The position numbers and the translations under genes were made by a program. A DNA stretch of 64,000 bases from an uncultured Gemmatimonadales bacterium (GTDB lineage Bacteria; Gemmatimonadota; Gemmatimonadetes; Gemmatimonadales; GWC2-71-9). Under the pieces are notes generated by a model, which worked only from the letters and a program-made list of their open reading frames with translations, was not told the DNA's origin and ran no database searches. Positions 1 through 64,000 of the stretch are shown in pieces. Within the stretch, counting starts at the first letter, position 1. Every line of letters begins with the position of its first letter. The stretch is from positions 64,001 to 128,000 of the forward strand of contig CAVYSW010000006.1 of NCBI GenBank assembly GCA_963771275.1, given 5' to 3'.

Positions 1-881
1 AAGTGCTTCAGCTCCGCCGTCAGCGGCTCGACGTTCGGCACGCGCGGGATGAAGATGTCGCCCTCGCGCACCGCCAGGCTCTCCCCGAACGACCGGTACT
101 CCGGTGGCCGGTCCACGCCCTTGTCGAAGATCTTGAGCTTCTCGCGAGGCTGCATGTCGTCGAAGACGACCATGCGCTTCGAGCCCACCACCGTCAGCCG
201 GCGCTCCTTGTGCGGGTCGAGCCACGACATCTGCACGTGCGCCATGGCGCCGCTCGGGAACTCCATCGTGAGGAACACGACGTCCTCGATACCGGGCTGG
301 AGGTAGCTCCGACCGCGCGCGGCCACGGCCACCGGCCGCTCCTGCAGCAGGTACAGCGCGACCGAAATGTCGTGCGGCCCGAAGCTCCACAGCGCGTTTT
401 CGTCCGGCCGCACCTGGCCGAGGTTGACCCGCTGACTGTAGAGGTAGAACGGCGCACCCAGCTCGCCGCCGGCCAGCATCTCGCGCAGCCGGACCACGGC
501 GGGGTGGAACAGCAGCAAGTGTCCGGCCACGACCGGCACGCCACGCCGCGCCGCGAGGTCGGCCACCCGCTCGGCGTCCTTGGTCGACAGGGCGAACGGC
601 TTCTCCACCAGCACGGGGAGACCCCGCTCGATCGCCGCGGTCGCCAGCGCCGCGTGACTCGCCGCCGAACTCGCAACGACGACCGCTTCGGCCGCCTCCA
701 GCGCTTGGTCGAGCGAGGCCGTCGCCAGCACGCCCGGATATTGCCGCCGCACCGCGTCGAGCTTCTTCTCGTCGAGATCACACACCGCCGCGAGCGTCGC
801 GTCGCTCAGCCCCGCGACCGTGCGCACGTGGTTGCGGCCCCACGCTCCCGCCCCGACAACCGCGATCTTGAGGCGGGTCAT
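1..881 (-). CDS. Gfo/Idh/MocA-family oxidoreductase (WbpB/WlbA-like), 3' end runs off the window
   Basis: ATG at 881 overlaps the stop of the aminotransferase (ATGA). Reads MTRLKIAVVGAGAWGRNHVR (Rossmann motif) and later EKPF. Not in the ORF track because there is no stop in the window. Confidence 0.85.
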   Translation of the reverse strand, partial: MTRLKIAVVGAGAWGRNHVRTVAGLSDATLAAVCDLDEKKLDAVRRQYPGVLATASLDQALEAAEAVVVASSAASHAALATAAIERGLPVLVEKPFALSTKDAERVADLAARRGVPVVAGHLLLFHPAVVRLREMLAGGELGAPFYLYSQRVNLGQVRPDENALWSFGPHDISVALYLLQERPVAVAARGRSYLQPGIEDVVFLTMEFPSGAMAHVQMSWLDPHKERRLTVVGSKRMVVFDDMQPREKLKIFDKGVDRPPEYRSFGESLAVREGDIFIPRVPNVEPLTAELKH

Positions 882-1990
882 CGCACGAACTCCCGGATCG
901 CGCCGACCACGGCCTCGCGTTGCTCGCCGGTGAGCTCGGGATAGACAGGGAGCGAAACCACCTCGCGCGCGGCACGCTCCGCCAGGGGGAACTGCCCTGC
1001 GCGATAGCCGAGCGCCGCAAAGCACGGCTGCAGGTGCAGCGGCTTGGGGTAGTAGACCGCGCATCCAATGCCGCGCTGCTTGAGCCAGGCCACGAGCTCG
1101 TCTCGGCGATCGCTCCGGATCGTGTATTGGTGGAAAATGTGCTCGTTGGCGGCGTCGGTCACGGGCGGCGTAATGCCGCGGAGGCCGGCCAGCGCCTCAT
1201 TGTAGAAGCTCGCGTGGGCACGGCGCCGGGCGCTCCAGTCAGCGAGGTGGGGGAGCTTGGCCTTGAGGACGACCGCCTGTAGCGTATCGAGCCGGCTGTT
1301 GGTCCCGATCTCCTCGTGGAAGTACTGCTTGGCCCCGCCGTGGACCCGCAGCTTGCGCAACCGCTCGCCCAGCGCGGCGTCCTGCGTCACCATCATCCCC
1401 CCGTCACCCCAGGCGCCGAGGTTCTTGCTCGGGAAGAACGAGAACGCGCCCACGGTGCCCAGCTCGCCCGCGACGCGCCATGCGCCATCGATCCGGCGCC
1501 GCGCGCCGATGGCCTGCGCCCCGTCCTCCACGACGGCAAGGCCGTGACGCTGGGCGAGCGGCAGCAGCCGCTCCAGCGGCGCCATCTGGCCGTAGAGATG
1601 CACCGGCACGATGGCGCGCGTGCGCGGCGTGATCGCGGCCTCGACCTGGACGGGGTCGAGATTGAACGTCGCGGGATCGATGTCCACGAACACCGGGCGG
1701 CCGCCCGCGTTCGCGATCGCCCCTGCCGTCGCGAAGAACGTAAACGGCGACGTGATCACCTCGTCGCCCGGCGCGAGCAGCGCCTTGAGGGGGATCAGGA
1801 GCGCATCGGTCCCGGATGCGCACGCGATCGCCTCGCGCGTCGCGCACAGCGCAGCCACCGCAGCCTCCAGCTCGCCGACCGCGGGTCCCATGATGAACTG
1901 CTGGGATTCGATCGCGGCCGTGAGGGCGGGCATCACCTCGTCGCGGATCGCCCGGAACTGCGCTTTCAAGTCGAGCAGCGGCACTGGCAT
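878..1990 (-). CDS. DegT/DnrJ/EryC1/StrS aminotransferase (WbpE/WlbC-like)
   Basis: ASGTDAL, PVHLYGQ, EDGAQA and SFFPSKNLGAWGDGG (PLP lysine) motifs. Confidence 0.93.
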   Translation of the reverse strand: MPVPLLDLKAQFRAIRDEVMPALTAAIESQQFIMGPAVGELEAAVAALCATREAIACASGTDALLIPLKALLAPGDEVITSPFTFFATAGAIANAGGRPVFVDIDPATFNLDPVQVEAAITPRTRAIVPVHLYGQMAPLERLLPLAQRHGLAVVEDGAQAIGARRRIDGAWRVAGELGTVGAFSFFPSKNLGAWGDGGMMVTQDAALGERLRKLRVHGGAKQYFHEEIGTNSRLDTLQAVVLKAKLPHLADWSARRRAHASFYNEALAGLRGITPPVTDAANEHIFHQYTIRSDRRDELVAWLKQRGIGCAVYYPKPLHLQPCFAALGYRAGQFPLAERAAREVVSLPVYPELTGEQREAVVGAIREFVR

Positions 1991-2043
1991 CGTCAGTCCA
2001 AGTCCAAGCAGGGGTGAAGCTTACCCAACCTCGCAGGCACCGG

Positions 2044-2613
2044 TCAAACCCGCTCGAGGTGGCCGCGTTGCTCCCGATACGCGGTCCCGCAGGCGGCGCA
2101 GGCGGCCTCCGCGCCCGCCAGACGCAGCCGCTCGCCGCATTGGCACATCCAGCCCACGCGCCGCGCCGGCACGCCGACCATGAGGGCATACGGGAGCACG
2201 TCCGACGTCACGACGGCGCCGGCCCCGATGAACGCGTACTCCCCCATCGTGATCCCGCACACCACCGTCGCGTTGGCGCCAATGCTCGCCCCGCGCCGCA
2301 CCAGCGTCTTGCGGTACTCGTGCTTGCGCGACACATGGCTCCGCGGGTTCAACACGTTCGTGAACACGCAGGACGGGCCGCAGAATACGTCGTCTTCCAG
2401 CTCGACGCCCTCGTAGATCGACACGTTGTTCTGGATCTTCACGTTGGTGCCGATGCGCGTTCCCGGCATGACCACGACATTCTGCCCCAGGCTGCAACGC
2501 TCTCCGATGACGGCCCCCCCCATGACGTGGCAGTAATGCCAGATCTTGGTGCCCGTGCCAATCACGGCCCCGTCGTCGACATACGAGCTTTCGTGCACGA
2601 AATAGTCAGCCAC
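2044..2613 (-). CDS. Hexapeptide-repeat N-acetyltransferase (WbpD/WlbB-like)
   Basis: [51 protein letters not shown]. Confidence 0.92.
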
Positions 2614-2646
2614 ATATCCTCCACCGCGCCGCGAGCGGATGACCGC

Positions 2647-3593
2647 TCACGGCACTCCGATGAGTTTGACCTCCAGCTCCAACTCCGTCGCGAACTCCGC
2701 GGCGACCCGCTCTCGTACCGCCTCGATGACGCGCAGCACGTCGTGCGCGGTGGCCCCGCCCGTGTTGACGATGTAGTTCGCGTGGATCCGCGACACCTCC
2801 GCCCCACCAACACGGAACCCCTTCATGCCCACGGCCTCAATCATCTGCCCCGCCGTCCGGCCCGCCCCCTGCCCCCCCTGCCCGTCTCGGTCCCCTGGAG
2901 CGGCGCGGCGGGGTTCCGAAACACCGATCCGCAGCACGGCTCGTTGAACGGCGTCCCCGCCTTACGCCACCTCAGGTGCTCGGCCACTTCTCTCTCGAGC
3001 CGAACCGGCTCGCCCGGCTCGAGCCGCAATTCCGCCCCCACGATGACGACGTCGACCAGTCCCGAGCCGCGGTACCGCCAGGCGATCCCATCCCCGCTCC
3101 GCCGCTCGACGGCGCCGGCGGCGGTGACCACGTCCACCTGGCGCACGACCTGACGGAACTCCTGGCCGTGGGCCCCCGCATTCATGAAGACCCCACCCCC
3201 GACCGTTCCGGGGACCCCCACCAGGCGCTGGACACCCGCCAAGCCTGCGGCGGCCGTCCAGCGCGCCAGCAGCGGTGTCGGGACTCCCGCACCCACGTAC
3301 CAGCGCGCGCCATCGCGCCCGACCTCGGCGAGTCCCTTGCCAATCCGCACGACGATGCCGCGGAGGCCCGAGTCCGCAACCAGCATGTTCGACCCCAGCC
3401 CCAGCGCGAGCCACGGCACTCCGGCATCTCGCGCAATATCCAGCGCCTGCACGACCTCATCGACCGTCCGGGGCTCCACCAGGGCATCCGCCGGTCCGCC
3501 GATCCGGTACGTCGTGTACGGCGCGACGGGCTCATCGAGCCGGAGCCGCTCGCCGAACACCGCGGCGAGCCGTCGCGCCAGCGACGCGGTCAT
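2647..3593 (-). CDS. murB: UDP-N-acetylenolpyruvoylglucosamine reductase; frameshifted near 2865-2880 (probable sequence error)
   Basis: [33 protein letters not shown] and CGSVFRNP in one frame; [17 protein letters not shown] and ELELEV in the neighbouring frame. ATG at 3593 overlaps the carB stop. Confidence 0.9.
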
Positions 3594-6500
3594 GGCTTCG
3601 CGGTCGCGCCGAACAGCCTCCCGGCCTGTCCCAGCCAGCGCTCCGCCATGCCGGTCGTCTGATACCATTCCTGCAGGCACCGCACCTGACCCTCCCGGCT
3701 GCGCAGCGCCAGGATCGCGTCGCACGCGGCGCTCGCGGCGGACATGGTCGTGGTATACGGCAGGCGATGCTGCAACGCCGTGCGCCGCATCAGGTAGTCA
3801 TCGCGCTGCGTCAGCTTGCCAAGCGGCGTGTTGATCAGCAGGTGGACCTTCCCTGATGTGATGAGGTCAATCACGTTAGGTCGGCCCTCGTGGACCTTCG
3901 CCACCCGAGTCGCGGGAACCCCGCGCGCGCTGAGGAAGCGCGCCGTGCCGTCCGTGGCGAGAATGTCGAACCCCATCTCGTGAAACCGCCGCACGATCGG
4001 CAGCACGGTGCGCTTGTCGTTGTCGTTCACGGTGACGAAGATGGTCCCGGACAGCGGCAGCGCCCCGTCGGCGCCGATCTGGGCCTTGGCGAACGCCATC
4101 CCGAAGCTGTCGGCGATGCCCATCACCTCGCCGGTGGAGCGCATCTCCGGGCCGAGGATCGTGTCCACGTTGGGCAGCTTGGCGAACGGGAACACCGCCT
4201 CCTTGACCGCGACGTACGGAATCACGACCTCATCGGGCACGCCTGCCTCGTCGAGCGACTGCCCGACCATCACCGCGGCCGCGAGCTTGGCCAGCGGTAC
4301 CCCCGTCGCCTTGCTCACGAACGGCACCGTGCGGGAGCCGCGCGGGTTTACCTCGAGCACATACACGACGCCGCCCTTGATGGCGTACTGGACGTTGAGC
4401 AACCCCACCACGCCGAGCGCCTTCGCAAAGGCGCGCGTGTGGGCGCGCATCTCGTCGACCGCTTCTTCCGTGATCAGGTAGGGGGGCAGGACGCAGGCCG
4501 AGTCCCCCGAGTGAATGCCGGCGTCCTCGATGTGCTGCATGACCCCGCCGATGGCGCAGCGGTTTCCATCCGAGATGGCATCGACGTCGGCCTCGAAGGC
4601 GTCCTCGAGAAAGTGATCGATCAGCACCGGGTGATCGGGGGAGACCCGTGCCGCCGTCTCGAAGAACCGCCGCAGCGATGCCTCATCGTACACGATCTCC
4701 ATCGCGCGCCCGCCAAGCACGTAGGAGGGCCGCACCAAAACGGGGAACCCGATGCGCGCGGCAACTGCGACCGCTTCGTCCACCGTCCGTCGCCGTGCCG
4801 TTGGGCGGCTGGGCCACTCCGAGGGTCCGCGCGATCTCCTCGAAGCGGCGCCGATCCTCCGCCAGGTCGATCGCTTCGGGGCTGGTGCCGAGGATCGCCA
4901 CGCCCGCAGCCTCGAGGCCTCTGGCCAGCTTGAGCGGGGTCTGACCGCCAAGCTGCACGATCACGCCCTTGGGATGCTCGACCCGAACGATCTCGAGCAC
5001 ATCCTCCAGGGTGAGCGGCTCGAAGTAGAGCTTGTCGGAGATGTCGAAATCGGTAGACACCGTCTCCGGATTCGAGTTGATCATGATCGTGCGGTAGCCC
5101 AGCTCGCGGAGTGCGAGGCCCGCCCGTACACAGCAATAATCGAACTCCACCCCCTGCCCGATCCGGTTGGGCCCGCTGCCGAGGATGACGATCCCCTGCG
5201 AGCCGACCGGCTCCGACTCGTTCTCCTCGTCGTAGGACGAGTACAGGTACGGCGTACTGGACGGAAACTCGCCGGCGCACGTGTCCACGATCTTGAACGC
5301 CGGGTGCACGTCGAGCGCCCAGCGCTGCTCCCGCACCGCCTGCTCGGACTCGGCACGCAGGTCCGCGAGCTGCCGGTCCGAAAACCCCATGCGCTTCATC
5401 GCCCGCAGCAGCTCCGCGTCCACCGACGCGGCGGCGCGATAGCGCTGCTCCGCCTCGACCAGCTCCTGCAGCTGGTGGAGGAACCACGGGTCGATCGCCG
5501 TACGGTCGGCGATTTCCCCGATGGAGAACCCCGCCACGAGCGCCCGCTTGATCTGGAAGATCCGCTCCGGCGTCGGGCGTCCCAGCACCGCGCGCAATTC
5601 CTCGGCGTCCCCCGATTCCAGACGGTCGTCGTCCGGCCGCCTGCCGATCACCCAGCCGGGACGATCGATCTCGAGCGCCCGCAGCCCCTTCTGGAACGCC
5701 TCCTTGAAGGTGCGGCCGATCGCCATGGACTCGCCGACGGACTTCATCTGGGTCGTGAGCGTCGCGTCGGCGGTGGGGAACTTCTCGAACGCGAAGCGCG
5801 GGCACTTCACCACCACGTAGTCGAGCACCGGCTCGAACGAGGCCGGGGTCGTCTTCGTGATGTCGTTCGGCAGCTCGTCGAGCGTGAATCCGACGGCGAG
5901 CTTGGCGCCGATCCGGGCGATCGGAAACCCCGTGGCCTTCGACGCGAGCGCGGACGACCGGGACACCCGCGGGTTCATCTCGATCACGAGCTGCTCGCCG
6001 GTCCGCGGATGGACCGCGAACTGAATGTTGCAGCCGCCCGCGGCGACGCCGATCTCGCGGATGATCGCGATCGCGGCATCGCGCATCCGCTGGTACTCGC
6101 GATCGGTCAGCGTCATCGCGGGGGCAACCGTGATCGAGTCCCCGGTATGGATGCCCATCGGGTCGAGATTCTCGATCGAGCAGACGATCACCACGTTGTC
6201 GCGACAGTCCCGCATCACCTCCAGCTCGAATTCCTTCCAGCCGAGCGCCGACTGCTCGACCAGCGCCGTGTGCGTCGGCGAGAGATCGAGCCCACGCGCG
6301 ATCATCTCGCGGAACTCGTCGTCGTTGTACGCGACGCCGCCCCCCGTGCCACCCAGGGTGAACGACGGGCGGATGATCGCCGGATAGGACGTGTCGTCGA
6401 CCACCGCCAGCGCTTCGTCCACCGAGCCCACCATCGATCCGCGCGGTACGGCGAGACCGATGCGCCGCATGGCTTCCGCGAACGCCCGCCGGTCCTCGGC

Positions 6501-6875
6501 CATGTGGATGGCGCGCGCGTCGGCGCCGATCAACTCGACCCCGAATCGCTCGAGCGTCCCATCCCGGTGCAGCGCCATCGCCACGTTCAGCGCCGTCTGC
6601 CCGCCCATCGTCGGCAGCAGCGCGTCCGGCCGCTCCCGTTCGATCACCTTGGCAACCCACGGTGCCGTGACGGGCTCGATGTAGGTGCGATCGGCAATCT
6701 CGGGGTCCGTCATGATCGTGGCCGGGTTGGAGTTGACCAGGATCACCCGGTACCCCTCCTCCCGCAGCGCCTTCACGGCCTGCGTGCCCGAATAGTCGAA
6801 CTCGGCCGCCTGGCCGATCACGATCGGACCGGAGCCGACCAGCAGGATGCTGCCGATGTCAGAGCGCTTCGGCAC
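3590..6875 (-). CDS. carB: Carbamoyl-phosphate synthase large subunit; frameshifted near 4787 (probable sequence error)
   Basis: [30 protein letters not shown]-terminus (GTG 6875). Second ATP-grasp half ([17 protein letters not shown]) and MGS domain are in the shifted frame. Confidence 0.93.
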
Positions 6876-7791
6876 GAGCCACCTCTGCGAGGGCGTCGTC
6901 CAGCGTGCGGCGCGGGGCCCACCCCGTCCCGTCCCGCAACCGGGTCGCATCGCCCACCAGGTGCGGGATATCCGCCTGCCGCACGAGTGCCGGGTCCGGC
7001 GCCGCCGTGATGCGGCCGCCGATCATCACCCGCAAGCGCTCGAGCACCTCTCCGATGCTCACCCCCAGCCCGCTCGCGATGTTGTACGCCGATCCCGGCT
7101 CCCCCCGCTCGAGCAGCGCCACGTACGCGTCAACCACGTCGTCCACGTGCAGAAAGTCGCGCACCGGCGCGAGGTTCCCCACCGGGATCGTGGTGGCCCC
7201 GTCGCGCCGCGCCGCGGCGAGCCGACGCGCGAACGCCGGCACGACGGCTCGATCCGTCTGGCCGGCTCCGGTGTGCGGGAACGGGCGGGCCACGATCACG
7301 GCGAGCCCGGTGCGGCGCTGCACCTCGAAGGCGGCCACTTCCGCCCCGAGCTTGGAGGCCGCATACGGTGAGCACGGCAGTAGTGCATCGGTCTCCCGGC
7401 GCACCCGCTGCCCCACGCCGACGCCGTACACCTCCGCGGTGGAGACCACCAGCACCCGCGCGTCCCGGCCGCTCCGCTCCCGCACGCCGACCACCGCTTC
7501 GCACAGCCGCGCCGTTCCGGCCGCGTTCACCTCCCAGGCCGTCCCCGGATCCCGCCGGGCTTCCGTGCCGGACGCGACGGCGGCGAGATGCACGACCGCG
7601 TCGAAGCCGGGTGCGACGCACGCCGCCACCGAACCGGCCTGCCGCAGCTCCAGCCGCACGGTCGGGATGCCGTCCGGAAACGGGGGGGCGACGCCCTGCA
7701 CGGCAGCCACGACGGCATACCCCGCCTCCGCAAGGCGCGGGACCAGTCGGCGGCCCACGAATCCGTCGGCCCCGGTGACCAGAACCCTCAC
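6859..7791 (-). CDS. NAD-dependent epimerase/reductase, GDP-4-keto-6-deoxy-D-mannose reductase (Rmd)-like
   Basis: [43 protein letters not shown] overlaps the gmd stop. Confidence 0.8.
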
Positions 7792-8753
7792 CGGCGGGCC
7801 TGGAGCCGCCCGAGGTCGGCGTCCACCATCATGACGACGAGGTCCTGGAACCCGACGGTCGGCCGCCAATCGAGCGCCGTCCGGGCCTTGCTGGCGTCGG
7901 CGAGCAGCAGGTCCACCTCCGCCGGTCGCACGTATCGCGGATCCACCGTGACGTGGCGGCGCCAGTCGAGTCCGACGTGCGCGAACGCCAGCTCGGCGAA
8001 TTCCTGCACCGAGTGGGTCTCGCCGGTGCCGATCACGTAGTCGTCCGCAGCCGGCTGCTGCAGCATGCGCCACATCACCTCGACGTAGTCCCCGGCGTAG
8101 CCCCAGTCCCTCCTGGCCTCGAGGTTTCCGAGGCGCAGGTCGTTGGCCAGGCCGAGTTTGATGCGGGCGACGCTGTGCGTGATCTTGCGTGTGACGAACT
8201 CCAGGCCGCGCCGCGGCGACTCGTGGTTGAACAGGATGCCGCTCACCGCATAGAGGCCGTAGGACTCGCGGTAGTTCACGGTGATCCAGTGGCCGTAGAC
8301 CTTCGCCACCCCGTAGGGCGACCGGGGGTGAAACGGCGTGCGCTCGTTCTGCGGAACGGCCTCCGCCTTGCCGAACATCTCCGAGGAGCTGGCCTGGTAG
8401 AGTCGGGCCGTGGGATGGGCGAGCCGGATCGCTTCGAGCAGCCGCGTGACGCCGAGCGCCGTGAACTCCCCCGTCAGCACGGGCTGGCTCCACGAGGTCG
8501 GCACGAAGCTCTGCGCCGCGAGGTTGTACACCTCGTCGGGCTCGACGTCGCGGACGACCATGGTCATCGAGTGCTGGTCGAGCAGGTCGGCGGGCACGAT
8601 CTCGACCTTGTCGAGCAGATGGCCGATGCGCTCATAGGAATCGTGCGACGTGCGCCGCACGACCCCAACCACGCGATAGCCCTTCGCCAGCAGGAACTCG
8701 GCGAGGTAGGATCCGTCCTGACCCGTCACCCCGGTGATCAATGCGGTTGGCAT
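7788..8753 (-). CDS. gmd: GDP-mannose 4,6-dehydratase
   Basis: [45 protein letters not shown]. Confidence 0.95.
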
Positions 8754-8845
8754 CGTCCCCAGCCTCTTGGCTTGAATAGAGGGCATCGTTCAGCTAGTAT
8801 TCGTGTCTGCCAGCTTTCCGTCACTCTTGGAGTCCGAGCGGTCGT

Positions 8846-9061
8846 ATGGCGCGAGTGTGTGATATTTGCGGCAAGGGGCCCACGACAGGCCACAACGTGA
8901 GCCACGCCAACAACAAGACGAACCGGCGCTGGTACCCCAACCTCCAGTCCGTCCGCGTGCTGGTGGACGGCAAGCCCCGCCGCCTGCGCGCCTGTACCCA
9001 GTGTATCAAGTCGGGGAGGGTCATCAAGGCACCCCGGGGTCCCGCCGCGGCGGCGTCCTGA
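8846..9061 (+). CDS. rpmB: 50S ribosomal protein L28
   Basis: [34 protein letters not shown]. Confidence 0.96.
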
Positions 9062-9092
9062 CGTCCACACGACAGCCTGCTGGTAGATAGAA

Positions 9093-9118
9093 AAATGGGG
9101 ACCCTCGGGTCCCCGTTT
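9093..9118. terminator. Bidirectional intrinsic terminator between convergent rpmB and rplQ
   Basis: AAATGGGGACC-CTCG-GGTCCCCGTTT hairpin with an A-run on the left and a T-run on the right. Confidence 0.7.
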
Positions 9119-9141
9119 CCGTTGCCGGCGGCGTGGCCCGC

Positions 9142-9498
9142 TCACTCGGCCAGGAGCTCGATTCGGGCCAGCTCGGCTCCGTCACCCGGCCGGTGCCCCA
9201 GCTTCACGATCCGCGTGTAGCCGCCGGGCCGGCTGGCGAAGCGCGGGCCGATCTCGGCGAACAGACGGCCGCTCACGTCCCGGTCACGCACCCGGCGCTC
9301 GACGAGTCGGCGGGCATGCAGGTCGCCGCGCCGCGCCAGCGTGATGAGCCGCTCGGCGAACGGGCGCAGCTCCTTGGCTTTGGCTTCGGTCGTCACGACG
9401 CGGTCGTGCCGGAACAGCGACGTGACCATGTTGTTCAACATGGCGCGCTTGTGACTGGCCGTCCGGCTGAGCTGCCGACCCTTGCTGCGGTGCCGCAT
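9142..9498 (-). CDS. rplQ: 50S ribosomal protein L17
   Basis: MRHRSKGRQLSRTASHKRAML; RPGGYTRIVKLG. Confidence 0.97.
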   Translation of the reverse strand: MRHRSKGRQLSRTASHKRAMLNNMVTSLFRHDRVVTTEAKAKELRPFAERLITLARRGDLHARRLVERRVRDRDVSGRLFAEIGPRFASRPGGYTRIVKLGHRPGDGAELARIELLAE

Positions 9499-9503
9499 GG
9501 CCC

Positions 9504-10550
9504 CTACTCCTGCCCGACCGGCGCATCAGGCACGCCCATCGCCAAGGGCGGCCGCCCCGGGTTGGTCACGACGACCTGGCCCTCCTGCTCTTCCCACTCC
9601 ATGCCGAAGTTGAGCTGCTCGCGGCGCAACAGATCCGCGATCTCGGCCAGCGCCTTCTCGCCGACGTTCTTCACTTTCAGCAGCTCATCCTCATCGAGGC
9701 GGACCAGGTCACCAAGGGTGCTGATGCTCGAGTTCTTGAGGGAATTGATCGACCGTACGGACAGGCCGCATTCGTCGATCGGCTTGCGGAGCGCGTCGCG
9801 CCGCGCATCGGCCGAAAGGTCGATGCCCGGCGCCTGCGGTATCCGGCCGAAGTTGAGGAACGGGTGGACGTGCTCCTGGAGCAGGGCGGCGGCGTAGGCC
9901 AGCGCGTCCTCGGGGGAGATCGTCCCGTTCGTTTCGACCGTCACCGTGAGGCGGTCGTAGTCCGTGCGCTGGCCCACCCGGGTCTCGGCCACCGTGAAGT
10001 TCGCCCGCCGGACCGGATTGTAGATCGCGTCGATGCGGACCAGATCCACCGGCAGCGACCGGTCGGCGGGATGCTGTGAGGCCTCGACGTAGCCCCTGCC
10101 CTTGTTGACGTACAGCTCGCCGGAAATCTCCCGATCTTCCTGTAGCGTAAACAGCAGCTGATCTGGGTAGACCACCCGGACGCTGCCGTGCGCCTGGATG
10201 TCGCGGGCATACACGGGACCGGCCTTCCGGGCCGACACGTGCAGCACCACTTCGTCCACGTCTTCCGCCATGACGAGCGTCAGCTGCTTCAGGCGCTGGA
10301 TGATCTGGTGGATGTCCTCCACCACGCCCGGCACGGTCTGGTGCTCGTGCACCACCCCGTCGAGGCGGAATGCCCACACCGCGGTCCCCCGCAGGGAGGA
10401 CAGCAACATCCGGCGGAGCGAGTTGCCCAGCGTGTATCCGTACCCACGCTCGAGCGGCTGGAGACGGAATTCGGCCGCGAACGGGTTGTCTTCCCGCTTC
10501 GTCATGTCGACGACGTTGGGCCGGACGAGGCCAGTGAGATCGATGGTCAT
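9504..10550 (-). CDS. rpoA: RNA polymerase alpha subunit
   Basis: PLERGYGYTLGNSLRRMLLSS; C-terminal domain LSVRSINSL..NVGEKALAEI. Confidence 0.97.
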   Translation of the reverse strand: MTIDLTGLVRPNVVDMTKREDNPFAAEFRLQPLERGYGYTLGNSLRRMLLSSLRGTAVWAFRLDGVVHEHQTVPGVVEDIHQIIQRLKQLTLVMAEDVDEVVLHVSARKAGPVYARDIQAHGSVRVVYPDQLLFTLQEDREISGELYVNKGRGYVEASQHPADRSLPVDLVRIDAIYNPVRRANFTVAETRVGQRTDYDRLTVTVETNGTISPEDALAYAAALLQEHVHPFLNFGRIPQAPGIDLSADARRDALRKPIDECGLSVRSINSLKNSSISTLGDLVRLDEDELLKVKNVGEKALAEIADLLRREQLNFGMEWEEQEGQVVVTNPGRPPLAMGVPDAPVGQE

Positions 10551-10551
10551 A

Positions 10552-11187
10552 TCACTTCGAGTAGAGCTCGACGATCAGCTGTTCCTGCGCGGCCACCGGA
10601 ATCGCGTCCCGCGTAGGCAGCTCGGTCAGTTTGCCGACCGCTTGGCTGGCGTCGACGGCTAGCCAGGCGATGGGCGCCCCGCGCGCGGCGCCCTCGAGTG
10701 CTGCATGCACGCTGGCGAGGTCCCGGCTGCCCTCCGCCACCCGCACTTCGTCGTGCGCATCGACCCGGTACGACGGGACGTCCACGATGCGTCCGTTCAC
10801 CAGAATGTGGCGATGGCGCACGAGCTGCCGGGCCGCCTTGCGGCTCGCGGCGAACCCGATGCGATACACGATGTTGTCCAGGCGGCACTCGAGCGCGATC
10901 AGGAGGTTGGCGCCCGTCACGCCCGGCTCCTCCTTCACCCGCTCGAACGTGTTGCGGAACTGCCGCTCGGTCAGCCCGTAGATCCGTTTCACCTTCTGCT
11001 TCTCACGCAGCTGCCGGGAGTAGTCGGACGCCTTGCGCCGCCGCGCCGTGGACTGCCCATGCTGGCCCGGTGCGTAGCCGCGCCGCTCGAACGCGCACTT
11101 CTCGGTGAGGCACCGCGTTCCCTTGAGGAACAGCTTGGTGCCCTCCCGACGGCACAGCCGGCACACGCCTCCGGTATAGCGCGACAT
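10552..11187 (-). CDS. rpsD: 30S ribosomal protein S4
   Basis: MSRYTGGVCRLCRREG, QLREKQK, LECRLDN, IVELYSK. Confidence 0.97.
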   Translation of the reverse strand: MSRYTGGVCRLCRREGTKLFLKGTRCLTEKCAFERRGYAPGQHGQSTARRRKASDYSRQLREKQKVKRIYGLTERQFRNTFERVKEEPGVTGANLLIALECRLDNIVYRIGFAASRKAARQLVRHRHILVNGRIVDVPSYRVDAHDEVRVAEGSRDLASVHAALEGAARGAPIAWLAVDASQAVGKLTELPTRDAIPVAAQEQLIVELYSK

Positions 11188-11190
11188 GGC

Positions 11191-11607
11191 CTAGACCCGC
11201 CGTTTCTTGGGCGGACGACAGCCGTTGTGCGGGATCGGCGTCACGTCCCGAATCGACAGGATCTGCAGACCACTGGTCGCCAATGCCTGCACCGCCGACT
11301 CGCGGCCAGCCCCCGGTCCCTGCACCCGGACGTGCACCCGTCGCACCCCCTGGTTCAGGGCGTCCCGCCCACAATTCTCCGCCGCCACCGTTGCGGCGAA
11401 CGACGTGGACTTCTTGGAACCCTTGAATCCCGACTTGCCCGCCGAACCCCACGAGATGGCGTTGCCCCGGGAGTCGGTAATGGTGATGAGCGTGTTGTTG
11501 AAGGTCGCGGTGATGTGGGCGACCCCCTCCGACTCCACGACCTTCTTGGAGCGCTTCGGTCCCGCGGCGGCGGGTGTCGGCTGCGTTGGCTGGGTAGGTT
11601 GCGTCAT
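11191..11607 (-). CDS. rpsK: 30S ribosomal protein S11
   Basis: [40 protein letters not shown] at 11607 directly follows rpsM. Confidence 0.96.
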
Positions 11608-11608
11608 C

Positions 11609-11989
11609 TCACTTCTTGATCGCTTTCTTCTTTCCGGCAATGGCGCGCCGCGGACCCTTCTTGGTCCGGGCGTTGGTATGCGTGCGCTGGCCCCGGGTCG
11701 GCAGGCCGCGCTTGTGGCGGGTCCCACGGTAGGCGCCGATGTCCATCAGGCGCTTGATGCTCATCGCGACTTCCGTACGCAGGGCTCCTTCAACCCGCAC
11801 CCCGCGCTCGATCGCCTGGCGCAGTCGCGCGACCTCCGCGTCGGACAGGTCACGGACCCGCGTGTCCGCACTGATCGCGGTCTCGTCGAGGATGCGCCGG
11901 GAAGTGGGGACCCCAACGCCGAAGATGTAGGTCAGGGCGATCTCGACCCGCTTGTCGCGTGGGAGATCGACACCGGCTATACGCGCCAT
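11609..11989 (-). CDS. rpsM: 30S ribosomal protein S13
   Basis: [40 protein letters not shown]. Confidence 0.97.
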
Positions 11990-11990
11990 G

Positions 11991-12107
11991 CTAGCCCTGT
12001 CGCTGCTTGTGCTTGGGGTTGCGCTTGCAGATGACCCGCGTCACACCACGACGACGAATCACCTTGCAATGCTCGCAAATCGGCTTCACGCTCGAACGAA
12101 CCTTCAC
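11991..12107 (-). CDS. rpmJ: 50S ribosomal protein L36 (Zn-binding type)
   Basis: GTG start; [37 protein letters not shown]. Confidence 0.95.
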
Positions 12108-12146
12108 AGACGCACTCCGGCCAGGATTTCCGCAGACAGAAAGGTG

Positions 12147-12175
12147 AATATAGAGGGGGTCTAAGTGGACCGCAA
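12147..12175 (-). promoter_or_regulatory. Sigma70-like promoter for the rpmJ-rplQ operon
   Basis: Minus strand TTGCGG-17 bp-TATATT, about 40 bp upstream of rpmJ. Confidence 0.55.
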
Positions 12176-12228
12176 GTGAAGGGTTACGGTAGGGAGTGGG
12201 TCGACCCACTACCGTTACGGGCTAAGGG

Positions 12229-12663
12229 TTACGGGGTCACGCGGACTTCCCGCAACCGCCATTCACCGCCCAACCGCAGGAACCCGAAGAACACCGCCTC
12301 CACCCGCAGGTCCGTGGTTCCCCGCACCGTGAACCGCCGCGCGAACTCCGCGTAGGCGTGGTCCGCGTCCAGATAGCGCAACTCCCGCAGGGAAAGCTCG
12401 ACCTCCTCGGCGTCGCTCAGGTAGTCCGACAGCAGGCGCGCCGCCTGTCCCGCACGGACCGCCGCCCCGACGGCGACGCCGGGGATCCGGAGCCTGACCG
12501 TGTCGCTCCGAGCCACCAGGTCGCGCGCGTCGTGGCTCGTCCACGCGAGCCGAGCCCGCTCCGCCACGCTTTCGAGGCTGCCCTGCGCCAGTGCCGACCC
12601 CGCCCCACCCCACGAACCGAGCAGCAGGACTCCGAGCACCCCCGACCACCGCGGAAGCTTCAT
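12229..12663 (-). CDS. Secreted hypothetical protein (possible NTF2-like fold)
   Basis: Signal peptide MKLPRWSGVLGVLLLG..ALAQ; ends GGEWRLREVRV; start overlaps the pyrF stop. Confidence 0.7.
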   Translation of the reverse strand: MKLPRWSGVLGVLLLGSWGGAGSALAQGSLESVAERARLAWTSHDARDLVARSDTVRLRIPGVAVGAAVRAGQAARLLSDYLSDAEEVELSLRELRYLDADHAYAEFARRFTVRGTTDLRVEAVFFGFLRLGGEWRLREVRVTP

Positions 12664-13334
12664 GCCGCCTCCTCGCACAACCGCTGGTACACCACTGCGG
12701 GGTCCGCGGCACCCGCGATCGGCCGGCCGACCACCAGATGGGTGGCCCCCGCCCCCACGGCGGCCGCCGCGTCGGCGGTACGCCGTTGATCGTCGGGCAC
12801 GCTGCCCGTCGGCCGGATTCCCGGGACGACGATCCAGGCTGCCGGCCCCAGCACGGCCCGCAGAGCGGCCACTTCGAGCGGCGAGCTCACCACCCCCGCG
12901 AGGCCCACCTCCGCGGCGAGACGCCCGAGGCGCAACACCTCGGCCCGAATCTCGAGCCGGCGATCCAGCACCTCCCCGAACCCCGCGTCCGTGTGCGACG
13001 TGAGGACCGTCACGGCGACCAGCGGCATCGACCCCGCGGCCTCCCGGGCGGCGACCAGCATCTCGCGTCCGCCGAGCGCGTGCAGGGTCGCCAGCGACAC
13101 CCCTGATTCCGCCGCGACCTTGACGGCTCCCCCGACCTGATGGGGGATGTCGTGCCACTTGAGGTCGAGAAACACGCTGACGCCACGATGCTGCAGGGCG
13201 CGGATCACTGCGGGCCCTTCGCGCATGAACAGGGTCGCACCGACCTTCGCCCAGCGCAGGCCCGGCAGCCGGTCAACGAGCCTCAGCGCCGCTCCGGCCT
13301 CCGGCTGGTCGAGCGCCACGATGATCTCAGCCAC
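12660..13334 (-). CDS. pyrF: Orotidine-5'-phosphate decarboxylase
   Basis: IIVALD, KVG, FLDLKWHDIP, VTVLTS, VPGIRP, LVVGRPI. Confidence 0.95.
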   Translation of the reverse strand: MAEIIVALDQPEAGAALRLVDRLPGLRWAKVGATLFMREGPAVIRALQHRGVSVFLDLKWHDIPHQVGGAVKVAAESGVSLATLHALGGREMLVAAREAAGSMPLVAVTVLTSHTDAGFGEVLDRRLEIRAEVLRLGRLAAEVGLAGVVSSPLEVAALRAVLGPAAWIVVPGIRPTGSVPDDQRRTADAAAAVGAGATHLVVGRPIAGAADPAVVYQRLCEEAA

Positions 13335-14202
13335 GGCTCCACTCTCGCGCGAGTCGCTCGGGGAGCCGGGGATCGGCCAGTCCGGCCGTCCCAATCGCGA
13401 CCAGCGCAGCCCCGGCATCGAGATACTGCCGGGCATCCTCGAGCGTCCGGACCCCGCCCACGCCGATCACCGGGAGCCCGGTGGCCTCGACCACGCGTCG
13501 GGTCGCCAGCACACCGACGGGGAGCAGCAGGGGCCCGCTCACACCGCCGTTGCTCGCCCCGACGCGGCCGCCCGTGACGCCCCCGGCCCCACCCCGGCGA
13601 TAGAGGAATCCCGGCATGGTGTTGACCACCGTAACCCCACCGGCGCCCGCCTCCGCGGCGGCGCGCGCGGTCCGGCCGACGTCGGCGAGCGTCGGCGCCA
13701 GCTTCACGATGACAGGCCGTGCGGTGGCCTTCACACAGCGTGCAACCAGGTCGCGCAGCACGTCCTCATTGGCGCCGAACTGCTCGCCGCCCCGCGCCGT
13801 GTTGGGGCAGGACAGGTTCAGCTCGAAGGCCGTGACGACCGCCTCGCCGGTGAGGCGCTCGACCACCGCGACGTAGTCCTCCACTGTCGACCCCACAACG
13901 CTCACCAGGACGCGGGCCCGGCGCAGGTTGGACGCGAGCCAGGGAAGCTCCGCGCTCCGGACGACATCCACCCCGGGGTTCGCCAGGCCCACCGAGTTGA
14001 GCATCCCGCCCGGGAACTCCGCCACACGCGGGGGCGGGTTCCCGGATCGGGGCTCGGGGCTCACCGATTTCGTCACGATCCCGCCGAGCGCGTCCAGCGC
14101 GACGACCTCGCGCAGCTCGCGGCCGAACCCGGCGGTTCCCGCCGCGAGCAGAATGGGGTTTTGAAACGTCGTGCCGAAGGCGGAGATCGGGGAGTCGGGC
14201 AC
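13327..14202 (-). CDS. pyrD: Dihydroorotate dehydrogenase, class 1
   Basis: NPILLAAGT, GNPPPRVAE, MLNSVGLANPG, ELNLSCPN, GGVSG. Confidence 0.93.
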   Translation of the reverse strand: MPDSPISAFGTTFQNPILLAAGTAGFGRELREVVALDALGGIVTKSVSPEPRSGNPPPRVAEFPGGMLNSVGLANPGVDVVRSAELPWLASNLRRARVLVSVVGSTVEDYVAVVERLTGEAVVTAFELNLSCPNTARGGEQFGANEDVLRDLVARCVKATARPVIVKLAPTLADVGRTARAAAEAGAGGVTVVNTMPGFLYRRGGAGGVTGGRVGASNGGVSGPLLLPVGVLATRRVVEATGLPVIGVGGVRTLEDARQYLDAGAALVAIGTAGLADPRLPERLAREWSRG

Positions 14203-14204
14203 CG

Positions 14205-15560
14205 TCAGTTGCGGATCCTGGTGTCGCGGGCGGTGGGGCGCCGGCGCTGCTGCTGCAACTCGCGGATCACCCGCTGCAGGGAGTCCTCCACGACCCGGTA
14301 GCCGTCGCCTGCCTTGCCGGACAGCGCGAGCGTGTACACCGACTCCGGGTAGCGCTGCCGCACGAGTGCCACCAGCGAATCGGAGAGCGCGGGCTGGAGC
14401 ACCGCCTGGGCCAGCAGCGCCTTGGGGGCGATCACCGACTCGGGCGCCCGCCGGGCCACCTCCGCGAACGCCTCCGCGGCGACGTCGGTCATCCGCAGCG
14501 AGTCGCGCAGGTGTTCGGCGGCGAGGAACAGCGCGAGCGGCATCGCCTCGGGGCTCAGCGCATCCACCGTCCGCCCAAGCACGGCGACGTACGGGGCCAC
14601 GACCTGCGCGGCCGGTCCGCCCCGGCGTGCCGCCGCCTCGAGCGAATCGAGCAGCGCGGGGACCTCCGCCACGGTGTGCGTCTGTCGCACGCGCCGCACC
14701 GCGAGGTGCGCGCGCGCAGTGCCCCCCTCACTTGAATCCGGCGCCTCGGCGGCGATCAGCGCGAATCGGCGTGCCGCTACCGAGTCCACCCCGGCCCCGA
14801 GCCAGCGTTCCCCGTCGCGGAGCAGCAGCCGCCGCCGCTCGCCTGACGCCAGGTCGGACCGGGCCGCCAGGCGATCCACCAACGCGCTTGCCGCTTCCGG
14901 GGAGCGCCGTCCCACGCTGTCGAGCACGGCGAGCCACGGCTGCTCGTCGTACGGCTCGAGCGACGCGCGCGCCAACACGCTCTCGGCCTCGACGCTCCGC
15001 CCGAGGCGAACGAGCGCGATCGCCTTGGGGAAGACCGCCTGGGGCGCCGCGCTGCCCGCGAGGTCGGCAAGGGCCGGCTCGTCGCGGCCGAGCCAGACGG
15101 ACGCCCGTCCGCGCAACAGCAGCGCCTCGTCCCGTCGGTCCCCGCGCGCGCTGTCCGCGAGGGCGGCGACCTCCGTCAGCACCGACTCCGGCTGTTCCAA
15201 CGTCAGCCAGCAGCGCGCCGCCAGCAGATGCGCTTCCGTCCTGATCCGCTCGTCCGGGCTCGAGGTGGTCGCCTCGTGGAGCGATCGCAACGCCTCACCA
15301 CACGCCTTGAGGCGCTCGAGGGCAAGGCCGCGCAGCAGCAGCGCGTCGTCGTGGTACTTGGACTTCGGGAACCGTGCGATCACGGTCTCCGCCTTCACCG
15401 CCGCGCGCGACCAGAGCGAGCGCGCCTCGCTCGTCCGGCCCTCGCGCTCGGCGCGGCGCGCATCGTTGGCCAGTCGATTCGCATTGTACAGGCCGTTGTA
15501 GTACGCGCACGCCGCGACGGAGAGCGTCAGCATCGCCAGTACGAGCGCACCCCGCTTCAC
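14205..15560 (-). CDS. TPR-like lipoprotein
   Basis: Lipobox VAAC followed by AYYNGLYNA; helical repeats; coupled to the amidase stop. Confidence 0.75.
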   Translation of the reverse strand: MKRGALVLAMLTLSVAACAYYNGLYNANRLANDARRAEREGRTSEARSLWSRAAVKAETVIARFPKSKYHDDALLLRGLALERLKACGEALRSLHEATTSSPDERIRTEAHLLAARCWLTLEQPESVLTEVAALADSARGDRRDEALLLRGRASVWLGRDEPALADLAGSAAPQAVFPKAIALVRLGRSVEAESVLARASLEPYDEQPWLAVLDSVGRRSPEAASALVDRLAARSDLASGERRRLLLRDGERWLGAGVDSVAARRFALIAAEAPDSSEGGTARAHLAVRRVRQTHTVAEVPALLDSLEAAARRGGPAAQVVAPYVAVLGRTVDALSPEAMPLALFLAAEHLRDSLRMTDVAAEAFAEVARRAPESVIAPKALLAQAVLQPALSDSLVALVRQRYPESVYTLALSGKAGDGYRVVEDSLQRVIRELQQQRRRPTARDTRIRN

Positions 15561-16765
15561 GGTGACTCCCCCACGGCCGTCTTCGCCTCGTAGCGCCGCA
15601 GATACTCGATAATCCCGTCCGCGATCGCGACGGCCAGCCGCTGCTGCCCCCGGGCGGACGCCAGGAACTGGGCGTCGGCCTTGTTGGTGCCGTAGCCCGT
15701 CTCGATCAGCACGGCGGGGCGCCGCGCCGTCGTGAGCACCACGAGCCGGTTCTGCTGCACGCCGCGATCCCCGCCGGGGTGGACCTTGGAAACCCGCGAC
15801 TGCACGAGATCGGCGAGCAGCGCCGATTCGCGGAGGATCTCGTTGGCCTGCAGGTGCTTCAGAATGAACAGCGTGGGGTCGTCCGGGCGCGCCGCCGAAG
15901 CGGTCTCGTAGCGCAGGGCATCATTCTCGACCGCGGCGACCCGTCGGGCGTCATCCGTGAGCGCCTCGCCCAGGAAGTACGTGTGGATCCCGCCGACCTG
16001 CTGATAGCCTCTGCGTCGCGCCAGCGCGTCCACGTGGATGCTGACGAACAGGTCGCAGTCCGCCAGGCAGAACTTGGCGCGGTCGTACAAGCTGATCAGC
16101 GTATCCGTCTGGCGGGTCATGATGACCGTGACGTCGCGCCGCTGCAGCTCGCGTTCCACCTGTTTCGCGATCCCGAGGGTGATGGTCTTCTCCGTCACGC
16201 CCCTGGGGCAGAACAGGCACGGGCTGCCCGGGTCGGTGCCACCGTGCCCCGCGTCGACGGTCACCGTGCGGCGCGAGTGCAGTCCGGATGCCCCGGGCCG
16301 CGCCGGCGCCGGTGACGCGGTGCGCAAGACGGGGGCGAGGCCGGTTTCCTCGAAGCGCGCGGCGAGCGGATCGTAGCGATACGCCTCGTGGAACCGGCTG
16401 GGCAGGTAATCCGTGAGCCACTGGAGCGGCACGAACAGCGTATCGTGCACAACGTAGGCACCGCCGGCGAGCGGCACGACCAGTCCGCCGTCGACCACGA
16501 CCGGCGCATCGAGCAGAAAGCGAAACGGCTGGCCGGCGAACGCCACGGTGGCCCAGTCAGCGCTCACCGTGGCCGTCAACGGCAGCAGGCGCAGCAGCGG
16601 CGGAACCGGCACGGCCGCGTGCCCGCGGTCCATGCGAATCTCGACTGACGCCTCACCCCGGGACGTGGCGATGACCACCGCACCGGCCGCGGCTGGATCC
16701 GGCGTGGCAGCGGCCGCGCCCGGCCAGCAACAGGCCCAGGCGAGCGTGGCGGCGAGCCGCCTCAC
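15557..16765 (-). CDS. N-acetylmuramoyl-L-alanine amidase (Amidase_3)
   Basis: VDAGHGGTDPG, EK, FVSIHVD, PAVLIETGY; signal peptide. Confidence 0.9.
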   Translation of the reverse strand: MRRLAATLAWACCWPGAAAATPDPAAAGAVVIATSRGEASVEIRMDRGHAAVPVPPLLRLLPLTATVSADWATVAFAGQPFRFLLDAPVVVDGGLVVPLAGGAYVVHDTLFVPLQWLTDYLPSRFHEAYRYDPLAARFEETGLAPVLRTASPAPARPGASGLHSRRTVTVDAGHGGTDPGSPCLFCPRGVTEKTITLGIAKQVERELQRRDVTVIMTRQTDTLISLYDRAKFCLADCDLFVSIHVDALARRRGYQQVGGIHTYFLGEALTDDARRVAAVENDALRYETASAARPDDPTLFILKHLQANEILRESALLADLVQSRVSKVHPGGDRGVQQNRLVVLTTARRPAVLIETGYGTNKADAQFLASARGQQRLAVAIADGIIEYLRRYEAKTAVGESP

Positions 16766-17241
16766 CGCCGCCGCCCCATGGCGCGCGCCGCTTCGCGATC
16801 CGCCATCCGACGCTTGAGGGTCTCGCGCTTGTCGTGTTCCTTCTTGCCGCGCGCCAGCGCCAGCGTCACCTTCGCACGCCCTTTGGCAAGGTGGACGTCC
16901 AGGGGAATCAGCGTCAGTCCCTTCTGCTCCACGGCTCCAATGAGTCGCCGAATCTCACGCGCCTGCAGCAGCAGCTTGCGCGCACGGCGGGGCTCGTGGG
17001 TCACGTAGCCGCGCGACTCGTACGGCGCGATGGTCATGCCTTCAAGCCAGACTTCTCCGCGGCGCACCGTCCCGAACGCCTCCGCAAGGCTCACCTTCCC
17101 GGCGCGGACCGACTTGATCTCCGTGCCGGTCAACACCACCCCGGCCTCCCAGGTCTCCAGAATGTGGTAGTCGTGGCGCGCCTTGGAATTCCGGGCCAAG
17201 ACCGGGCCAGCCTCGGGACGGGGAGCGCGAGGTGTAGACAC
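16762..17241 (-). CDS. smpB: SsrA-binding protein
   Basis: NSKARHDYHILETWEAGVVLTGTEIKS; RKLLL; GKKEHDKRE. Confidence 0.96.
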   Translation of the reverse strand: MSTPRAPRPEAGPVLARNSKARHDYHILETWEAGVVLTGTEIKSVRAGKVSLAEAFGTVRRGEVWLEGMTIAPYESRGYVTHEPRRARKLLLQAREIRRLIGAVEQKGLTLIPLDVHLAKGRAKVTLALARGKKEHDKRETLKRRMADREAARAMGRRR

Positions 17242-17289
17242 GTGCTAACTCCAAGATAGGCGCGCATTTCCGCGTGGTCAAGAAAACCG

Positions 17290-17319
17290 TTGACGCACCC
17301 TTGCGGCACGGTCTATATT
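17290..17319 (+). promoter_or_regulatory. Sigma70-like promoter of tRNA-Leu
   Basis: TTGACG-18 bp-TATATT, 22 bp upstream of the tRNA. Confidence 0.65.
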
Positions 17320-17341
17320 CCGCCCTCCAACCGAAGTTCCC

Positions 17342-17425
17342 GCCGAAGTGGTGGAACTGGTAGACGCGCTGCGTTCAGGGCGCAGTGGGCGTAAGCCCGT
17401 GGGGGTTCGAGTCCCCCCTTCGGCA
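17342..17425 (+). tRNA. tRNA-Leu(CAG)
   Basis: GCCGAAG/CTTCGGC acceptor stem; CTGCG-TTCAGGG-CGCAG anticodon arm; long variable arm; GGTTCGAGTCC T-loop. CCA is not encoded. Confidence 0.95.
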
Positions 17426-17553
17426 CTGCCGACGTTTGGCCATGGGCCCAGCTGCGGGGCACGCGGTCTCGGGGAAGCGATGAAGGGCGCGCCATCTTCA
17501 GGCATGGTCGCGCCCTTCTTGCCGACTGTCCGGGCGTCCCGCCCTCGCCGAGG

Positions 17554-18702
17554 TCAGTAGCGCGACATGCCGGGGTCGAGCTCCCTGGCCCAGCGCTCGA
17601 CGCCACCCCGCAGACTCTTCGCATCCTGAAAGCCCTGCGCCTGCAGAAAGCGCGCAGCCGAGAGGGAGCGCACCCCCCTGTGGCAATACGTCACCACCGG
17701 CCTCCCCTGGTCCAGCTCGCCGAGCCGAGCCGGCAGCTCGCGCAGCGGCATCAGCCGCGCACCGTCGAGGCGGCAGATCTGCCATTCCCACTGCTCACGC
17801 ACGTCGACGAGCTGCACTCCGGCGGCGCCGCCGATCATCCGCGCCAGGGCGGCCGGCTCGATCTCCTCACGGGCTGCGGCAGCCTGCTCCGCCGGGTTCC
17901 CGCCGCAGAACGCTTCGTAGTCCACGAGCTCGCGGATCGTCGGGGCATCCCCGCACACCGGGCAGCCCGGATCGCGCCGTACCCCGATCTCCCGGACGCG
18001 GGCGGCCAGCCCATCCGCGAGGAGCAGGCGCCCGATGAGCGGCTGGCCGGCGCCTGTCACGAGCTTGATGACCTCGAGCGCCTGGATCGTGCCAATGATG
18101 CCCGGGATCGCCCCGATCACCCCGGCCTGCTCGCATGACGGGACCAGCTCCGGCGGTGGCGGATCGCGGAACAGACAGCGGTAGCACGGCCCCCCAGGGG
18201 CGCCGAACACCGACGCCTGACCGTCGAAGCGATACACCGCCCCGTACACGTCCCGCTTGCCGAGCAGGACGCACGCGTCGTTCACGAGGTAGCGTGTCGG
18301 GAAATTGTCGCTGCCATCGACCACCAGGTCGAACGGCCGCAAGACGTCGAGCGCGTTCCGCGCGGTCAGGCGCGCCTCGATGGGCTCGATGCGCACGCCG
18401 GGGTTGAGATCTCCCAGGCGCTCGGCCGCGACCAGGGCCTTCGGGCGGCCGACGGTCGACGTGCCGAACAGGACTTGGCGTTGGAGGTTGGACTCGTCGA
18501 CCCGGTCATCATCGACGAGCCCGATGGTGCCGACCCCTGCGGCGGCGAGGTAGAGCGCGGCGGGTGAGCCGAGTCCACCCACGCCGACGATCAGGACGCG
18601 AGCCGCGCCGAGGCGGCGCTGGCCCGCCTCACCCACCTCCGGCAGAACGAGATGCCGAGCGTACCGGCGCAGCTCAGCCGGCGTCAGATCCGCCCCGGCC
18701 AT
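17554..18702 (-). CDS. moeB: Molybdopterin-synthase adenylyltransferase MoeB with C-terminal rhodanese (MoeZ-type)
   Basis: RYARHLVLPEVG, GVGGLG, SNLQRQ, CYRC, CPVC; rhodanese DVRE..YCHRGVRS. Confidence 0.92.
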   Translation of the reverse strand: MAGADLTPAELRRYARHLVLPEVGEAGQRRLGAARVLIVGVGGLGSPAALYLAAAGVGTIGLVDDDRVDESNLQRQVLFGTSTVGRPKALVAAERLGDLNPGVRIEPIEARLTARNALDVLRPFDLVVDGSDNFPTRYLVNDACVLLGKRDVYGAVYRFDGQASVFGAPGGPCYRCLFRDPPPPELVPSCEQAGVIGAIPGIIGTIQALEVIKLVTGAGQPLIGRLLLADGLAARVREIGVRRDPGCPVCGDAPTIRELVDYEAFCGGNPAEQAAAAREEIEPAALARMIGGAAGVQLVDVREQWEWQICRLDGARLMPLRELPARLGELDQGRPVVTYCHRGVRSLSAARFLQAQGFQDAKSLRGGVERWARELDPGMSRY

Positions 18703-18716
18703 CCCGCCCCCCGGAC

Positions 18717-19175
18717 TCAGTGGCGCCCGGACGCCGCCAGGGAGAGCTGCTCGTCCACCGCTTCCTCGTGGCCCAGCAGATCCGCGAGGGAGACGCTCTC
18801 CAGAAAGTCGTCGATGCGGTGCTGCAGCGCGTGCCACAGCGGCCGGATCGTGCAGCCGTGCGTCGAGCGGCAGCGCTGGGCGTTGATCGGGTACACGTCG
18901 CAGTTCACCTCGAACGTCCGGCTCTCCGCCGCGTCGATGACGTCACGAACGGTGAGCTGCTCAGGCGCCCGCGAGAGCAGATAGCCTCCCTTGGCGCCGC
19001 GCATGCTCTTGACGAGCCCCGCCCGCCGGAGCTTGAGGAGAATCTGCTCGACGTAGTCGGGCGGCAGCCCCTCCCGCTCCGCGATCTCGCGGGCGGGCTG
19101 CGGGCGCACGACGCCGTGGCGGGCGAGGTGCACCGAAACGATGAGGCCGTATTCGGCCCAAGTGGTTATGCGCAC
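18717..19175 (-). CDS. Rrf2-family (IscR-like) transcriptional regulator
   Basis: EYGL, YVEQILLKL, SMRGAKGGY; three Cys in C-x9-C-x5-C spacing; GGAGG RBS. Confidence 0.92.
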   Translation of the reverse strand: MRITTWAEYGLIVSVHLARHGVVRPQPAREIAEREGLPPDYVEQILLKLRRAGLVKSMRGAKGGYLLSRAPEQLTVRDVIDAAESRTFEVNCDVYPINAQRCRSTHGCTIRPLWHALQHRIDDFLESVSLADLLGHEEAVDEQLSLAASGRH

Positions 19176-19194
19176 GGTTGTCCCTCCGCAACGA

Positions 19195-19219
19195 ATATCC
19201 GACGATAAGTTGCGGAAAT
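19195..19219. promoter_or_regulatory. Putative Rrf2/IscR-type operator (autoregulation)
   Basis: ATATCCGACGATAAGTTGCGGAAAT, a 25-bp imperfect palindrome resembling the IscR type-1 box, 20 bp upstream of the Rrf2 start. Confidence 0.5.
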
Positions 19220-19245
19220 CAACAAATGTGCGAGTGAAGGTTTCT

Positions 19246-20652
19246 TTAAAGGTCGCTCCCGGGCACCCCGGGCTCGGTCATCGCGCGCAGATCGAGGACG
19301 CGGGCGAGTTGCTCTGCCGTGAGCAGCCCCTTCTCCAGCACCAGTGCCCGGACCGTCACGTTACGCGCCACCGCCTCCTTGGCGAGTTTCGCCGCCTCCG
19401 CGTACCCGATCTGCGGTGCGAGGGCCGTCACCAGGGCCGGGCTCCGTTCGAGCCAGTGCGCGCACTGCTCCGGGTTCGCCTCCAAGCCGGACACACAGCG
19501 CTCGGCGAAGACCCGGACCGCGTTGCCCAGCAGCTCCATCGCGCCGAGCAGATTGTGCGCGATCACCGGCATCATCACATTGAGCTCGAGCTGGCCGGCC
19601 TCGGCCGCGAGCGCGACCGTGACGTCGCAGCCGCGGACCTGGTAACACACCATGTTGACCATCTCGGCAATACTCGGGTTGACCTTGCCGGGCATGATGC
19701 TCGATCCAGGCTGCACCGCCGGGAGCGCGATCTCGTTGAGGCCGGTGCGCGGACCCGAGGCGAGCAGGCGGAGATCGTTCGCGATCTTGCCGAGGTCGAT
19801 GGCGCAGGTGCGCAACGCCGCGCTGAAGGCCGCTTCGTCGCCCATCGACTGCATCAGCTGGACGCGGTCCTCTCCTTCCCGGACATCGATCCCCGTGATC
19901 GCCCGCAGCTGCTGGATCATCAGCGCCGGGTAGCGCCGCTCCGCGTTGAGCCCCGTGCCCACCGCCGTGCCGCCGATGTTGAGCTCCCGCAGCCCGTTCG
20001 CCGCCGTCGCCACGCGCGCGCGGTTCTTCGCAACGGTCCGGCCGTACGCCCCGAGCTCCTGTCCCAGCCGGATGGGCGTCGCATCCTGCAAGTGGGTCCG
20101 GCCCGTCTTGAGCACGCCATCGAACGCCCGCGCCCGGTCGGCGAACGCCGCGGCGAGGACGTCGAGCGCCTCAAGGAGGGGCGGCAGCTGCGCGAGTGCC
20201 GCCAGCCGGATGGCCGTGGGGATCGTGTCGTTCGTGCTCTGCGCCATGTTGACATGGTCGTTGGGGTGCACCGGCGCGTAACGACCCCGTTCCCCACCGA
20301 GCAGCTCGTTCGCCCGGTTGGCCAGCACCTCGTTCACGTTCATGTTGTGGCTCGTGCCCGCGCCGGCCTGGTAGGGATCGACCACGAACTGATCGCGGTG
20401 TCGCCCTTCGAGCACTTCGCGAGCCGCCTGGGCGATGGCGTCGGCGAGGGAGGCCGGCAGCCGGCCGGTGTCCCGGTGGGTCAGGGCCGCCGCCAGCTTG
20501 ATCCAGACCATGGCGTCGACGAACACGGCCCGCGGCCGGAGGCCGGAGATCGGGAAGTTGTGGCGCGCGCGCTCGGTCTGGATGCCGTAGAGGGCCTCCG
20601 CCGGGACCGGCAGCTCGCCGAGGGCATCGCGCTCCATACGGTATTGGCTCAT
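19246..20652 (-). CDS. Aspartate ammonia-lyase / class II fumarase family lyase
   Basis: GAGTSHNMN, HPNDHVN, KTGRTHLQDA, QPGSSIMPGKVNP, GQLELNVM. Confidence 0.9.
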   Translation of the reverse strand: MSQYRMERDALGELPVPAEALYGIQTERARHNFPISGLRPRAVFVDAMVWIKLAAALTHRDTGRLPASLADAIAQAAREVLEGRHRDQFVVDPYQAGAGTSHNMNVNEVLANRANELLGGERGRYAPVHPNDHVNMAQSTNDTIPTAIRLAALAQLPPLLEALDVLAAAFADRARAFDGVLKTGRTHLQDATPIRLGQELGAYGRTVAKNRARVATAANGLRELNIGGTAVGTGLNAERRYPALMIQQLRAITGIDVREGEDRVQLMQSMGDEAAFSAALRTCAIDLGKIANDLRLLASGPRTGLNEIALPAVQPGSSIMPGKVNPSIAEMVNMVCYQVRGCDVTVALAAEAGQLELNVMMPVIAHNLLGAMELLGNAVRVFAERCVSGLEANPEQCAHWLERSPALVTALAPQIGYAEAAKLAKEAVARNVTVRALVLEKGLLTAEQLARVLDLRAMTEPGVPGSDL

Positions 20653-20719
20653 GCTGTTCCGCCTTGCTCTCCCGTACGCCGCCGACCCGGGAACCGCCGG
20701 CGCGCGGGCCCGGGCTCGC

Positions 20720-20887
20720 TCAATCGGAGCAGTCGCCGAGTGGGTAGATGAACCCGCAGTTGCCGCAGGGGTTCTTGCAGCCCCAGGGCCGGGGCGCGAC
20801 CCGAAACCCGCAGCGGAGACACGTCGCCGCCTCGTTCCGCGGCGCTTCCACGGCCCCCGCCCTCCCCTCCGGCGCGGGGTCAGGCAA
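20720..20887 (-). CDS. Small Cys-rich zinc-finger-like protein (~55 aa)
   Basis: TTG overlaps the end of the MBL gene; ends TCLRCGFRVAPRPWGCKNPCGNCGFIYPLGDCSD. Confidence 0.55.
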   Translation of the reverse strand: MPDPAPEGRAGAVEAPRNEAATCLRCGFRVAPRPWGCKNPCGNCGFIYPLGDCSD

Positions 20888-21530
20888 GGTCGAGCTCCCC
20901 GGTGAGAAACGGGTTCGCGGCCCGCTCCCGCCCGATCGTGGTCGCCGGACCGTGGCCGGACAGCACGATCGTGTCGTCCGGCAGCGTGAGCAACTGCCGT
21001 CCGATGCTCGCCAAGAGCGTGGCGAGATCGCCCCCCGGGAGATCCGTCCGCCCGATCGACCCGGCGAACAGCGCGTCGCCCACCAGGGCGATCCCGTCGC
21101 CGATGAGCGCAACGCCCCCGGGGCTGTGCCCGGGGACATGCCGGACCTCGAAGGCACAGCCCCCGACGGATACCGGGTCGCCCGGCACGAACGCCCGGTC
21201 CGGGGGCGGCAACGGCGGTACGTCCGCCCCGAGCAGCGCGCGCGCCTGCTGTGGCGTGGCGTCATAGAGCGGTCGGTCGGCCGGGTGCAGCCAGATCGGC
21301 ACGGCAGCATGCCGGCGGACCGTCGGGATCCCCAGCACGTGATCGAGGTGGGCGTGTGTCAGCCACACCGCGCGCAGCGTGAGCCGTTCGGTCCGCAGGC
21401 GGGCGAGGAACAGCTCCGCCTCCTCACCCGGGTCCACGAGGACGGCATCACCCGTGGCCCGGTCGGCGAGGATGTAGCAGTTCTCCGCGAAGACGCCGTT
21501 CGTCAGGCAGATGACGTCAGGGCGCGCCAA
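20880..21530 (-). CDS. Metallo-beta-lactamase fold hydrolase (GloC/YcbL-like)
   Basis: THAHLDH, PGHSPG, GDALFAGSIGRTDLPGG, GHG. Confidence 0.92.
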   Translation of the reverse strand: MARPDVICLTNGVFAENCYILADRATGDAVLVDPGEEAELFLARLRTERLTLRAVWLTHAHLDHVLGIPTVRRHAAVPIWLHPADRPLYDATPQQARALLGADVPPLPPPDRAFVPGDPVSVGGCAFEVRHVPGHSPGGVALIGDGIALVGDALFAGSIGRTDLPGGDLATLLASIGRQLLTLPDDTIVLSGHGPATTIGRERAANPFLTGELDLA

Positions 21531-22500
21531 CGCCCACCTGCTCCTTCTCGCGCAGGGCAGCGAGGTACTTCTCGACGCCGATCGCCGCCGTCGTCGCGTC
21601 GCCCACGGCCGTGGTGATCTGTCGCGTGAGCTGGGCGCGCACGTCCCCCGCCGCGAACAGCCCGGGGATCGATGTCATCATGTGACTGTCGGTGATGATG
21701 TAGCCCTGGGGATCGTGCGTGTAGTGCCCCTTGATGATTCCCGTGTTCGGCGTAAAGCCGATGAAGATGAAGCAGCCCGTCACGGCGAGCGTCGAACGGG
21801 CACCGGTCACCGTGTCGCGCAGCCGGAGGCCCGTCGCGCCGCGCGCGCCGCCGGTGATCTCCTCGACGACCCGGTTCCACACCATGGCGATCTTCGGGTT
21901 GGTGAACGCGCGCTGCTGAATAATGGGTGACGCGCGGAGCTGGTTCCGCCGATGCACGATGTAGACGCGCTCGGCGTAGCGGGTCAGGTACTCCGCCTCC
22001 TCGACCGCGGCGTCCCCACCACCGACCACGGCGATGGTCTCGCCCTTGAAAAACGCCCCGTCGCACACGGCGCAGTAGGACACGCCTTTGCCGGCGTACT
22101 CCTTCTCGCCCGGCACGTTCAACTTCACGGGCGTCCCGCCCGCCGTGACGATGACCGCCGGCGCGCGGTAGCGCATCCCGAGCCCGGTGGTCACGGCGAA
22201 GTCCCCGGCGGGAGTCTTCTCCACGGCCTCGACGGTATCCGTGACGATCTGCGCGCCGAACTTCAGGGCGTGACTGGTCATCTTCTCCGCGAGGTCGCGT
22301 CCCAGGACGCTCTCGAAGCCGATGTAGTCCTCGATCAGCTCGGTGTTGAGCAGCTCGCCGCCGGGCAGACCGCGCTCGATGACCAGCCCGCGCAGCATGC
22401 CGCGCCCGGCATACATCGCGGCGCACAGTCCCGCCGGCCCCGCACCGATGATGATGACGTCATAGGTCGCGTCGTTCGCCTGCTGGTCCATTGCTTCCAT
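21517..22500 (-). CDS. trxB: Thioredoxin-disulfide reductase
   Basis: IIGAGPAG, GVSYCAVCDG, VVGGGDAA, GLFAAGDV, QITTAVGD. Confidence 0.94.
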   Translation of the reverse strand: MEAMDQQANDATYDVIIIGAGPAGLCAAMYAGRGMLRGLVIERGLPGGELLNTELIEDYIGFESVLGRDLAEKMTSHALKFGAQIVTDTVEAVEKTPAGDFAVTTGLGMRYRAPAVIVTAGGTPVKLNVPGEKEYAGKGVSYCAVCDGAFFKGETIAVVGGGDAAVEEAEYLTRYAERVYIVHRRNQLRASPIIQQRAFTNPKIAMVWNRVVEEITGGARGATGLRLRDTVTGARSTLAVTGCFIFIGFTPNTGIIKGHYTHDPQGYIITDSHMMTSIPGLFAAGDVRAQLTRQITTAVGDATTAAIGVEKYLAALREKEQVGVGAP

Positions 22501-22585
22501 CCTGTGGCCCCGTCGCGGCGTCTCCGCGCCGCGCCCGTTTCACGGGTGATAACCCGACGCACCTGCCCCCGGTTCCCGACTCCCC

Positions 22586-23035
22586 TCAGCCCTCCAGGGC
22601 ACTGAGGATGTGTTCCGTCGACGGCGCACCGCGCTCGGCGAAGCGGACCACGCCGTCCCGGCCCACCAGCACCACGCTGCGCACCACGCCCTTGCCATCC
22701 CCCTTGAGGGCGCCGAACGCGTGGGTCGCGCTGCGCTCCGGATCGGACAGGAGCGGGAAATTGAAGCGGAACTTCTGGGCGTACCGAACATGGCTCGGGA
22801 TCGGCGCCGGGTTCACGCCGAACGGCTGGACGCCGGCCTGCCGAAACTGCTCGATCTCATCGCGCACGGCGGAGAGTTGGCGGTTTCAGCCAGGGGTGTT
22901 GTTGCCGGGGTAGAACACCAGCACCACATGGTGGGCCTGCAACTCATCGTGCAGCCGATGGGTCTGGCCGTCCGATGCCGCGAGCGCGAAGTCCGGCGCC
23001 GGGGTGCCTACGGCAATCAACTGCTCACCGCTCAT
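22586..23035 (-). CDS. AhpC/TSA (BCP-like) peroxiredoxin, probable selenoprotein (UGA at 22886-22888)
   Basis: APDFAL..VVLVFYPGNNTPG-[TGA]-NRQL continues in frame to FPLLSD and RSVVLVG. The stop sits at the peroxidatic Cys of the PxxxTxxC motif. Confidence 0.85.
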
Positions 23036-23885
23036 CGCTCCCTCCCTCCACTCGTCGTTCCCGGTGAAGCTGCTCGAGCGCCTCAACCCAGGCCTCGGGG
23101 ACCGTGATCGTGCCGAGGGCGGCGCGCCCCTCCGCCGCGACCTCCGCCTCGCCGTGCCAGTCCGTCCCGCCGGTGCGCAGCAGCCCGAGATCGTCCGCCA
23201 GGGCGCCGATTCGCTCCTGCAGGGCCGGCGGGTGGGACGGATGACGCACTTCCACGGCGTCGACGCCGTCCCGCTGCAACCGTCGCATCGTCGCCCGGGT
23301 GGCGTGCTCCTTCAAGTGGGCGGCAGAGGTGACGCCGCCCAGAGCGCGCACGAGCCCCGTCACCGCGGACAGCGCCGGCAGCACCTTGGGCACGTAGGCC
23401 GGGCGCCCCTTGCGCAGGAACCGATCAAACGCCTCCCCCACATCTGCCACCACACCCCGCGCCACGAGCGTCCGGGCCGCGTGCGGCCGCCCCAGCGCCC
23501 CACCCGCGGCGGCCGCGCCGACCTCTTCCAGCGTGACCGTGACGCCGGCGCCGCGCAGCCGGCGCACGATCTCGCGCATCCGCGCGGTACGCTGCCCGCG
23601 TTGCGCCTCGAGAAACGCCGTCAGGTCCGGCCGGTCCGCCGGAAGGAAGTAGGCCAGCAAATGCAACTCGCCCCACGGCGCCGCCACGCTGAACTCGCAT
23701 CCGGCGACGATCCGCACGCCCAGATCGGCACCCGCGGCGCGCGCCTCCGCCACACCCCCGACCGTGTCGTGATCCGTGAGCGCAACCAGCTGCAGCCCCG
23801 CCACCGCGGCGAGCCGCACGACGTCCGCCGGCTGGTGCGTTCCGTCCGACGCCGCCGAGTGGACATGAAGGTCAGCCGCGAACAC
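23025..23885 (-). CDS. PHP-domain phosphoesterase
   Basis: DLHVHSAASDG, ALTDHDT, LHLLAY, GRPH, TGGTDWHG. Confidence 0.9.
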   Translation of the reverse strand: MFAADLHVHSAASDGTHQPADVVRLAAVAGLQLVALTDHDTVGGVAEARAAGADLGVRIVAGCEFSVAAPWGELHLLAYFLPADRPDLTAFLEAQRGQRTARMREIVRRLRGAGVTVTLEEVGAAAAGGALGRPHAARTLVARGVVADVGEAFDRFLRKGRPAYVPKVLPALSAVTGLVRALGGVTSAAHLKEHATRATMRRLQRDGVDAVEVRHPSHPPALQERIGALADDLGLLRTGGTDWHGEAEVAAEGRAALGTITVPEAWVEALEQLHRERRVEGGSDER

Positions 23886-24165
23886 GCTGCGCCGGCGTTT
23901 GCCCCGTAACCCGACTCTCCGGGCTGGTCCATTCCGGCTGCGCATGCCGCAGCAGCTCGATCAGCTGCGCGTCCGACAATGCCCCGAGCGACGCCTCGCG
24001 GTATCGTGACCCGGTCGGCGAATACCGCACGTAGCGGCGGATCCGGTCGGGGCCGGTGCCCCGCTGGAACACGAGCCCGAACTCGTCGCGGTCGTACACG
24101 GTAGTGCGCCCCGACGGCAGGACCTCCCACCGCTCGCCCCCGACCTCGATCCAGCGGCCCGCCAC
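23872..24165 (-). CDS. Hypothetical protein
   Basis: GTG just after the E2 stop; GRWIEVGGERWEVLPSGRTTVYDRDEFGLVF; fits the operon. Confidence 0.65.
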   Translation of the reverse strand: MAGRWIEVGGERWEVLPSGRTTVYDRDEFGLVFQRGTGPDRIRRYVRYSPTGSRYREASLGALSDAQLIELLRHAQPEWTSPESRVTGQTPAQRVRG

Positions 24166-24167
24166 GG

Positions 24168-25520
24168 TCAGACCCCGCCCTCGGGGAACTCCTCGAGGTC
24201 CCGCTTCACGTCCGCCATGAACCGGTCCGCATCCGCGCCGTCGACCACCCGGTGGTCGTACGACAACGTCAGCAGTCCGATCGTGCGAATCGCGATCACA
24301 TCCTGGCCATCTTCGAGGGTCAGCACCTTGGGGCGCTTCTCGATCGCGCCCACGCCGAGGATGGCGACCTGGGGCTGGTTGATGATGGGCACGCCGGCCA
24401 ACGACCCGAACACCCCGGGGTTGGTGATCGAGAACGTGCCCTTCTGCACCTCGTCCGGGCTCAGCCGCTTGGTCCGGGCCCGCTCCGCGAGGTCCGCCAT
24501 CTGGCGCGCGATCCCGGCGAGCGACAGGTCGTCGGCGTTCCGGATCACGGGAACGATGAGTCCCCACTCGAGCGCGACCGCGATGCCGATGTTGATCGGC
24601 TTGCGGTAGATGATCGTGTCGCCGCTCACCGAGGCGTTGAGCACCGGATGGCTGCGGAGATTCCCGGCGATCACCTTGGTGATGAAAGTGAGGTACGTCA
24701 GCCCTGCCCCGCGCGCCTGATACTCGGCCTTCTTCGCCTGCCGCAGCCGGGCGATCCGCGTGTAGTCCACCTCGTAGAAGCTGGTCACGTGCGCCGACGT
24801 CCGCCGCGACATGATCATGTGGTCGGCGGTGAGCTTGCGGATCCGGCTCATCGGCTCCACACGATCGCCCAGCCAGGCCTCGACGGCGGGGTGGCTGACC
24901 TCCCCGCCCCGCCCGGCCGCGGCAGAAGCGGCAGAAGCGCCAGGAGCGGCAGGGGCGGCAGGGGCGGTGGTAGATGTCGGCTTCGCCGCCTTGCCCGACT
25001 CGATGAATGAGAGCAGGTCCTGTTTCGTCACCCGGCCCGCGTGCCCCGTGCCCGGAACCTGCGCGATGTCCACGCTGTGCTCGGCGGCGATGCGCCGCAC
25101 GAGGGGCGTCGAGCGCGTCTGCAGACGCTCCTCCGAGGTTCCTGCGGGGGCGGCGGGGGCGGCAGGAGCGGCGGGGGCGGCAGCAGCGGCAGGAGCGGCA
25201 GCGGCGGCGGGGGCGGCAGCAGTGGCAGGAGCGGCAGGAGCGGCAGGAGCGGCCGGGGTCGTTGGGGCGGCGGCGCCCTTTTCCGTCTCGATCACGGCAA
25301 TCACCGTCTGGACTTCGACCGTCGCACCCTCGGCCACCTTGATCTCCGCCAAGACCCCGGCTGCCGGCGCGGGGATCTCCGCGTCGACTTTGTCGGTGGA
25401 GATCTCGAGGATCGGCTCGTCGCGCCGCACCTCATCCCCGACCCGCTTGAGCCAGCGTGACACCGTGCCTTCGGCAATCGACTCGCCCATCTGGGGCATG
25501 ATCACGTCAACTCGGGCCAT
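24168..25520 (-). CDS. 2-oxoacid dehydrogenase E2 (dihydrolipoamide acyltransferase)
   Basis: Lipoyl domain STDKVDAEIP; Ala/Pro linker; E3-binding GTGHAGRVTK; catalytic DHRVVDG. Confidence 0.93.
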   Translation of the reverse strand: MARVDVIMPQMGESIAEGTVSRWLKRVGDEVRRDEPILEISTDKVDAEIPAPAAGVLAEIKVAEGATVEVQTVIAVIETEKGAAAPTTPAAPAAPAAPATAAAPAAAAAPAAAAAPAAPAAPAAPAGTSEERLQTRSTPLVRRIAAEHSVDIAQVPGTGHAGRVTKQDLLSFIESGKAAKPTSTTAPAAPAAPGASAASAAAGRGGEVSHPAVEAWLGDRVEPMSRIRKLTADHMIMSRRTSAHVTSFYEVDYTRIARLRQAKKAEYQARGAGLTYLTFITKVIAGNLRSHPVLNASVSGDTIIYRKPINIGIAVALEWGLIVPVIRNADDLSLAGIARQMADLAERARTKRLSPDEVQKGTFSITNPGVFGSLAGVPIINQPQVAILGVGAIEKRPKVLTLEDGQDVIAIRTIGLLTLSYDHRVVDGADADRFMADVKRDLEEFPEGGV

Positions 25521-25580
25521 GCACTCCCCTCCGTGAACCCGCATCTCCCCGCGGCGGCGTCGGAATCATGGGGTCCCGCG

Positions 25581-26045
25581 ATGATTCGCATCGACTTCCA
25601 CGCGCCGCCGGTGACATCCTTGGCCATGCGGTTCAAGCAACCCGGCACCAAGTGGTGCCACGTGACCCTGTCGACCTATCGCCGTCGCAAGTTGTTCAAG
25701 ATAGCGGCGACCGCCCGGTTCTGCGAGCGACTGCTGCGTCACACGTGCGAGGCGTACGGCTGGCGGGTGGACGCCGTCGTGGTGCGGGCGGACATCGTGC
25801 AGGTGCTGCTCGAGGTGCCGCGCGCGACCTCGCGGGACGCGGTCGTGCGCCGGCTCCGCGCCGCGGCCGGTCGCGCGGTGCGTGACGGGATGGTCTGCGC
25901 CCAGGGCCGGCGGGTGTTCGAAACCGGGAACTGGTTCGCCGTGATCACCAGCCCCACCGGGTTGGCCACGCTGCGCGGGCGGTTGTTGCGCGCGGCGTCG
26001 GAAGAGCGCGGGCTGGAGTTCCAGCCGGGCTTCGTCATTCAGTAG
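25581..26045 (+). CDS. IS200/IS605 TnpA (Y1 HUH)-like protein lacking catalytic residues; start may be 25581 or 25626
   Basis: HVTLSTYRRRKLF..LRHTCEAYGWRVDAVVVRADIVQVLL..RRVFETGNW follows the Y1_Tnp layout, but the HUH reads DIVQ and the catalytic Tyr is absent. Confidence 0.6.
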   Translation: MIRIDFHAPPVTSLAMRFKQPGTKWCHVTLSTYRRRKLFKIAATARFCERLLRHTCEAYGWRVDAVVVRADIVQVLLEVPRATSRDAVVRRLRAAAGRAVRDGMVCAQGRRVFETGNWFAVITSPTGLATLRGRLLRAASEERGLEFQPGFVIQ

Positions 26046-27019
26046 GCAAGGAGCGCCCGCGCGGCGTCCACCACGTCCGGCACCTGCGGCAGCACGTGGT
26101 CTTCCAGGGCCGGTGCGTACGGCAGCGGCGTGTCCCGCGCCGTGACCCGCCGGACCGGGGCGTCGAGCCATTCGAACGCGGACTCATTGATCCGCGCCGT
26201 GATCTCCCCCGCCACACCGCCGGTTCTCGTGTCTTCGTGCACGATCAGCACGCGATTGGTCTTCTGGACGGTCGCCCGGATCGCCGCGTCGTCCATCGGG
26301 AGCAGGGTACGGAGATCCAGCACTTCGACGGATGCGCCGTCCTCCTGCTCGATCCGCTGCGCCGCCTCGAGGGACTTCCAAACCATGGCCGACCACGTGA
26401 TGATCGAGAGGTCCGTCCCGGCACGCGCGACGCGGGCGGTGCCGATGGGCGTGAGGATCTCCTCCCCCTCGGGCAGGTCTTCCTTCACGCGGCGGTAGAG
26501 GTACTTGTGCTCGAAGTAGATCACCGGATCGTCGTCGCGGATGGCGGCCTTGATGAGGCCTTTGGCGTCGCGCGCGGTGGCGGGGCAGACCAGCTTGAGC
26601 CCGGGCGTGTGGAGAAAGGCGGCCTCGGGCATCTGCGAGTGAAACGGGCCGCCGCGCACGAAGCCACCGGAGGGTCCGCGTACGACGAGCGGCGTGGCGA
26701 GCCCCGCGCGGTACCGCGCCGTCGCCACATAGTTCGTGAGCATGTCGTAGGCGCACGCGATGAAGTCGATGAACTGCATCTCGACCACGGGGCGGAGCCC
26801 CATGTGCGCCGCGCCGGCGGCTGCCCCCACGATCGCCGCCTCGCTGATCGGCGTGTCGATCACGCGTGCCGGCCCGAAGCGGCCGAGGAACCCGTCGGTG
26901 ACCTTGAACGCGCCGCCGTACGCGCCGATGTCCTCGCCAAGGAGGAACACGCGCTCGTCGCGCTCGAGCTCCTCCCGCAAGCCCTGCCGGAGTGCTTCGA
27001 GGTAGGTGATCTCGGCCAT
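26039..27019 (-). CDS. 2-oxoacid dehydrogenase E1 beta subunit
   Basis: GEDIGAYGGAFKVT, DTPISE, EMQFIDF, FHSQ, FEHKYLY, DLRTLLPMD. Confidence 0.94.
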   Translation of the reverse strand: MAEITYLEALRQGLREELERDERVFLLGEDIGAYGGAFKVTDGFLGRFGPARVIDTPISEAAIVGAAAGAAHMGLRPVVEMQFIDFIACAYDMLTNYVATARYRAGLATPLVVRGPSGGFVRGGPFHSQMPEAAFLHTPGLKLVCPATARDAKGLIKAAIRDDDPVIYFEHKYLYRRVKEDLPEGEEILTPIGTARVARAGTDLSIITWSAMVWKSLEAAQRIEQEDGASVEVLDLRTLLPMDDAAIRATVQKTNRVLIVHEDTRTGGVAGEITARINESAFEWLDAPVRRVTARDTPLPYAPALEDHVLPQVPDVVDAARALLAY

Positions 27020-27078
27020 CGTGACTGGGCGGCTAGGCCCGGGGGCGGCGCCGGATCCGTGACCGCATGGCCGGCGGG

Positions 27079-27294
27079 CTATCCAGCGACCGATGCGTGG
27101 TACCCCACCCGTTCGACCGCCGCGACATACGCCGCGGGCCCGGCCTTCGCCGGGTCGTAGTCGACCTCGGCCTCGCCTTCCTGCTGGAAGACCGCCGCGC
27201 CGTAGGTCCCCGCCACCCCCTGGAGCGCCTTCTCGACCTTCATCTTGCAGTGGCCGCAGGTCATGCCGGTCACCGTGAGCTTCACCGAAGCCAT
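27079..27294 (-). CDS. CopZ-like heavy-metal chaperone
   Basis: GMTCGHC HMA motif. Confidence 0.88.
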   Translation of the reverse strand: MASVKLTVTGMTCGHCKMKVEKALQGVAGTYGAAVFQQEGEAEVDYDPAKAGPAAYVAAVERVGYHASVAG

Positions 27295-27368
27295 GCCGAC
27301 CATCCTTCTCGGGTTTACAGCCGAAACTTCCCCGCCTTCGGCCCGGAATTCAAGGGTAGCGGGCCCCT

Positions 27369-27659
27369 TCAGTATGCGCCGCGCAGCGCGTGGCGGGGAT
27401 CCGCCTGCGCATGCACGGTCCCCAGGAACCGCTTGGCGAGCTTGTCCACTTCGCTCTCGCCGGGCTGGTCCGTGGCGATCGTCACATGCGTGTAATGTCC
27501 GCCCTCCGGGCGCGCATCGACGCTCACCGTGCCGCCGGGGAGGGCGAACACCCGACGGCGCCCTTCGGACGCGGTCGGTCGCATCCGCCCGCCGAAGAAC
27601 GTCTCGGCCGTGGCCAGCACGTCATCGACGGGGAGCGAAGTCCGATGAAAGTAGCGCAT
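27369..27659 (-). CDS. Hypothetical protein (96 aa) in the copper operon
   Basis: MRYFHRTS..EGGHYTHV..SEVDKLAKRFL..; sits between copA and copZ. Confidence 0.65.
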   Translation of the reverse strand: MRYFHRTSLPVDDVLATAETFFGGRMRPTASEGRRRVFALPGGTVSVDARPEGGHYTHVTIATDQPGESEVDKLAKRFLGTVHAQADPRHALRGAY

Positions 27660-27664
27660 GGGTC

Positions 27665-30217
27665 TCACGTCACGGGGTCGAGGGATGGGGCGAAGCGCTT
27701 CAACCGCAGGCTGTTGCCGACGACGCTCAGGCTGGACGCCGCCATCGCCGCGCTCGCCACGATCGGGCTCAACAGCAGCCCGGTGAACGGGTACAGGATG
27801 CCCGCCGCGAGCGGGATCCCCAGCAGGTTGTAGACGAACGCGAAGAACAGGTTGCCGCGGATCGTGCGCATCGTCCGGCGGGACAGCTCGACCGCCGTCA
27901 CGAGGCCGGCCAGGTCGTCGCGGATCAGGGTGACGTCGGACGCTTCGATGGCCACGTCCGTTCCCGTCCCGATCGCGATGCCCACGTCCGCCTCCGCGAG
28001 CGCCGGCGCGTCGTTGATGCCGTCGCCGACCATGGCGACGACGCGCCCGGCGCGGCGCAGCTCGCGGATCTTCTCGGCCTTGTCGGCGGGCGCGACCTCG
28101 GCGATCACCTGGGTGATCCCCACGTCGTTGGCGACCAGCGCGGCGGCGTTCTTGGCATCCCCGCTGAGGAGGTAGAGATCCATCCCCATGGCCCGCAGGC
28201 GCGCGATGGCCGGCTTGGCGCTTGGCTTGAGCTGGTCCGCGACCACGATCAGCCCCATCGCCGTGTCGTTCACCACGACCACGATGGACGAGCGCCCCGC
28301 CAGCGTGTGGCGGTCGGCGTCCTCGCTCAATGCGCCCAGATCGATGCTCCGCTCGCGCGCGTGGCGCACGCTGACGACCTCGACGAGCAGCTTCCCCACG
28401 ACGCCGCGCGCACCCCGCCCCTCCATCGCGACGAACCGCTCGACGGACGGGACCGCGATGCCCTTCTCCCTGGCGGCGTCGATCACGGCCCGGCCAAGCG
28501 GATGTTCCGAGCGCGCCTCCACGGCGGCGGCGAGGCGGAGGAGCTCGTGGGCCCCCACGGTGGCGCCGTCGGCGCGGTGGGCGCCGAGCACATGGGTGAC
28601 CGTCGGGCTGCCGCGGGTGATCGTCCCCGTCTTGTCGAACACGATCGTATCGACCCGCTGCAACGCCTCCAGTGCCTGCCCGCCCCGGATGAGGACGCCG
28701 TGGCGGGCCCCCTGCCCGGTCCCCACCATGATGGCGGTCGGGGTTGCGAGCCCGAGCGCGCACGGGCACGCGATCACGAGCACGGTCACCATGGCGACCA
28801 TCGCGAACACGAACTGCGGCGCCGGTCCCCAGACGAACCACACGACGAACGCGGCGATCGCCACGGCGATCACCACCGGCACGAACACGCCGGCGACCCG
28901 ATCGGCGAGCGCCTGGACGGGGGCCTTGTCGCCCTGCGCGTCTTCCACCAGCCGGACGATCTGCGCCAGCACCGTGTCCTTCCCGATCGCCTGCGCCTCG
29001 AACGTGAACGAGCCCAGCCCGTTCATCGTGCCGCCGACGACCTTGCTGCCCGGCGCCTTGTCCACCGGCATGGGCTCGCCGGTGAGCATCGCCTCGTTGA
29101 CCGTGGACCGGCCGTCACGCACCACGCCGTCCACGGGAATCGTCTCCCCGGGGCGGACGAGCACCCGATCGCCCAGCTCCACCGCCTCGATCGCAATCTC
29201 GAGGTCCGCACCGTCGCGCTGCACCCGGGCCGTCTTGGGGCGGAGCGCCAGCAGCGCCCGGATCGCCTCGGAGGTCCGGCTCTTGGCGCGGGCCTCGAGC
29301 AGGCGCCCGAGCAGGATGAACGCGACGATGAAGCTGACGGCTTCGTAGTAGACGTCGGCGGGCAGGCCGGCGGTCGTGAACATGCGGGGCAGCACGGTCG
29401 CCGCCACCGAGTAGAGAAACGCCGCCCCGGTTCCGACGGCGATCAGGGTGTTCATGTCCGCCGTCCGGTGCCGGAAGCCGCTGAGGGCGCTCCGGTAGAA
29501 CTGTCGCGCGCTCCACAGCAGCACGGGCAGGGTGATCACGAGCATGGCGAACTTGAGCAGCTGCGGGGAGCGATCGGCCAGCGCGTAGACCTGCGGCACG
29601 AGGGCGCGCGCCACGCCGTCCAGCGGGTGCAGCAGGCGGAAGAACAGGTCGTGCGCCGCGGAGCCGGTCATCATGAGCGGCATCGAGGCCAGCATCGTTC
29701 CGGCGGCCGCCACCGCCGCCACGAGGAACTTCCCCAGCAGCGTGCGCTGCTCCCGGCTGCGCGCCAGGCGCTCGCGCTCCACGGGATCCTGTTCGGCGAT
29801 CGGGGCCGCCACGGTGAACCCGGCGCGTCCGACGGCGTCCTCGATGTCGCGTCCCGTCACGAGCCCGGGGACGTACTCCACACGCACCGCCTCCAGCGCC
29901 TGATTGGCCGACGCCGAGAGCACGCCGCGCAGCGACAGGATCTCGCGCTCGAGCCGCGTCGTGCCGGTGGCGTAGTGCAGCCCCTCGATGGCGAACTCGA
30001 CCGCGGCCTTGCCGCAGTCGTAGCCGACTTCGCGCACGGCGTGGATCAGGTCCGCCACCGCGATGCCGTCGTGCTCCAGCGTGACGGTGGCCCGTCCGGT
30101 GGCGTAATTGACGTTCGCCTCCACCACGCCCGGCTCGCGGGCGAGCCGGTCCTGCACGGTGACGGCGCACGCTCCGCAGGTCATCCCCTCGATCGGCAGA
30201 ACGATGCGACTAGGCAT
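27665..30217 (-). CDS. copA: Cu(I)-translocating P1B ATPase
   Basis: [35 protein letters not shown] and MAASS motifs. Confidence 0.93.
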
Positions 30218-30635
30218 GCTTGCTGTGCGCGCGGCCCAGGTTCACCCGCGCGGCGTCCCGCCCCACCTGCGCCACCACGCGACCGCGGATCATGCTGACC
30301 CCGCAGCGGAACGGGTAGTCGCCGGGCTGCGTCGGGATGAACTCGACGACGGTCGGCTCGAAGGCGGGAAGCGAACGGCGGATGTCGAGGGTCTCGAAGA
30401 TCAGCTCGGCGGAGCACTCCGCGGTCTCATCACGGTAGAACGTGAGGCGCACCGGCCGGCCCACCTCCACCGGGATCACGTCGGGCTCGAACCCCTGCTT
30501 GACCAACACGTGAACGTCCTGCACTCCCGCCGGCGCCGGCCGCGGCGCGACCGGGGCCGGGACGAGGAAGTACCACAGCTCCCACGCGATCGCCGCGGCC
30601 CCGAGGCCCAGGACGATGAAGTCGGCGGCGCTCAC
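30210..30635 (-). CDS. Cupredoxin-domain membrane-anchored protein (CupA-like)
   Basis: N-terminal TM segment; [32 protein letters not shown]. Confidence 0.85.
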
Positions 30636-31963
30636 GCCTTGTCGTAGTCGTAGTACTCGACGCCCAAGTGGGTGATCTGCTCCTCGCCCATGAGCCAACG
30701 CAGCGTGTTCTTGAGCTTCGTCTGCTGGATGAACAGGTCGTGCTCGGGCGTCAGGCCCCGCGCCGCCATCGGGCTCTTGAAGTAGAACGAGAGCCACTCC
30801 TGGATGCCGCTGAGCCTGGCCCGCTGCGCGAGATCCATGAACAGCGTGAGATCGTGCACCAGCGGCGCGGCGAGAATCGAGTCGCGACAGAGGAAATCGA
30901 TCTTGATCTGCATCGGGTAGCCGAGCCACCCGAAGATGTCGATGTTGTCCCAGCCCTCCTTGTTGTCGCCGCGCGGCGGATAGTAGTTGATCCGGACCTT
31001 GTGGTAGATCTTGCCGTACAGCTCCGGGTACACCGCCGGCTGGAGGATATGCTCCAGCACCCCCAGCTTCGATTCCTCCTTGGTCTTGAACGACTCGGGG
31101 TCGTCGAGCACTTCGCCGTCGCGATTGCCCAGGATGTTGGTGGAGTACCACCCCGCGAGCCCGAGCGCGCGCGCCTTCAGCATCGGCGCGATCACGGTCT
31201 TCATCAGCGTCTGGCCGGTCTTGAAGTCCTTGCCGCAGATCGGCAGGCCCCGCTGGGCCGCGAGCTCCTGGAGCGCCGGCGTATCCACCGTGAGGTTCGG
31301 CGCGCCGTTGGCGAACGGCACCCCTTCCATGAGGGCCGCCCACGCGTAGAGCATCGACGGGGCGACGGCGGGGTCGTTGCCCGCCATGCCCTTCTCGAAC
31401 GCCGCCAGGCTCTGGTGCACCGGCCCCGGCGTGATGAACACTTCCGTCGACGCGCACCAGAGCATGACGAGTCGCCGGCAGCCGTTGCGCTGCTTGAACG
31501 CGCGGATGTCCTCGCGCAGCTGCTCGGCGAGGTCGCGCTTGGTCTTCCCCTGCTTCACGTTGGTGCCGGAGAGCCGCTTGACGTACTGCTGGTCGAACAC
31601 CGCCGGCATCGGCGCGATGCCCTTGAGGAAGTCCGCGATCGGCTCGACATGCGGGGGCTCCAGCACCCCCGCCACCTGGCAGGAGCGGTAGGCATCGTCG
31701 GGAATCGGGTCCCACGCCCCGAACACGAGGTCCTCGAGCCGAGCGAGTGGCACGAAGTCCCGCACCCTGGGGGCACGATTCTCGGTTCGCTTGCCCAGCC
31801 GGATCGTCCCGCGCTCGCACAGCGTGCCGATCGGCGTGGCGCTGCGCCGCCGCAGATGCTCCACGCCGGCGATATACGTCGTGGCAACCGCGCCCAGCCC
31901 GACCAACAGTACTCCGAGCTTGCCCTCGGCCGGCTCGATGGTGCGGCGTTCCTTAGGGTTCAC
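30632..31963 (-). CDS. ino1: myo-inositol-1-phosphate synthase
   Basis: GLGAVAT, WCASTE, GKDFKTGQT, NILGNRDG, GDNKEGWD, DSILAAP. Confidence 0.92.
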   Translation of the reverse strand: MNPKERRTIEPAEGKLGVLLVGLGAVATTYIAGVEHLRRRSATPIGTLCERGTIRLGKRTENRAPRVRDFVPLARLEDLVFGAWDPIPDDAYRSCQVAGVLEPPHVEPIADFLKGIAPMPAVFDQQYVKRLSGTNVKQGKTKRDLAEQLREDIRAFKQRNGCRRLVMLWCASTEVFITPGPVHQSLAAFEKGMAGNDPAVAPSMLYAWAALMEGVPFANGAPNLTVDTPALQELAAQRGLPICGKDFKTGQTLMKTVIAPMLKARALGLAGWYSTNILGNRDGEVLDDPESFKTKEESKLGVLEHILQPAVYPELYGKIYHKVRINYYPPRGDNKEGWDNIDIFGWLGYPMQIKIDFLCRDSILAAPLVHDLTLFMDLAQRARLSGIQEWLSFYFKSPMAARGLTPEHDLFIQQTKLKNTLRWLMGEEQITHLGVEYYDYDKA

Positions 31964-32660
31964 TGCGGGTTCCTTTCGAAAGGTACTCCGCGACCTCGGG
32001 CGATAACCGGCGGGCCTGCGTCGCCCGGGCCGGTGCCGTCCGCGTCGCGCGGTAGACGTGCACGATGCGCTGTACCACGGTGATGCCGGCGGCCAGCGCC
32101 AGCAGGCCGACGATGACGAGCAGCAGCAGGCCGCGCGGCCCAGCGCCGAAGAACAGCGTCGGCACCCCCAGGCCGACGATGCGCTCGGCCCGCTGCGCCA
32201 TCCCGACCTTGCACTCGAGGCCGAGGCCTTCGGCCCGTGCCCTGGCGTACGAGACGATCAGGCCGGCCGAAAGCGCCGTCATGGCCAGGGCCACCGCGAG
32301 CAGCATCAGGGGCGGCGCGACCATGCCGCGCGCGCAGCCGAGGGCGATGCCGCCGAACAGGGCCGCCTCGCCCACGCGGTCCAGTGTCGAGTCGTAGAAT
32401 GCCCCGAACTTGGTCATCCCACCACCGCCCCGCGCCACGCGTCCGTCGAGCATGTCGCACACCCCGCTCGCCAGCAGCAGGGCGCCTCCCCACCGCGGCC
32501 ACACCGCCGCATACGCGACCCCGGACACCAGCAGGACACCGGTCCCCACCGTCGTGATGGCGTTCGGGCTGGTGTGCCGCGCAATCAGGATATCGACGAG
32601 CGGCTTGAGGAGTCGCTCGAACCCGTCGCGAAGGGGGGATGGGATGAGGCTCATGCGCAT
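31953..32660 (-). CDS. CDP-alcohol phosphatidyltransferase (phosphatidylinositol-phosphate synthase-like)
   Basis: PNAIT; DMLDGRVAR..FGAFYDSTLDR signature; SYARARAEGLG. Confidence 0.88.
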   Translation of the reverse strand: MRMSLIPSPLRDGFERLLKPLVDILIARHTSPNAITTVGTGVLLVSGVAYAAVWPRWGGALLLASGVCDMLDGRVARGGGGMTKFGAFYDSTLDRVGEAALFGGIALGCARGMVAPPLMLLAVALAMTALSAGLIVSYARARAEGLGLECKVGMAQRAERIVGLGVPTLFFGAGPRGLLLLVIVGLLALAAGITVVQRIVHVYRATRTAPARATQARRLSPEVAEYLSKGTRSEP

Positions 32661-32748
32661 GCCTGCTGGAAACGGATAAGCATAACGGCGGCTTCCGGCG
32701 ACGGCAATTCCGCACCTGCGACGGCCGGCGCAATGCGACGGCGCGCGC

Positions 32749-33957
32749 TCAGTACAACAAGTACCGCCGCCGGGCTTCCGCGAACCGGGCCAGCGCGTCC
32801 CGCCAGCCGGCGGCCACGCTGTCCGGGGGCACGCCGGCGAGGATCGCCGTGCGGAAGCGGTCGGTCCCGGCGCGCCGGTCGAACCCCGGCGCGTCGAGCC
32901 GCAGGGAATCGCGGTGGCGCCGCGCGATCGCGGCGAGCAGACGGGCCGCCAGGCGCACCGGGTCGTAGGTCGCTCGATCGGTTACCACAAACCGCAGCGC
33001 CGGGAGCAGCACGCCGTCGTACTTGCCGTCGCTGGGCGCACGCGGCCTCACCATCGTATCGCTGATCGTCACGCCGGGCGCGTCGGCAAGCTCCGCCGCA
33101 ACACCGCGCGGATCGAGCCACGGGGCCGCGAGCACCTGGAAGGCGATCGGCGTACCGCGTCCCACCGACAGGTTGGTGGCCTCGAACAGCACCAGGCCAG
33201 GGTAGTGGGCGGCGCTCTCGAGACTGGGCATGCTGGGCGACGGACGCACCCACGGCAACCCGGTCGCGTCGAACCACTCGTCGCGCCGCCACCCCGCGGC
33301 GGGCACGACACTCAGCGTCCCGTGAATGGCGAGCACGTCGTTGCCGAAGCGCAGCAGCTCGCCCAGCGTCATGCCATGGCGCAACGGTACCGGCAGCATG
33401 CCGACGAACGACGCCAGCGCCGTGTCGAGCACCGGCCCCTGCATCACCGTCCCACCGATCGGGTTCGGCCGGTCGAGGACGACGACCGCCACGTGGGCCC
33501 GCGCCGCCGCCCGGAGCGTGTGGAGCGCGGTCGAGACGTAGGTGTACGTGCGCGCACCGATGTCCTGAAGGTCCACCACGATGACGTCCACCCGGGCCAG
33601 CATGGCGGCGGTGGGCTCCAACACGTTGCCATAGAGCGAGAACACCGGGAGGCCCGTAGCGGAATCGACCCCGGGTCCGATATTCTCCACGTCGAGCACG
33701 CCGCGGACCCCGTGCTCCGGGCTGAACAGCGCGGTCACCGTGAGCCCGGCGCTCCGCAGGCGGCTCAGGTCATCGCGCCCCGCGCCGTCCACGCCGGTCT
33801 GATTGGTGAGCAGGCCGATGCGGCGCCCGCGCACGAGGGTCAGCGAGTCGGTGAGCAGCACCTCGATGCCGGGACGCACCGGCACCGGCCGCGCGCACAC
33901 CGCGCCGATGCCCAGCAGGGCGACCACTGCCAAGGAGTGCCATCCGTGCGAACGCAT
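32749..33957 (-). CDS. DUF1343 / NamZ-like exo-beta-N-acetylmuramidase
   Basis: GLLTNQTG, LFSPEHG, DLQDIGARTYTY, LDRPNPIGG, RHGMTLGEL, SVGRGT. Confidence 0.9.
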   Translation of the reverse strand: MRSHGWHSLAVVALLGIGAVCARPVPVRPGIEVLLTDSLTLVRGRRIGLLTNQTGVDGAGRDDLSRLRSAGLTVTALFSPEHGVRGVLDVENIGPGVDSATGLPVFSLYGNVLEPTAAMLARVDVIVVDLQDIGARTYTYVSTALHTLRAAARAHVAVVVLDRPNPIGGTVMQGPVLDTALASFVGMLPVPLRHGMTLGELLRFGNDVLAIHGTLSVVPAAGWRRDEWFDATGLPWVRPSPSMPSLESAAHYPGLVLFEATNLSVGRGTPIAFQVLAAPWLDPRGVAAELADAPGVTISDTMVRPRAPSDGKYDGVLLPALRFVVTDRATYDPVRLAARLLAAIARRHRDSLRLDAPGFDRRAGTDRFRTAILAGVPPDSVAAGWRDALARFAEARRRYLLY

Positions 33958-35712
33958 ATCGTGCCCGTCTCCCTGCTTGGCCTGGCCCTCGCCTCGTGCG
34001 CCCGCGCGCGCCCGGAAGCGCCCCCACCCGTCCCCGACCCGTACGCGGTGCTCCCGCCGGTGGAGGTCGAGCGTGCGTCAAAGGTAACGCCCGATTCCCT
34101 CCTGCGGACGCTGTCCACGCGCGAGAAGATCGGCCAGCTGATCGTCCCGTGGCTGTTGGGCGACTACGCGGCGCTCGACGCCGCCAGCCTGGACAGCATG
34201 CGGGTCGCGATCGACTCGTTCGGGATCGGGGGCATCGTGATCTCGATCGGCTCGCCGCTCGACGTGGCCGCGAAGCTCAATGGACTGCAGCGCCGCTCCA
34301 GGCTGCCGCTGCTGATCGCCGCGGACCTGGAGTACGGCACCGGCATGCGATTGCAGGGTGGCACGACGTTCCCGATGCCGATGGGGATCGGGGCGACCGG
34401 CGACGCGATGGCCGCCTACGAGATGGGACGCGTGACCGCCATCGAGGCCCGCGCGGTCGGCATCCAGCTCACGTTCTCTCCCGTGGCCGACGTCAACAAC
34501 AACCCGGCGAACCCGATCATCAACACGCGCTCGTTCGGCGAGGATCCTGCACTGGTGAGCCGGCTCGTGGCGGCGTACGTGCGGGGCGCGGCGGAACACG
34601 GCTTGATGACCACGGCGAAGCACTTCCCCGGCCACGGCGATACCGGCACCGACTCCCACATCGCGGTGCCCGTGGCACCCGGGTGCTGGGACCGGCTCGA
34701 CACGCTCGAATTGGCGCCGTTCCGGGCGGCCATCGCGGCCGGCGTCACCGCGATCATGACGGCGCACGTCGCGCTCCCCTGCCTCGACAGTCTCGACCCC
34801 CTCCCGGCCACGCTCTCACCGACCGTCATGACCGCGATCCTGCGGGACTCGCTGGGCTTTCGCGGGCTGGTGGTGACGGACGCGCTCGTCATGGGGGCGA
34901 TCGTCGACCGGTTCGGCGCGGGCGAGAGCGCGGTCCGGGCCTTCCTGGCCGGCTCCGACATCCTGCTGATGCCGGCGGACATCCGTGCCGCCGTGGACGC
35001 CATGACGGCGGCGGTGGATGCCGGGCGGATCACGGCGGAGCGACTCGACCGCTCGGTGCGCCGCGTGCTCGCGCTCAAGGTCCGCGCCGGGCTGTTCCAC
35101 CAGCGGCTCGTGTCGCTCGACGCGCTGCCCACGGTCGTGGGGCAGCGGGCGTTTCAGGAGATCGCCGACGACATCGCCCAGCGCTCGCTCACGCTCGCGA
35201 CCCGCGGACCGGTCGACGAGTTCCGGGAGCGCCGCGCCCGCGTCGCGGTGATCACCTACGCCGACGAGACCAACCTGTCGATCGGCAACACCCTGCTCCG
35301 GGAGCTGCGGGCCGCCGGCGACACCGTCGCGACGTTCCGCCTCTACCCGGCGTCCGGCCCGGCGTCGTACGACTCGGCGCGCGCGGTCATCGCCCGCGTC
35401 CCGCGGACGCTGTACGCCACCGGCGTGCGCCCGATCGCGTGGCGCGGCCACGTGGCGCTGCCCGACTCCCTCGCGGCGCTGATCGGCCTTACCGCCCGGG
35501 ATCACCCGACCATGCTGGTGTCGTTCGGAAGCCCGTACCTGCTGGGCCAGCTCCCGGGCTTTGCCGGCGGCTTCCTGCTGGCCTGGGGCGACAGCCCGGC
35601 CGCCGAGGGGGCCGTGGCGCGGGCGCTCACCGGGGGCGCAGCCATCACGGGCACCCTCCCCATCACCCTCGACGCCGGGCACCCGCGCGGGACCGGCATC
35701 CGCGTCCCGTGA
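33946..35712 (+). CDS. GH3 beta-N-acetylglucosaminidase lipoprotein (NagZ-like)
   Basis: Lipobox LASC; KHFPGHGDTGTDSH; IMTAH; VTDALVM. Confidence 0.9.
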   Translation: MRTHIVPVSLLGLALASCARARPEAPPPVPDPYAVLPPVEVERASKVTPDSLLRTLSTREKIGQLIVPWLLGDYAALDAASLDSMRVAIDSFGIGGIVISIGSPLDVAAKLNGLQRRSRLPLLIAADLEYGTGMRLQGGTTFPMPMGIGATGDAMAAYEMGRVTAIEARAVGIQLTFSPVADVNNNPANPIINTRSFGEDPALVSRLVAAYVRGAAEHGLMTTAKHFPGHGDTGTDSHIAVPVAPGCWDRLDTLELAPFRAAIAAGVTAIMTAHVALPCLDSLDPLPATLSPTVMTAILRDSLGFRGLVVTDALVMGAIVDRFGAGESAVRAFLAGSDILLMPADIRAAVDAMTAAVDAGRITAERLDRSVRRVLALKVRAGLFHQRLVSLDALPTVVGQRAFQEIADDIAQRSLTLATRGPVDEFRERRARVAVITYADETNLSIGNTLLRELRAAGDTVATFRLYPASGPASYDSARAVIARVPRTLYATGVRPIAWRGHVALPDSLAALIGLTARDHPTMLVSFGSPYLLGQLPGFAGGFLLAWGDSPAAEGAVARALTGGAAITGTLPITLDAGHPRGTGIRVP

Positions 35713-36911
35713 GCCGCCCGGCATCCCGGTGGAGGCGGCGCGGGGGCACCGCCATGCTAGTCGCGTGGGGCGCGGGTCCGGCCCTGGTCGCGGCGCAGGA
35801 ACCGCCCGGCCGGGCGCGGTTTGCGGAGGTCCGGACCTACCTCGAGCAGGCCGTCGAGCGGGGCGCGTTTCCGGGCGCCGTGCTCGTGGTCGGGCTGCGC
35901 GGGCAGGTGGCGTACCGCACAGCGGTCGGCGTGTACGGCGAGGACGACCGACGCCCGGTCTCCGACACGACTGTCTACGACCTCGCCAGCCTCACCAAGG
36001 TGGTGGGGCTCACCACGGCGGCGATGTTGCTCGTCGCGGACGGCCGGCTCGACCTCGACGCACCCGTCCAGCGCTATCTGCCCGAGTTCGCCGGTCCGGG
36101 GAAAGACCAGGTGACGGTCCGGCACCTCCTGCTTCACGCGTCGGGCCTGCCGGCCTGGCGACCGCTCTATCAGGAGGCGGCCGACGCCGGGACCGCACGC
36201 GCGCTGGCGGACACGACGCCGCTCGAGGCGCCCCCGGGCACGCACTATGCCTATTCGGACCTCGGGGCGATCGTGCTCACGCAGATCGTCGAGGGTCTCA
36301 CGGGCAGGCGGTTGGACTCGTTGCTCGCCGAGCAGCTGTTCACCCCGTTGGCCATGAGCCGCACGCGATTCCTCCCTCCGGCCGACTGGCTGCCGTTCAT
36401 CGCGCCGACCGAGCGCGATCCGTGGCGCGGCCGCGTGCTGCGCGGCGAGGTGCACGACGAGAACGCCGCGCGACTCGGTGGGGTGTCAGGACACGCGGGG
36501 CTGTTCTCCAACGCTCCGGACCTCGCGCGGTTCGCGTTCTGGCTGCTCGACGCCTACCACGGCCGCCTGCCGCCCGGCGCCCGGCCGGGCCTCCCGGCGG
36601 CGGTGGTCCGCGCGTTCCTGCGGCGGGCGAACGAGCCCCCCGGCTCGACCCGCGCTCTGGGCTGGGACACCCCCTCCCCCGAAGGAGGCTCGGGCGGGCA
36701 CTGTCTCTCCCCCACGAGCATCGGCCACACCGGCTTCACCGGGACGTCGATCTGGATCGACCCCGCGCGGGACCTGGTCATCATCCTGTTGACGAACCGG
36801 GTTCATCCGACACGCGAGAACCAGCTGATTCGGGAGGTTCGACCGGCGGTCGCGGACCGGGTGGTGCGGGCAGTGGCCGGTGCCGCAGCATGCCCGCGCA
36901 TCGATCGTTGA
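35709..36911 (+). CDS. Beta-lactamase-family serine hydrolase (AmiE-like)
   Basis: ASLTK (SxxK), YSD, GEVHDENA, GHAGLFS, GHTGFTG. GTG overlaps the GH3 stop. Confidence 0.88.
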   Translation: MSRPASRWRRRGGTAMLVAWGAGPALVAAQEPPGRARFAEVRTYLEQAVERGAFPGAVLVVGLRGQVAYRTAVGVYGEDDRRPVSDTTVYDLASLTKVVGLTTAAMLLVADGRLDLDAPVQRYLPEFAGPGKDQVTVRHLLLHASGLPAWRPLYQEAADAGTARALADTTPLEAPPGTHYAYSDLGAIVLTQIVEGLTGRRLDSLLAEQLFTPLAMSRTRFLPPADWLPFIAPTERDPWRGRVLRGEVHDENAARLGGVSGHAGLFSNAPDLARFAFWLLDAYHGRLPPGARPGLPAAVVRAFLRRANEPPGSTRALGWDTPSPEGGSGGHCLSPTSIGHTGFTGTSIWIDPARDLVIILLTNRVHPTRENQLIREVRPAVADRVVRAVAGAAACPRIDR

Positions 36912-36936
36912 CACCCGCACTCGGAGTTTCTACCTT
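36908..36936 (+). promoter_or_regulatory. Sigma70 promoter for the A-type Fe-S carrier gene
   Basis: TTGACA-17 bp-TACCTT, followed by a GGAGG RBS before ATG 36961. Confidence 0.7.
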
Positions 36937-36960
36937 GCGGGCGGACCTGGAGGTAAGACC

Positions 36961-37323
36961 ATGAGCACGACGCAACAGCCGCAGTTCACACTGGCCATCG
37001 GCCTGAGCGAGGCCGCGGCCGAGCAGGTGCGCGGCTTCATGCAGCAAGAGGGTATCCCGGTCGAGCATGGGGGGCTCCGCGTCTCGGTGCTCCCCGGCGG
37101 ATGCTCGGGCTTCAAGTACGGACTCAACATCGAGGAAGCGCCGCTCGAGGACGACATCGTGGTGGACGCGCAGGGCATCCGCCTGTTCGTGGATGCGTTC
37201 AGCGCGCAGTACCTGAGCGGCGTCACCATCGGCTACCACACGTCGATGCAGGGCTCGGGCTTCACATTCGACAACCCGAACGCCACGGGCGGCTGCGGGT
37301 GCGGTACCTCGTTCACCGCCTGA
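36961..37323 (+). CDS. HesB/IscA/ErpA-family Fe-S cluster carrier
   Basis: GGCSGFKY; FDNPNATGGCGCGTSF. Confidence 0.94.
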   Translation: MSTTQQPQFTLAIGLSEAAAEQVRGFMQQEGIPVEHGGLRVSVLPGGCSGFKYGLNIEEAPLEDDIVVDAQGIRLFVDAFSAQYLSGVTIGYHTSMQGSGFTFDNPNATGGCGCGTSFTA

Positions 37324-37350
37324 GACCGCGTTTCGTGTCACATCACGCCG

Positions 37351-37387
37351 AGAAGGGCCTGCGTTGCGCGCGGGCCCTTTTCCTTTT
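37351..37387 (+). terminator. Intrinsic terminator after the iscA/erpA-like gene
   Basis: AAGGGCCTGCG-loop-CGCGGGCCCTT followed by a T-rich tract. Confidence 0.6.
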
Positions 37388-37411
37388 CCGCTCCCCCGAG
37401 GGCCAGCCGAC

Positions 37412-38875
37412 ATGACCCGGATCGATGTCGCGGTCATGCTGGCGTATTTCCTCGTGATCCTGGGGATGGGCGCGTATTTTGCCCGGCGCCAGACCGACGC
37501 CGTGGACTACTTCCTCGGCCAGCGGGACCTCCCCTGGTGGGCGGTGATGCTGTCCATCGTCGCGACGGAGACATCGGCCCTGACCGTGATCTCCGTGCCC
37601 GGGCTGTCCGCGCGGGGCGACTTCACGTTTCTCCAGATCGCGCTGGGCTATCTGGTGGGGCGGCTGGGGGTCGCGGCGTGGCTCCTTCCGGGCTACTTCG
37701 AGGGCGAGCAGGAGACGGCGTACGCACGCCTGGGGTCGCGCTTCGGCCCCACCACCCGCCGCGCGGCATCCGGCATCTTCATGGTGATCCGCTCCCTGGG
37801 CGACAGCGTGCGGGTGTTCGCGACGGCGATTCCGCTGTCAGTCGTCACGGGCTGGCCCGCCTGGGTCAGCGTGCTCGTCGTGGCGCTGGTCACCCTGGTC
37901 TATACGTGGTTCGGTGGGCTGAAGGCCGTCGTCTGGGTGGACGTGCTGCAGCTCGGCCTGTACGTGCTGGGGGGCGTCGTGACGGTGGTGGTGGCGGCCC
38001 ACCTCGCCGGTGGGTTCGGGCATGCGGTGGCCGCGGCGGACGCAGCCGGCAAGCTGCGCGTGCTGGACTGGCAGCTCTCGCTCAGCGCTCCCTACACCGT
38101 GCTCGGCGGCCTCGTGGGCGGCGCCCTGCTGTCGGCCGCGTCCCACGGCACCGACCACCTGATCGTCCAGCGGCTGCTGGCGACGCGCTCGCTCAAGGAC
38201 AGCCGGCGCGCGCTCGTCGGGTCGGGCGTCGTCGTGATCGGGCAGTTCGCCCTGTTTCTGCTGGTGGGAACGATGCTGTGGGCAGCGGGCGCGGACCACG
38301 GAACCGGCTCGAGCGATCTGATCTATCCCCAGTTCATGGCGGCGGAGCTCCCCTCGGGTCTCGCCGGCCTGGTCATCGCGGGCGTGCTCGCCGCCGCGAT
38401 GAGCACGGTGGCCTCGTCGCTCAATTCCCTTGCTTCGGCCGCGACGCATGACTTCTACGCGCCGCTCACCGGGCGGCGCGACCCCAAGCACCTGCTGGTC
38501 GTGGGCCGGTGGGCAACCGTGTTCTGGGCCGTCGTGCTCGCCGGGGGCGCCCTGTCGTTCCGTTCGACGGATCAGCCGGTGGTGGAGCTGGCGCTCTCCG
38601 TCGCCTCGATCACCTACGGTGGCCTGTTGGGGACGTTCCTGCTCGGCGGCCTCGTCCGTCGGGCGCGGCAGCGTGACGCCATTCTCGCCCTCGCCACGGC
38701 CACGGCGGTGATGCTGGTCGTGGTGCTCGTCAAGCCGGGTCCGCTCGCTCGGCTCGCGTGGCCGTGGTACGTACCGCTCGGCCTGCTGATCACGCTGGTC
38801 ACGGGGTGGGCCGCGTCGCTCGCCGGTCCGCGCGCGGCCTGCGCACCCGATGCTCCCGGGAGCCTGCGGGGATGA
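37412..38875 (+). CDS. Sodium:solute symporter (probable amino-sugar uptake)
   Basis: DYFLGQR..SIVATETSALT..PG; GGLKAVVWVD; HGTDHLIVQRLL; AAAMST. Confidence 0.9.
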   Translation: MTRIDVAVMLAYFLVILGMGAYFARRQTDAVDYFLGQRDLPWWAVMLSIVATETSALTVISVPGLSARGDFTFLQIALGYLVGRLGVAAWLLPGYFEGEQETAYARLGSRFGPTTRRAASGIFMVIRSLGDSVRVFATAIPLSVVTGWPAWVSVLVVALVTLVYTWFGGLKAVVWVDVLQLGLYVLGGVVTVVVAAHLAGGFGHAVAAADAAGKLRVLDWQLSLSAPYTVLGGLVGGALLSAASHGTDHLIVQRLLATRSLKDSRRALVGSGVVVIGQFALFLLVGTMLWAAGADHGTGSSDLIYPQFMAAELPSGLAGLVIAGVLAAAMSTVASSLNSLASAATHDFYAPLTGRRDPKHLLVVGRWATVFWAVVLAGGALSFRSTDQPVVELALSVASITYGGLLGTFLLGGLVRRARQRDAILALATATAVMLVVVLVKPGPLARLAWPWYVPLGLLITLVTGWAASLAGPRAACAPDAPGSLRG

Positions 38876-39807
38876 CCGAACAACCAACCGAGTTCCTCGT
38901 CGGGGTCGACGCGGGCGGCTCGCACACTGAGGCCGTGGTCGCCGACGAGCTGCTGACGATTCGCGCGCGGGTGCGGGGCCCGGCCGGCGCGGTACGGCCG
39001 GGCGGCCTCCCCGCGGCGGCGCGCGCGATCGTCGGCGCGGTCCGGCAGGCACTCACCGAAGCCGGCGTCACGGGCCTGCCACGCGCCCTGGTGGTGGGCG
39101 CGGCCGGAGCGGGGCGCGAGCAGGAGCGCCGTGCCCTGGGCGACGCCCTGATCGAGGCGCACGTGGCGCACCATGTCGAAGTGACCACCGACGCGGCCGT
39201 TGCCCTCGAGAGCGTGTTCCGGCAGGCGGCCGGCATCCTGCTGATCGCGGGCTCCGGCTCGATCGCCTACGCGCGTGATCCGTCCGGCGTCGTGTGGCGT
39301 GCAGGAGGACTCGGGTGGCAGCTGGGCGACGAGGGGAGCGGGTACCACCTCGGCCGTGCGGTGCTCGGCGCGGTCGGGAAGGCGGCCGACGGCCGGGGCC
39401 CCGCCACCGCGCTCGCGGCGGCGGTGGCGCGGCACGTGGGTGCCGACTCGCTCGATGCCCTGGTGCATTGGAGCGGCGCGGCATCACCGGGCGCCGTGGC
39501 GGCGCTCGCCAAGATCGCCCAGGAAGTCGCCCAGGGCGGCGACCGGGTCGCTCAGACGCTCGTGGACGCCGCCGCCGAGGAGCTGGCGCAGCACGTCCTC
39601 ACCCTGCTGCAGCGGTTCCCGGCCGAAGTGGTCGTCCCGGTCGCGCTCGCGGGCGGGATCCTCACCGCCGGCTTTCCGGTGCGGGACGCTCTGCTCGCCA
39701 CGCTGGCCGAGCGCGCGCCGCGGCTCTCCGTCGTGTCGCAGGAGGTCGACCCGCCGCGCGGCGCACTGGCGCTCGCGGCGCGCCTGCCGGCTACAGGGCC
39801 ACGGTAA
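38872..39807 (+). CDS. BadF/BcrA-type N-acetylglucosamine/N-acetylmuramate kinase (MurK-like)
   Basis: VGVDAGGSHT, IAGSGSIAY, RAGGLGWQLGDEGSG. Confidence 0.85.
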   Translation: MTEQPTEFLVGVDAGGSHTEAVVADELLTIRARVRGPAGAVRPGGLPAAARAIVGAVRQALTEAGVTGLPRALVVGAAGAGREQERRALGDALIEAHVAHHVEVTTDAAVALESVFRQAAGILLIAGSGSIAYARDPSGVVWRAGGLGWQLGDEGSGYHLGRAVLGAVGKAADGRGPATALAAAVARHVGADSLDALVHWSGAASPGAVAALAKIAQEVAQGGDRVAQTLVDAAAEELAQHVLTLLQRFPAEVVVPVALAGGILTAGFPVRDALLATLAERAPRLSVVSQEVDPPRGALALAARLPATGPR

Positions 39808-40549
39808 CCACGATCTCGCCCCGGACCAGCACGCCGTCGCGCGTGACCGCGGGGGCGAACGTCCACTGGTATAGCTGACTGACGAACCGGCGGCGGTATT
39901 CGGAGTCCCGGATTTGGGGCTGTAGCTCGACGTTCAGCACCCGGCCATCCACGTCCACCGTGAAGCGAACCTGGATCTCCTTGCCTTTGACCGACTGAGG
40001 TGCGGGCTGGGGCGGCAGAATGGTGTAGCGCGGCGCGGGCGGGAACACGTCGCCGCCCTGGCCGCCGGTGCCGGGACCGACCCCGGATCCCGCGCCCGTG
40101 CCGCGACCGCTTCCGATGCCCCCACCGGTTCCCGTCCCGGCACCCGGCCCGCCGCCGGTGCCGGGCCCCTGCCCGATGACCGGCGCTCCCGCTTCCGTCG
40201 CGGATTTCGGGATTTCGAACACCGGCTGCTGGATCTCCACCAGCTGCACCGCGGGCTTGGGAATCACGATCTCCTCAGGCCTGAGCTCCGGCTGCGGCGC
40301 CGCCTTGGCGGGTGGCTGATAGGCGGGCATCACGATGTAGGTGATGCGCGGTCCCCCGCCCCCACCCCCTCCGCCGGCCGGGCCGGGGCCGCCCGGGGTG
40401 AGCGTGGCCTGCATGGGCTCAGGGCTGCTCCAGTCCCACACCAGGGCGAAGATGATCAGGGCGTGCAGCATCACGGAAAACGCGGCCCAGCGCCACGGTG
40501 GGCGCGCGCGTTCCAGGTGGGGCAGGATCAACAGGCTCGGCGGCCGCAT
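39791..40549 (-). CDS. TonB-like periplasmic protein
   Basis: TM anchor SVMLH; Pro/Gly-rich linker; VRFTVDVDGRV..WTFAPA C-terminal domain. Confidence 0.75.
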   Translation of the reverse strand: MRPPSLLILPHLERARPPWRWAAFSVMLHALIIFALVWDWSSPEPMQATLTPGGPGPAGGGGGGGGPRITYIVMPAYQPPAKAAPQPELRPEEIVIPKPAVQLVEIQQPVFEIPKSATEAGAPVIGQGPGTGGGPGAGTGTGGGIGSGRGTGAGSGVGPGTGGQGGDVFPPAPRYTILPPQPAPQSVKGKEIQVRFTVDVDGRVLNVELQPQIRDSEYRRRFVSQLYQWTFAPAVTRDGVLVRGEIVVTVAL

Positions 40550-40629
40550 ACGCTATGGAATGATACACCGGGGGCGCGGGAGCCTTCCATCGGCCCCGCG
40601 CCCCCGGGTCACTCCGTTGGTCGCGCCGC

Positions 40630-41046
40630 CTACTTGGCTTCGGGCGGCGTAAACCCGATGACCTGCACGCCGGCGCCGCGGGCGACGTCCATCGCCTCGA
40701 CGACCTCCTCGAACTTCCGGTTGCGCGCGGTCTTGATGAACATCAGCTTCGTCGGGCGCGGGTCGTAGATCTCCCGCAGCCGGCGCTCGAGGTTCTCCTT
40801 GAGCACCGGGTCGTTGTTGATCGCGTAGCTGCCGTCCTCGTTCAGCTGCAGCACGATCTGGTCCGACGAGGCCTTTTGTGGCGGCAGTTGCTGCTGCAGC
40901 TCCGGCGGCAGCTGCACGTCCATCTTCTTCCGCTGCAGCGGGACCTGCATCATGAAGATGATGAGCAGCACGAGCAGAATATCGATCATCGGGACGACGT
41001 TCGGCTCGTTCCTGAAGCCGCCACTCCCCGCTTCCATGCCCGCCAT
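40630..41046 (-). CDS. exbD: ExbD/TolR biopolymer transporter
   Basis: EPNVVPMIDILLVLLIIFM. Confidence 0.9.
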   Translation of the reverse strand: MAGMEAGSGGFRNEPNVVPMIDILLVLLIIFMMQVPLQRKKMDVQLPPELQQQLPPQKASSDQIVLQLNEDGSYAINNDPVLKENLERRLREIYDPRPTKLMFIKTARNRKFEEVVEAMDVARGAGVQVIGFTPPEAK

Positions 41047-41049
41047 GGC

Positions 41050-41508
41050 TCAGTCCCCTCCCCCGCGTTTGCCGAACGCGCCTTCGCGCTTCTCTTCCGC
41101 GATGGTGGCGAGCACGCGCACGCCTCCCCGCCGGGCGATCTGGAGGGCGTCCTCCACCTTGCCGTAGTCCAGGTTCGCATCCGCCCGGAAGTACATCTTC
41201 TTGTCTTCGCGATTGGTGTAGATCTGCTTCAGGGCCTCTTCGAGCCGCTCCGGGCTCACCGGCGTGACCGTGCCCGACCCGGGGTCCAGGTAGTACGCCC
41301 CGTTCGCGTCGATGCCGAGCACCACATCGCCCTCTTCATCGGAGGCCGTCTCGATGTTCTTGCCCTGCGGGATCTTGGCCGTGAAGCCGGTGGCAATTGC
41401 GGGCGTCACGATCATGAAGATGATCAGCAGCACCAGCATGATGTCGATCATCGGCACCACGTTGGGCTCGGACTTGACCGATCCCTTGGCTCCTACGTCA
41501 GCTCCCAT
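41050..41508 (-). CDS. exbD: ExbD/TolR biopolymer transporter (second copy)
   Basis: EPNVVPMIDIMLVLLIIFM; RADANLDYG. Confidence 0.9.
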   Translation of the reverse strand: MGADVGAKGSVKSEPNVVPMIDIMLVLLIIFMIVTPAIATGFTAKIPQGKNIETASDEEGDVVLGIDANGAYYLDPGSGTVTPVSPERLEEALKQIYTNREDKKMYFRADANLDYGKVEDALQIARRGGVRVLATIAEEKREGAFGKRGGGD

Positions 41509-41551
41509 GCGTCCATCCTCCCGTTCGCGGGTTCACGCACCGAGTCGGGGA

Positions 41552-42292
41552 TCAGCTGATGTGGCCGGTCTGCGCGGCCGACTGGGCCTTGAATTCCTTC
41601 GTGAAGATCGAGCGGCCGAACTCGCTCCCCGCGTTCTTGATCAGGAAGTCGACCAACTCCTTCGACGTATAGGTCATCTCGACCGTCAGGTTGTCGATCT
41701 TCGTCTGGAAGTAGTTGTAGAACCACACCGCCGGAATGGCGACCATGAGGCCGAAGGCGGTCGTGATCAGCGCCTCGGCGATCCCGGCCGACACGGCGGC
41801 GAGGCCGCCCGAGCCGCTCGTGGCCATGCCGGTGAACGAGTTCACGATGCCCATGGTCGTGCCGAGCAGGCCGACGAACGGAGCCGTCGAGCCCACGGTC
41901 GCGAGAAAGCCCATGCCGCGCTTGAGCTCGGACTGGAGGATCAGCATTTGCCGATCGACCGCCCGCTCCGCGGAGTTGATGTCCTGCGACGTCATCGTGG
42001 CCCGGTCCTTCAGCAGCGGCTTGATCTCGACCAGCGCCTCACCGAGCACCCGCGCGACGTGCGAGACCTTCTGCTTCTCCGCGAGCTGAATGGCCTTCTC
42101 GAGCTGCTCCTCCTGGAGGAACCGCGCGAACTCGGGCGCGAACTTGCGCGTCTGGCGCATGCTCTTGCGGAACCGCCACCACTTGGCACCCGCGACGGTG
42201 AGCGAGATGATGGACATGATCGCGAGGATGAAGATGATGCCGCGCGCGAAGAGGCCTGCGGATGCCCAGAGGTCCAGCAGTGAGAGTTGCAT
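41552..42292 (-). CDS. exbB: ExbB/TolQ proton channel
   Basis: LATVGSTAPFVGLLGT; GIAEALITTAFGLMVAIPA. Confidence 0.92.
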   Translation of the reverse strand: MQLSLLDLWASAGLFARGIIFILAIMSIISLTVAGAKWWRFRKSMRQTRKFAPEFARFLQEEQLEKAIQLAEKQKVSHVARVLGEALVEIKPLLKDRATMTSQDINSAERAVDRQMLILQSELKRGMGFLATVGSTAPFVGLLGTTMGIVNSFTGMATSGSGGLAAVSAGIAEALITTAFGLMVAIPAVWFYNYFQTKIDNLTVEMTYTSKELVDFLIKNAGSEFGRSIFTKEFKAQSAAQTGHIS

Positions 42293-42367
42293 AACAGCGT
42301 CAGTCCTCCCTCAGACGGTACGGGTGCAGCGCGGATCGCCCCCGGGGCGCCGCGCCCTCGAGCTCCT

Positions 42368-43087
42368 CTAGCGGCTCTTGATGATGTTGAACACCACCGG
42401 CACTTCCACGAGCACGCGCACGGCCTGGCCGCGCATGCGTCCCGGCCGGTAGACCGAGCCGAGCACGGCATCGCGCGCCGGCCGCTCGAACGCCTTGTTG
42501 GTGGACCCGACGATCCGGACCGTCTCCGGCTCCGGATGGCCGTCCACGCCAATCACGACCTGGACCCGCACGGTGCCCTCGATTCCCGCGTCCTTGAGGA
42601 GCGGCGGGTAAGCGGGCTGCGGACCGGACAGCCGGATCGGCGCCTCATCGACGACCGCCTCGACGAATACCTGTGCCAGGTCCGTGGGCACCGGGCCGGT
42701 GCCACCTACCACGCCCTGCGCGATGCCGCCTTCGACGCCGACGCCGGAATAGTCGCGCGGGTCGAATCGCTCGTTGAGGTTGACGGGCGGGATTTCGGTC
42801 GGGATCTCGGTGACCACCACGACCGTCTGGAATCCCTGCGGGGGTGGCGTCAGCGAGGCCAGCTGCGGCTTCTCGGGCTCGGGCTCCGGTGGCTTGTCCT
42901 GCTGCTGCGTGAGGAAGACCAGGTTGGTATCGATCTGCGCATCCTGGACGGCCTCCCGGACCTTCATCGTCGCCATCACGGCGCCGTAGATCAGCGCGCC
43001 GTGGATCACCAGCGACATGAACGAGCTCGAGGCCGCGCCACCGATCTTCCGGCCCTTGGGATTGGACTCTACGAGGTTGTCGAACAC
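42368..43087 (-). CDS. tonB: Energy transducer TonB
   Basis: MFDNLVES; SLVIHG; YPPLLKDAGIEGTVRVQVVI. Confidence 0.88.
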   Translation of the reverse strand: MFDNLVESNPKGRKIGGAASSSFMSLVIHGALIYGAVMATMKVREAVQDAQIDTNLVFLTQQQDKPPEPEPEKPQLASLTPPPQGFQTVVVVTEIPTEIPPVNLNERFDPRDYSGVGVEGGIAQGVVGGTGPVPTDLAQVFVEAVVDEAPIRLSGPQPAYPPLLKDAGIEGTVRVQVVIGVDGHPEPETVRIVGSTNKAFERPARDAVLGSVYRPGRMRGQAVRVLVEVPVVFNIIKSR

Positions 43088-43265
43088 GTGTTCCTCCCGG
43101 ACGTGGTCAACTCTACGATGAAAATTACCCCGGCATGCGCTCCACCACCTCGCGCACGCGTGGGCGCGAGATTACAGGACGATAACAATCACATTACGGT
43201 CGAGCCCGCACGACCGCTTCGGCGGTCATCCTGTCGCCCCGACCGGTCCCAGCCGCCGAGCTGCT

Positions 43266-43979
43266 CTACCGCTCGATCGCGAACCGGATGGGCTGGTGGA
43301 TCAGCACGCGCACCGCTTCGCCCCGGATCCGGCCAGGCCGGAACAGGCACCCCATCATGGCCTCCCGAGCCGCCGGCTCGAACGCGCGGTTCGTGGCGTG
43401 CACGACGCGCAGCGTCTCGGGCTCGGGGCGCCCATGGGCGTCGATCACCACCTCGATGACGACCTCGCCGCCGACACCCGCGGCGCGCAGCAGCGGAGGG
43501 TAGCGCGGCGGCCGCGCCGAGAGCAGCACGGGAGGCTCGTCGAGCAGCGCCGGCACGAACACCTGGGCAATGGTCAGGGGCGCCGGGGCCGTGCCATCCG
43601 GGTCGCCGTCGGCGACGCCGCCCTCGCGCCCTCGTCCGAGGTAGTCGTTCGGGTTCCAGCGCGCGAGCGGGTCCACCGGCGGAATACCGTCGGGGATCTG
43701 GATGACCGGGATCACGGTCTGGTAGCCCACGCGTGGCCGCTCGAGCGGCGGGAGCGCGGGGGACGCGGCGCGGCGCGCCGGCTGCACCGGCGGCGGAAAC
43801 ACGACGGGGATCGTATCGACCACGGCGGCGCGAACCATCTCCTGCCCCTGCATCGTTGCGGCGACGGCGCCGCACACGAGCGCGCCGTGGACGGCCAGCG
43901 ACATCATCGAGCTCGGTGCCGCGTGGGCGAGCCGGCTCGTCAGGCGTCCGGATGCAACCAGCGTGGTGAACATGTCCAC
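43266..43979 (-). CDS. Second TonB paralog
   Basis: MFTTLVAS; SLAVHG; YPPLLRAAGVGGEV; co-linear with the adjacent TonB. Confidence 0.85.
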   Translation of the reverse strand: MDMFTTLVASGRLTSRLAHAAPSSMMSLAVHGALVCGAVAATMQGQEMVRAAVVDTIPVVFPPPVQPARRAASPALPPLERPRVGYQTVIPVIQIPDGIPPVDPLARWNPNDYLGRGREGGVADGDPDGTAPAPLTIAQVFVPALLDEPPVLLSARPPRYPPLLRAAGVGGEVVIEVVIDAHGRPEPETLRVVHATNRAFEPAAREAMMGCLFRPGRIRGEAVRVLIHQPIRFAIER

Positions 43980-44072
43980 CCCCGGCCAGAGTCCGGATCC
44001 ACGTTAGAACGGTCGGCGCAGGCGCGCTTGTCGCCCCGGTGGCCAGTCAATGACAGGAGGGTGACGGGCGGG

Positions 44073-45545
44073 TTACACGCCGTCGATTTCGGGAGGCGCA
44101 GGGGGCTCGAGCGGCAGCGTCACGACGAACGTGGTCCCGCGGCCCAAGCGACTCTCCACGGTGATCGTGCCCCCGTGCGCCTCCACGATCCACTTGGAGA
44201 TGGCGAGCCCGAGGCCGACCCCGCTGCGCTCGCCGGTGCGACTGCGGGCCGGATCGGCGCGCCAGAACCGGTCGAAGATGTGCGGCAGGTCGCCGGGCCC
44301 GATCCCGATGCCGGTGTCGCGCACCGAGATCGCGACCTCGTGTTCCCGGAACTCGGACTGGATCGCGACCGTTCCGCCTGAGGGCGTGTACTTGATGGCG
44401 TTGGTGAGTAGGTTCATCAGCAGCTGGCGCATGCGGTTGCGATCGGCGCCCAGCATCACGGGGTGACCGGGCGTGTCGACGGTCACGTCCACCGCGGCCT
44501 GCTCGCCAAGCAGGCTCGCGGTCTCCGACACCTCCGCCAGGAGCTCCCGCAGGTCGATGGGTTCGAGGTGGAGCGGGGCCCGGCCTTCGTCGGCGCGGGC
44601 CAGCATCAGCAGCGCATCAACCGTCTCCGCCATCCGGTTCACTTCCGCCAGCGTCTCGTCCAGCACCTCCATCACCTCGGGGGTGACGCGCGGGTGGGTG
44701 ATGGCGCGCTCGATCCCCGAGCGGAGCACGGTGAGCGGCGTCTTGAGCTCGTGGCTCGCGTCCGCCGTGAAGCGCCGCAGCGCCTGAAAGCTCCGCTCGA
44801 GGCGGCCCAGCATCTCGTTCAGCGTGCGGGACAGGCGGGCCAGCTCGTCCCCGGTGTCGGGCGACGCGAGGCGCTTGTGGAGGCTCCGGCCGTCGGAGAT
44901 CGCCTCCACCTCGTCCACGATGCCGTCGACGGGCTTCAGGGTGCGGCCCGCCAGGAGGTAGCCGATCAGCGTCGACGCCAGCAGGATGAGCGGCGCAACG
45001 GCCAGCATGACGTAGACCAGGTGCCGGGGGGCAATCACGATGCCCGCCGTGGACACGGCGGACAGCACGGCCGCGATCTGCTCGCCCGCGCCGGTCACCG
45101 GCCGGGCGTAGTAGCGGACCAGCCCGACAGGCGCCCCGAGATCGGCGGTGCCGACGCCCGCCGCCGAGTCCGCGCGGAAGACGGGATTCAGCAACAGCAG
45201 CAGCTGGGCGTACCGCAGGGCCCGGGCGTCGGCCGACAGATGGAGCACGTCGCCGTCGGGACCCACGAGCACGACGAAGCCCGGGATCCCCTCGAGAAAC
45301 GGGCTCACCTCCGATGCGAGCACGGGACGGCCCGTCCGCCGGTCCGTGACCACCAGCGCGCCGCGGGCCCGGTAGGCCTCGCTCAACGTCGCCGCGATGA
45401 GGTTCGCCTCGAGGCGCGCGCGATCGTCCAGCTCGCCCAGGTTCTCGCGCCGCTGCACGAGGTAGATGACGAGCGCGAAGACGAACATCGTCCCGGCGAG
45501 CGCCACGGCGTAGGAGGCCGCGAGCCGGCCGCGAATCGTGCGCAT
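44073..45545 (-). CDS. HAMP sensor histidine kinase (OmpR-partner type)
   Basis: Two TM segments; HAMP; DASHELKTPL; NLLTNAIKY; GLGLAI. Confidence 0.92.
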   Translation of the reverse strand: MRTIRGRLAASYAVALAGTMFVFALVIYLVQRRENLGELDDRARLEANLIAATLSEAYRARGALVVTDRRTGRPVLASEVSPFLEGIPGFVVLVGPDGDVLHLSADARALRYAQLLLLLNPVFRADSAAGVGTADLGAPVGLVRYYARPVTGAGEQIAAVLSAVSTAGIVIAPRHLVYVMLAVAPLILLASTLIGYLLAGRTLKPVDGIVDEVEAISDGRSLHKRLASPDTGDELARLSRTLNEMLGRLERSFQALRRFTADASHELKTPLTVLRSGIERAITHPRVTPEVMEVLDETLAEVNRMAETVDALLMLARADEGRAPLHLEPIDLRELLAEVSETASLLGEQAAVDVTVDTPGHPVMLGADRNRMRQLLMNLLTNAIKYTPSGGTVAIQSEFREHEVAISVRDTGIGIGPGDLPHIFDRFWRADPARSRTGERSGVGLGLAISKWIVEAHGGTITVESRLGRGTTFVVTLPLEPPAPPEIDGV

Positions 45546-46214
45546 CTAGTCCTTCATCACGTAGCCGACGCCGCGCACCGTATGGATGAGCTTGTGGGAG
45601 AACCCCTGGTCGACCTTCTTGCGCAGCCGGTTGATCACGACGTCGACCACGTTGGTGCCGGGATCGAAGTGGTAGCCCCAGGCGTACTCGGTGATCAGCG
45701 TCCGCGACATCACGCGCCCGCGGTTCCGCGCGAGGTACTCCAGCACCGCGTATTCCTTCGGCGTGACGTCGAGCGGCCGTCCGGCCCGGCGGATCTCCCG
45801 GCTGGCGGTGTCGATCTCGAGGTCGGCGACCTTGAGGGTGGGCGGCGCGATCGCCTTCGGGCGCCGGGCCACGGCCTCGACCCGCGCGAGCAGCTCCTCG
45901 AAGGCGAACGGCTTGGTGACGTAGTCGTCCGCCCCGGTCCGCAGCGCCTGGACCTTCGACTCGACCGCGTCCTGGGCCGTGAGCACGAGCACCGGTGTCG
46001 TGACCCCGCGATCCCGCAGCGTGCGCAGCACCTCGACCCCGGAGAGCGACGGGAGGCGCAGGTCCAGCACGATCAGGTCGAACTCGCCCGCCGTCGCCCG
46101 CTCGAGACCTTCCCGCCCGTCACCCACCAGCTCCACCTGCATGCCCTGCTCCTCCAGGCCCCGCATGACGAACTGTCCAACCGTGCGATCGTCCTCGACC
46201 ACCAGGACCCTCAC
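45546..46214 (-). CDS. OmpR-family response regulator
   Basis: VVEDD, LDLRLP, GADDYVTKPF, TVRGVGY. Confidence 0.94.
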   Translation of the reverse strand: MRVLVVEDDRTVGQFVMRGLEEQGMQVELVGDGREGLERATAGEFDLIVLDLRLPSLSGVEVLRTLRDRGVTTPVLVLTAQDAVESKVQALRTGADDYVTKPFAFEELLARVEAVARRPKAIAPPTLKVADLEIDTASREIRRAGRPLDVTPKEYAVLEYLARNRGRVMSRTLITEYAWGYHFDPGTNVVDVVINRLRKKVDQGFSHKLIHTVRGVGYVMKD

Positions 46215-47776
46215 GCGTCCTCCTTCACCTGGAAGACCGGCAGGATGACCCGGAAGGTGGAGCCGGATCCGACCTTCGAATCCACCACGATGCGGCCGCC
46301 GTGGTGCTGCACGATGGCGTAGGCGATCGAGAGCCCGAGGCCCGTGCCCTGGCCGGGAGCCTTGGTGGTGAAGAACGGCTCGAAGATCTTCGCGATGTCC
46401 TCGCGGGGAATGCCCATCCCGGTATCGGCGATCTCGATCCAGACTTCGTCGCCGCGCGCGGGACTCAGGCGCGTTGCGACGGCCAGCGTGCCGCGGCCGT
46501 CCATCGCGTCGATCGCGTTCAACATGAGATCGAGGAACACCTGCATGAGCTGCTCGGCGTTGGCCTCGACGGGCGGCAGGTCCTCGGTGATGCGGCGGTC
46601 GAGCGTGATGCGCTTGAACCGGTCGTGGTGCCGCAGCAGGAACAGCGCGTCCTCGACGACCTGGTTCACCTGCACCGGGTACTTGGCCCGCCCCTTGGGC
46701 CGCGAGAAGTCGAGCAGGCCATCCACGATGGACTTGCAGCGGCTCAGCTCCGACTCGACGATGTCGAGGTACTCCGTGACGGTCTGGCGCGGCGCCGCGG
46801 GCACCTCGGCCATGCGGGAGGTCAGGGCTTCCACGCAGGCACCAATGGTCGCCAGGGGGTTGTTCAGCTCGTGCATCACCCCGGCCGCGAGCTGCCCCAC
46901 CGCGGCGAGCTTCTCGGTCTGCGAGATCTGCTGCTGGGCGAGCTTGGATTCGGTCACGTCTTCGCCGATCGTGATCACGTGGGTCACGTGCTCGTCGTGC
47001 AGCCGCATCGGGATCTTCGAGATGCGGTAGTAGCGGGGCCCGCCCCGCGTGTCGGTCGAGACCTCGACCTCTTCGATCTGCCCGGTCTCGAACACGCGGT
47101 CGAACTCCTGCTGCAGCAGCGCCCGGGGCTGGCGGTGCAGCACCTCGAACACGGTCCGGCCGAGCGCGTCATCGCGCGACACTCCCTGGGTACCGGTTTC
47201 GCGCTTGCGGTTCCAGGCCTGAATGCGGTACAGCCGGTCGATCACGTAGAGGCCGACGGGCAGCGAATCGATGATGCGGCTGGTGAAGCGCCGCTGCGAC
47301 TCGATTTCGCGCGTCCGCAGGGCGACCTCGCTCGCCAGGTCCTCGGACAGCGCGATGGTCGACAACAAGGGGGCGAGGATGTTCGCGACCGTGCCGACCA
47401 CCTGGCCCCACACCTGGAGGTCGCTCTCGTCGCGCACGTAGCACTCGAGCAGGCCCAGCCGCTCGCCCTGGTAGACGAGCGGGGCCAGCAGCCACGGCTG
47501 CTGCCGGGTCCATGGCGGCAGGTGCTCCAGCGCCACCAGCGCCGCGATCTCCGCCTCGGAGCGCCGGGCGACCGGCGCGTCGGGTGGGCCAAACGGGCGG
47601 AACGACACGCCATCCGGCGCCCGCACCCACACGCAGCACTCCTCGGCGCCGACGCCGCGCCGCAGGGCCCCCGCAATGCCCACCAACGCGTCCTCGACGC
47701 CGATCGAGCCGCCGAGGAAGCCGGCGACCTCGGCCATGACCCCAAGTGCCGCCCGCGATGCCGTGTCCTCAGGCAT
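46211..47776 (-). CDS. GAF/PAS cytoplasmic histidine kinase (NtrB-like)
   Basis: [35 protein letters not shown]. Confidence 0.9.
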
Positions 47777-47826
47777 CGGCCCCTCCGGCGGCGAGGGCTA
47801 CACGGCGCAGCATGTTCGCTCCTCGG

Positions 47827-48975
47827 TTAGCGCACGACCCGGCGGACAACGTAGCCGCCTGAGTCACTCACAAAGACCAGCCGTCCCACGGCGGCCACTC
47901 CCGCGGGGCCCGCGATGCCCGTCGCCCCGATCGGCTGGAGGTCGGCACCCGGCGTGGCCACACCGGTGCCGCCGAATGTGTCGAGCGAATCCGGCCCCAC
48001 CCGAATGATACGCACCCGCTGGTTGCCGCGATCGGCCACCAGCAGCAGGGTCCCGACGACCGCCAGATGACCGGGCGCGTCGAACAGGGCGGCCTGCGCG
48101 GCGCCGCGATCGCCCGCGAAGCCGGCCGCGCCGAGGCCTGCATAGGCGAAGATCGTGTCACGGATCACCCGCCGGATGCGGTTGGTCCCGCCATCGGCGA
48201 TGTACAGAGTGTCGCCCATCCAGGCCAGCCCGGCGGGCCCCAGCAGCGTCGCGGCCCGTGCCGGCCCGCCGTCTCCCGCATCCCCCCGCGCATCGCCGCC
48301 CGCCACGACCGTGACCGAGCCATCCACCTCGATCCGGACGACACGGCCGTTGCCGCGCTCGGCGACGTACACCAGGTCGGCAGGGCCGAGCGTGACGGCG
48401 GCGGGGCGGTCGGTCGGGGCCGCCTGGGCCACTGCGCCGTCGCTCGCCCGGCCGGGCTGGCCCGTCCCGAGCACGACGCCCACCCGTCCGGCGGCGGGGT
48501 CGTAGCGGTACACGCGGTGTCCGCTTTCGTCGGCTATCACCAACGTGCCGTCGTGCGCCAGCGCGACGCCGTCCGGCCCCGCGAGACACACGGTGGTCGG
48601 GTCGCCCGACCCGGGACCGGGGTCGGCGCACGCTCCCCTGCCCACCCGCCACTCGAGGTGCCCGTCCGGGGCCACGTAGCCAACGCGGCGCCGGAGCCGG
48701 TCGGCGAAGTAGAAGCTGCCATCGTCGAGCGCGGCCAATCCGGCCGGCATCCCGAGCGGGATGTCGAGGGCGTCTCCCGGGCCGGCGGTGTCAGGGAAAC
48801 TCACGACGTAGGGGACGCCCAGCACGCCGGCCACGACGCGCGCCACGCCGGGAGCGTCACCCACCAGAACCTCGGTCGGACCGCACGCGGAGGCCAGCAG
48901 GAGCGGCAGGAGCGGCAGCAGCGGCCGCGCCGACGGCGGTCGGGACGTCTGGTCGCGCGGCACGCGGCCCCTCAT
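47827..48975 (-). CDS. NHL-repeat beta-propeller lipoprotein
   Basis: Lipobox ASAC; repeated P.GVA..DG.LYIAD..N.RIRR units; GDGGPA. Confidence 0.82.
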   Translation of the reverse strand: MRGRVPRDQTSRPPSARPLLPLLPLLLASACGPTEVLVGDAPGVARVVAGVLGVPYVVSFPDTAGPGDALDIPLGMPAGLAALDDGSFYFADRLRRRVGYVAPDGHLEWRVGRGACADPGPGSGDPTTVCLAGPDGVALAHDGTLVIADESGHRVYRYDPAAGRVGVVLGTGQPGRASDGAVAQAAPTDRPAAVTLGPADLVYVAERGNGRVVRIEVDGSVTVVAGGDARGDAGDGGPARAATLLGPAGLAWMGDTLYIADGGTNRIRRVIRDTIFAYAGLGAAGFAGDRGAAQAALFDAPGHLAVVGTLLLVADRGNQRVRIIRVGPDSLDTFGGTGVATPGADLQPIGATGIAGPAGVAAVGRLVFVSDSGGYVVRRVVR

Positions 48976-49012
48976 TGACAGTCGATCCCCCCGGGTTCCT
49001 CTTTCGGCGTCA

Positions 49013-51754
49013 ATGTCGCCGACTCTCCGGCATCTCGCAACGGCGCTGCTCGCGCTCGCCCCGACCCTGCCGCTTCCCGCTCAGACGACCGGCCAGATCG
49101 TCGGGCGGGTGGTGAGCGCCCGCGACACCGCGCCGGTCCGGAGTGTGCGGGTGATCGCCGTGGGATCGGGCGGGGATTCGACGGTTGCGGCGACGACTGG
49201 TGCCGACGGGCAGTTCGTGCTGATCGGGCTGGCACCCGGGACCTACCAGGTCGTCGCCCGGAGCCTCGGCTTCCGGCCCGCCGAGGTGCTCGGCGTGATC
49301 GTGCGCTCGGGGACGAGCACGCGGCTGGCCGTGAGCCTGGAGCCCGCCGCCATCGAGCTGGCGCCGATCCCCGTGGTGGCGGCGGAGCGGCCGCTGCTCA
49401 CGCCGGACGTCACCGCGTCACGCCAGGTGGTGAGCCGCGACGAGCTGCAGGCCGCGCCCGTGCAGGACATCGCCCAAATCCTGGAACTGCGCACCGGGGT
49501 GTCCGACGGGCATTTTCGCGGCGGCCGGATCGGGCAGGAGTCCTATGTGATCGACGGCGTGGACGTGAAGGACCAGTTCGCGGCGTCGCGCAACGGGATC
49601 GCGTTTCAGCTCGCGCCGTCGGCGGTGCAGGAGATGAACGTCTTCACGTCGGGGTTCTCCGCCGACCAGCCAAGCGCGGTGAGCGGGGTCGTGACGCTCG
49701 TCTCGCGCAGCGGACCGCGCGACCGGTGGTTCGGGCGGGTCGAGGGCGTCACCGACGAGGCGGCACCGGCATCGCTCGCGCGCGGCTACGTACGACTCGG
49801 CGGAACCGCGGGCGGGCCCCTGCTCCACGGGGCAACGGCTTTCCTCGACCTCTCCCTCATCGGCCGCGCCGACCAGGACCCGCGGGTGCACGGCCTCACG
49901 TGCCTGGCCGTGGACTTCCCATGCCCGGCCGAGCGGGCCATCATCCCGCACCACGCCGGTGACCAGTATTTCGCGTTCGGGCGCCTCGACGTGCCGCTGG
50001 GGGAGCAGTTCGCCGCCCTGCTGTCGGTGAGCCGGAACCGCGACCAGCACGAGCTGTACTCGACCCGGTTCAAGTACGCGCTGAGCGGGTATCTCGCGGA
50101 GCGGGAGACCGCGACGCTGGCGACGATGCAGCTGGCCGGGACGTTCCGCGCGAACGCGGCGCGCGCGATCCGGCTGAGCACACGCCTGTCGCTGGGTCGC
50201 GTGGACCGGTACCTCGGCGTCCCCGACACGATCCAGCCCGGGCGGATTGGCCGGTTCCTGCTTGGGGACCTGCGGTTCCGCGGCGAGGACGTGGTGCGCA
50301 GCGCGGCGGCCGAGCAGATCGGGACGGGCCGCACGCTACCCGGCTACACGGCCCCGTCGGATTCCGGCCTCGGGAGCCCGTACGGCATCCTCGGCGCGGA
50401 TCTGTTCGTCACCGACGGCACGAGCGGCATCGCCGAATGGACGCGCAGCGACTTCGCCGACCTGCGCGTCGACCTCCAGACGCTCGTGTCCCCGCAGCAC
50501 GACCTCAAGGTGGGTGGGGACTTCCGGCTCTACCGCATCGCGGCGTACCAGCACGTGCACGCCGGGCTCACGGGAGCCGCGCCGAGCTTCGTGCAGTTCT
50601 ACCCGCGCACGGCGGCCGCCTGGGTTCACAGCACGCTGTACACGCTGGACGCCGCCACCGTCGATCTGGGCGTGCGGCTCGAGGCGTTCCAGCCACGCCT
50701 GATAGCGCCCCAGGACCGACGCGATCTCTCGGCGCCGACCGAGACGACCCGCTGGAACGTGATCGTGCACCCGCGCATCGGGTTCGCGATGCCGCTCCAG
50801 GTGCTCGGCCTGGATCGAGCCGCGGTCCACTGGAATTTCGGCCGCTTCTCGCAGCCCCCGGACTTCCAGTTCTTCTTCGATCAGGCGCTGGACGACTCGC
50901 TCAACACCGCCGTGCGGCGTCAGGGAAATCCGCACCTCGGCTTCGAGAGAGCCACCCAGTACGAGGCGGGTCTCGACTACCTGCTGGGGAGCGACGTCGT
51001 GCTCCGCGCCACCGGGTTCCTCAAGGACCTCACCGCCATCACGACCAGCGGGATCGTGATCGCCTCACAGGGCCAGACGTTCACCAATCTCGATTTCGGA
51101 CGCGTGCAGGGGCTCGAGGTGCGGCTCGAGGGGCGGCTCGACCGGGGGCGCCGGTTCGAGCTGGGGTACGCGTTGCAGCGGGCCGTCGGCGTGGCGTCCA
51201 CCGCGTTCGACTCGACCCCCGGGGGCACGGACAGCACGGGCCGGGTCGAGCTGCCGCTGCAGTTCGATCGGCGGCACAGCATCGACCTCAACCTGTACTG
51301 GCAGCTCCCCGCCGGATTTCGCATCGCGGTAAGCGGCACGGCCGGATCGGGCTACCCGGTGCCCGGCGCTTCCGAACGCCGCCTGCCGTGGACGGTGGCG
51401 CTCGCCGGCCGGCTGGCGCGCGAGTGGCGGTGGGGCGCGCGCGCCGTCCGGGTGATGCTCGAGGGTCGCAACCTCCTGAACCACGCCAACCTTCAGACGG
51501 CGCGCGAGGGAGGGGGCGTCGTGCCCGACGTGGCGGCGTTGGGGGCGCGCGCGGTGCAGGAGACGAGCGGGGCCACGCCGATTCCCCATGAGTCACCGCT
51601 CTACCTGCCCGGGTTCGACGCCAATCACGACGGCTTCCTCGATGCCGGGGAGCAGACCGCCGCCCGGCGCGCCGCCCTGCTCGACTACTACGAGCCCACG
51701 CTGTTGTACGGCGAAGCCAGGCAGATCAGGGTTGGGGTCGAGATCGTGTTCTGA
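49013..51754 (+). CDS. TonB-dependent receptor with CarboxypepD_reg-like N-terminal domain
   Basis: Signal peptide; TTGQIVGRV; plug HFRGGR..YVIDG; GNPHL..E; ends RQIRVGVEIVF. Confidence 0.88.
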   Translation: MSPTLRHLATALLALAPTLPLPAQTTGQIVGRVVSARDTAPVRSVRVIAVGSGGDSTVAATTGADGQFVLIGLAPGTYQVVARSLGFRPAEVLGVIVRSGTSTRLAVSLEPAAIELAPIPVVAAERPLLTPDVTASRQVVSRDELQAAPVQDIAQILELRTGVSDGHFRGGRIGQESYVIDGVDVKDQFAASRNGIAFQLAPSAVQEMNVFTSGFSADQPSAVSGVVTLVSRSGPRDRWFGRVEGVTDEAAPASLARGYVRLGGTAGGPLLHGATAFLDLSLIGRADQDPRVHGLTCLAVDFPCPAERAIIPHHAGDQYFAFGRLDVPLGEQFAALLSVSRNRDQHELYSTRFKYALSGYLAERETATLATMQLAGTFRANAARAIRLSTRLSLGRVDRYLGVPDTIQPGRIGRFLLGDLRFRGEDVVRSAAAEQIGTGRTLPGYTAPSDSGLGSPYGILGADLFVTDGTSGIAEWTRSDFADLRVDLQTLVSPQHDLKVGGDFRLYRIAAYQHVHAGLTGAAPSFVQFYPRTAAAWVHSTLYTLDAATVDLGVRLEAFQPRLIAPQDRRDLSAPTETTRWNVIVHPRIGFAMPLQVLGLDRAAVHWNFGRFSQPPDFQFFFDQALDDSLNTAVRRQGNPHLGFERATQYEAGLDYLLGSDVVLRATGFLKDLTAITTSGIVIASQGQTFTNLDFGRVQGLEVRLEGRLDRGRRFELGYALQRAVGVASTAFDSTPGGTDSTGRVELPLQFDRRHSIDLNLYWQLPAGFRIAVSGTAGSGYPVPGASERRLPWTVALAGRLAREWRWGARAVRVMLEGRNLLNHANLQTAREGGGVVPDVAALGARAVQETSGATPIPHESPLYLPGFDANHDGFLDAGEQTAARRAALLDYYEPTLLYGEARQIRVGVEIVF

Positions 51755-51756
51755 GA

Positions 51757-51825
51757 GGAAACGGGAACCGGAAAACGGGAAACGTGAAACCGGACCCCGT
51801 TTCCCGTTTCCCCCTTCCCGCCTTT
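51757..51825. repeat. Heptamer repeats in inverted arrangement
   Basis: About 5 GGAAACG-like units, then about 3-4 CGTTTCC-like units (reverse complement). Confidence 0.7.
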
Positions 51826-51859
51826 ATATTGCATCTCCCAGCACAACTTGGAGGCATAC

Positions 51860-52468
<609 letters not shown>

Positions 52469-52480
52469 GGGTTGAGGGTC

Positions 52481-52515
52481 AGCCGTTGGCGGTCGGCGGT
52501 TGGCGGTTGACCGTG
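52481..52515 (+). repeat. Heptamer tandem repeat (GGCGGTY-like)
   Basis: AGCCGTT GGCGGTC GGCGGTT GGCGGTT GACCGTG. Confidence 0.55.
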
Positions 52516-52632
52516 GGAGGTGGTGTCTCCAGGGGTGCCACCTCCCGCGTCGTTCCGGGGAACCCCGTCGCCTCGTTGCTTTTTCGGCGCGAAGCTTGTA
52601 TAAAGCCTTGCGAAACCGCCGGTTAGGACACC

Positions 52633-53382
52633 ATGGAAACCACGCTCCGCAGTATCCCGCTGTTCTCGCAGCTACGCGAGTCGGACCTGTGGCGCATTCG
52701 CGAGGCAACGGTCAGCAGGTCCTACCCGAAGGACAGCATCATCCTGTTCGAGGGCGAGCAGGCTGAGGCGCTCTACGTCGTGCTGTCGGGCCGCGTGAAG
52801 GTCGTCTACGTGTCCGAGGACGGTCGCGAGGTCATCCTGGGCACGCGGGACAAGAGCGATTTCTTCGGGGAAACGGCGCTGCTGGACGAGCTGCCCAACC
52901 CGGCGCACGTGATCGCGATGCAGGACACCGAGCTGCTGGTGCTGCGGCGCGAGGAGTTCCGGCGCTGTCTGAACGAGATGCCGGGGGTGAGCCTCGGATT
53001 GCTGCGGGCACTGTCCCGCCGGCTGCGGTCGCAGGACGACACGATCCGCGGGCTCGTACTGCTGGACGTGCGGGGGCGTGTCGCGCGGCTGATTCTGGAT
53101 CTGGCCGAGCGCAACGACGGCAGCGCGGTGCCCAAGGGGATCACGCACAACCTCATCGCCCAGATGGTGGGTGCGAGTCGGGAGACCGTGTCGCGCACGC
53201 TGCGCGAGCTGACGACGGAGGGGCTGCTTCAGGTCACCGGGCGGCGCATCGCGGTGGCCAACCGCCCCGCGCTCGCCGCGGCCGCTCAGCTCGAGCCCGT
53301 GACCCGGTACGAGCCGGCCCCGCCGGTGGCGGTGGGGCAGCCGTTTGCGCGACGGGCGACGGACGCGGCGGCGGGATCATAG
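52633..53382 (+). CDS. Crp/Fnr-family transcriptional regulator
   Basis: cNMP domain [25 protein letters not shown]. Confidence 0.92.
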
Positions 53383-53407
53383 GGGAGCCTGCCGGGCACC
53401 AGGGGAT

Positions 53408-53436
53408 GGCGGGCCGCCTCGGGGCGGCCCGTTTTG
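53408..53436 (+). terminator. Intrinsic terminator after the crp-like gene
   Basis: GGCGGGCCGCC-loop-GGCGGCCCGTTTT. Confidence 0.65.
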
Positions 53437-53510
53437 CGTCAGGCGTCCGCGGCCGTGGGGCAATCCAGCCGGCCCGGGGTATACCGATGGACCCTCTTCG
53501 GAACGACCTC

Positions 53511-53944
53511 ATGACACCGCGCTCGATCGTCTTCCGATCCCTCGGAGCCGCCCTCGCCGTCGCACTGACGGCCGCCGCGGTAGCCGCGCAGCATGCCGGT
53601 CACCAGGAACAGGCGCCGGGTGCGCCCACCAAGGCCGTGGCCGTTCTCGCTCCAACGGCGGGCAACACGGTCCATGGGGTGGTGACGTTCATGGCCGTGG
53701 ACGGCGGCGTGCGGATCACGGCTCAGGTCGAGGGCCTTCCGGCCGGTGGCCATGGGTTCCACATCCACGAGTACGAGGAACGGCATCGTACGACCGGACG
53801 GACCCGCAGGTGAGCCTGACCGGCGCGCACGGCATCATTGGCCGAGCTGTGATCGTCCATGCCCAGCCCGACGACTTCACGACCCAGCCCACCGGGGGCG
53901 CGGGCGCGCGGCTGGCCTGCGGCGTCATCGGGATCGCGAAGTAG
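53511..53944 (+). pseudogene. sodC: Cu/Zn superoxide dismutase with internal deletion and frameshift at ~53775
   Basis: Signal peptide..HGFHIHEY, then a jump to another frame: [36 protein letters not shown]. The GDC..GGHFNP..H..HxGDLGN segment is missing. Confidence 0.8.
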
Positions 53945-54038
53945 CAACCAGCCCTGTGGGTGATCCGCCGAACGATGTGCCAGCTCCCTGGGCGCGGTGG
54001 CGTCGCGCCGGCGAGCGCCTCAAGGCCTCTCGGAACCG

Positions 54039-54584
54039 TCAATGGCCACCGAAGAAGAGCGCAACCCCGAGCTGACCCCCGATCGTGAACGTGCCGGGGA
54101 AATGCGAGCTCTCAAACGAATACTGGACGGGGAACTCCGTGCGGAGCGAAACGCGATCGGCGAGCCGCGTCTTGGCGCCGAATGACGCCCCGATGCCGAA
54201 TTGGACGTCGCTGTCACCCACGCCTGACGCCCCGGCGTTTACGAACCTGAGGGCGCCGAACGGAGCGAAGAACATGCCACGCCGTACACCCTCAAAGGAG
54301 ATGGAGACGCCGAGGCCGAGGCCCGCAACGAGGAGATTGGCACCGTCTACGCGAGCAAAGGCAATCGAGACCGATGGCTCGATGGCCAAGCGCTCACGTA
54401 TCGGGATACCCAGGTAGATGCCGCTACCAGCTGTCTGAAAGGAGAAGACGTGCGTTCCGCCGCCCGACGCATACGAGAACATGCCGACCGCCGCGCCAAC
54501 TTCCATCGCTCGACCCTGCGCGTACGCGAACCCAAGCGGAAGCACGAAACCCGTGAATGCGAATACCACGATCATCTTGCGCAT
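54039..54584 (-). CDS. Small outer-membrane beta-barrel protein
   Basis: Signal peptide MRKMIVVFAF..AYAQ; amphipathic strands; C-terminal GVALFF. Confidence 0.7.
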   Translation of the reverse strand: MRKMIVVFAFTGFVLPLGFAYAQGRAMEVGAAVGMFSYASGGGTHVFSFQTAGSGIYLGIPIRERLAIEPSVSIAFARVDGANLLVAGLGLGVSISFEGVRRGMFFAPFGALRFVNAGASGVGDSDVQFGIGASFGAKTRLADRVSLRTEFPVQYSFESSHFPGTFTIGGQLGVALFFGGH

Positions 54585-54765
54585 GCCCGCCCCCGGTTGG
54601 TTGGAGTGCGACCGTTGTCTGACCGGCGGCGCGCCCCCCTGCCCACCCGGGAACGCGACACGCGGAGGCATGAATTCGGATTCGCGGTCTGAAACCGCCG
54701 TGAAGGGGGGATGAAGCGCGGTTGACGGCGCGCGGGAAGGTCAAGTGGCCGTGGGTATTGGCCTG

Positions 54766-54808
54766 ATGGAGCGGACGGGATTCGAACCCGTGACCCCCTG
54801 CTTGCAAA
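54766..54808 (-). repeat. att site: duplicated 3' half of tRNA-Ala
   Basis: ATGGAGCGGACGGGATTCGAACCCGTGACCCCCTGCTTGCAAA, identical to 62831-62873. Confidence 0.95.
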
Positions 54809-54919
54809 TTAGAGGCTCCGGGACTCCCAGCGATTCCCCGCCGTTCCCGATTCTCCCGTTTCCCCTCTGAAAACGCGCTCTTGCCGGTTCCTAGACGTTC
54901 CCCTAGATTCCTTCCAAGT

Positions 54920-54954
54920 GGTTACCCGGCGGCTACCCCAGGTCCGGGTAACCC
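54920..54954. promoter_or_regulatory. Putative integrase arm-type sites (left)
   Basis: GGTTACCCGGCGGCTACCC plus an inverted GGGTAACCC; matches 62763-62781. Confidence 0.65.
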
Positions 54955-54974
54955 AACCCGTCAGGGGGTGCCGG

Positions 54975-56291
54975 ATGCGCGCCAAGCTCACCAAGAGGAT
55001 CGTGGACAGCCTACGCTGCCCCAGGACGGGCGATCGGTTCGCCTGGGATACCGAGTTGCGGGGGTTCGGCATCCGGGTCAAGCCGAGCGGCGCGAAGAGC
55101 TTCTGTCTCGCCTACTACGCGCCCGGGCTCCACAAGGTGCGTCGCCGGCTCACGCTCGGCGCGTATGGCGTGCTCACCGTAGAGCAGGCCCGCGCCAAGG
55201 CGACCGAGATCCTGGGGCGCGTGCTGAAGGGAGAGGATCCTGCTCGAGAGCGTGTCGAAGCCCGCCGCGCCGCGGAGCAGGAGACGGTCGAGAAGCTGTT
55301 CAACGAGTACCTGGACGACGGCCGCGCCCGGTTCAAGTTGCGAACGGTCGAGGCGTTTGAGAGCGTCGGCCGCTTGTACATCATCCCGAACCTGGGCACG
55401 CTCCCCGTGTCGCGCGTCACCGTGCGCGACGTGGCCCGCTTGCACCACGAGTTGCGCGACAAGCCGGTGCAAGCGAACCGCGTCGTGTCCGTCTTGAAGG
55501 CGTTCTACTACTGGCTCGAACGGCGCGCGCTGTTCACCGGGACGAATCCCGCGCGCCACGTCGAGCCCTATCCAGAGAACCCGCGCGAGCGGTTCCTGTC
55601 CGTCGAGGAGATGGGGAAGATCGGCCAGGCGCTCCGCGTCGCCGAAACGCTCGGCCTGCCCCCGGCACCGGAGCACAAGCGGCCACCTGGCACATCGAAG
55701 CGGGAGCGCAACGCGGGGATGTTTGCCCCGCGGCTCGAAGCCGCGAACCCCGTCACCGTGGCGGCGCTCCGCTTCCTGCTGTTCACCGGCTGGCGCGAGC
55801 AAGAGGCGTTGACGCTCCAGTGGAGCGACGTCAACCTGAAGGCGGGAATCGCCACGCTCGCCGACACGAAATCCGGGAAGAGCGTGCGGGCGCTCGGCGC
55901 TCCGGCGCTCGAGCTGCTGGCGGCGCAACCACGGGTGCAGGGCTCGCCCTATGTGTTCCCGGGCCGCGATCCGTCGAAGCCACTCGAGGGGGTGCGCCGC
56001 CTCTGGCACGCTGTCCGCTGTGAAGCGGGACTCGAAGGCGTCCGGCTCCATGACCTACGGCATTCCGTCGCGTCGTTCGCGGGTGGGCGTGGGTACTCTC
56101 TCTTCCTCATCGGGAAGCTCTTGGGCCACAAGACGGCGCGCTCGACGGAGCGGTACGCGCACCTGGCCGACGATGCGCGCAAGCTGATGGCCGACGACGT
56201 GAGCACTGTGATTAAAGAGGCGTTGGAAGCATCGGACCTGGAGACGGCGCATCTCGCCGCGCCCGTCATGTCGCTCCGCGGACGGCGCTAG
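54975..56291 (+). CDS. Tyrosine integrase with Arm-DNA-binding N-terminal domain
   Basis: WDTELRGFGIRV..G.KSF; TGWREQE; DTKSG; RLHDLRHS; LLGH..TERYAH. Confidence 0.95.
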   Translation: MRAKLTKRIVDSLRCPRTGDRFAWDTELRGFGIRVKPSGAKSFCLAYYAPGLHKVRRRLTLGAYGVLTVEQARAKATEILGRVLKGEDPARERVEARRAAEQETVEKLFNEYLDDGRARFKLRTVEAFESVGRLYIIPNLGTLPVSRVTVRDVARLHHELRDKPVQANRVVSVLKAFYYWLERRALFTGTNPARHVEPYPENPRERFLSVEEMGKIGQALRVAETLGLPPAPEHKRPPGTSKRERNAGMFAPRLEAANPVTVAALRFLLFTGWREQEALTLQWSDVNLKAGIATLADTKSGKSVRALGAPALELLAAQPRVQGSPYVFPGRDPSKPLEGVRRLWHAVRCEAGLEGVRLHDLRHSVASFAGGRGYSLFLIGKLLGHKTARSTERYAHLADDARKLMADDVSTVIKEALEASDLETAHLAAPVMSLRGRR

Positions 56292-56816
56292 GTGCCTGAC
56301 ATCGCGGAGCTCGGCTTGCGCCTCAAAGATGGGAAGGTTGTCGGCACCACTCGCCCGTGGGTCCACACGCTGCACAACATCCAATGCCGCATCGACAAGG
56401 GCGAGACGCCAACGCACGCCGAGATCCTCGCCGCCCTCGCGGCGCATCCCGACGTCGGGCCGGCCATCGCCAATCTGCTCACCAAGGGCAAGAGGAAACG
56501 GGGTCCGCGTGCGAACCCCGACGCCAAGTGGGCGCGCCATCTTTCGCGCGTGTGGGCGGTGAGCCTTCGCGAAGCGGAGTTGCGGCGGCAAGGCGAGCGG
56601 TGTGCGGCCTCGCGTGCCCAGAAAGAGGTGGCGAAGGAACTTGGGATCGCTCTCGCCACACTGAAAGATGCTGTGCGGCGCGCGCCCCTGGGGGCACCGG
56701 CGGGGATCTGCACCATGCACCGCGCGATGCGGGACTACGGCCGAGCTGCTGGCCTTCCTTCGCGCGCACCCCGACGTCGGGCCGGCTCTCACCGACCTGC
56801 CAAGGGGGGTAAGTAA
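56292..56816 (+). CDS. Hypothetical protein with possible HTH and a degenerate internal duplication
   Basis: Abuts the integrase stop; AQKEVAKELGIALATLKDAV is HTH-like; the C-terminus is probably out of frame. Confidence 0.45.
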   Translation: MPDIAELGLRLKDGKVVGTTRPWVHTLHNIQCRIDKGETPTHAEILAALAAHPDVGPAIANLLTKGKRKRGPRANPDAKWARHLSRVWAVSLREAELRRQGERCAASRAQKEVAKELGIALATLKDAVRRAPLGAPAGICTMHRAMRDYGRAAGLPSRAPRRRAGSHRPAKGGK

Positions 56817-56876
56817 AACCGACGAAATAGCTACCCGCATTACGCGATGCCCGCGGCCGTTCCTACCTTGTCCCCC

Positions 56877-57104
56877 ATGACGATCCCCACTGATACGCTA
56901 CTCCTCACCGCGCACCAAGCCAGCGAGCTGCTCGGCCTGGCCGCCTCGACGCTCGCGAAGATGCGCCTCCGCGGTGACGGCCCCAGGTACGTGAAGCTCG
57001 GCGTCTCCGTGCGCTACCCGGTCAGCGCGCTCGAGGCGTACGTCGCCAGCGCGCCACTCCGTCGCTCAACCAGTGAGTACCTCCCCCGGCACCGAGAGGC
57101 ATGA
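56877..57104 (+). CDS. Excisionase/AlpA-like HTH protein
   Basis: LLTAHQASELLGLAASTLAKMRLRGDGPRYVKLGVSVRY. Confidence 0.85.
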   Translation: MTIPTDTLLLTAHQASELLGLAASTLAKMRLRGDGPRYVKLGVSVRYPVSALEAYVASAPLRRSTSEYLPRHREA

Positions 57105-57334
57105 CCATGACGACACCCTGGCCCCAACAACCACCCCCGGCGCCCTCGGTGCTCGACCGCTCCGTCCAGGCGACCTTCGACGCCAAAATGGCAGAAATCC
57201 AAGAAGCAGAAAACCGGCTACGGCAATCCGATGACTGGTTCGACTTGCCGACGCGGGAGCGGCAGCGGCTCCTCGGCCCGCTCGAGGCGGAACGCGCAGA
57301 GCTGCGGCGCGTCATGAAGGACTTCGGGTTGTGA
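57101..57334 (+). CDS. Hypothetical protein
   Basis: ATGA overlap with the Xis-like gene; GAGG RBS; helical 77 aa. Confidence 0.65.
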   Translation: MTMTTPWPQQPPPAPSVLDRSVQATFDAKMAEIQEAENRLRQSDDWFDLPTRERQRLLGPLEAERAELRRVMKDFGL

Positions 57335-57672
57335 AGGGGCGCGTCGATCGTTTGTGGCGGGACCTGCGCTGCCGGGAAGCCGTGAAGCTGCGTGCCCAGG
57401 GCCGCGCCGTCGCCAGCGGCTTCGACCTGGCGCGTCCTGACAGCATCGCCGCCCTCGCCGCCCTCGATCCGATCGGCCGGCAGGCATGTCTGGCCGCGCT
57501 CAAAGTGGAGCAGCTCGAGCAGCTCGCCGCGGGCGACGACTTCCGCGCCGCGTACGGGGTCGGGCTCGATGACCTGAGTGATGGGGAGCTCAAGCGGCTC
57601 GCCGCCGGCGAAGACCCCCACACCGTGCTCAGGGGCGGTGAGCGTGGACGTGGTGAGCAACAGTCACCGTGA
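57331..57672 (+). CDS. Hypothetical protein
   Basis: GTGA overlap; two L..L...EL..LAAGD/E-type repeats. Confidence 0.6.
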   Translation: MKGRVDRLWRDLRCREAVKLRAQGRAVASGFDLARPDSIAALAALDPIGRQACLAALKVEQLEQLAAGDDFRAAYGVGLDDLSDGELKRLAAGEDPHTVLRGGERGRGEQQSP

Positions 57673-58048
57673 CGGTCAGCGTCGATGCGAGGCGCGCACC
57701 GCCACCGGGAAGCCCTGCCGTATGCCTCCACTCGCCGGCCGGTCATTCTGTTTCAACCACGATCCGGAGCGGGCGCGCGATCGTGCGACGGCTCGCCGTC
57801 GTGGGGGGAAGCAGTCGCGCCGCGATGCGCAAAAGGCCTCGACGCCGGCGGCCGTGGGCACCGTCGAGCAGCTGCAGGGGATCCTCGGCAAGGCGATCGC
57901 GGACATTCAGGTGCTCGAGAACAGCTGCAGCCGCGGCCGTACGCTCGCCTCGCTGGTGCACACCGGCCTCGCGGCGCTCGAGGTCGGGGAGCTCGAGCAG
58001 CGGTTGCGCGTGCTCGAGGAGCGGTTCGGCGCGGCGCGGAGCTCGTGA
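57650..58048 (+). CDS. Cys3His zinc-finger protein (mobile-element type, possible small-terminase-like DNA binder)
   Basis: RCEARTATGKPCRMPPLAGRSFCFNHDP..RRRGG; C-terminal ELEQRLRVLEE coiled coil. Confidence 0.65.
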   Translation: MVSNSHRDGQRRCEARTATGKPCRMPPLAGRSFCFNHDPERARDRATARRRGGKQSRRDAQKASTPAAVGTVEQLQGILGKAIADIQVLENSCSRGRTLASLVHTGLAALEVGELEQRLRVLEERFGAARSS

Positions 58049-58319
58049 GATGATCGTGATGTTCGAGGTGAACGTGATGTCCAGGGGTGGCGCGGTGCAC
58101 GCAAGTGCTCGGGTAGAGCAGGCCCGGCGGGGATGATCCCCACCCCGGCCGCGCGTTCCCTCGGGTCGGGCTGATAGAAGAACAACGCGCCCCGGGCGTG
58201 CAACCCGGAGGCGCGGACCTACTAGCGGCGCGAAAGGGGCGCCACTCGATGCAGAATCTAGCGCGACCATATGACACGCGGCAAGCCGGGAACCGAGCCC
58301 GCCGCACGCGGGAAGGCAC

Positions 58320-58361
58320 GCTGTAGGTGTTCGTGCAGCTGTAGGTGTTGATGTAGGTGAT
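58320..58361 (+). repeat. Three direct repeats of (GC/GA)TGTAGGTG(T/A)T
   Basis: GCTGTAGGTGTT at 58320 and 58338; GATGTAGGTGAT at 58350. Confidence 0.6.
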
Positions 58362-58690
58362 GCACGGCAGTTCTGACACCGTTCTGCCGGTCCCGGGAGC
58401 GAGCCCGGGCGAATCCCAACGGGATGAAGGCAAAGGGGACCGAACTAATCCGGGCTCTGTGGAGACAACCCGGGCCGCCCGAATCCCCTCTGCTGGTTTG
58501 AGGCCGCGTTGAAGGGCCTCTAATGGCTCCCCGATGGGGGCCGCGAACCCGACCCGTTCGCGCGATCATCGGCGCCACCTTCAACCTACTCGCTTTGATG
58601 GCCCCTCGCTGTACAGGGGGTAGTCCGAAGGTCCTGGGCGGCGTACTCGGGTCACAAGGATGGACGCACTAGCCGTAACGGGGGGCCGTC

Positions 58691-58960
58691 GTGAGTGAGG
58701 GTGTTAGCCGTAACGCGAGGGTGCTGGTCGTGGCGCAGTGCATCGCGTGTCACGCGCCCCGCTGGCTTGCGCTCGACGGACGGGGGCACACCAAACCCCT
58801 CTTGGTGCATTGCGCCGGGTGTCACCGCGACGTGCCCCTACCATCGGTCCCGCGTCCGGCACGCCGGCGTCGGGCGACACGGCGCGACGTGGTGTTCTGC
58901 TCGTCGGCGTGCCGTCAAGCGCTTTCCGGGAACGTCACCGCGCTTGAGGAGAAGAAATGA
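58691..58960 (+). CDS. Small zinc-finger protein
   Basis: CIAC, CAGC, RRDVVFCSSACRQ; stop overlaps the next ATG. Confidence 0.55.
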   Translation: MSEGVSRNARVLVVAQCIACHAPRWLALDGRGHTKPLLVHCAGCHRDVPLPSVPRPARRRRATRRDVVFCSSACRQALSGNVTALEEKK

Positions 58961-59517
58961 CGCAGCAAGTCATCAACATCGGCACGATCCCCGGCGACCA
59001 CACGGGCACCAAAGGGCTCCGGACCGCCGGCGACATGATCAACGACAACTTCGGCGAGCTGTACGCGGCGGTTGACGCCCTGAGTGGCTTTGACCTCGAG
59101 GGCCTGTCGGATGCGGTGGACGTGCTCACCGCGACCGTGGCGCCCTTCACGACGGGCGCAGACGTGGCCGTAGATCGTGCGGTGCGCTGCGGCTTGGCAA
59201 CGGTGACCGTGGCGAGCGGCGACGTGGCCAAGAGCATCGCCCTGACCGCCGCGAACGTCACGCGCGTCCTCCTGGGGAACACCAATCCCGTCGAACTGAC
59301 ACTAACCGGCCCGGTCGCCGGCGCGTGCTACAGCTTGGCGCTCTATGCGAGTGGCGGCGCGCGGTCGTTTACCTGGGGCACGTCCGTTACCTGGGTCGGC
59401 GACGAACCGGACGGCACGCTCGCGCCGGGTAACGCGCAGATCGTGACCTTGCTTGCCATGTCGGGCGGTATCCTACTCGGCTGGGCGTCCGCAGAGGGCG
59501 CCTACGGGGCCATCTGA
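58957..59517 (+). CDS. Short phage tail-fibre/baseplate-like protein
   Basis: N-terminus QQVINIGTIPGDHTG..LRTAGDMINDNFGELY resembles the T4 gp9/gp10-type attachment motif. C-terminus LTLTGPVAGACYSL..GARSFTW..VTW is typical of fibre C-domains. GAGGAG RBS. Confidence 0.65.
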   Translation: MTQQVINIGTIPGDHTGTKGLRTAGDMINDNFGELYAAVDALSGFDLEGLSDAVDVLTATVAPFTTGADVAVDRAVRCGLATVTVASGDVAKSIALTAANVTRVLLGNTNPVELTLTGPVAGACYSLALYASGGARSFTWGTSVTWVGDEPDGTLAPGNAQIVTLLAMSGGILLGWASAEGAYGAI

Positions 59518-59972
59518 TGCCAGCGTACAACCGGCTGCTCGCGGCGCTCGAGTTGGTCGGTGGCGGCGACCCGTGTTCCGGCGCGCCCTCGATCGTGTCG
59601 GTGACGGCCAGCACGGCGAGCAACCCGTGCGCCTCACATGGCGTCACGCATACCGGCGAAGTGGATCTGTCGGACGTGCTGAGGGGCGGGTTGAAACTGC
59701 AATGGGAAGTCTACACCGACGAGGATAGCGGCTGGCGAACACCGAGCGGTGGCGCCTACACGAGCCCAGGCGGGACCGTGAGCGTCAACACGGACCTCGG
59801 GCTCGGTGGCTATGACACCGCGGGGACGGACGGCGGGCCGCTGTCCATTGGCACCCCGACCGCGAAGTTTCGCTGTCGCATCGTGCGGAGTGATGGGACC
59901 GCGTGCGGCGCGGGGACGTGGACCGAGAGCAGTTACTCAACGGATGGCGCGGACATGTACGAATGCGCGTAG
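59517..59972 (+). CDS. Gly/Ser/Thr-rich beta protein, possible fibre-tip adhesin
   Basis: TGATG coupling to the fibre-like gene; short RLLAA..GGG N-terminus; Ig/Fn3-like strands. Confidence 0.55.
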   Translation: MPAYNRLLAALELVGGGDPCSGAPSIVSVTASTASNPCASHGVTHTGEVDLSDVLRGGLKLQWEVYTDEDSGWRTPSGGAYTSPGGTVSVNTDLGLGGYDTAGTDGGPLSIGTPTAKFRCRIVRSDGTACGAGTWTESSYSTDGADMYECA

Positions 59973-60240
59973 ACCTCGGACGGCTCGGCCGCCGCACCAG
60001 GATGCCCTAGGAAGGGCCGAGCTAGGCCGTGGTGGGACGTGCTCGACGTGGTGACCACGCAGACCCAGATGGCGACCCCACCCATCTGACACGGCGTTCG
60101 GTAGTCGCACGATGCGACTACCGCCCGCGCCGTGATTGAAGCTTCGGCGCTCGCTGAGCGCGTTGCCGCCCTCGAAGCGGCGACCGCGTGGCCTCGGGCG
60201 CACTAACGGGTGTCACATCGGGAGTGCATATTTCCCCGTG

Positions 60241-60382
60241 GTCCAACCACCGCGTTGAACCGGGCTGGCCCGGCGGCTGGTGGAATGCTCACTCAATGGG
60301 GCAGGTTTCGTTGAGGACGTCACTTGACACACGTTGCTGCTAGCGGAGCCGTGGGCCGGCGCAAACGCGCGGGCCGTTAGAC
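60241..60382 (+). other. Integron attC-like recombination site
   Basis: GTCCAAC (RYYYAAC)...GTTAGAC (GTTRRRY) enclosing a long imperfect palindrome; next ATG is 16 bp after the site. Confidence 0.6.
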
Positions 60383-60398
60383 GGTCACCCTCTGTCCG

Positions 60399-61520
60399 AT
60401 GAACGATGCCCTGCTCAGGGTCGCGCTGACGGATTCGCTATCAGACCCCAACTCGCACGCTAATCCACAGTCGCCCATTCGTCATGCGCTAGCAACGGAC
60501 CCCGAGCTAACGCAATTCCAAGACCAGTTTCACTTCCAGGTGTCAGGCTGGGCTCGGGCGACACATCAGACGCTTGCTGGTTGGCTCATTGAGCGAGCGA
60601 GAGCCACCTCAGCTGCCACGGCTGTTTCTGACCTGGCTCGGTACGTCGCCACTGACACAATCACCTGTACACACGTGATGACGCTCGGCGGCGTGCGAGT
60701 TGACCGCGCCGTCCAAGTCGGTCCGGGTATCCAACTCATCTCGTTCGAGGGGATTAGTACGTTCTTCTGGGCAAGTCGCATCGCCGGCTTGTATCGGACC
60801 TTCCATAAGAACTACCAGCCGACCGCCGCAATCCTCCAGACCGCAGCCTACCGGAAAGCGGTCCGCCCACCGGGCGCACAAATGGACTTCCCACCAAACA
60901 TGTACCAATCGCTTGAGGACGTTAGGCGATGCGTCACAGCTATCGGCCCGTCGTGCCCTGTTTGGCTGGGCACTTGGACGGAGCTTGACGAGTGGCTCCC
61001 AACCTATGGGAGCGGCGCGGCGATTCCCAACCCCTTCGAGACGGGTGGCTTCCCACGAAAAACCCGCGAAGGTGACTGGGAGCAACTGCCGTCACTTTAC
61101 TCAGCATGGTGCCGTCTGCCCGTGCGTGAACGAGAACATCTGCGCGTTCCTCTGGACCGCCTAAACCGCGCACAACGGAATCTCCCCATCGTGGACGTCG
61201 CAATCGAGCTTGGGGTGGCGGTGGACGCCTTGTTCCTCGCGGAGCGCGAGGCAGACCGTGGCGAGCAAACCCTCACGCTGCGCTTGCGCGCATCGCGGTT
61301 CCTCGCCCAAGAGGTCCCGGAGCAGCGTATGCTCGCGAAACGCTTCGGCACGCTGTATCGAGCCCGGTCCATGGCGGTGCACGCAGGCCGTCTCGATGAC
61401 GCGATTGACGGCCTAAACACCCGGCAATTGCTCGACCAGGGCTGCGACCTTGCCGCGACCGCACTACGCAGAATCATCCTCGAAGGCCCACCGGATTGGA
61501 CTGAGCTTCTCTACACCTAG
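60399..61520 (+). CDS. HEPN-domain protein (ApeA-like C-terminal HEPN)
   Basis: ELGVAVDALF..LRLRASRFL..LYRARSMAVHAG (RxxxxH); lower GC than flanks. Confidence 0.8.
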   Translation: MNDALLRVALTDSLSDPNSHANPQSPIRHALATDPELTQFQDQFHFQVSGWARATHQTLAGWLIERARATSAATAVSDLARYVATDTITCTHVMTLGGVRVDRAVQVGPGIQLISFEGISTFFWASRIAGLYRTFHKNYQPTAAILQTAAYRKAVRPPGAQMDFPPNMYQSLEDVRRCVTAIGPSCPVWLGTWTELDEWLPTYGSGAAIPNPFETGGFPRKTREGDWEQLPSLYSAWCRLPVREREHLRVPLDRLNRAQRNLPIVDVAIELGVAVDALFLAEREADRGEQTLTLRLRASRFLAQEVPEQRMLAKRFGTLYRARSMAVHAGRLDDAIDGLNTRQLLDQGCDLAATALRRIILEGPPDWTELLYT

Positions 61521-61557
61521 GGGACCACACGGGGACGTTGCTGCGGAGCCTCTGACC

Positions 61558-61938
61558 TCAACAACTCCCCGCGGCTAGCAGCACGCTGCGACTGGTTCCC
61601 GCGCCCATGTCAGCGTCCGCAGGGAGACTCATGCAGGTCTGCGGTTCCTCCCGGTGCACACGCACCTCGAGCGGGGGTGGCGCCGCGGTTCGGCGGGCCC
61701 CCGCGCGGGGTTCTGGGATCTCAGACCCCCACTTCAGCTTGGCCGTGATGTACTCGTCGAACACCTCGTCGAGATGTTGCATTGCCTCTACGTCACTGGA
61801 GCCATCTGTCTTGCAGCCGGAAAGTTCCTCGATCCAGGCTAGCCAATACCGGCCACCCGGCTCATCCGGCTGCTCGACAGGCTCACACCGCCGAGTGTAC
61901 GGGAGTGCTTGGTAGTACGGCAAGTTCTTGTCAGTCAT
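61558..61938 (-). CDS. hicB: HicB-family antitoxin
   Basis: YYQALPY..YWLAWIEELSGCKTDG..EAM..L..YI..WGSEIPEP. Confidence 0.8.
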   Translation of the reverse strand: MTDKNLPYYQALPYTRRCEPVEQPDEPGGRYWLAWIEELSGCKTDGSSDVEAMQHLDEVFDEYITAKLKWGSEIPEPRAGARRTAAPPPLEVRVHREEPQTCMSLPADADMGAGTSRSVLLAAGSC

Positions 61939-61943
61939 GGTCT

Positions 61944-62192
61944 TTATGATTGGCGTCTCGTAAGCTCGTCCACCAGTTTCACGGCATCCTCTGATACCCA
62001 GCTGCGTAGGACATTGTGCCGCGGAACGCCCATGGTCAAGTCCGGATGATCAGGGTGTTCACAGATTGTATGCTTACCTCCCTCCTCAACGCGAAAGCCG
62101 AAGCCCCGGAGCATCGAGCAGACCTCGTCATGGCCCCAGCCGTGCTTAGTCGCCCGCATGCGCACAAGCAGCCTCTCTGCGCTCCGGCTCAT
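61944..62192 (-). CDS. hicA: HicA-family toxin
   Basis: LRGFGFRVEEGGKH..HPDHP..VPRH. Confidence 0.8.
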   Translation of the reverse strand: MSRSAERLLVRMRATKHGWGHDEVCSMLRGFGFRVEEGGKHTICEHPDHPDLTMGVPRHNVLRSWVSEDAVKLVDELTRRQS

Positions 62193-62193
62193 T

Positions 62194-62616
62194 TCAGTGC
62201 GTCAGCCGAGCGTCGCGCGCCTGGACAGCATAGAGAGGGACGCTTCCTACGTGCCTTCCATCGATTTTCACGGCGAAGTCGTAGGCTCCCGCGTGGGGTA
62301 GCGTGATGTTGGGAAGCTCCATGACGAATTCCCAGGCGAGTGGGGCGTCTGGGTACACTCGACCCTCAGGCTTCAGATCAAACGCGATCTTCTGGGACTT
62401 GCCACACACCTGTCCGTCAGCGTCGATCAGTTCAATAACCAAGTGATGTGCACCGGCTTCGAGTCGCGAGCCCTCCACCCGCACGAGAATCGACAGACTC
62501 TTGTGAATGACTGGAAAGGCGGGAGCGGCAATCAAGTCGAAGATCCCGATGACGATCTTCTTGTTGGCCTGCCCTGGGGTGATGTGGTCGGCAATGAAGC
62601 CGTAGCGGAGATACAT
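62194..62616 (-). CDS. DUF6941-like small beta-sandwich protein
   Basis: FIADH..KKIVIGIFD..FP..LPHAGAYDFAVKIDG..GSVPL; GGAG RBS; directly upstream of hicA. Confidence 0.65.
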   Translation of the reverse strand: MYLRYGFIADHITPGQANKKIVIGIFDLIAAPAFPVIHKSLSILVRVEGSRLEAGAHHLVIELIDADGQVCGKSQKIAFDLKPEGRVYPDAPLAWEFVMELPNITLPHAGAYDFAVKIDGRHVGSVPLYAVQARDARLTH

Positions 62617-62762
62617 GTTGGACTCCCGTCACCTGCGTTTCCCGACCGACGCCGTGTAGTCGTTTGTCACAGCCATTGGCACAGCGCATTGGTGTCGCGC
62701 CTCGCCAACGGCTCGGTGCGCCCCGAGCTGGCGATTTCCTGACCCCCGAAACCCTGCCGGTC

Positions 62763-62781
62763 GGTTACCCGGCGGTTACCC
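62763..62781. promoter_or_regulatory. Putative integrase arm-type sites (right)
   Basis: GGTTACCCGGCGGTTACCC; 18/19 match to 54920-54938. Confidence 0.65.
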
Positions 62782-62831
62782 TGGCTCCAGACCTCCGCGC
62801 CTGAAATCGGCTAAGTGCTTGCGGGACAACA

Positions 62832-62904
62832 TGGAGCGGACGGGATTCGAACCCGTGACCCCCTGCTTGCAAAGCAGGTGCTCTCCCAACTGAGCTACCG
62901 CCCC
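62832..62904 (-). tRNA. tRNA-Ala(TGC), integration target
   Basis: GGGGCGG/CCGCTCC acceptor stem with G3:U70; CCTGC-TTTGCAA-GCAGG anticodon arm; GGTTCGAATCC. Confidence 0.96.
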
Positions 62905-62939
62905 CACGACCACGTAGCCCCTCCAGCGGGCAGCGCCGC

Positions 62940-64000
62940 TCAGCGACCACCCGCGTCGGGGACTTCGATCACGATGAATCGGGCATCGTCCCGGCCGATG
63001 CCCCGGAACCAGGCGATCAGATCGCCCAGTTGCTCAGGCGGGAAGATACCGCGCGCCCCGCTCAGGCGGCGGGTGACCCGAAGCACGCGCCCTTCCTGAG
63101 CGTACGTCGCCACATAGCTGCCAAACACGCTCCCGGCCGAATCGCCGGCCGGAAGCCGCGCCTTCCAGCCGGCGGGCAGGGTGAGCTGGATCTCGGTGAC
63201 CGCGGCTTCGGGCCCGATCACCTTCGCGGCGTCGATCGGGAGGGTCCGCGCGGGAAGCGCGGCCAGCTCGGCCGCCCCGGCGGCGAAGGCCTGGGTACTG
63301 CCGAGTGGCAGCGTCAGGATGAACGTGCTGCCCGAGCGCTCGGCCGCCCGACCGTGCCGCAGCCGGACCGCCACGGCGGGCTCCGCTTCCAGATCCTTGC
63401 CGACGAAGGCGATCAGGCTGTCACCCGCCGCCCCGTCGAACACCTTCTGCCCCATCGCCCGGAGAAACGTCGCCTTCCGCGTCGAGTCGAACGGCGTCCA
63501 GAAGGCGTCGCGCAGGTCGTACTCCTGGGAGCCCGCGGCGCGCTGCCGGTACCACCCCTCGAAAGTACCCGAGCGTATCCAGCGTGCCGGTGATTTCGGT
63601 CTCCGTGCGGTTGGCCGATGCCGAGTCGAGCGGCAGAGTCACCACCTGGCCGCGACCGTCGGGGTGTACGACGAGGCCGAACTCCCCCTGCTCCGCGGCC
63701 GGCAGGAGTCCCAGTGGCACGGCAGCCGCGGTGAGGTCCGCGTAGAGATCGCTGCCGTCGGGCCGCACCACCGCCGCGATGGCGTGGTCCAGCTGCTGGA
63801 CGGACGGGAGGTCGCGGACGACCGCGCCGGAGGCGTTGAGCAGTACCGGGTACGCAGTGATGCCGAGGTCGCCGAGGGCCGCGACGAAGATCGTCGCCTT
63901 GTCCTTGCAGTCGCCAAACTCCGTCTCGAACACCTTGGCGGGAGAACGCGGCTGGTAGCCTCCGAGGCCGAGCGCGATCGACACGTACCGAATGTCCTGC
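62940..64000 (-). CDS. Transglutaminase-like (DUF3857/DUF3858-type) protein; 5' end outside the window; frameshift near 63556
   Basis: IRYVSIALG.GGYQPR; GDCKDKA; DHAI. Removing one G from a G4 run joins the frames (GWYRQRAAG..MGQKVFDG). Confidence 0.8.

Follow-up and report, generated by a model that had tools for sequence, protein, structure and literature searches.

The window, the whole 64,000-nucleotide stretch of Gemmatimonadales DNA that was analysed, contains at positions 54766..62873 an intact 8-kb mobile element inserted in a tRNA gene. Its ends are two repeats (54766-54808 and 62831-62873) that are identical over exactly 43 bp, are spaced 8,065 bp apart and represent the 3' part of tRNA-Ala(TGC) (62832-62904, minus strand), so the repeat-bounded 8,065-bp unit of the original prediction was recovered and could be assigned to a tRNA site that is empty in genomes of the same genus. 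The features of the element are the following:

54766..54808, minus strand: att copy at the left end (duplicated 3' part of tRNA-Ala), a 43-bp exact repeat present as a single copy at the empty site of L035 and L036
54920..54938, no strand assigned: putative integrase arm-type site, 18/19 identity to its partner at 62763-62781
54975..56291, plus strand: intact tyrosine integrase (PF00589, 2e-18; PF13356; phrog_1, 6.5e-53) with catalytic motifs present
56292..56816, plus strand: 174-aa ORF with a weak C-terminal HTH (HTH_10, E 0.052), part of it duplicated at 56740-56800
56847..57104, plus strand: Xis/HTH_17 excisionase-like protein (PF12728, 6.5e-8; phrog_66)
57107..57334, plus strand: 75-aa orphan ORF coupled to Xis, no family match
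57331..57672, plus strand: 113-aa orphan ORF, coupled, with an internal repeat and a good codon score, no family match
57650..58048, plus strand: CCCH Zn-finger plus helical protein, from gene context most likely a small terminase (TerS)
58049..58690, no strand assigned: 640-bp gap with no credible ORF, possibly a packaging site or a deletion scar
58691..58960, plus strand: 89-aa Zn-finger ORF with weak zinc-finger matches only (zf-FCS, E 0.004) and a low codon score
58957..59517, plus strand: 186-aa shaftless gp9/gp10-like protein, adaptor or spike knob (phrog_677, 8e-6; fold matches)
59517..59972, plus strand: orphan of 151 aa, predicted to be all-beta and coupled to 58957, for which it is a candidate tip partner
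60241..60382, plus strand: attC-like repeat just before the HEPN gene, with integron-type core motifs at its bounds
60399..61520, plus strand: candidate anti-phage RNase with a HEPN domain (tblastn match at 7e-19 with a plasmid protein annotated as HEPN)
61558..61938, minus strand: HicB-like antitoxin (PF21748, 6e-4)
61944..62192, minus strand: HicA-like toxin (PF07927, 3e-4; phrog_353)
62194..62616, minus strand: DUF6941 protein (PF22091, 5e-26)
62831..62873, minus strand: att copy at the right end, inside tRNA-Ala(TGC), a 43-bp exact repeat
62832..62904, minus strand: intact tRNA-Ala(TGC), the target gene (ARAGORN; Rfam RF00005, 73 bits)

The attB site is empty in two genomes of the same genus: in L036 crp lies ~190 bp from tRNA-Ala, and in L035 the tRNA gene immediately follows sodC. 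The 43 exact tRNA bases, together with this empty site in relatives, rule out a chance repeat or an artefact, and a relaxase-mobilised island was likewise ruled out, no relaxase having been found in the PHROG scan of the element's frames. Just within each end lies one copy of a 19-bp motif (54920-54938 and 62763-62781; 18/19 identical), a pair that fits the arm sites expected for an integrase. The integrase has the catalytic motifs of tyrosine integrases in place, and together with Xis it would move the 8,065-bp unit into and out of tRNA-Ala. In promoter, terminator and Rfam scans the tRNA and its att copy were the only signals to exceed chance. Two sequencing runs are on record, with small shares (0.07 and 0.06), and no RNA run is listed.

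The integrase, the Xis-like HTH (HTH_17, 6.5e-8), the small coupled ORFs and the two Zn-finger ORFs were all found again, and the statement that capsid, portal, large terminase (TerL), primase and relaxase are not recognisable also held: a six-frame PHROG scan, covering 72 of the 73 stop-to-stop frames of at least 70 aa with the omitted integrase frame scanned separately, found none of them, and no tape measure protein (TMP) was matched in six frames. Neither the element nor its gaps contained remnants of replication genes or TerL when searched by tblastn with the relatives' replicases and with the relatives' genes, and six frames of the element held no phage-gene remnants. Among 1,973 genes called across the fetched loci there was no homologue of ORF 57107. 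Signs of decay are not apparent in the element: the ORFs are open, and 58957 has the highest codon score of them all.

The right-hand part carries the HEPN and HicAB genes listed in the original prediction, which had overlooked the DUF6941 gene beside them. The HEPN-like protein, a candidate ApeA-like one, gave no match in Pfam but has one RxxxxH motif (residue 323) and resembles a plasmid protein annotated as HEPN (27% identity over 95%); it probably provides anti-phage defence. PADLOC returned no match. The HicB and HicA matches fall below the Pfam cut-offs, and the pair would stabilise the element; the triplet of DUF6941 and HicAB is also present in L191. The attC-like repeat was also considered as the mark of a possible integron cassette carrying the HEPN gene. 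Homologues of the repeat (72-78%) are repeated in L192, L195 and L199, and its fold energy (-25.2, against -25.0 +/- 3.3 for shuffles) indicates a bottom-strand hairpin no better than that of shuffled sequences.

The original prediction named no packaging gene in the element, which needs correcting in that the Zn-finger protein at 57650 is most likely a small terminase: of the 30 relative loci that could be tested, 17 have TerL, from three profile families, as the following ORF. In that tally L020 was excluded (no profile match), two loci reach contig edges, and two of 23 further places were left out. TerL is not next in the other 13 testable loci, and it was matched in none of 39 loci that are mostly from Chloroflexota. 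The protein itself gave weak matches to HGG_STG and phrog_3678 and Atlas neighbours at 0.96 that are 50-64% viral among recorded members. It matched no TerS profile or structure, no informative PDB entry and nothing in 50,697 phage records; as a single-protein query it retrieved no IMG/VR locus, and the terms HGGxSTG and DUF5763 were not found in the literature searched. The gap that follows (58049-58690) occupies the slot where relatives have TerL and matches neither the relatives' genes nor PHROGs. With no TerL beside it, a TerS has to be compatible with one from elsewhere, and the TerS-like protein would recruit the TerL of a helper phage or a sibling satellite to the element DNA, with recognition perhaps located in the gap. 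TerL, capsid and portal searches for a helper phage in the element's own genome (96.7% complete) were empty.

Relatives retrieved via the integrase and via the Zn-finger alike are compact, tRNA-integrated elements. Twelve of the 20 fetched loci of integrase relatives are att-bounded elements of 3.5-16.8 kb, and nine of these twelve carry a primase, helicase or rep gene. Overall a family of capsid-less, tRNA-integrated elements of 3.5-18.5 kb recurs in Gemmatimonadales-type hosts; most members have a replicase, many have TerL and some have tape-measure or other virion genes, whereas the element of the window has no replicase, TerL or tape measure. Scattered virion genes occur in L016, L072, L077, L081, L114, L176 and L180. 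The family plan would run from integrase and Xis/HTH through replicase, TerS and often TerL to assorted virion genes and defence or toxin-antitoxin cargo. Among elements at this tRNA-Ala(TGC) site the nearest relative is L072, whose corresponding slots are filled by a Prim-Pol, TerL, a ParE-like toxin and two small virion-like genes. Because its relatives usually carry a primase and TerL, their absence from our element looks like a derived state.

These relatives bear on whether the element is a heavily deleted temperate prophage in which the head and tail operons are gone and a TerS gene and a pair of distal tail genes are what is left. In favour of this, Xis, TerS, the gap and the distal structural genes stand in the order of phage late genes, the element has the 640-bp empty gap and a partial duplication in the region of the 174-aa ORF (56418/56740, a 61-nt repeat at 75%), and small remnants exist among the relatives (L080, L083 and L183). 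However, the examined att-bounded relatives are all at most 18.5 kb, and major capsid and portal profiles, which can miss remote capsids, gave no match in the 97, 96 and 73 relatives' sequences scanned; the immediate ancestor therefore looks like a satellite and not a phage. With phage-gene remnants absent as well, we regard prophage decay, already raised as an alternative in the original prediction, as weakened and now very unlikely, and the satellite-like character that it proposed is upheld.

The pair 58957-59517 consists of two intact, translationally coupled genes, and the stop of the 58691 ORF overlaps the start of 58957. In its predicted model 58957 combines the N-terminal motif of T4 gp9/gp10 with an XD-type beta-sandwich. 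Its alignment profile matches T4 gp10 at 1e-12, Foldseek places the model at E 5e-4 to gp10 and 3e-3 to gp9, and VIA aligns it with TSP4 and with a gp9-type chain of KP1 at Z scores of 7.2-7.3 (rmsd 3.0-3.9; 93-102 residues aligned); these fold scores are middling, and the same fold also occurs in CpaA and StcE. The motif and sandwich are shared with T4 gp9/gp10, the XD modules of CBA120 TSP4 and the Pa223 spike knob, but 58957 has just 186 aa and no shaft, enzymatic domain or further domain. On this modelling it is not a fibre but a gp9/gp10-like XD protein with no shaft, an adaptor or the knob of a spike, most likely a short trimeric one on which 59517 would dock. For 59517 itself the single-sequence model (pLDDT 40.5) is too poor for a fold search and the best Atlas neighbour, at 0.81, is a lead only; searches of metagenomes and of longer proteins detected no homologue or family, and it has no similarity to the virion-like protein of L072. 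One metagenome match, an unrelated 301-aa ORF sharing a single eight-residue word, was discarded. Of the two virion-like genes proposed originally, 58957 is thus backed by a tail family (phrog_677) and its gp9/gp10 likeness, while for 59517 no homologue was detected.

Variant contigs of 7,863 bp and 5,470 bp exist. Outside the window the pair was found on just one near-identical variant contig, where the 58957 allele has diverged through conservative changes; long parts of this contig are identical to the element, so that both may stem from one population. Searches of independent lineages did not recover the pair. The 58957 profile matched in three of 400 genomes of the phylum, never in a compact element; among 910 candidates of similar length 58957 retrieved just itself, in IMG/VR it gave one weak match, and neither its best homologue nor an alignment of three C-domain sequences matched anything there. 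A DNA search of 300 family genomes with the inner 6.5 kb gave eight with short matches only (hicAB, the attC-like repeat, <100 bp). The compact tRNA-integrated arrangement thus recurs among the relatives but the pair does not, 58957 has the fold of a shaftless knob or adaptor, and the lack of primase and TerL looks derived; the results therefore do not support a miniature tail-fibre module as the hallmark of a class. The pair would rather be an accessory of its own lineage, not family-defining, and probably consists of structural genes that the element took from a phage into the cargo slot behind terS.

What such a capture would do for the element was considered in two ways. As the original prediction suggested, the element could be a functional, streamlined satellite that equips the baseplate or capsid of helper-built particles with an appendage of its own, the 58957 adaptor with the 59517 tip, and so alters adsorption or host range. 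The intact, coupled genes agree with this, as do the variant contig with both genes and a diverged 58957 allele, and the small virion-like pair that L072 holds in the same slot, although unrelated to 58957-59517. In CBA120 TSP4 and T4 gp10, XD domains serve as docking points for other spikes (PMC8825819), the 58957 fold is that of the knob of the Pa223 capsid spike, and PLEs make chimeric tails (PMC12987554). Against this stand the rarity of the 58957 profile and its absence from compact elements, a partner gene with no homologue or confident fold, a variant contig that may belong to the same population, and the lack of a replicase for amplifying the element, and we consider this role unlikely. 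A still less probable alternative is that 58957 works against phages together with the HEPN defence gene, as a decoy that imitates gp9/gp10 without a shaft and so blocks infecting T4-like or jumbo phages from assembling their baseplates or fibres. It does retain the N-terminal motif and XD domain with no domain beyond and neighbours HEPN and HicAB cargo, and satellite-encoded tail-assembly inhibitors are known, namely Tai (PMC11364771) and Rta (PMC12987554). However, its shortness is no sign of a decoy because natural phage proteins of this architecture are common (matches of 150-220 aa), PADLOC offered no support, and 58957 is coupled to a second gene as a structural pair would be. Intact ORFs and conservative changes in the variant fit a selected function as well as passive cargo.

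Known satellites share several of these traits. With the PICIs (SaPIs and Gram-negative PICIs; PMC10085698) the element shares a size of ~8-10 kb, a chromosomal location with an integrase at an att site, an HTH regulator/Xis, accessory cargo after terS and TerS-type packaging redirection, its own TerS being putative and assigned from context; of the regulation module it has HTH_17/Xis and a weak HTH ORF, with no AlpA or Stl match. In contrast to PICIs it has no primase-replicase and no capsid-remodelling (capsid morphogenesis) gene, its TerS candidate is of a Zn-finger type that matches no TerS profile, and it carries a tail-family gene (phrog_677) of a kind forbidden by the PICI model in that paper. 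Unlike cf-PICIs it has, in the six-frame scan, no capsid, portal, TerL or head-tail connectors of its own. PLEs are likewise capsid-less satellites that encode some tail parts (PMC12987554): PLE11 of Vibrio cholerae encodes TMP, a tail chaperone and a baseplate hub but relies on borrowed fibres, and TMP and tail assembly chaperone are conserved across PLEs. Our element has none of the three; what it carries is an adaptor of gp9/gp10 type. The EPIPs found in Mycolicibacterium (PMC12822802) are ~11-kb satellites with TerS and tail-related genes, and relatives of our element carry TMP-like genes; EPIPs differ in having a serine integrase, TMP, head-tail adaptor and stopper, against a tyrosine integrase and none of these proteins here. 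MiniFlayer and MulchRoom (PMC10690885) also have no recognisable primase but have their own capsids, MiniFlayer having no lysogeny module and its own tail fibre, whereas our element is integrated and capsid-less. PICMIs (PMC10803314) are minimal satellites with defence cargo and no capsid remodelling, but they lie next to fis in Vibrionaceae and encode replication, while the element lies at tRNA-Ala with a TerS-like gene and no replicase. Satellites with their own tail parts (PLE, EPIP and MiniFlayer; PMC12987554, PMC12822802, PMC10690885) and primase-less satellites (MiniFlayer and MulchRoom; PMC10690885) are already published. A capsid-less satellite supplying an adsorption appendage was not found in the open-access main texts searched.

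We therefore favour, with moderate confidence, a reduced satellite that hitchhikes in trans and bears captured virion genes as cargo, within the capsid-less, tRNA-integrated family of Gemmatimonadales-type hosts. Having no replicase or TerL of its own, it could spread only by hitchhiking, and its replication, if any, would be borrowed. It is doubtful that the larger scheme also applies, in which a capsid-less, replicase-less satellite has its packaging directed by a new Zn-finger TerS and puts its own adaptor-plus-tip appendage on helper virions, each family member supplying a different virion part (tape measure, neck, cement or adaptor).

Even on the conservative reading, a Zn-finger family with the genomic behaviour of an unannotated TerS is a usable lead, and a second is the satellite family itself, which is capsid-less and common in a phylum whose phages have been little studied; our element is a reduced member, and L072, L169, L170, L173, L176 and L180 are more complete and better suited for study. 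Published tail-contributing satellites are few (PLE, EPIP and MiniFlayer), and if particles did incorporate 58957-59517, a satellite that makes no virion could still determine which hosts it reaches.

The element is real and intact. As originally noted, it lies between exact 43-bp repeats and is predicted to be excisable; both repeats, spaced 8,065 bp apart, reproduce the 3' part of a tRNA-Ala(TGC) gene, and the site is unoccupied in two genomes of the same genus (L035 and L036). Proteins from this genus are assigned by their source to Gemmatimonadales, the order in which the host is thus provisionally placed. Its features, with genes named by their start, include:

54766-54808, left 43-bp repeat
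57650, CCCH Zn-finger protein
58957, 186-aa gp9/gp10-like protein
59517, 151-aa orphan
60399, HEPN protein
62831-62873, right 43-bp repeat
62832-62904, tRNA-Ala(TGC)

The integrase gene encodes a full-length protein whose catalytic motifs are in place, an Xis-type HTH gene follows downstream, and a 19-bp motif occurs near each end of the element, just internal; Int and Xis would excise it. The element is single-copy in its own genome (96.7% complete), where the integrase is also the only one of its kind and where searches for TerL, capsid and portal matched nothing. A PHROG scan covering the element's stop-to-stop frames of at least 70 aa (72 out of 73) matched only Xis, the Zn-finger protein, 58957, HicA and DUF6941. 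Just beyond the left repeat is an outer-membrane beta-barrel-like gene (54039-54671, minus strand), missing at the equivalent position in L035 and L036 and possibly the leftover of an earlier island. The gene at 53511-53944, which we take to be Cu/Zn superoxide dismutase-like, is split through an internal deletion, with L035 as reference, and has a fuller copy on contig C10 of the same genome.

Relatives of the integrase (E <= 1e-40) were present in 28 of 400 genomes of the order, and 12 of the 20 loci fetched are bounded by att-type repeats, with sizes of 3.5-16.8 kb. A replication gene (primase, helicase or rep) is present in nine of these 12, namely L071, L072, L077, L081, L084, L085, L087, L088 and L089; none was found in L076, and L080 and L083 (3.5 and 4.2 kb) were examined by gene caller only. 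The Zn-finger loci are likewise units of 4-18.5 kb, anchored at tRNA or tmRNA genes. Major capsid and portal families had no match among the 97, 96 and 73 sequences scanned, which include one phage-contig control ORF and five collection proteins and in which remote capsids could escape detection. Scattered virion genes do occur in the relatives: L077, L081 and L176 have minor tail or neck genes, L114 has a cement-like gene, and L072 encodes a virion structural protein. That the element is a deleted prophage is very unlikely; its relatives, rather than always being embedded in full prophages, are compact units without a major capsid or portal match.

The closest relative, an 11.8-kb element (L072:2070-13911), occupies the same tRNA-Ala(TGC) site and has an integrase 64% identical to ours, interrupted by a stop. 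Its order is Xis, Prim-Pol, a probable helicase, a small gene, TerL, a coiled-coil gene, two small virion-like genes unrelated to the 58957-59517 pair, and a ParE-like toxin. Since our element follows this plan without the replicase and TerL, their absence looks like a derived state on gene order; replication would be borrowed or absent.

Homologues of 57650 occupy 11 places in the class set, spread over 10 of its 300 genomes, and 23 places in the order set, where 22 of 400 genomes have one. We examined all 11 class places, 21 of the 23 order places and L114, leaving out of the tally L020, which has no profile match, and two loci at contig ends (n=30). The large terminase is the next ORF after the Zn-finger gene in 17 of these 30 loci (class set 5/10, order set 12/19; L114 is not among them), the partners belonging to three profile families (phrog_2/5902, 7579 and 38), although related loci are not independent. 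This context, strong inside this clade, suggests that 57650 is probably a small terminase (TerS), but it matches no TerS profile or PDB entry, and tblastn found no TerL in 39 further Zn-finger loci, mostly from Chloroflexota. Packaging would then occur in trans, through the element's TerS with a foreign TerL. In L093-L126 (Limnocylindrales and other Chloroflexota) the Zn-finger family occurs in many small modules, with six copies in one genome (G644, locus L124), and is followed, where TerL would be, by a conserved uncharacterised protein of ~270 aa; in the 39 further loci the gene upstream is often one read by eye as a ParB/methylase gene. Within the same host family, tRNA-Ala(TGC) is also the site of a 4.2-kb remnant (L183:3200-7525) that keeps the C-terminal half of a Zn-finger family protein.

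The N-terminus of 58957 carries the T4 gp9/gp10 motif, and its C-terminal 100 residues, modelled at pLDDT 73-87, align with the ends of a 598-aa (48% identity) and a 968-aa protein. The fold resembles XD domains (T4/KP1 gp9-gp10, CBA120 TSP4), the Pa223 capsid spike knob, and CpaA and StcE domains, with middling scores (Z 6.4-8.5), and the model matches 360 viral models at E <= 0.001. Since XD domains are reported to mediate spike-to-spike docking (PMC8825819) and the Pa223 knob is described at the top of a head spike (bioRxiv 2025.06.11.659172), 58957 is, on its predicted structure, an adaptor or knob without a shaft and could by analogy sit at the baseplate or head; calling it a tail fibre was an overstatement. 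Overlapping stop and start codons tie it to 59517, an orphan for which homologue searches found none, whose all-beta model is unreliable (pLDDT 40.5; best Atlas neighbour 0.81) and which may dock on 58957. That 58957 is instead a decoy against assembly is very unlikely, even though tail assembly is reported to be blocked by Tai, a satellite-encoded protein type (PMC11364771).

The 58957 profile matched in 3 of 400 phylum genomes (a genuine phage contig with a capsid gene, a short phage-like contig and a long host-like gene), none of them a compact element, and when the inner DNA of the element was searched against 300 family genomes, 8 had matches, all of them short. Protein clusters indicate that two variants exist. 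The first, of 7,863 bp and judged to be one contig from the equal length and shared source of the cluster members, would hold the integrase, the genes from Xis through the Zn-finger, the two virion-like genes, HicA and DUF6941. Long stretches are identical to our element, but at its start 58957 has 80% identity, the changes being conservative, and several of the contig's frameshifts resemble read errors. It may derive from the same population and is weak support for recurrence. The other, of 5,470 bp, has the integrase (92%), Xis (93%) and Zn-finger (66%), and no cluster members for the pair were found. Uniqueness together with many pseudogenes had been named as grounds for rejecting the idea; the arrangement is near-unique, but by codon scores not rich in pseudogenes.

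The element is probably a phage satellite, of a kind that differs from the named types. PICIs are closest in mode of working, but it has no primase or capsid-remodelling gene and carries a tail-family gene, which the PICI model bars (PMC10085698). Nor does it belong to cf-PICI, PLE, EPIP, MiniFlayer or PICMI. The original assumption of tails that are always borrowed is outdated, since published reports describe chimeric tails incorporating PLE-encoded TMP and hub (PMC12987554), TMP encoded by EPIP genomes (PMC12822802) and a MiniFlayer with its own fibre and capsid and no primase (PMC10690885). A literature search, mostly at record level, found no description of this Gemmatimonadales family, nor of any satellite that lacks a capsid and yet provides an adsorption appendage. 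That this satellite adds an appendage to helper virions is unlikely, the idea being based on a single lineage and a single orphan gene. On balance it is best read, with moderate confidence, as a reduced hitchhiking satellite carrying captured cargo, to which the pair would belong.

HicAB would maintain the element and the HEPN protein would serve in defence, its HEPN label coming from 27% identity across 95% of its length to an annotated plasmid HEPN protein and a single RxxxxH motif. An attC-like repeat (60241-60382) precedes the HEPN gene. Its homologues are repeated in L192, L195 and L199, and contig C7 of the element's own genome has a weak one; folding gives no support for a hairpin. The DUF6941-HicA-HicB triplet moves as a module, since it also occurs outside this element in another genome of the family (L191:1301-2391). 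An 18-bp tandem repeat at 58320-58355, in the gap after the Zn-finger gene, reads as an alternating-residue linker resembling those of phage replication initiators, a likeness for which homology searches gave no support.

Long tape-measure-like genes are also seen in eight capsid-less tRNA-integrated elements, profile-backed in L016, L077 and L180 and read by eye in L081, L114, L167, L173 and L176, with neck, minor-tail or cement genes in some and TerL in most. These are better objects of study than our copy, and the element family and the probable new TerS type stand on firmer ground than the idea of receptor donation.
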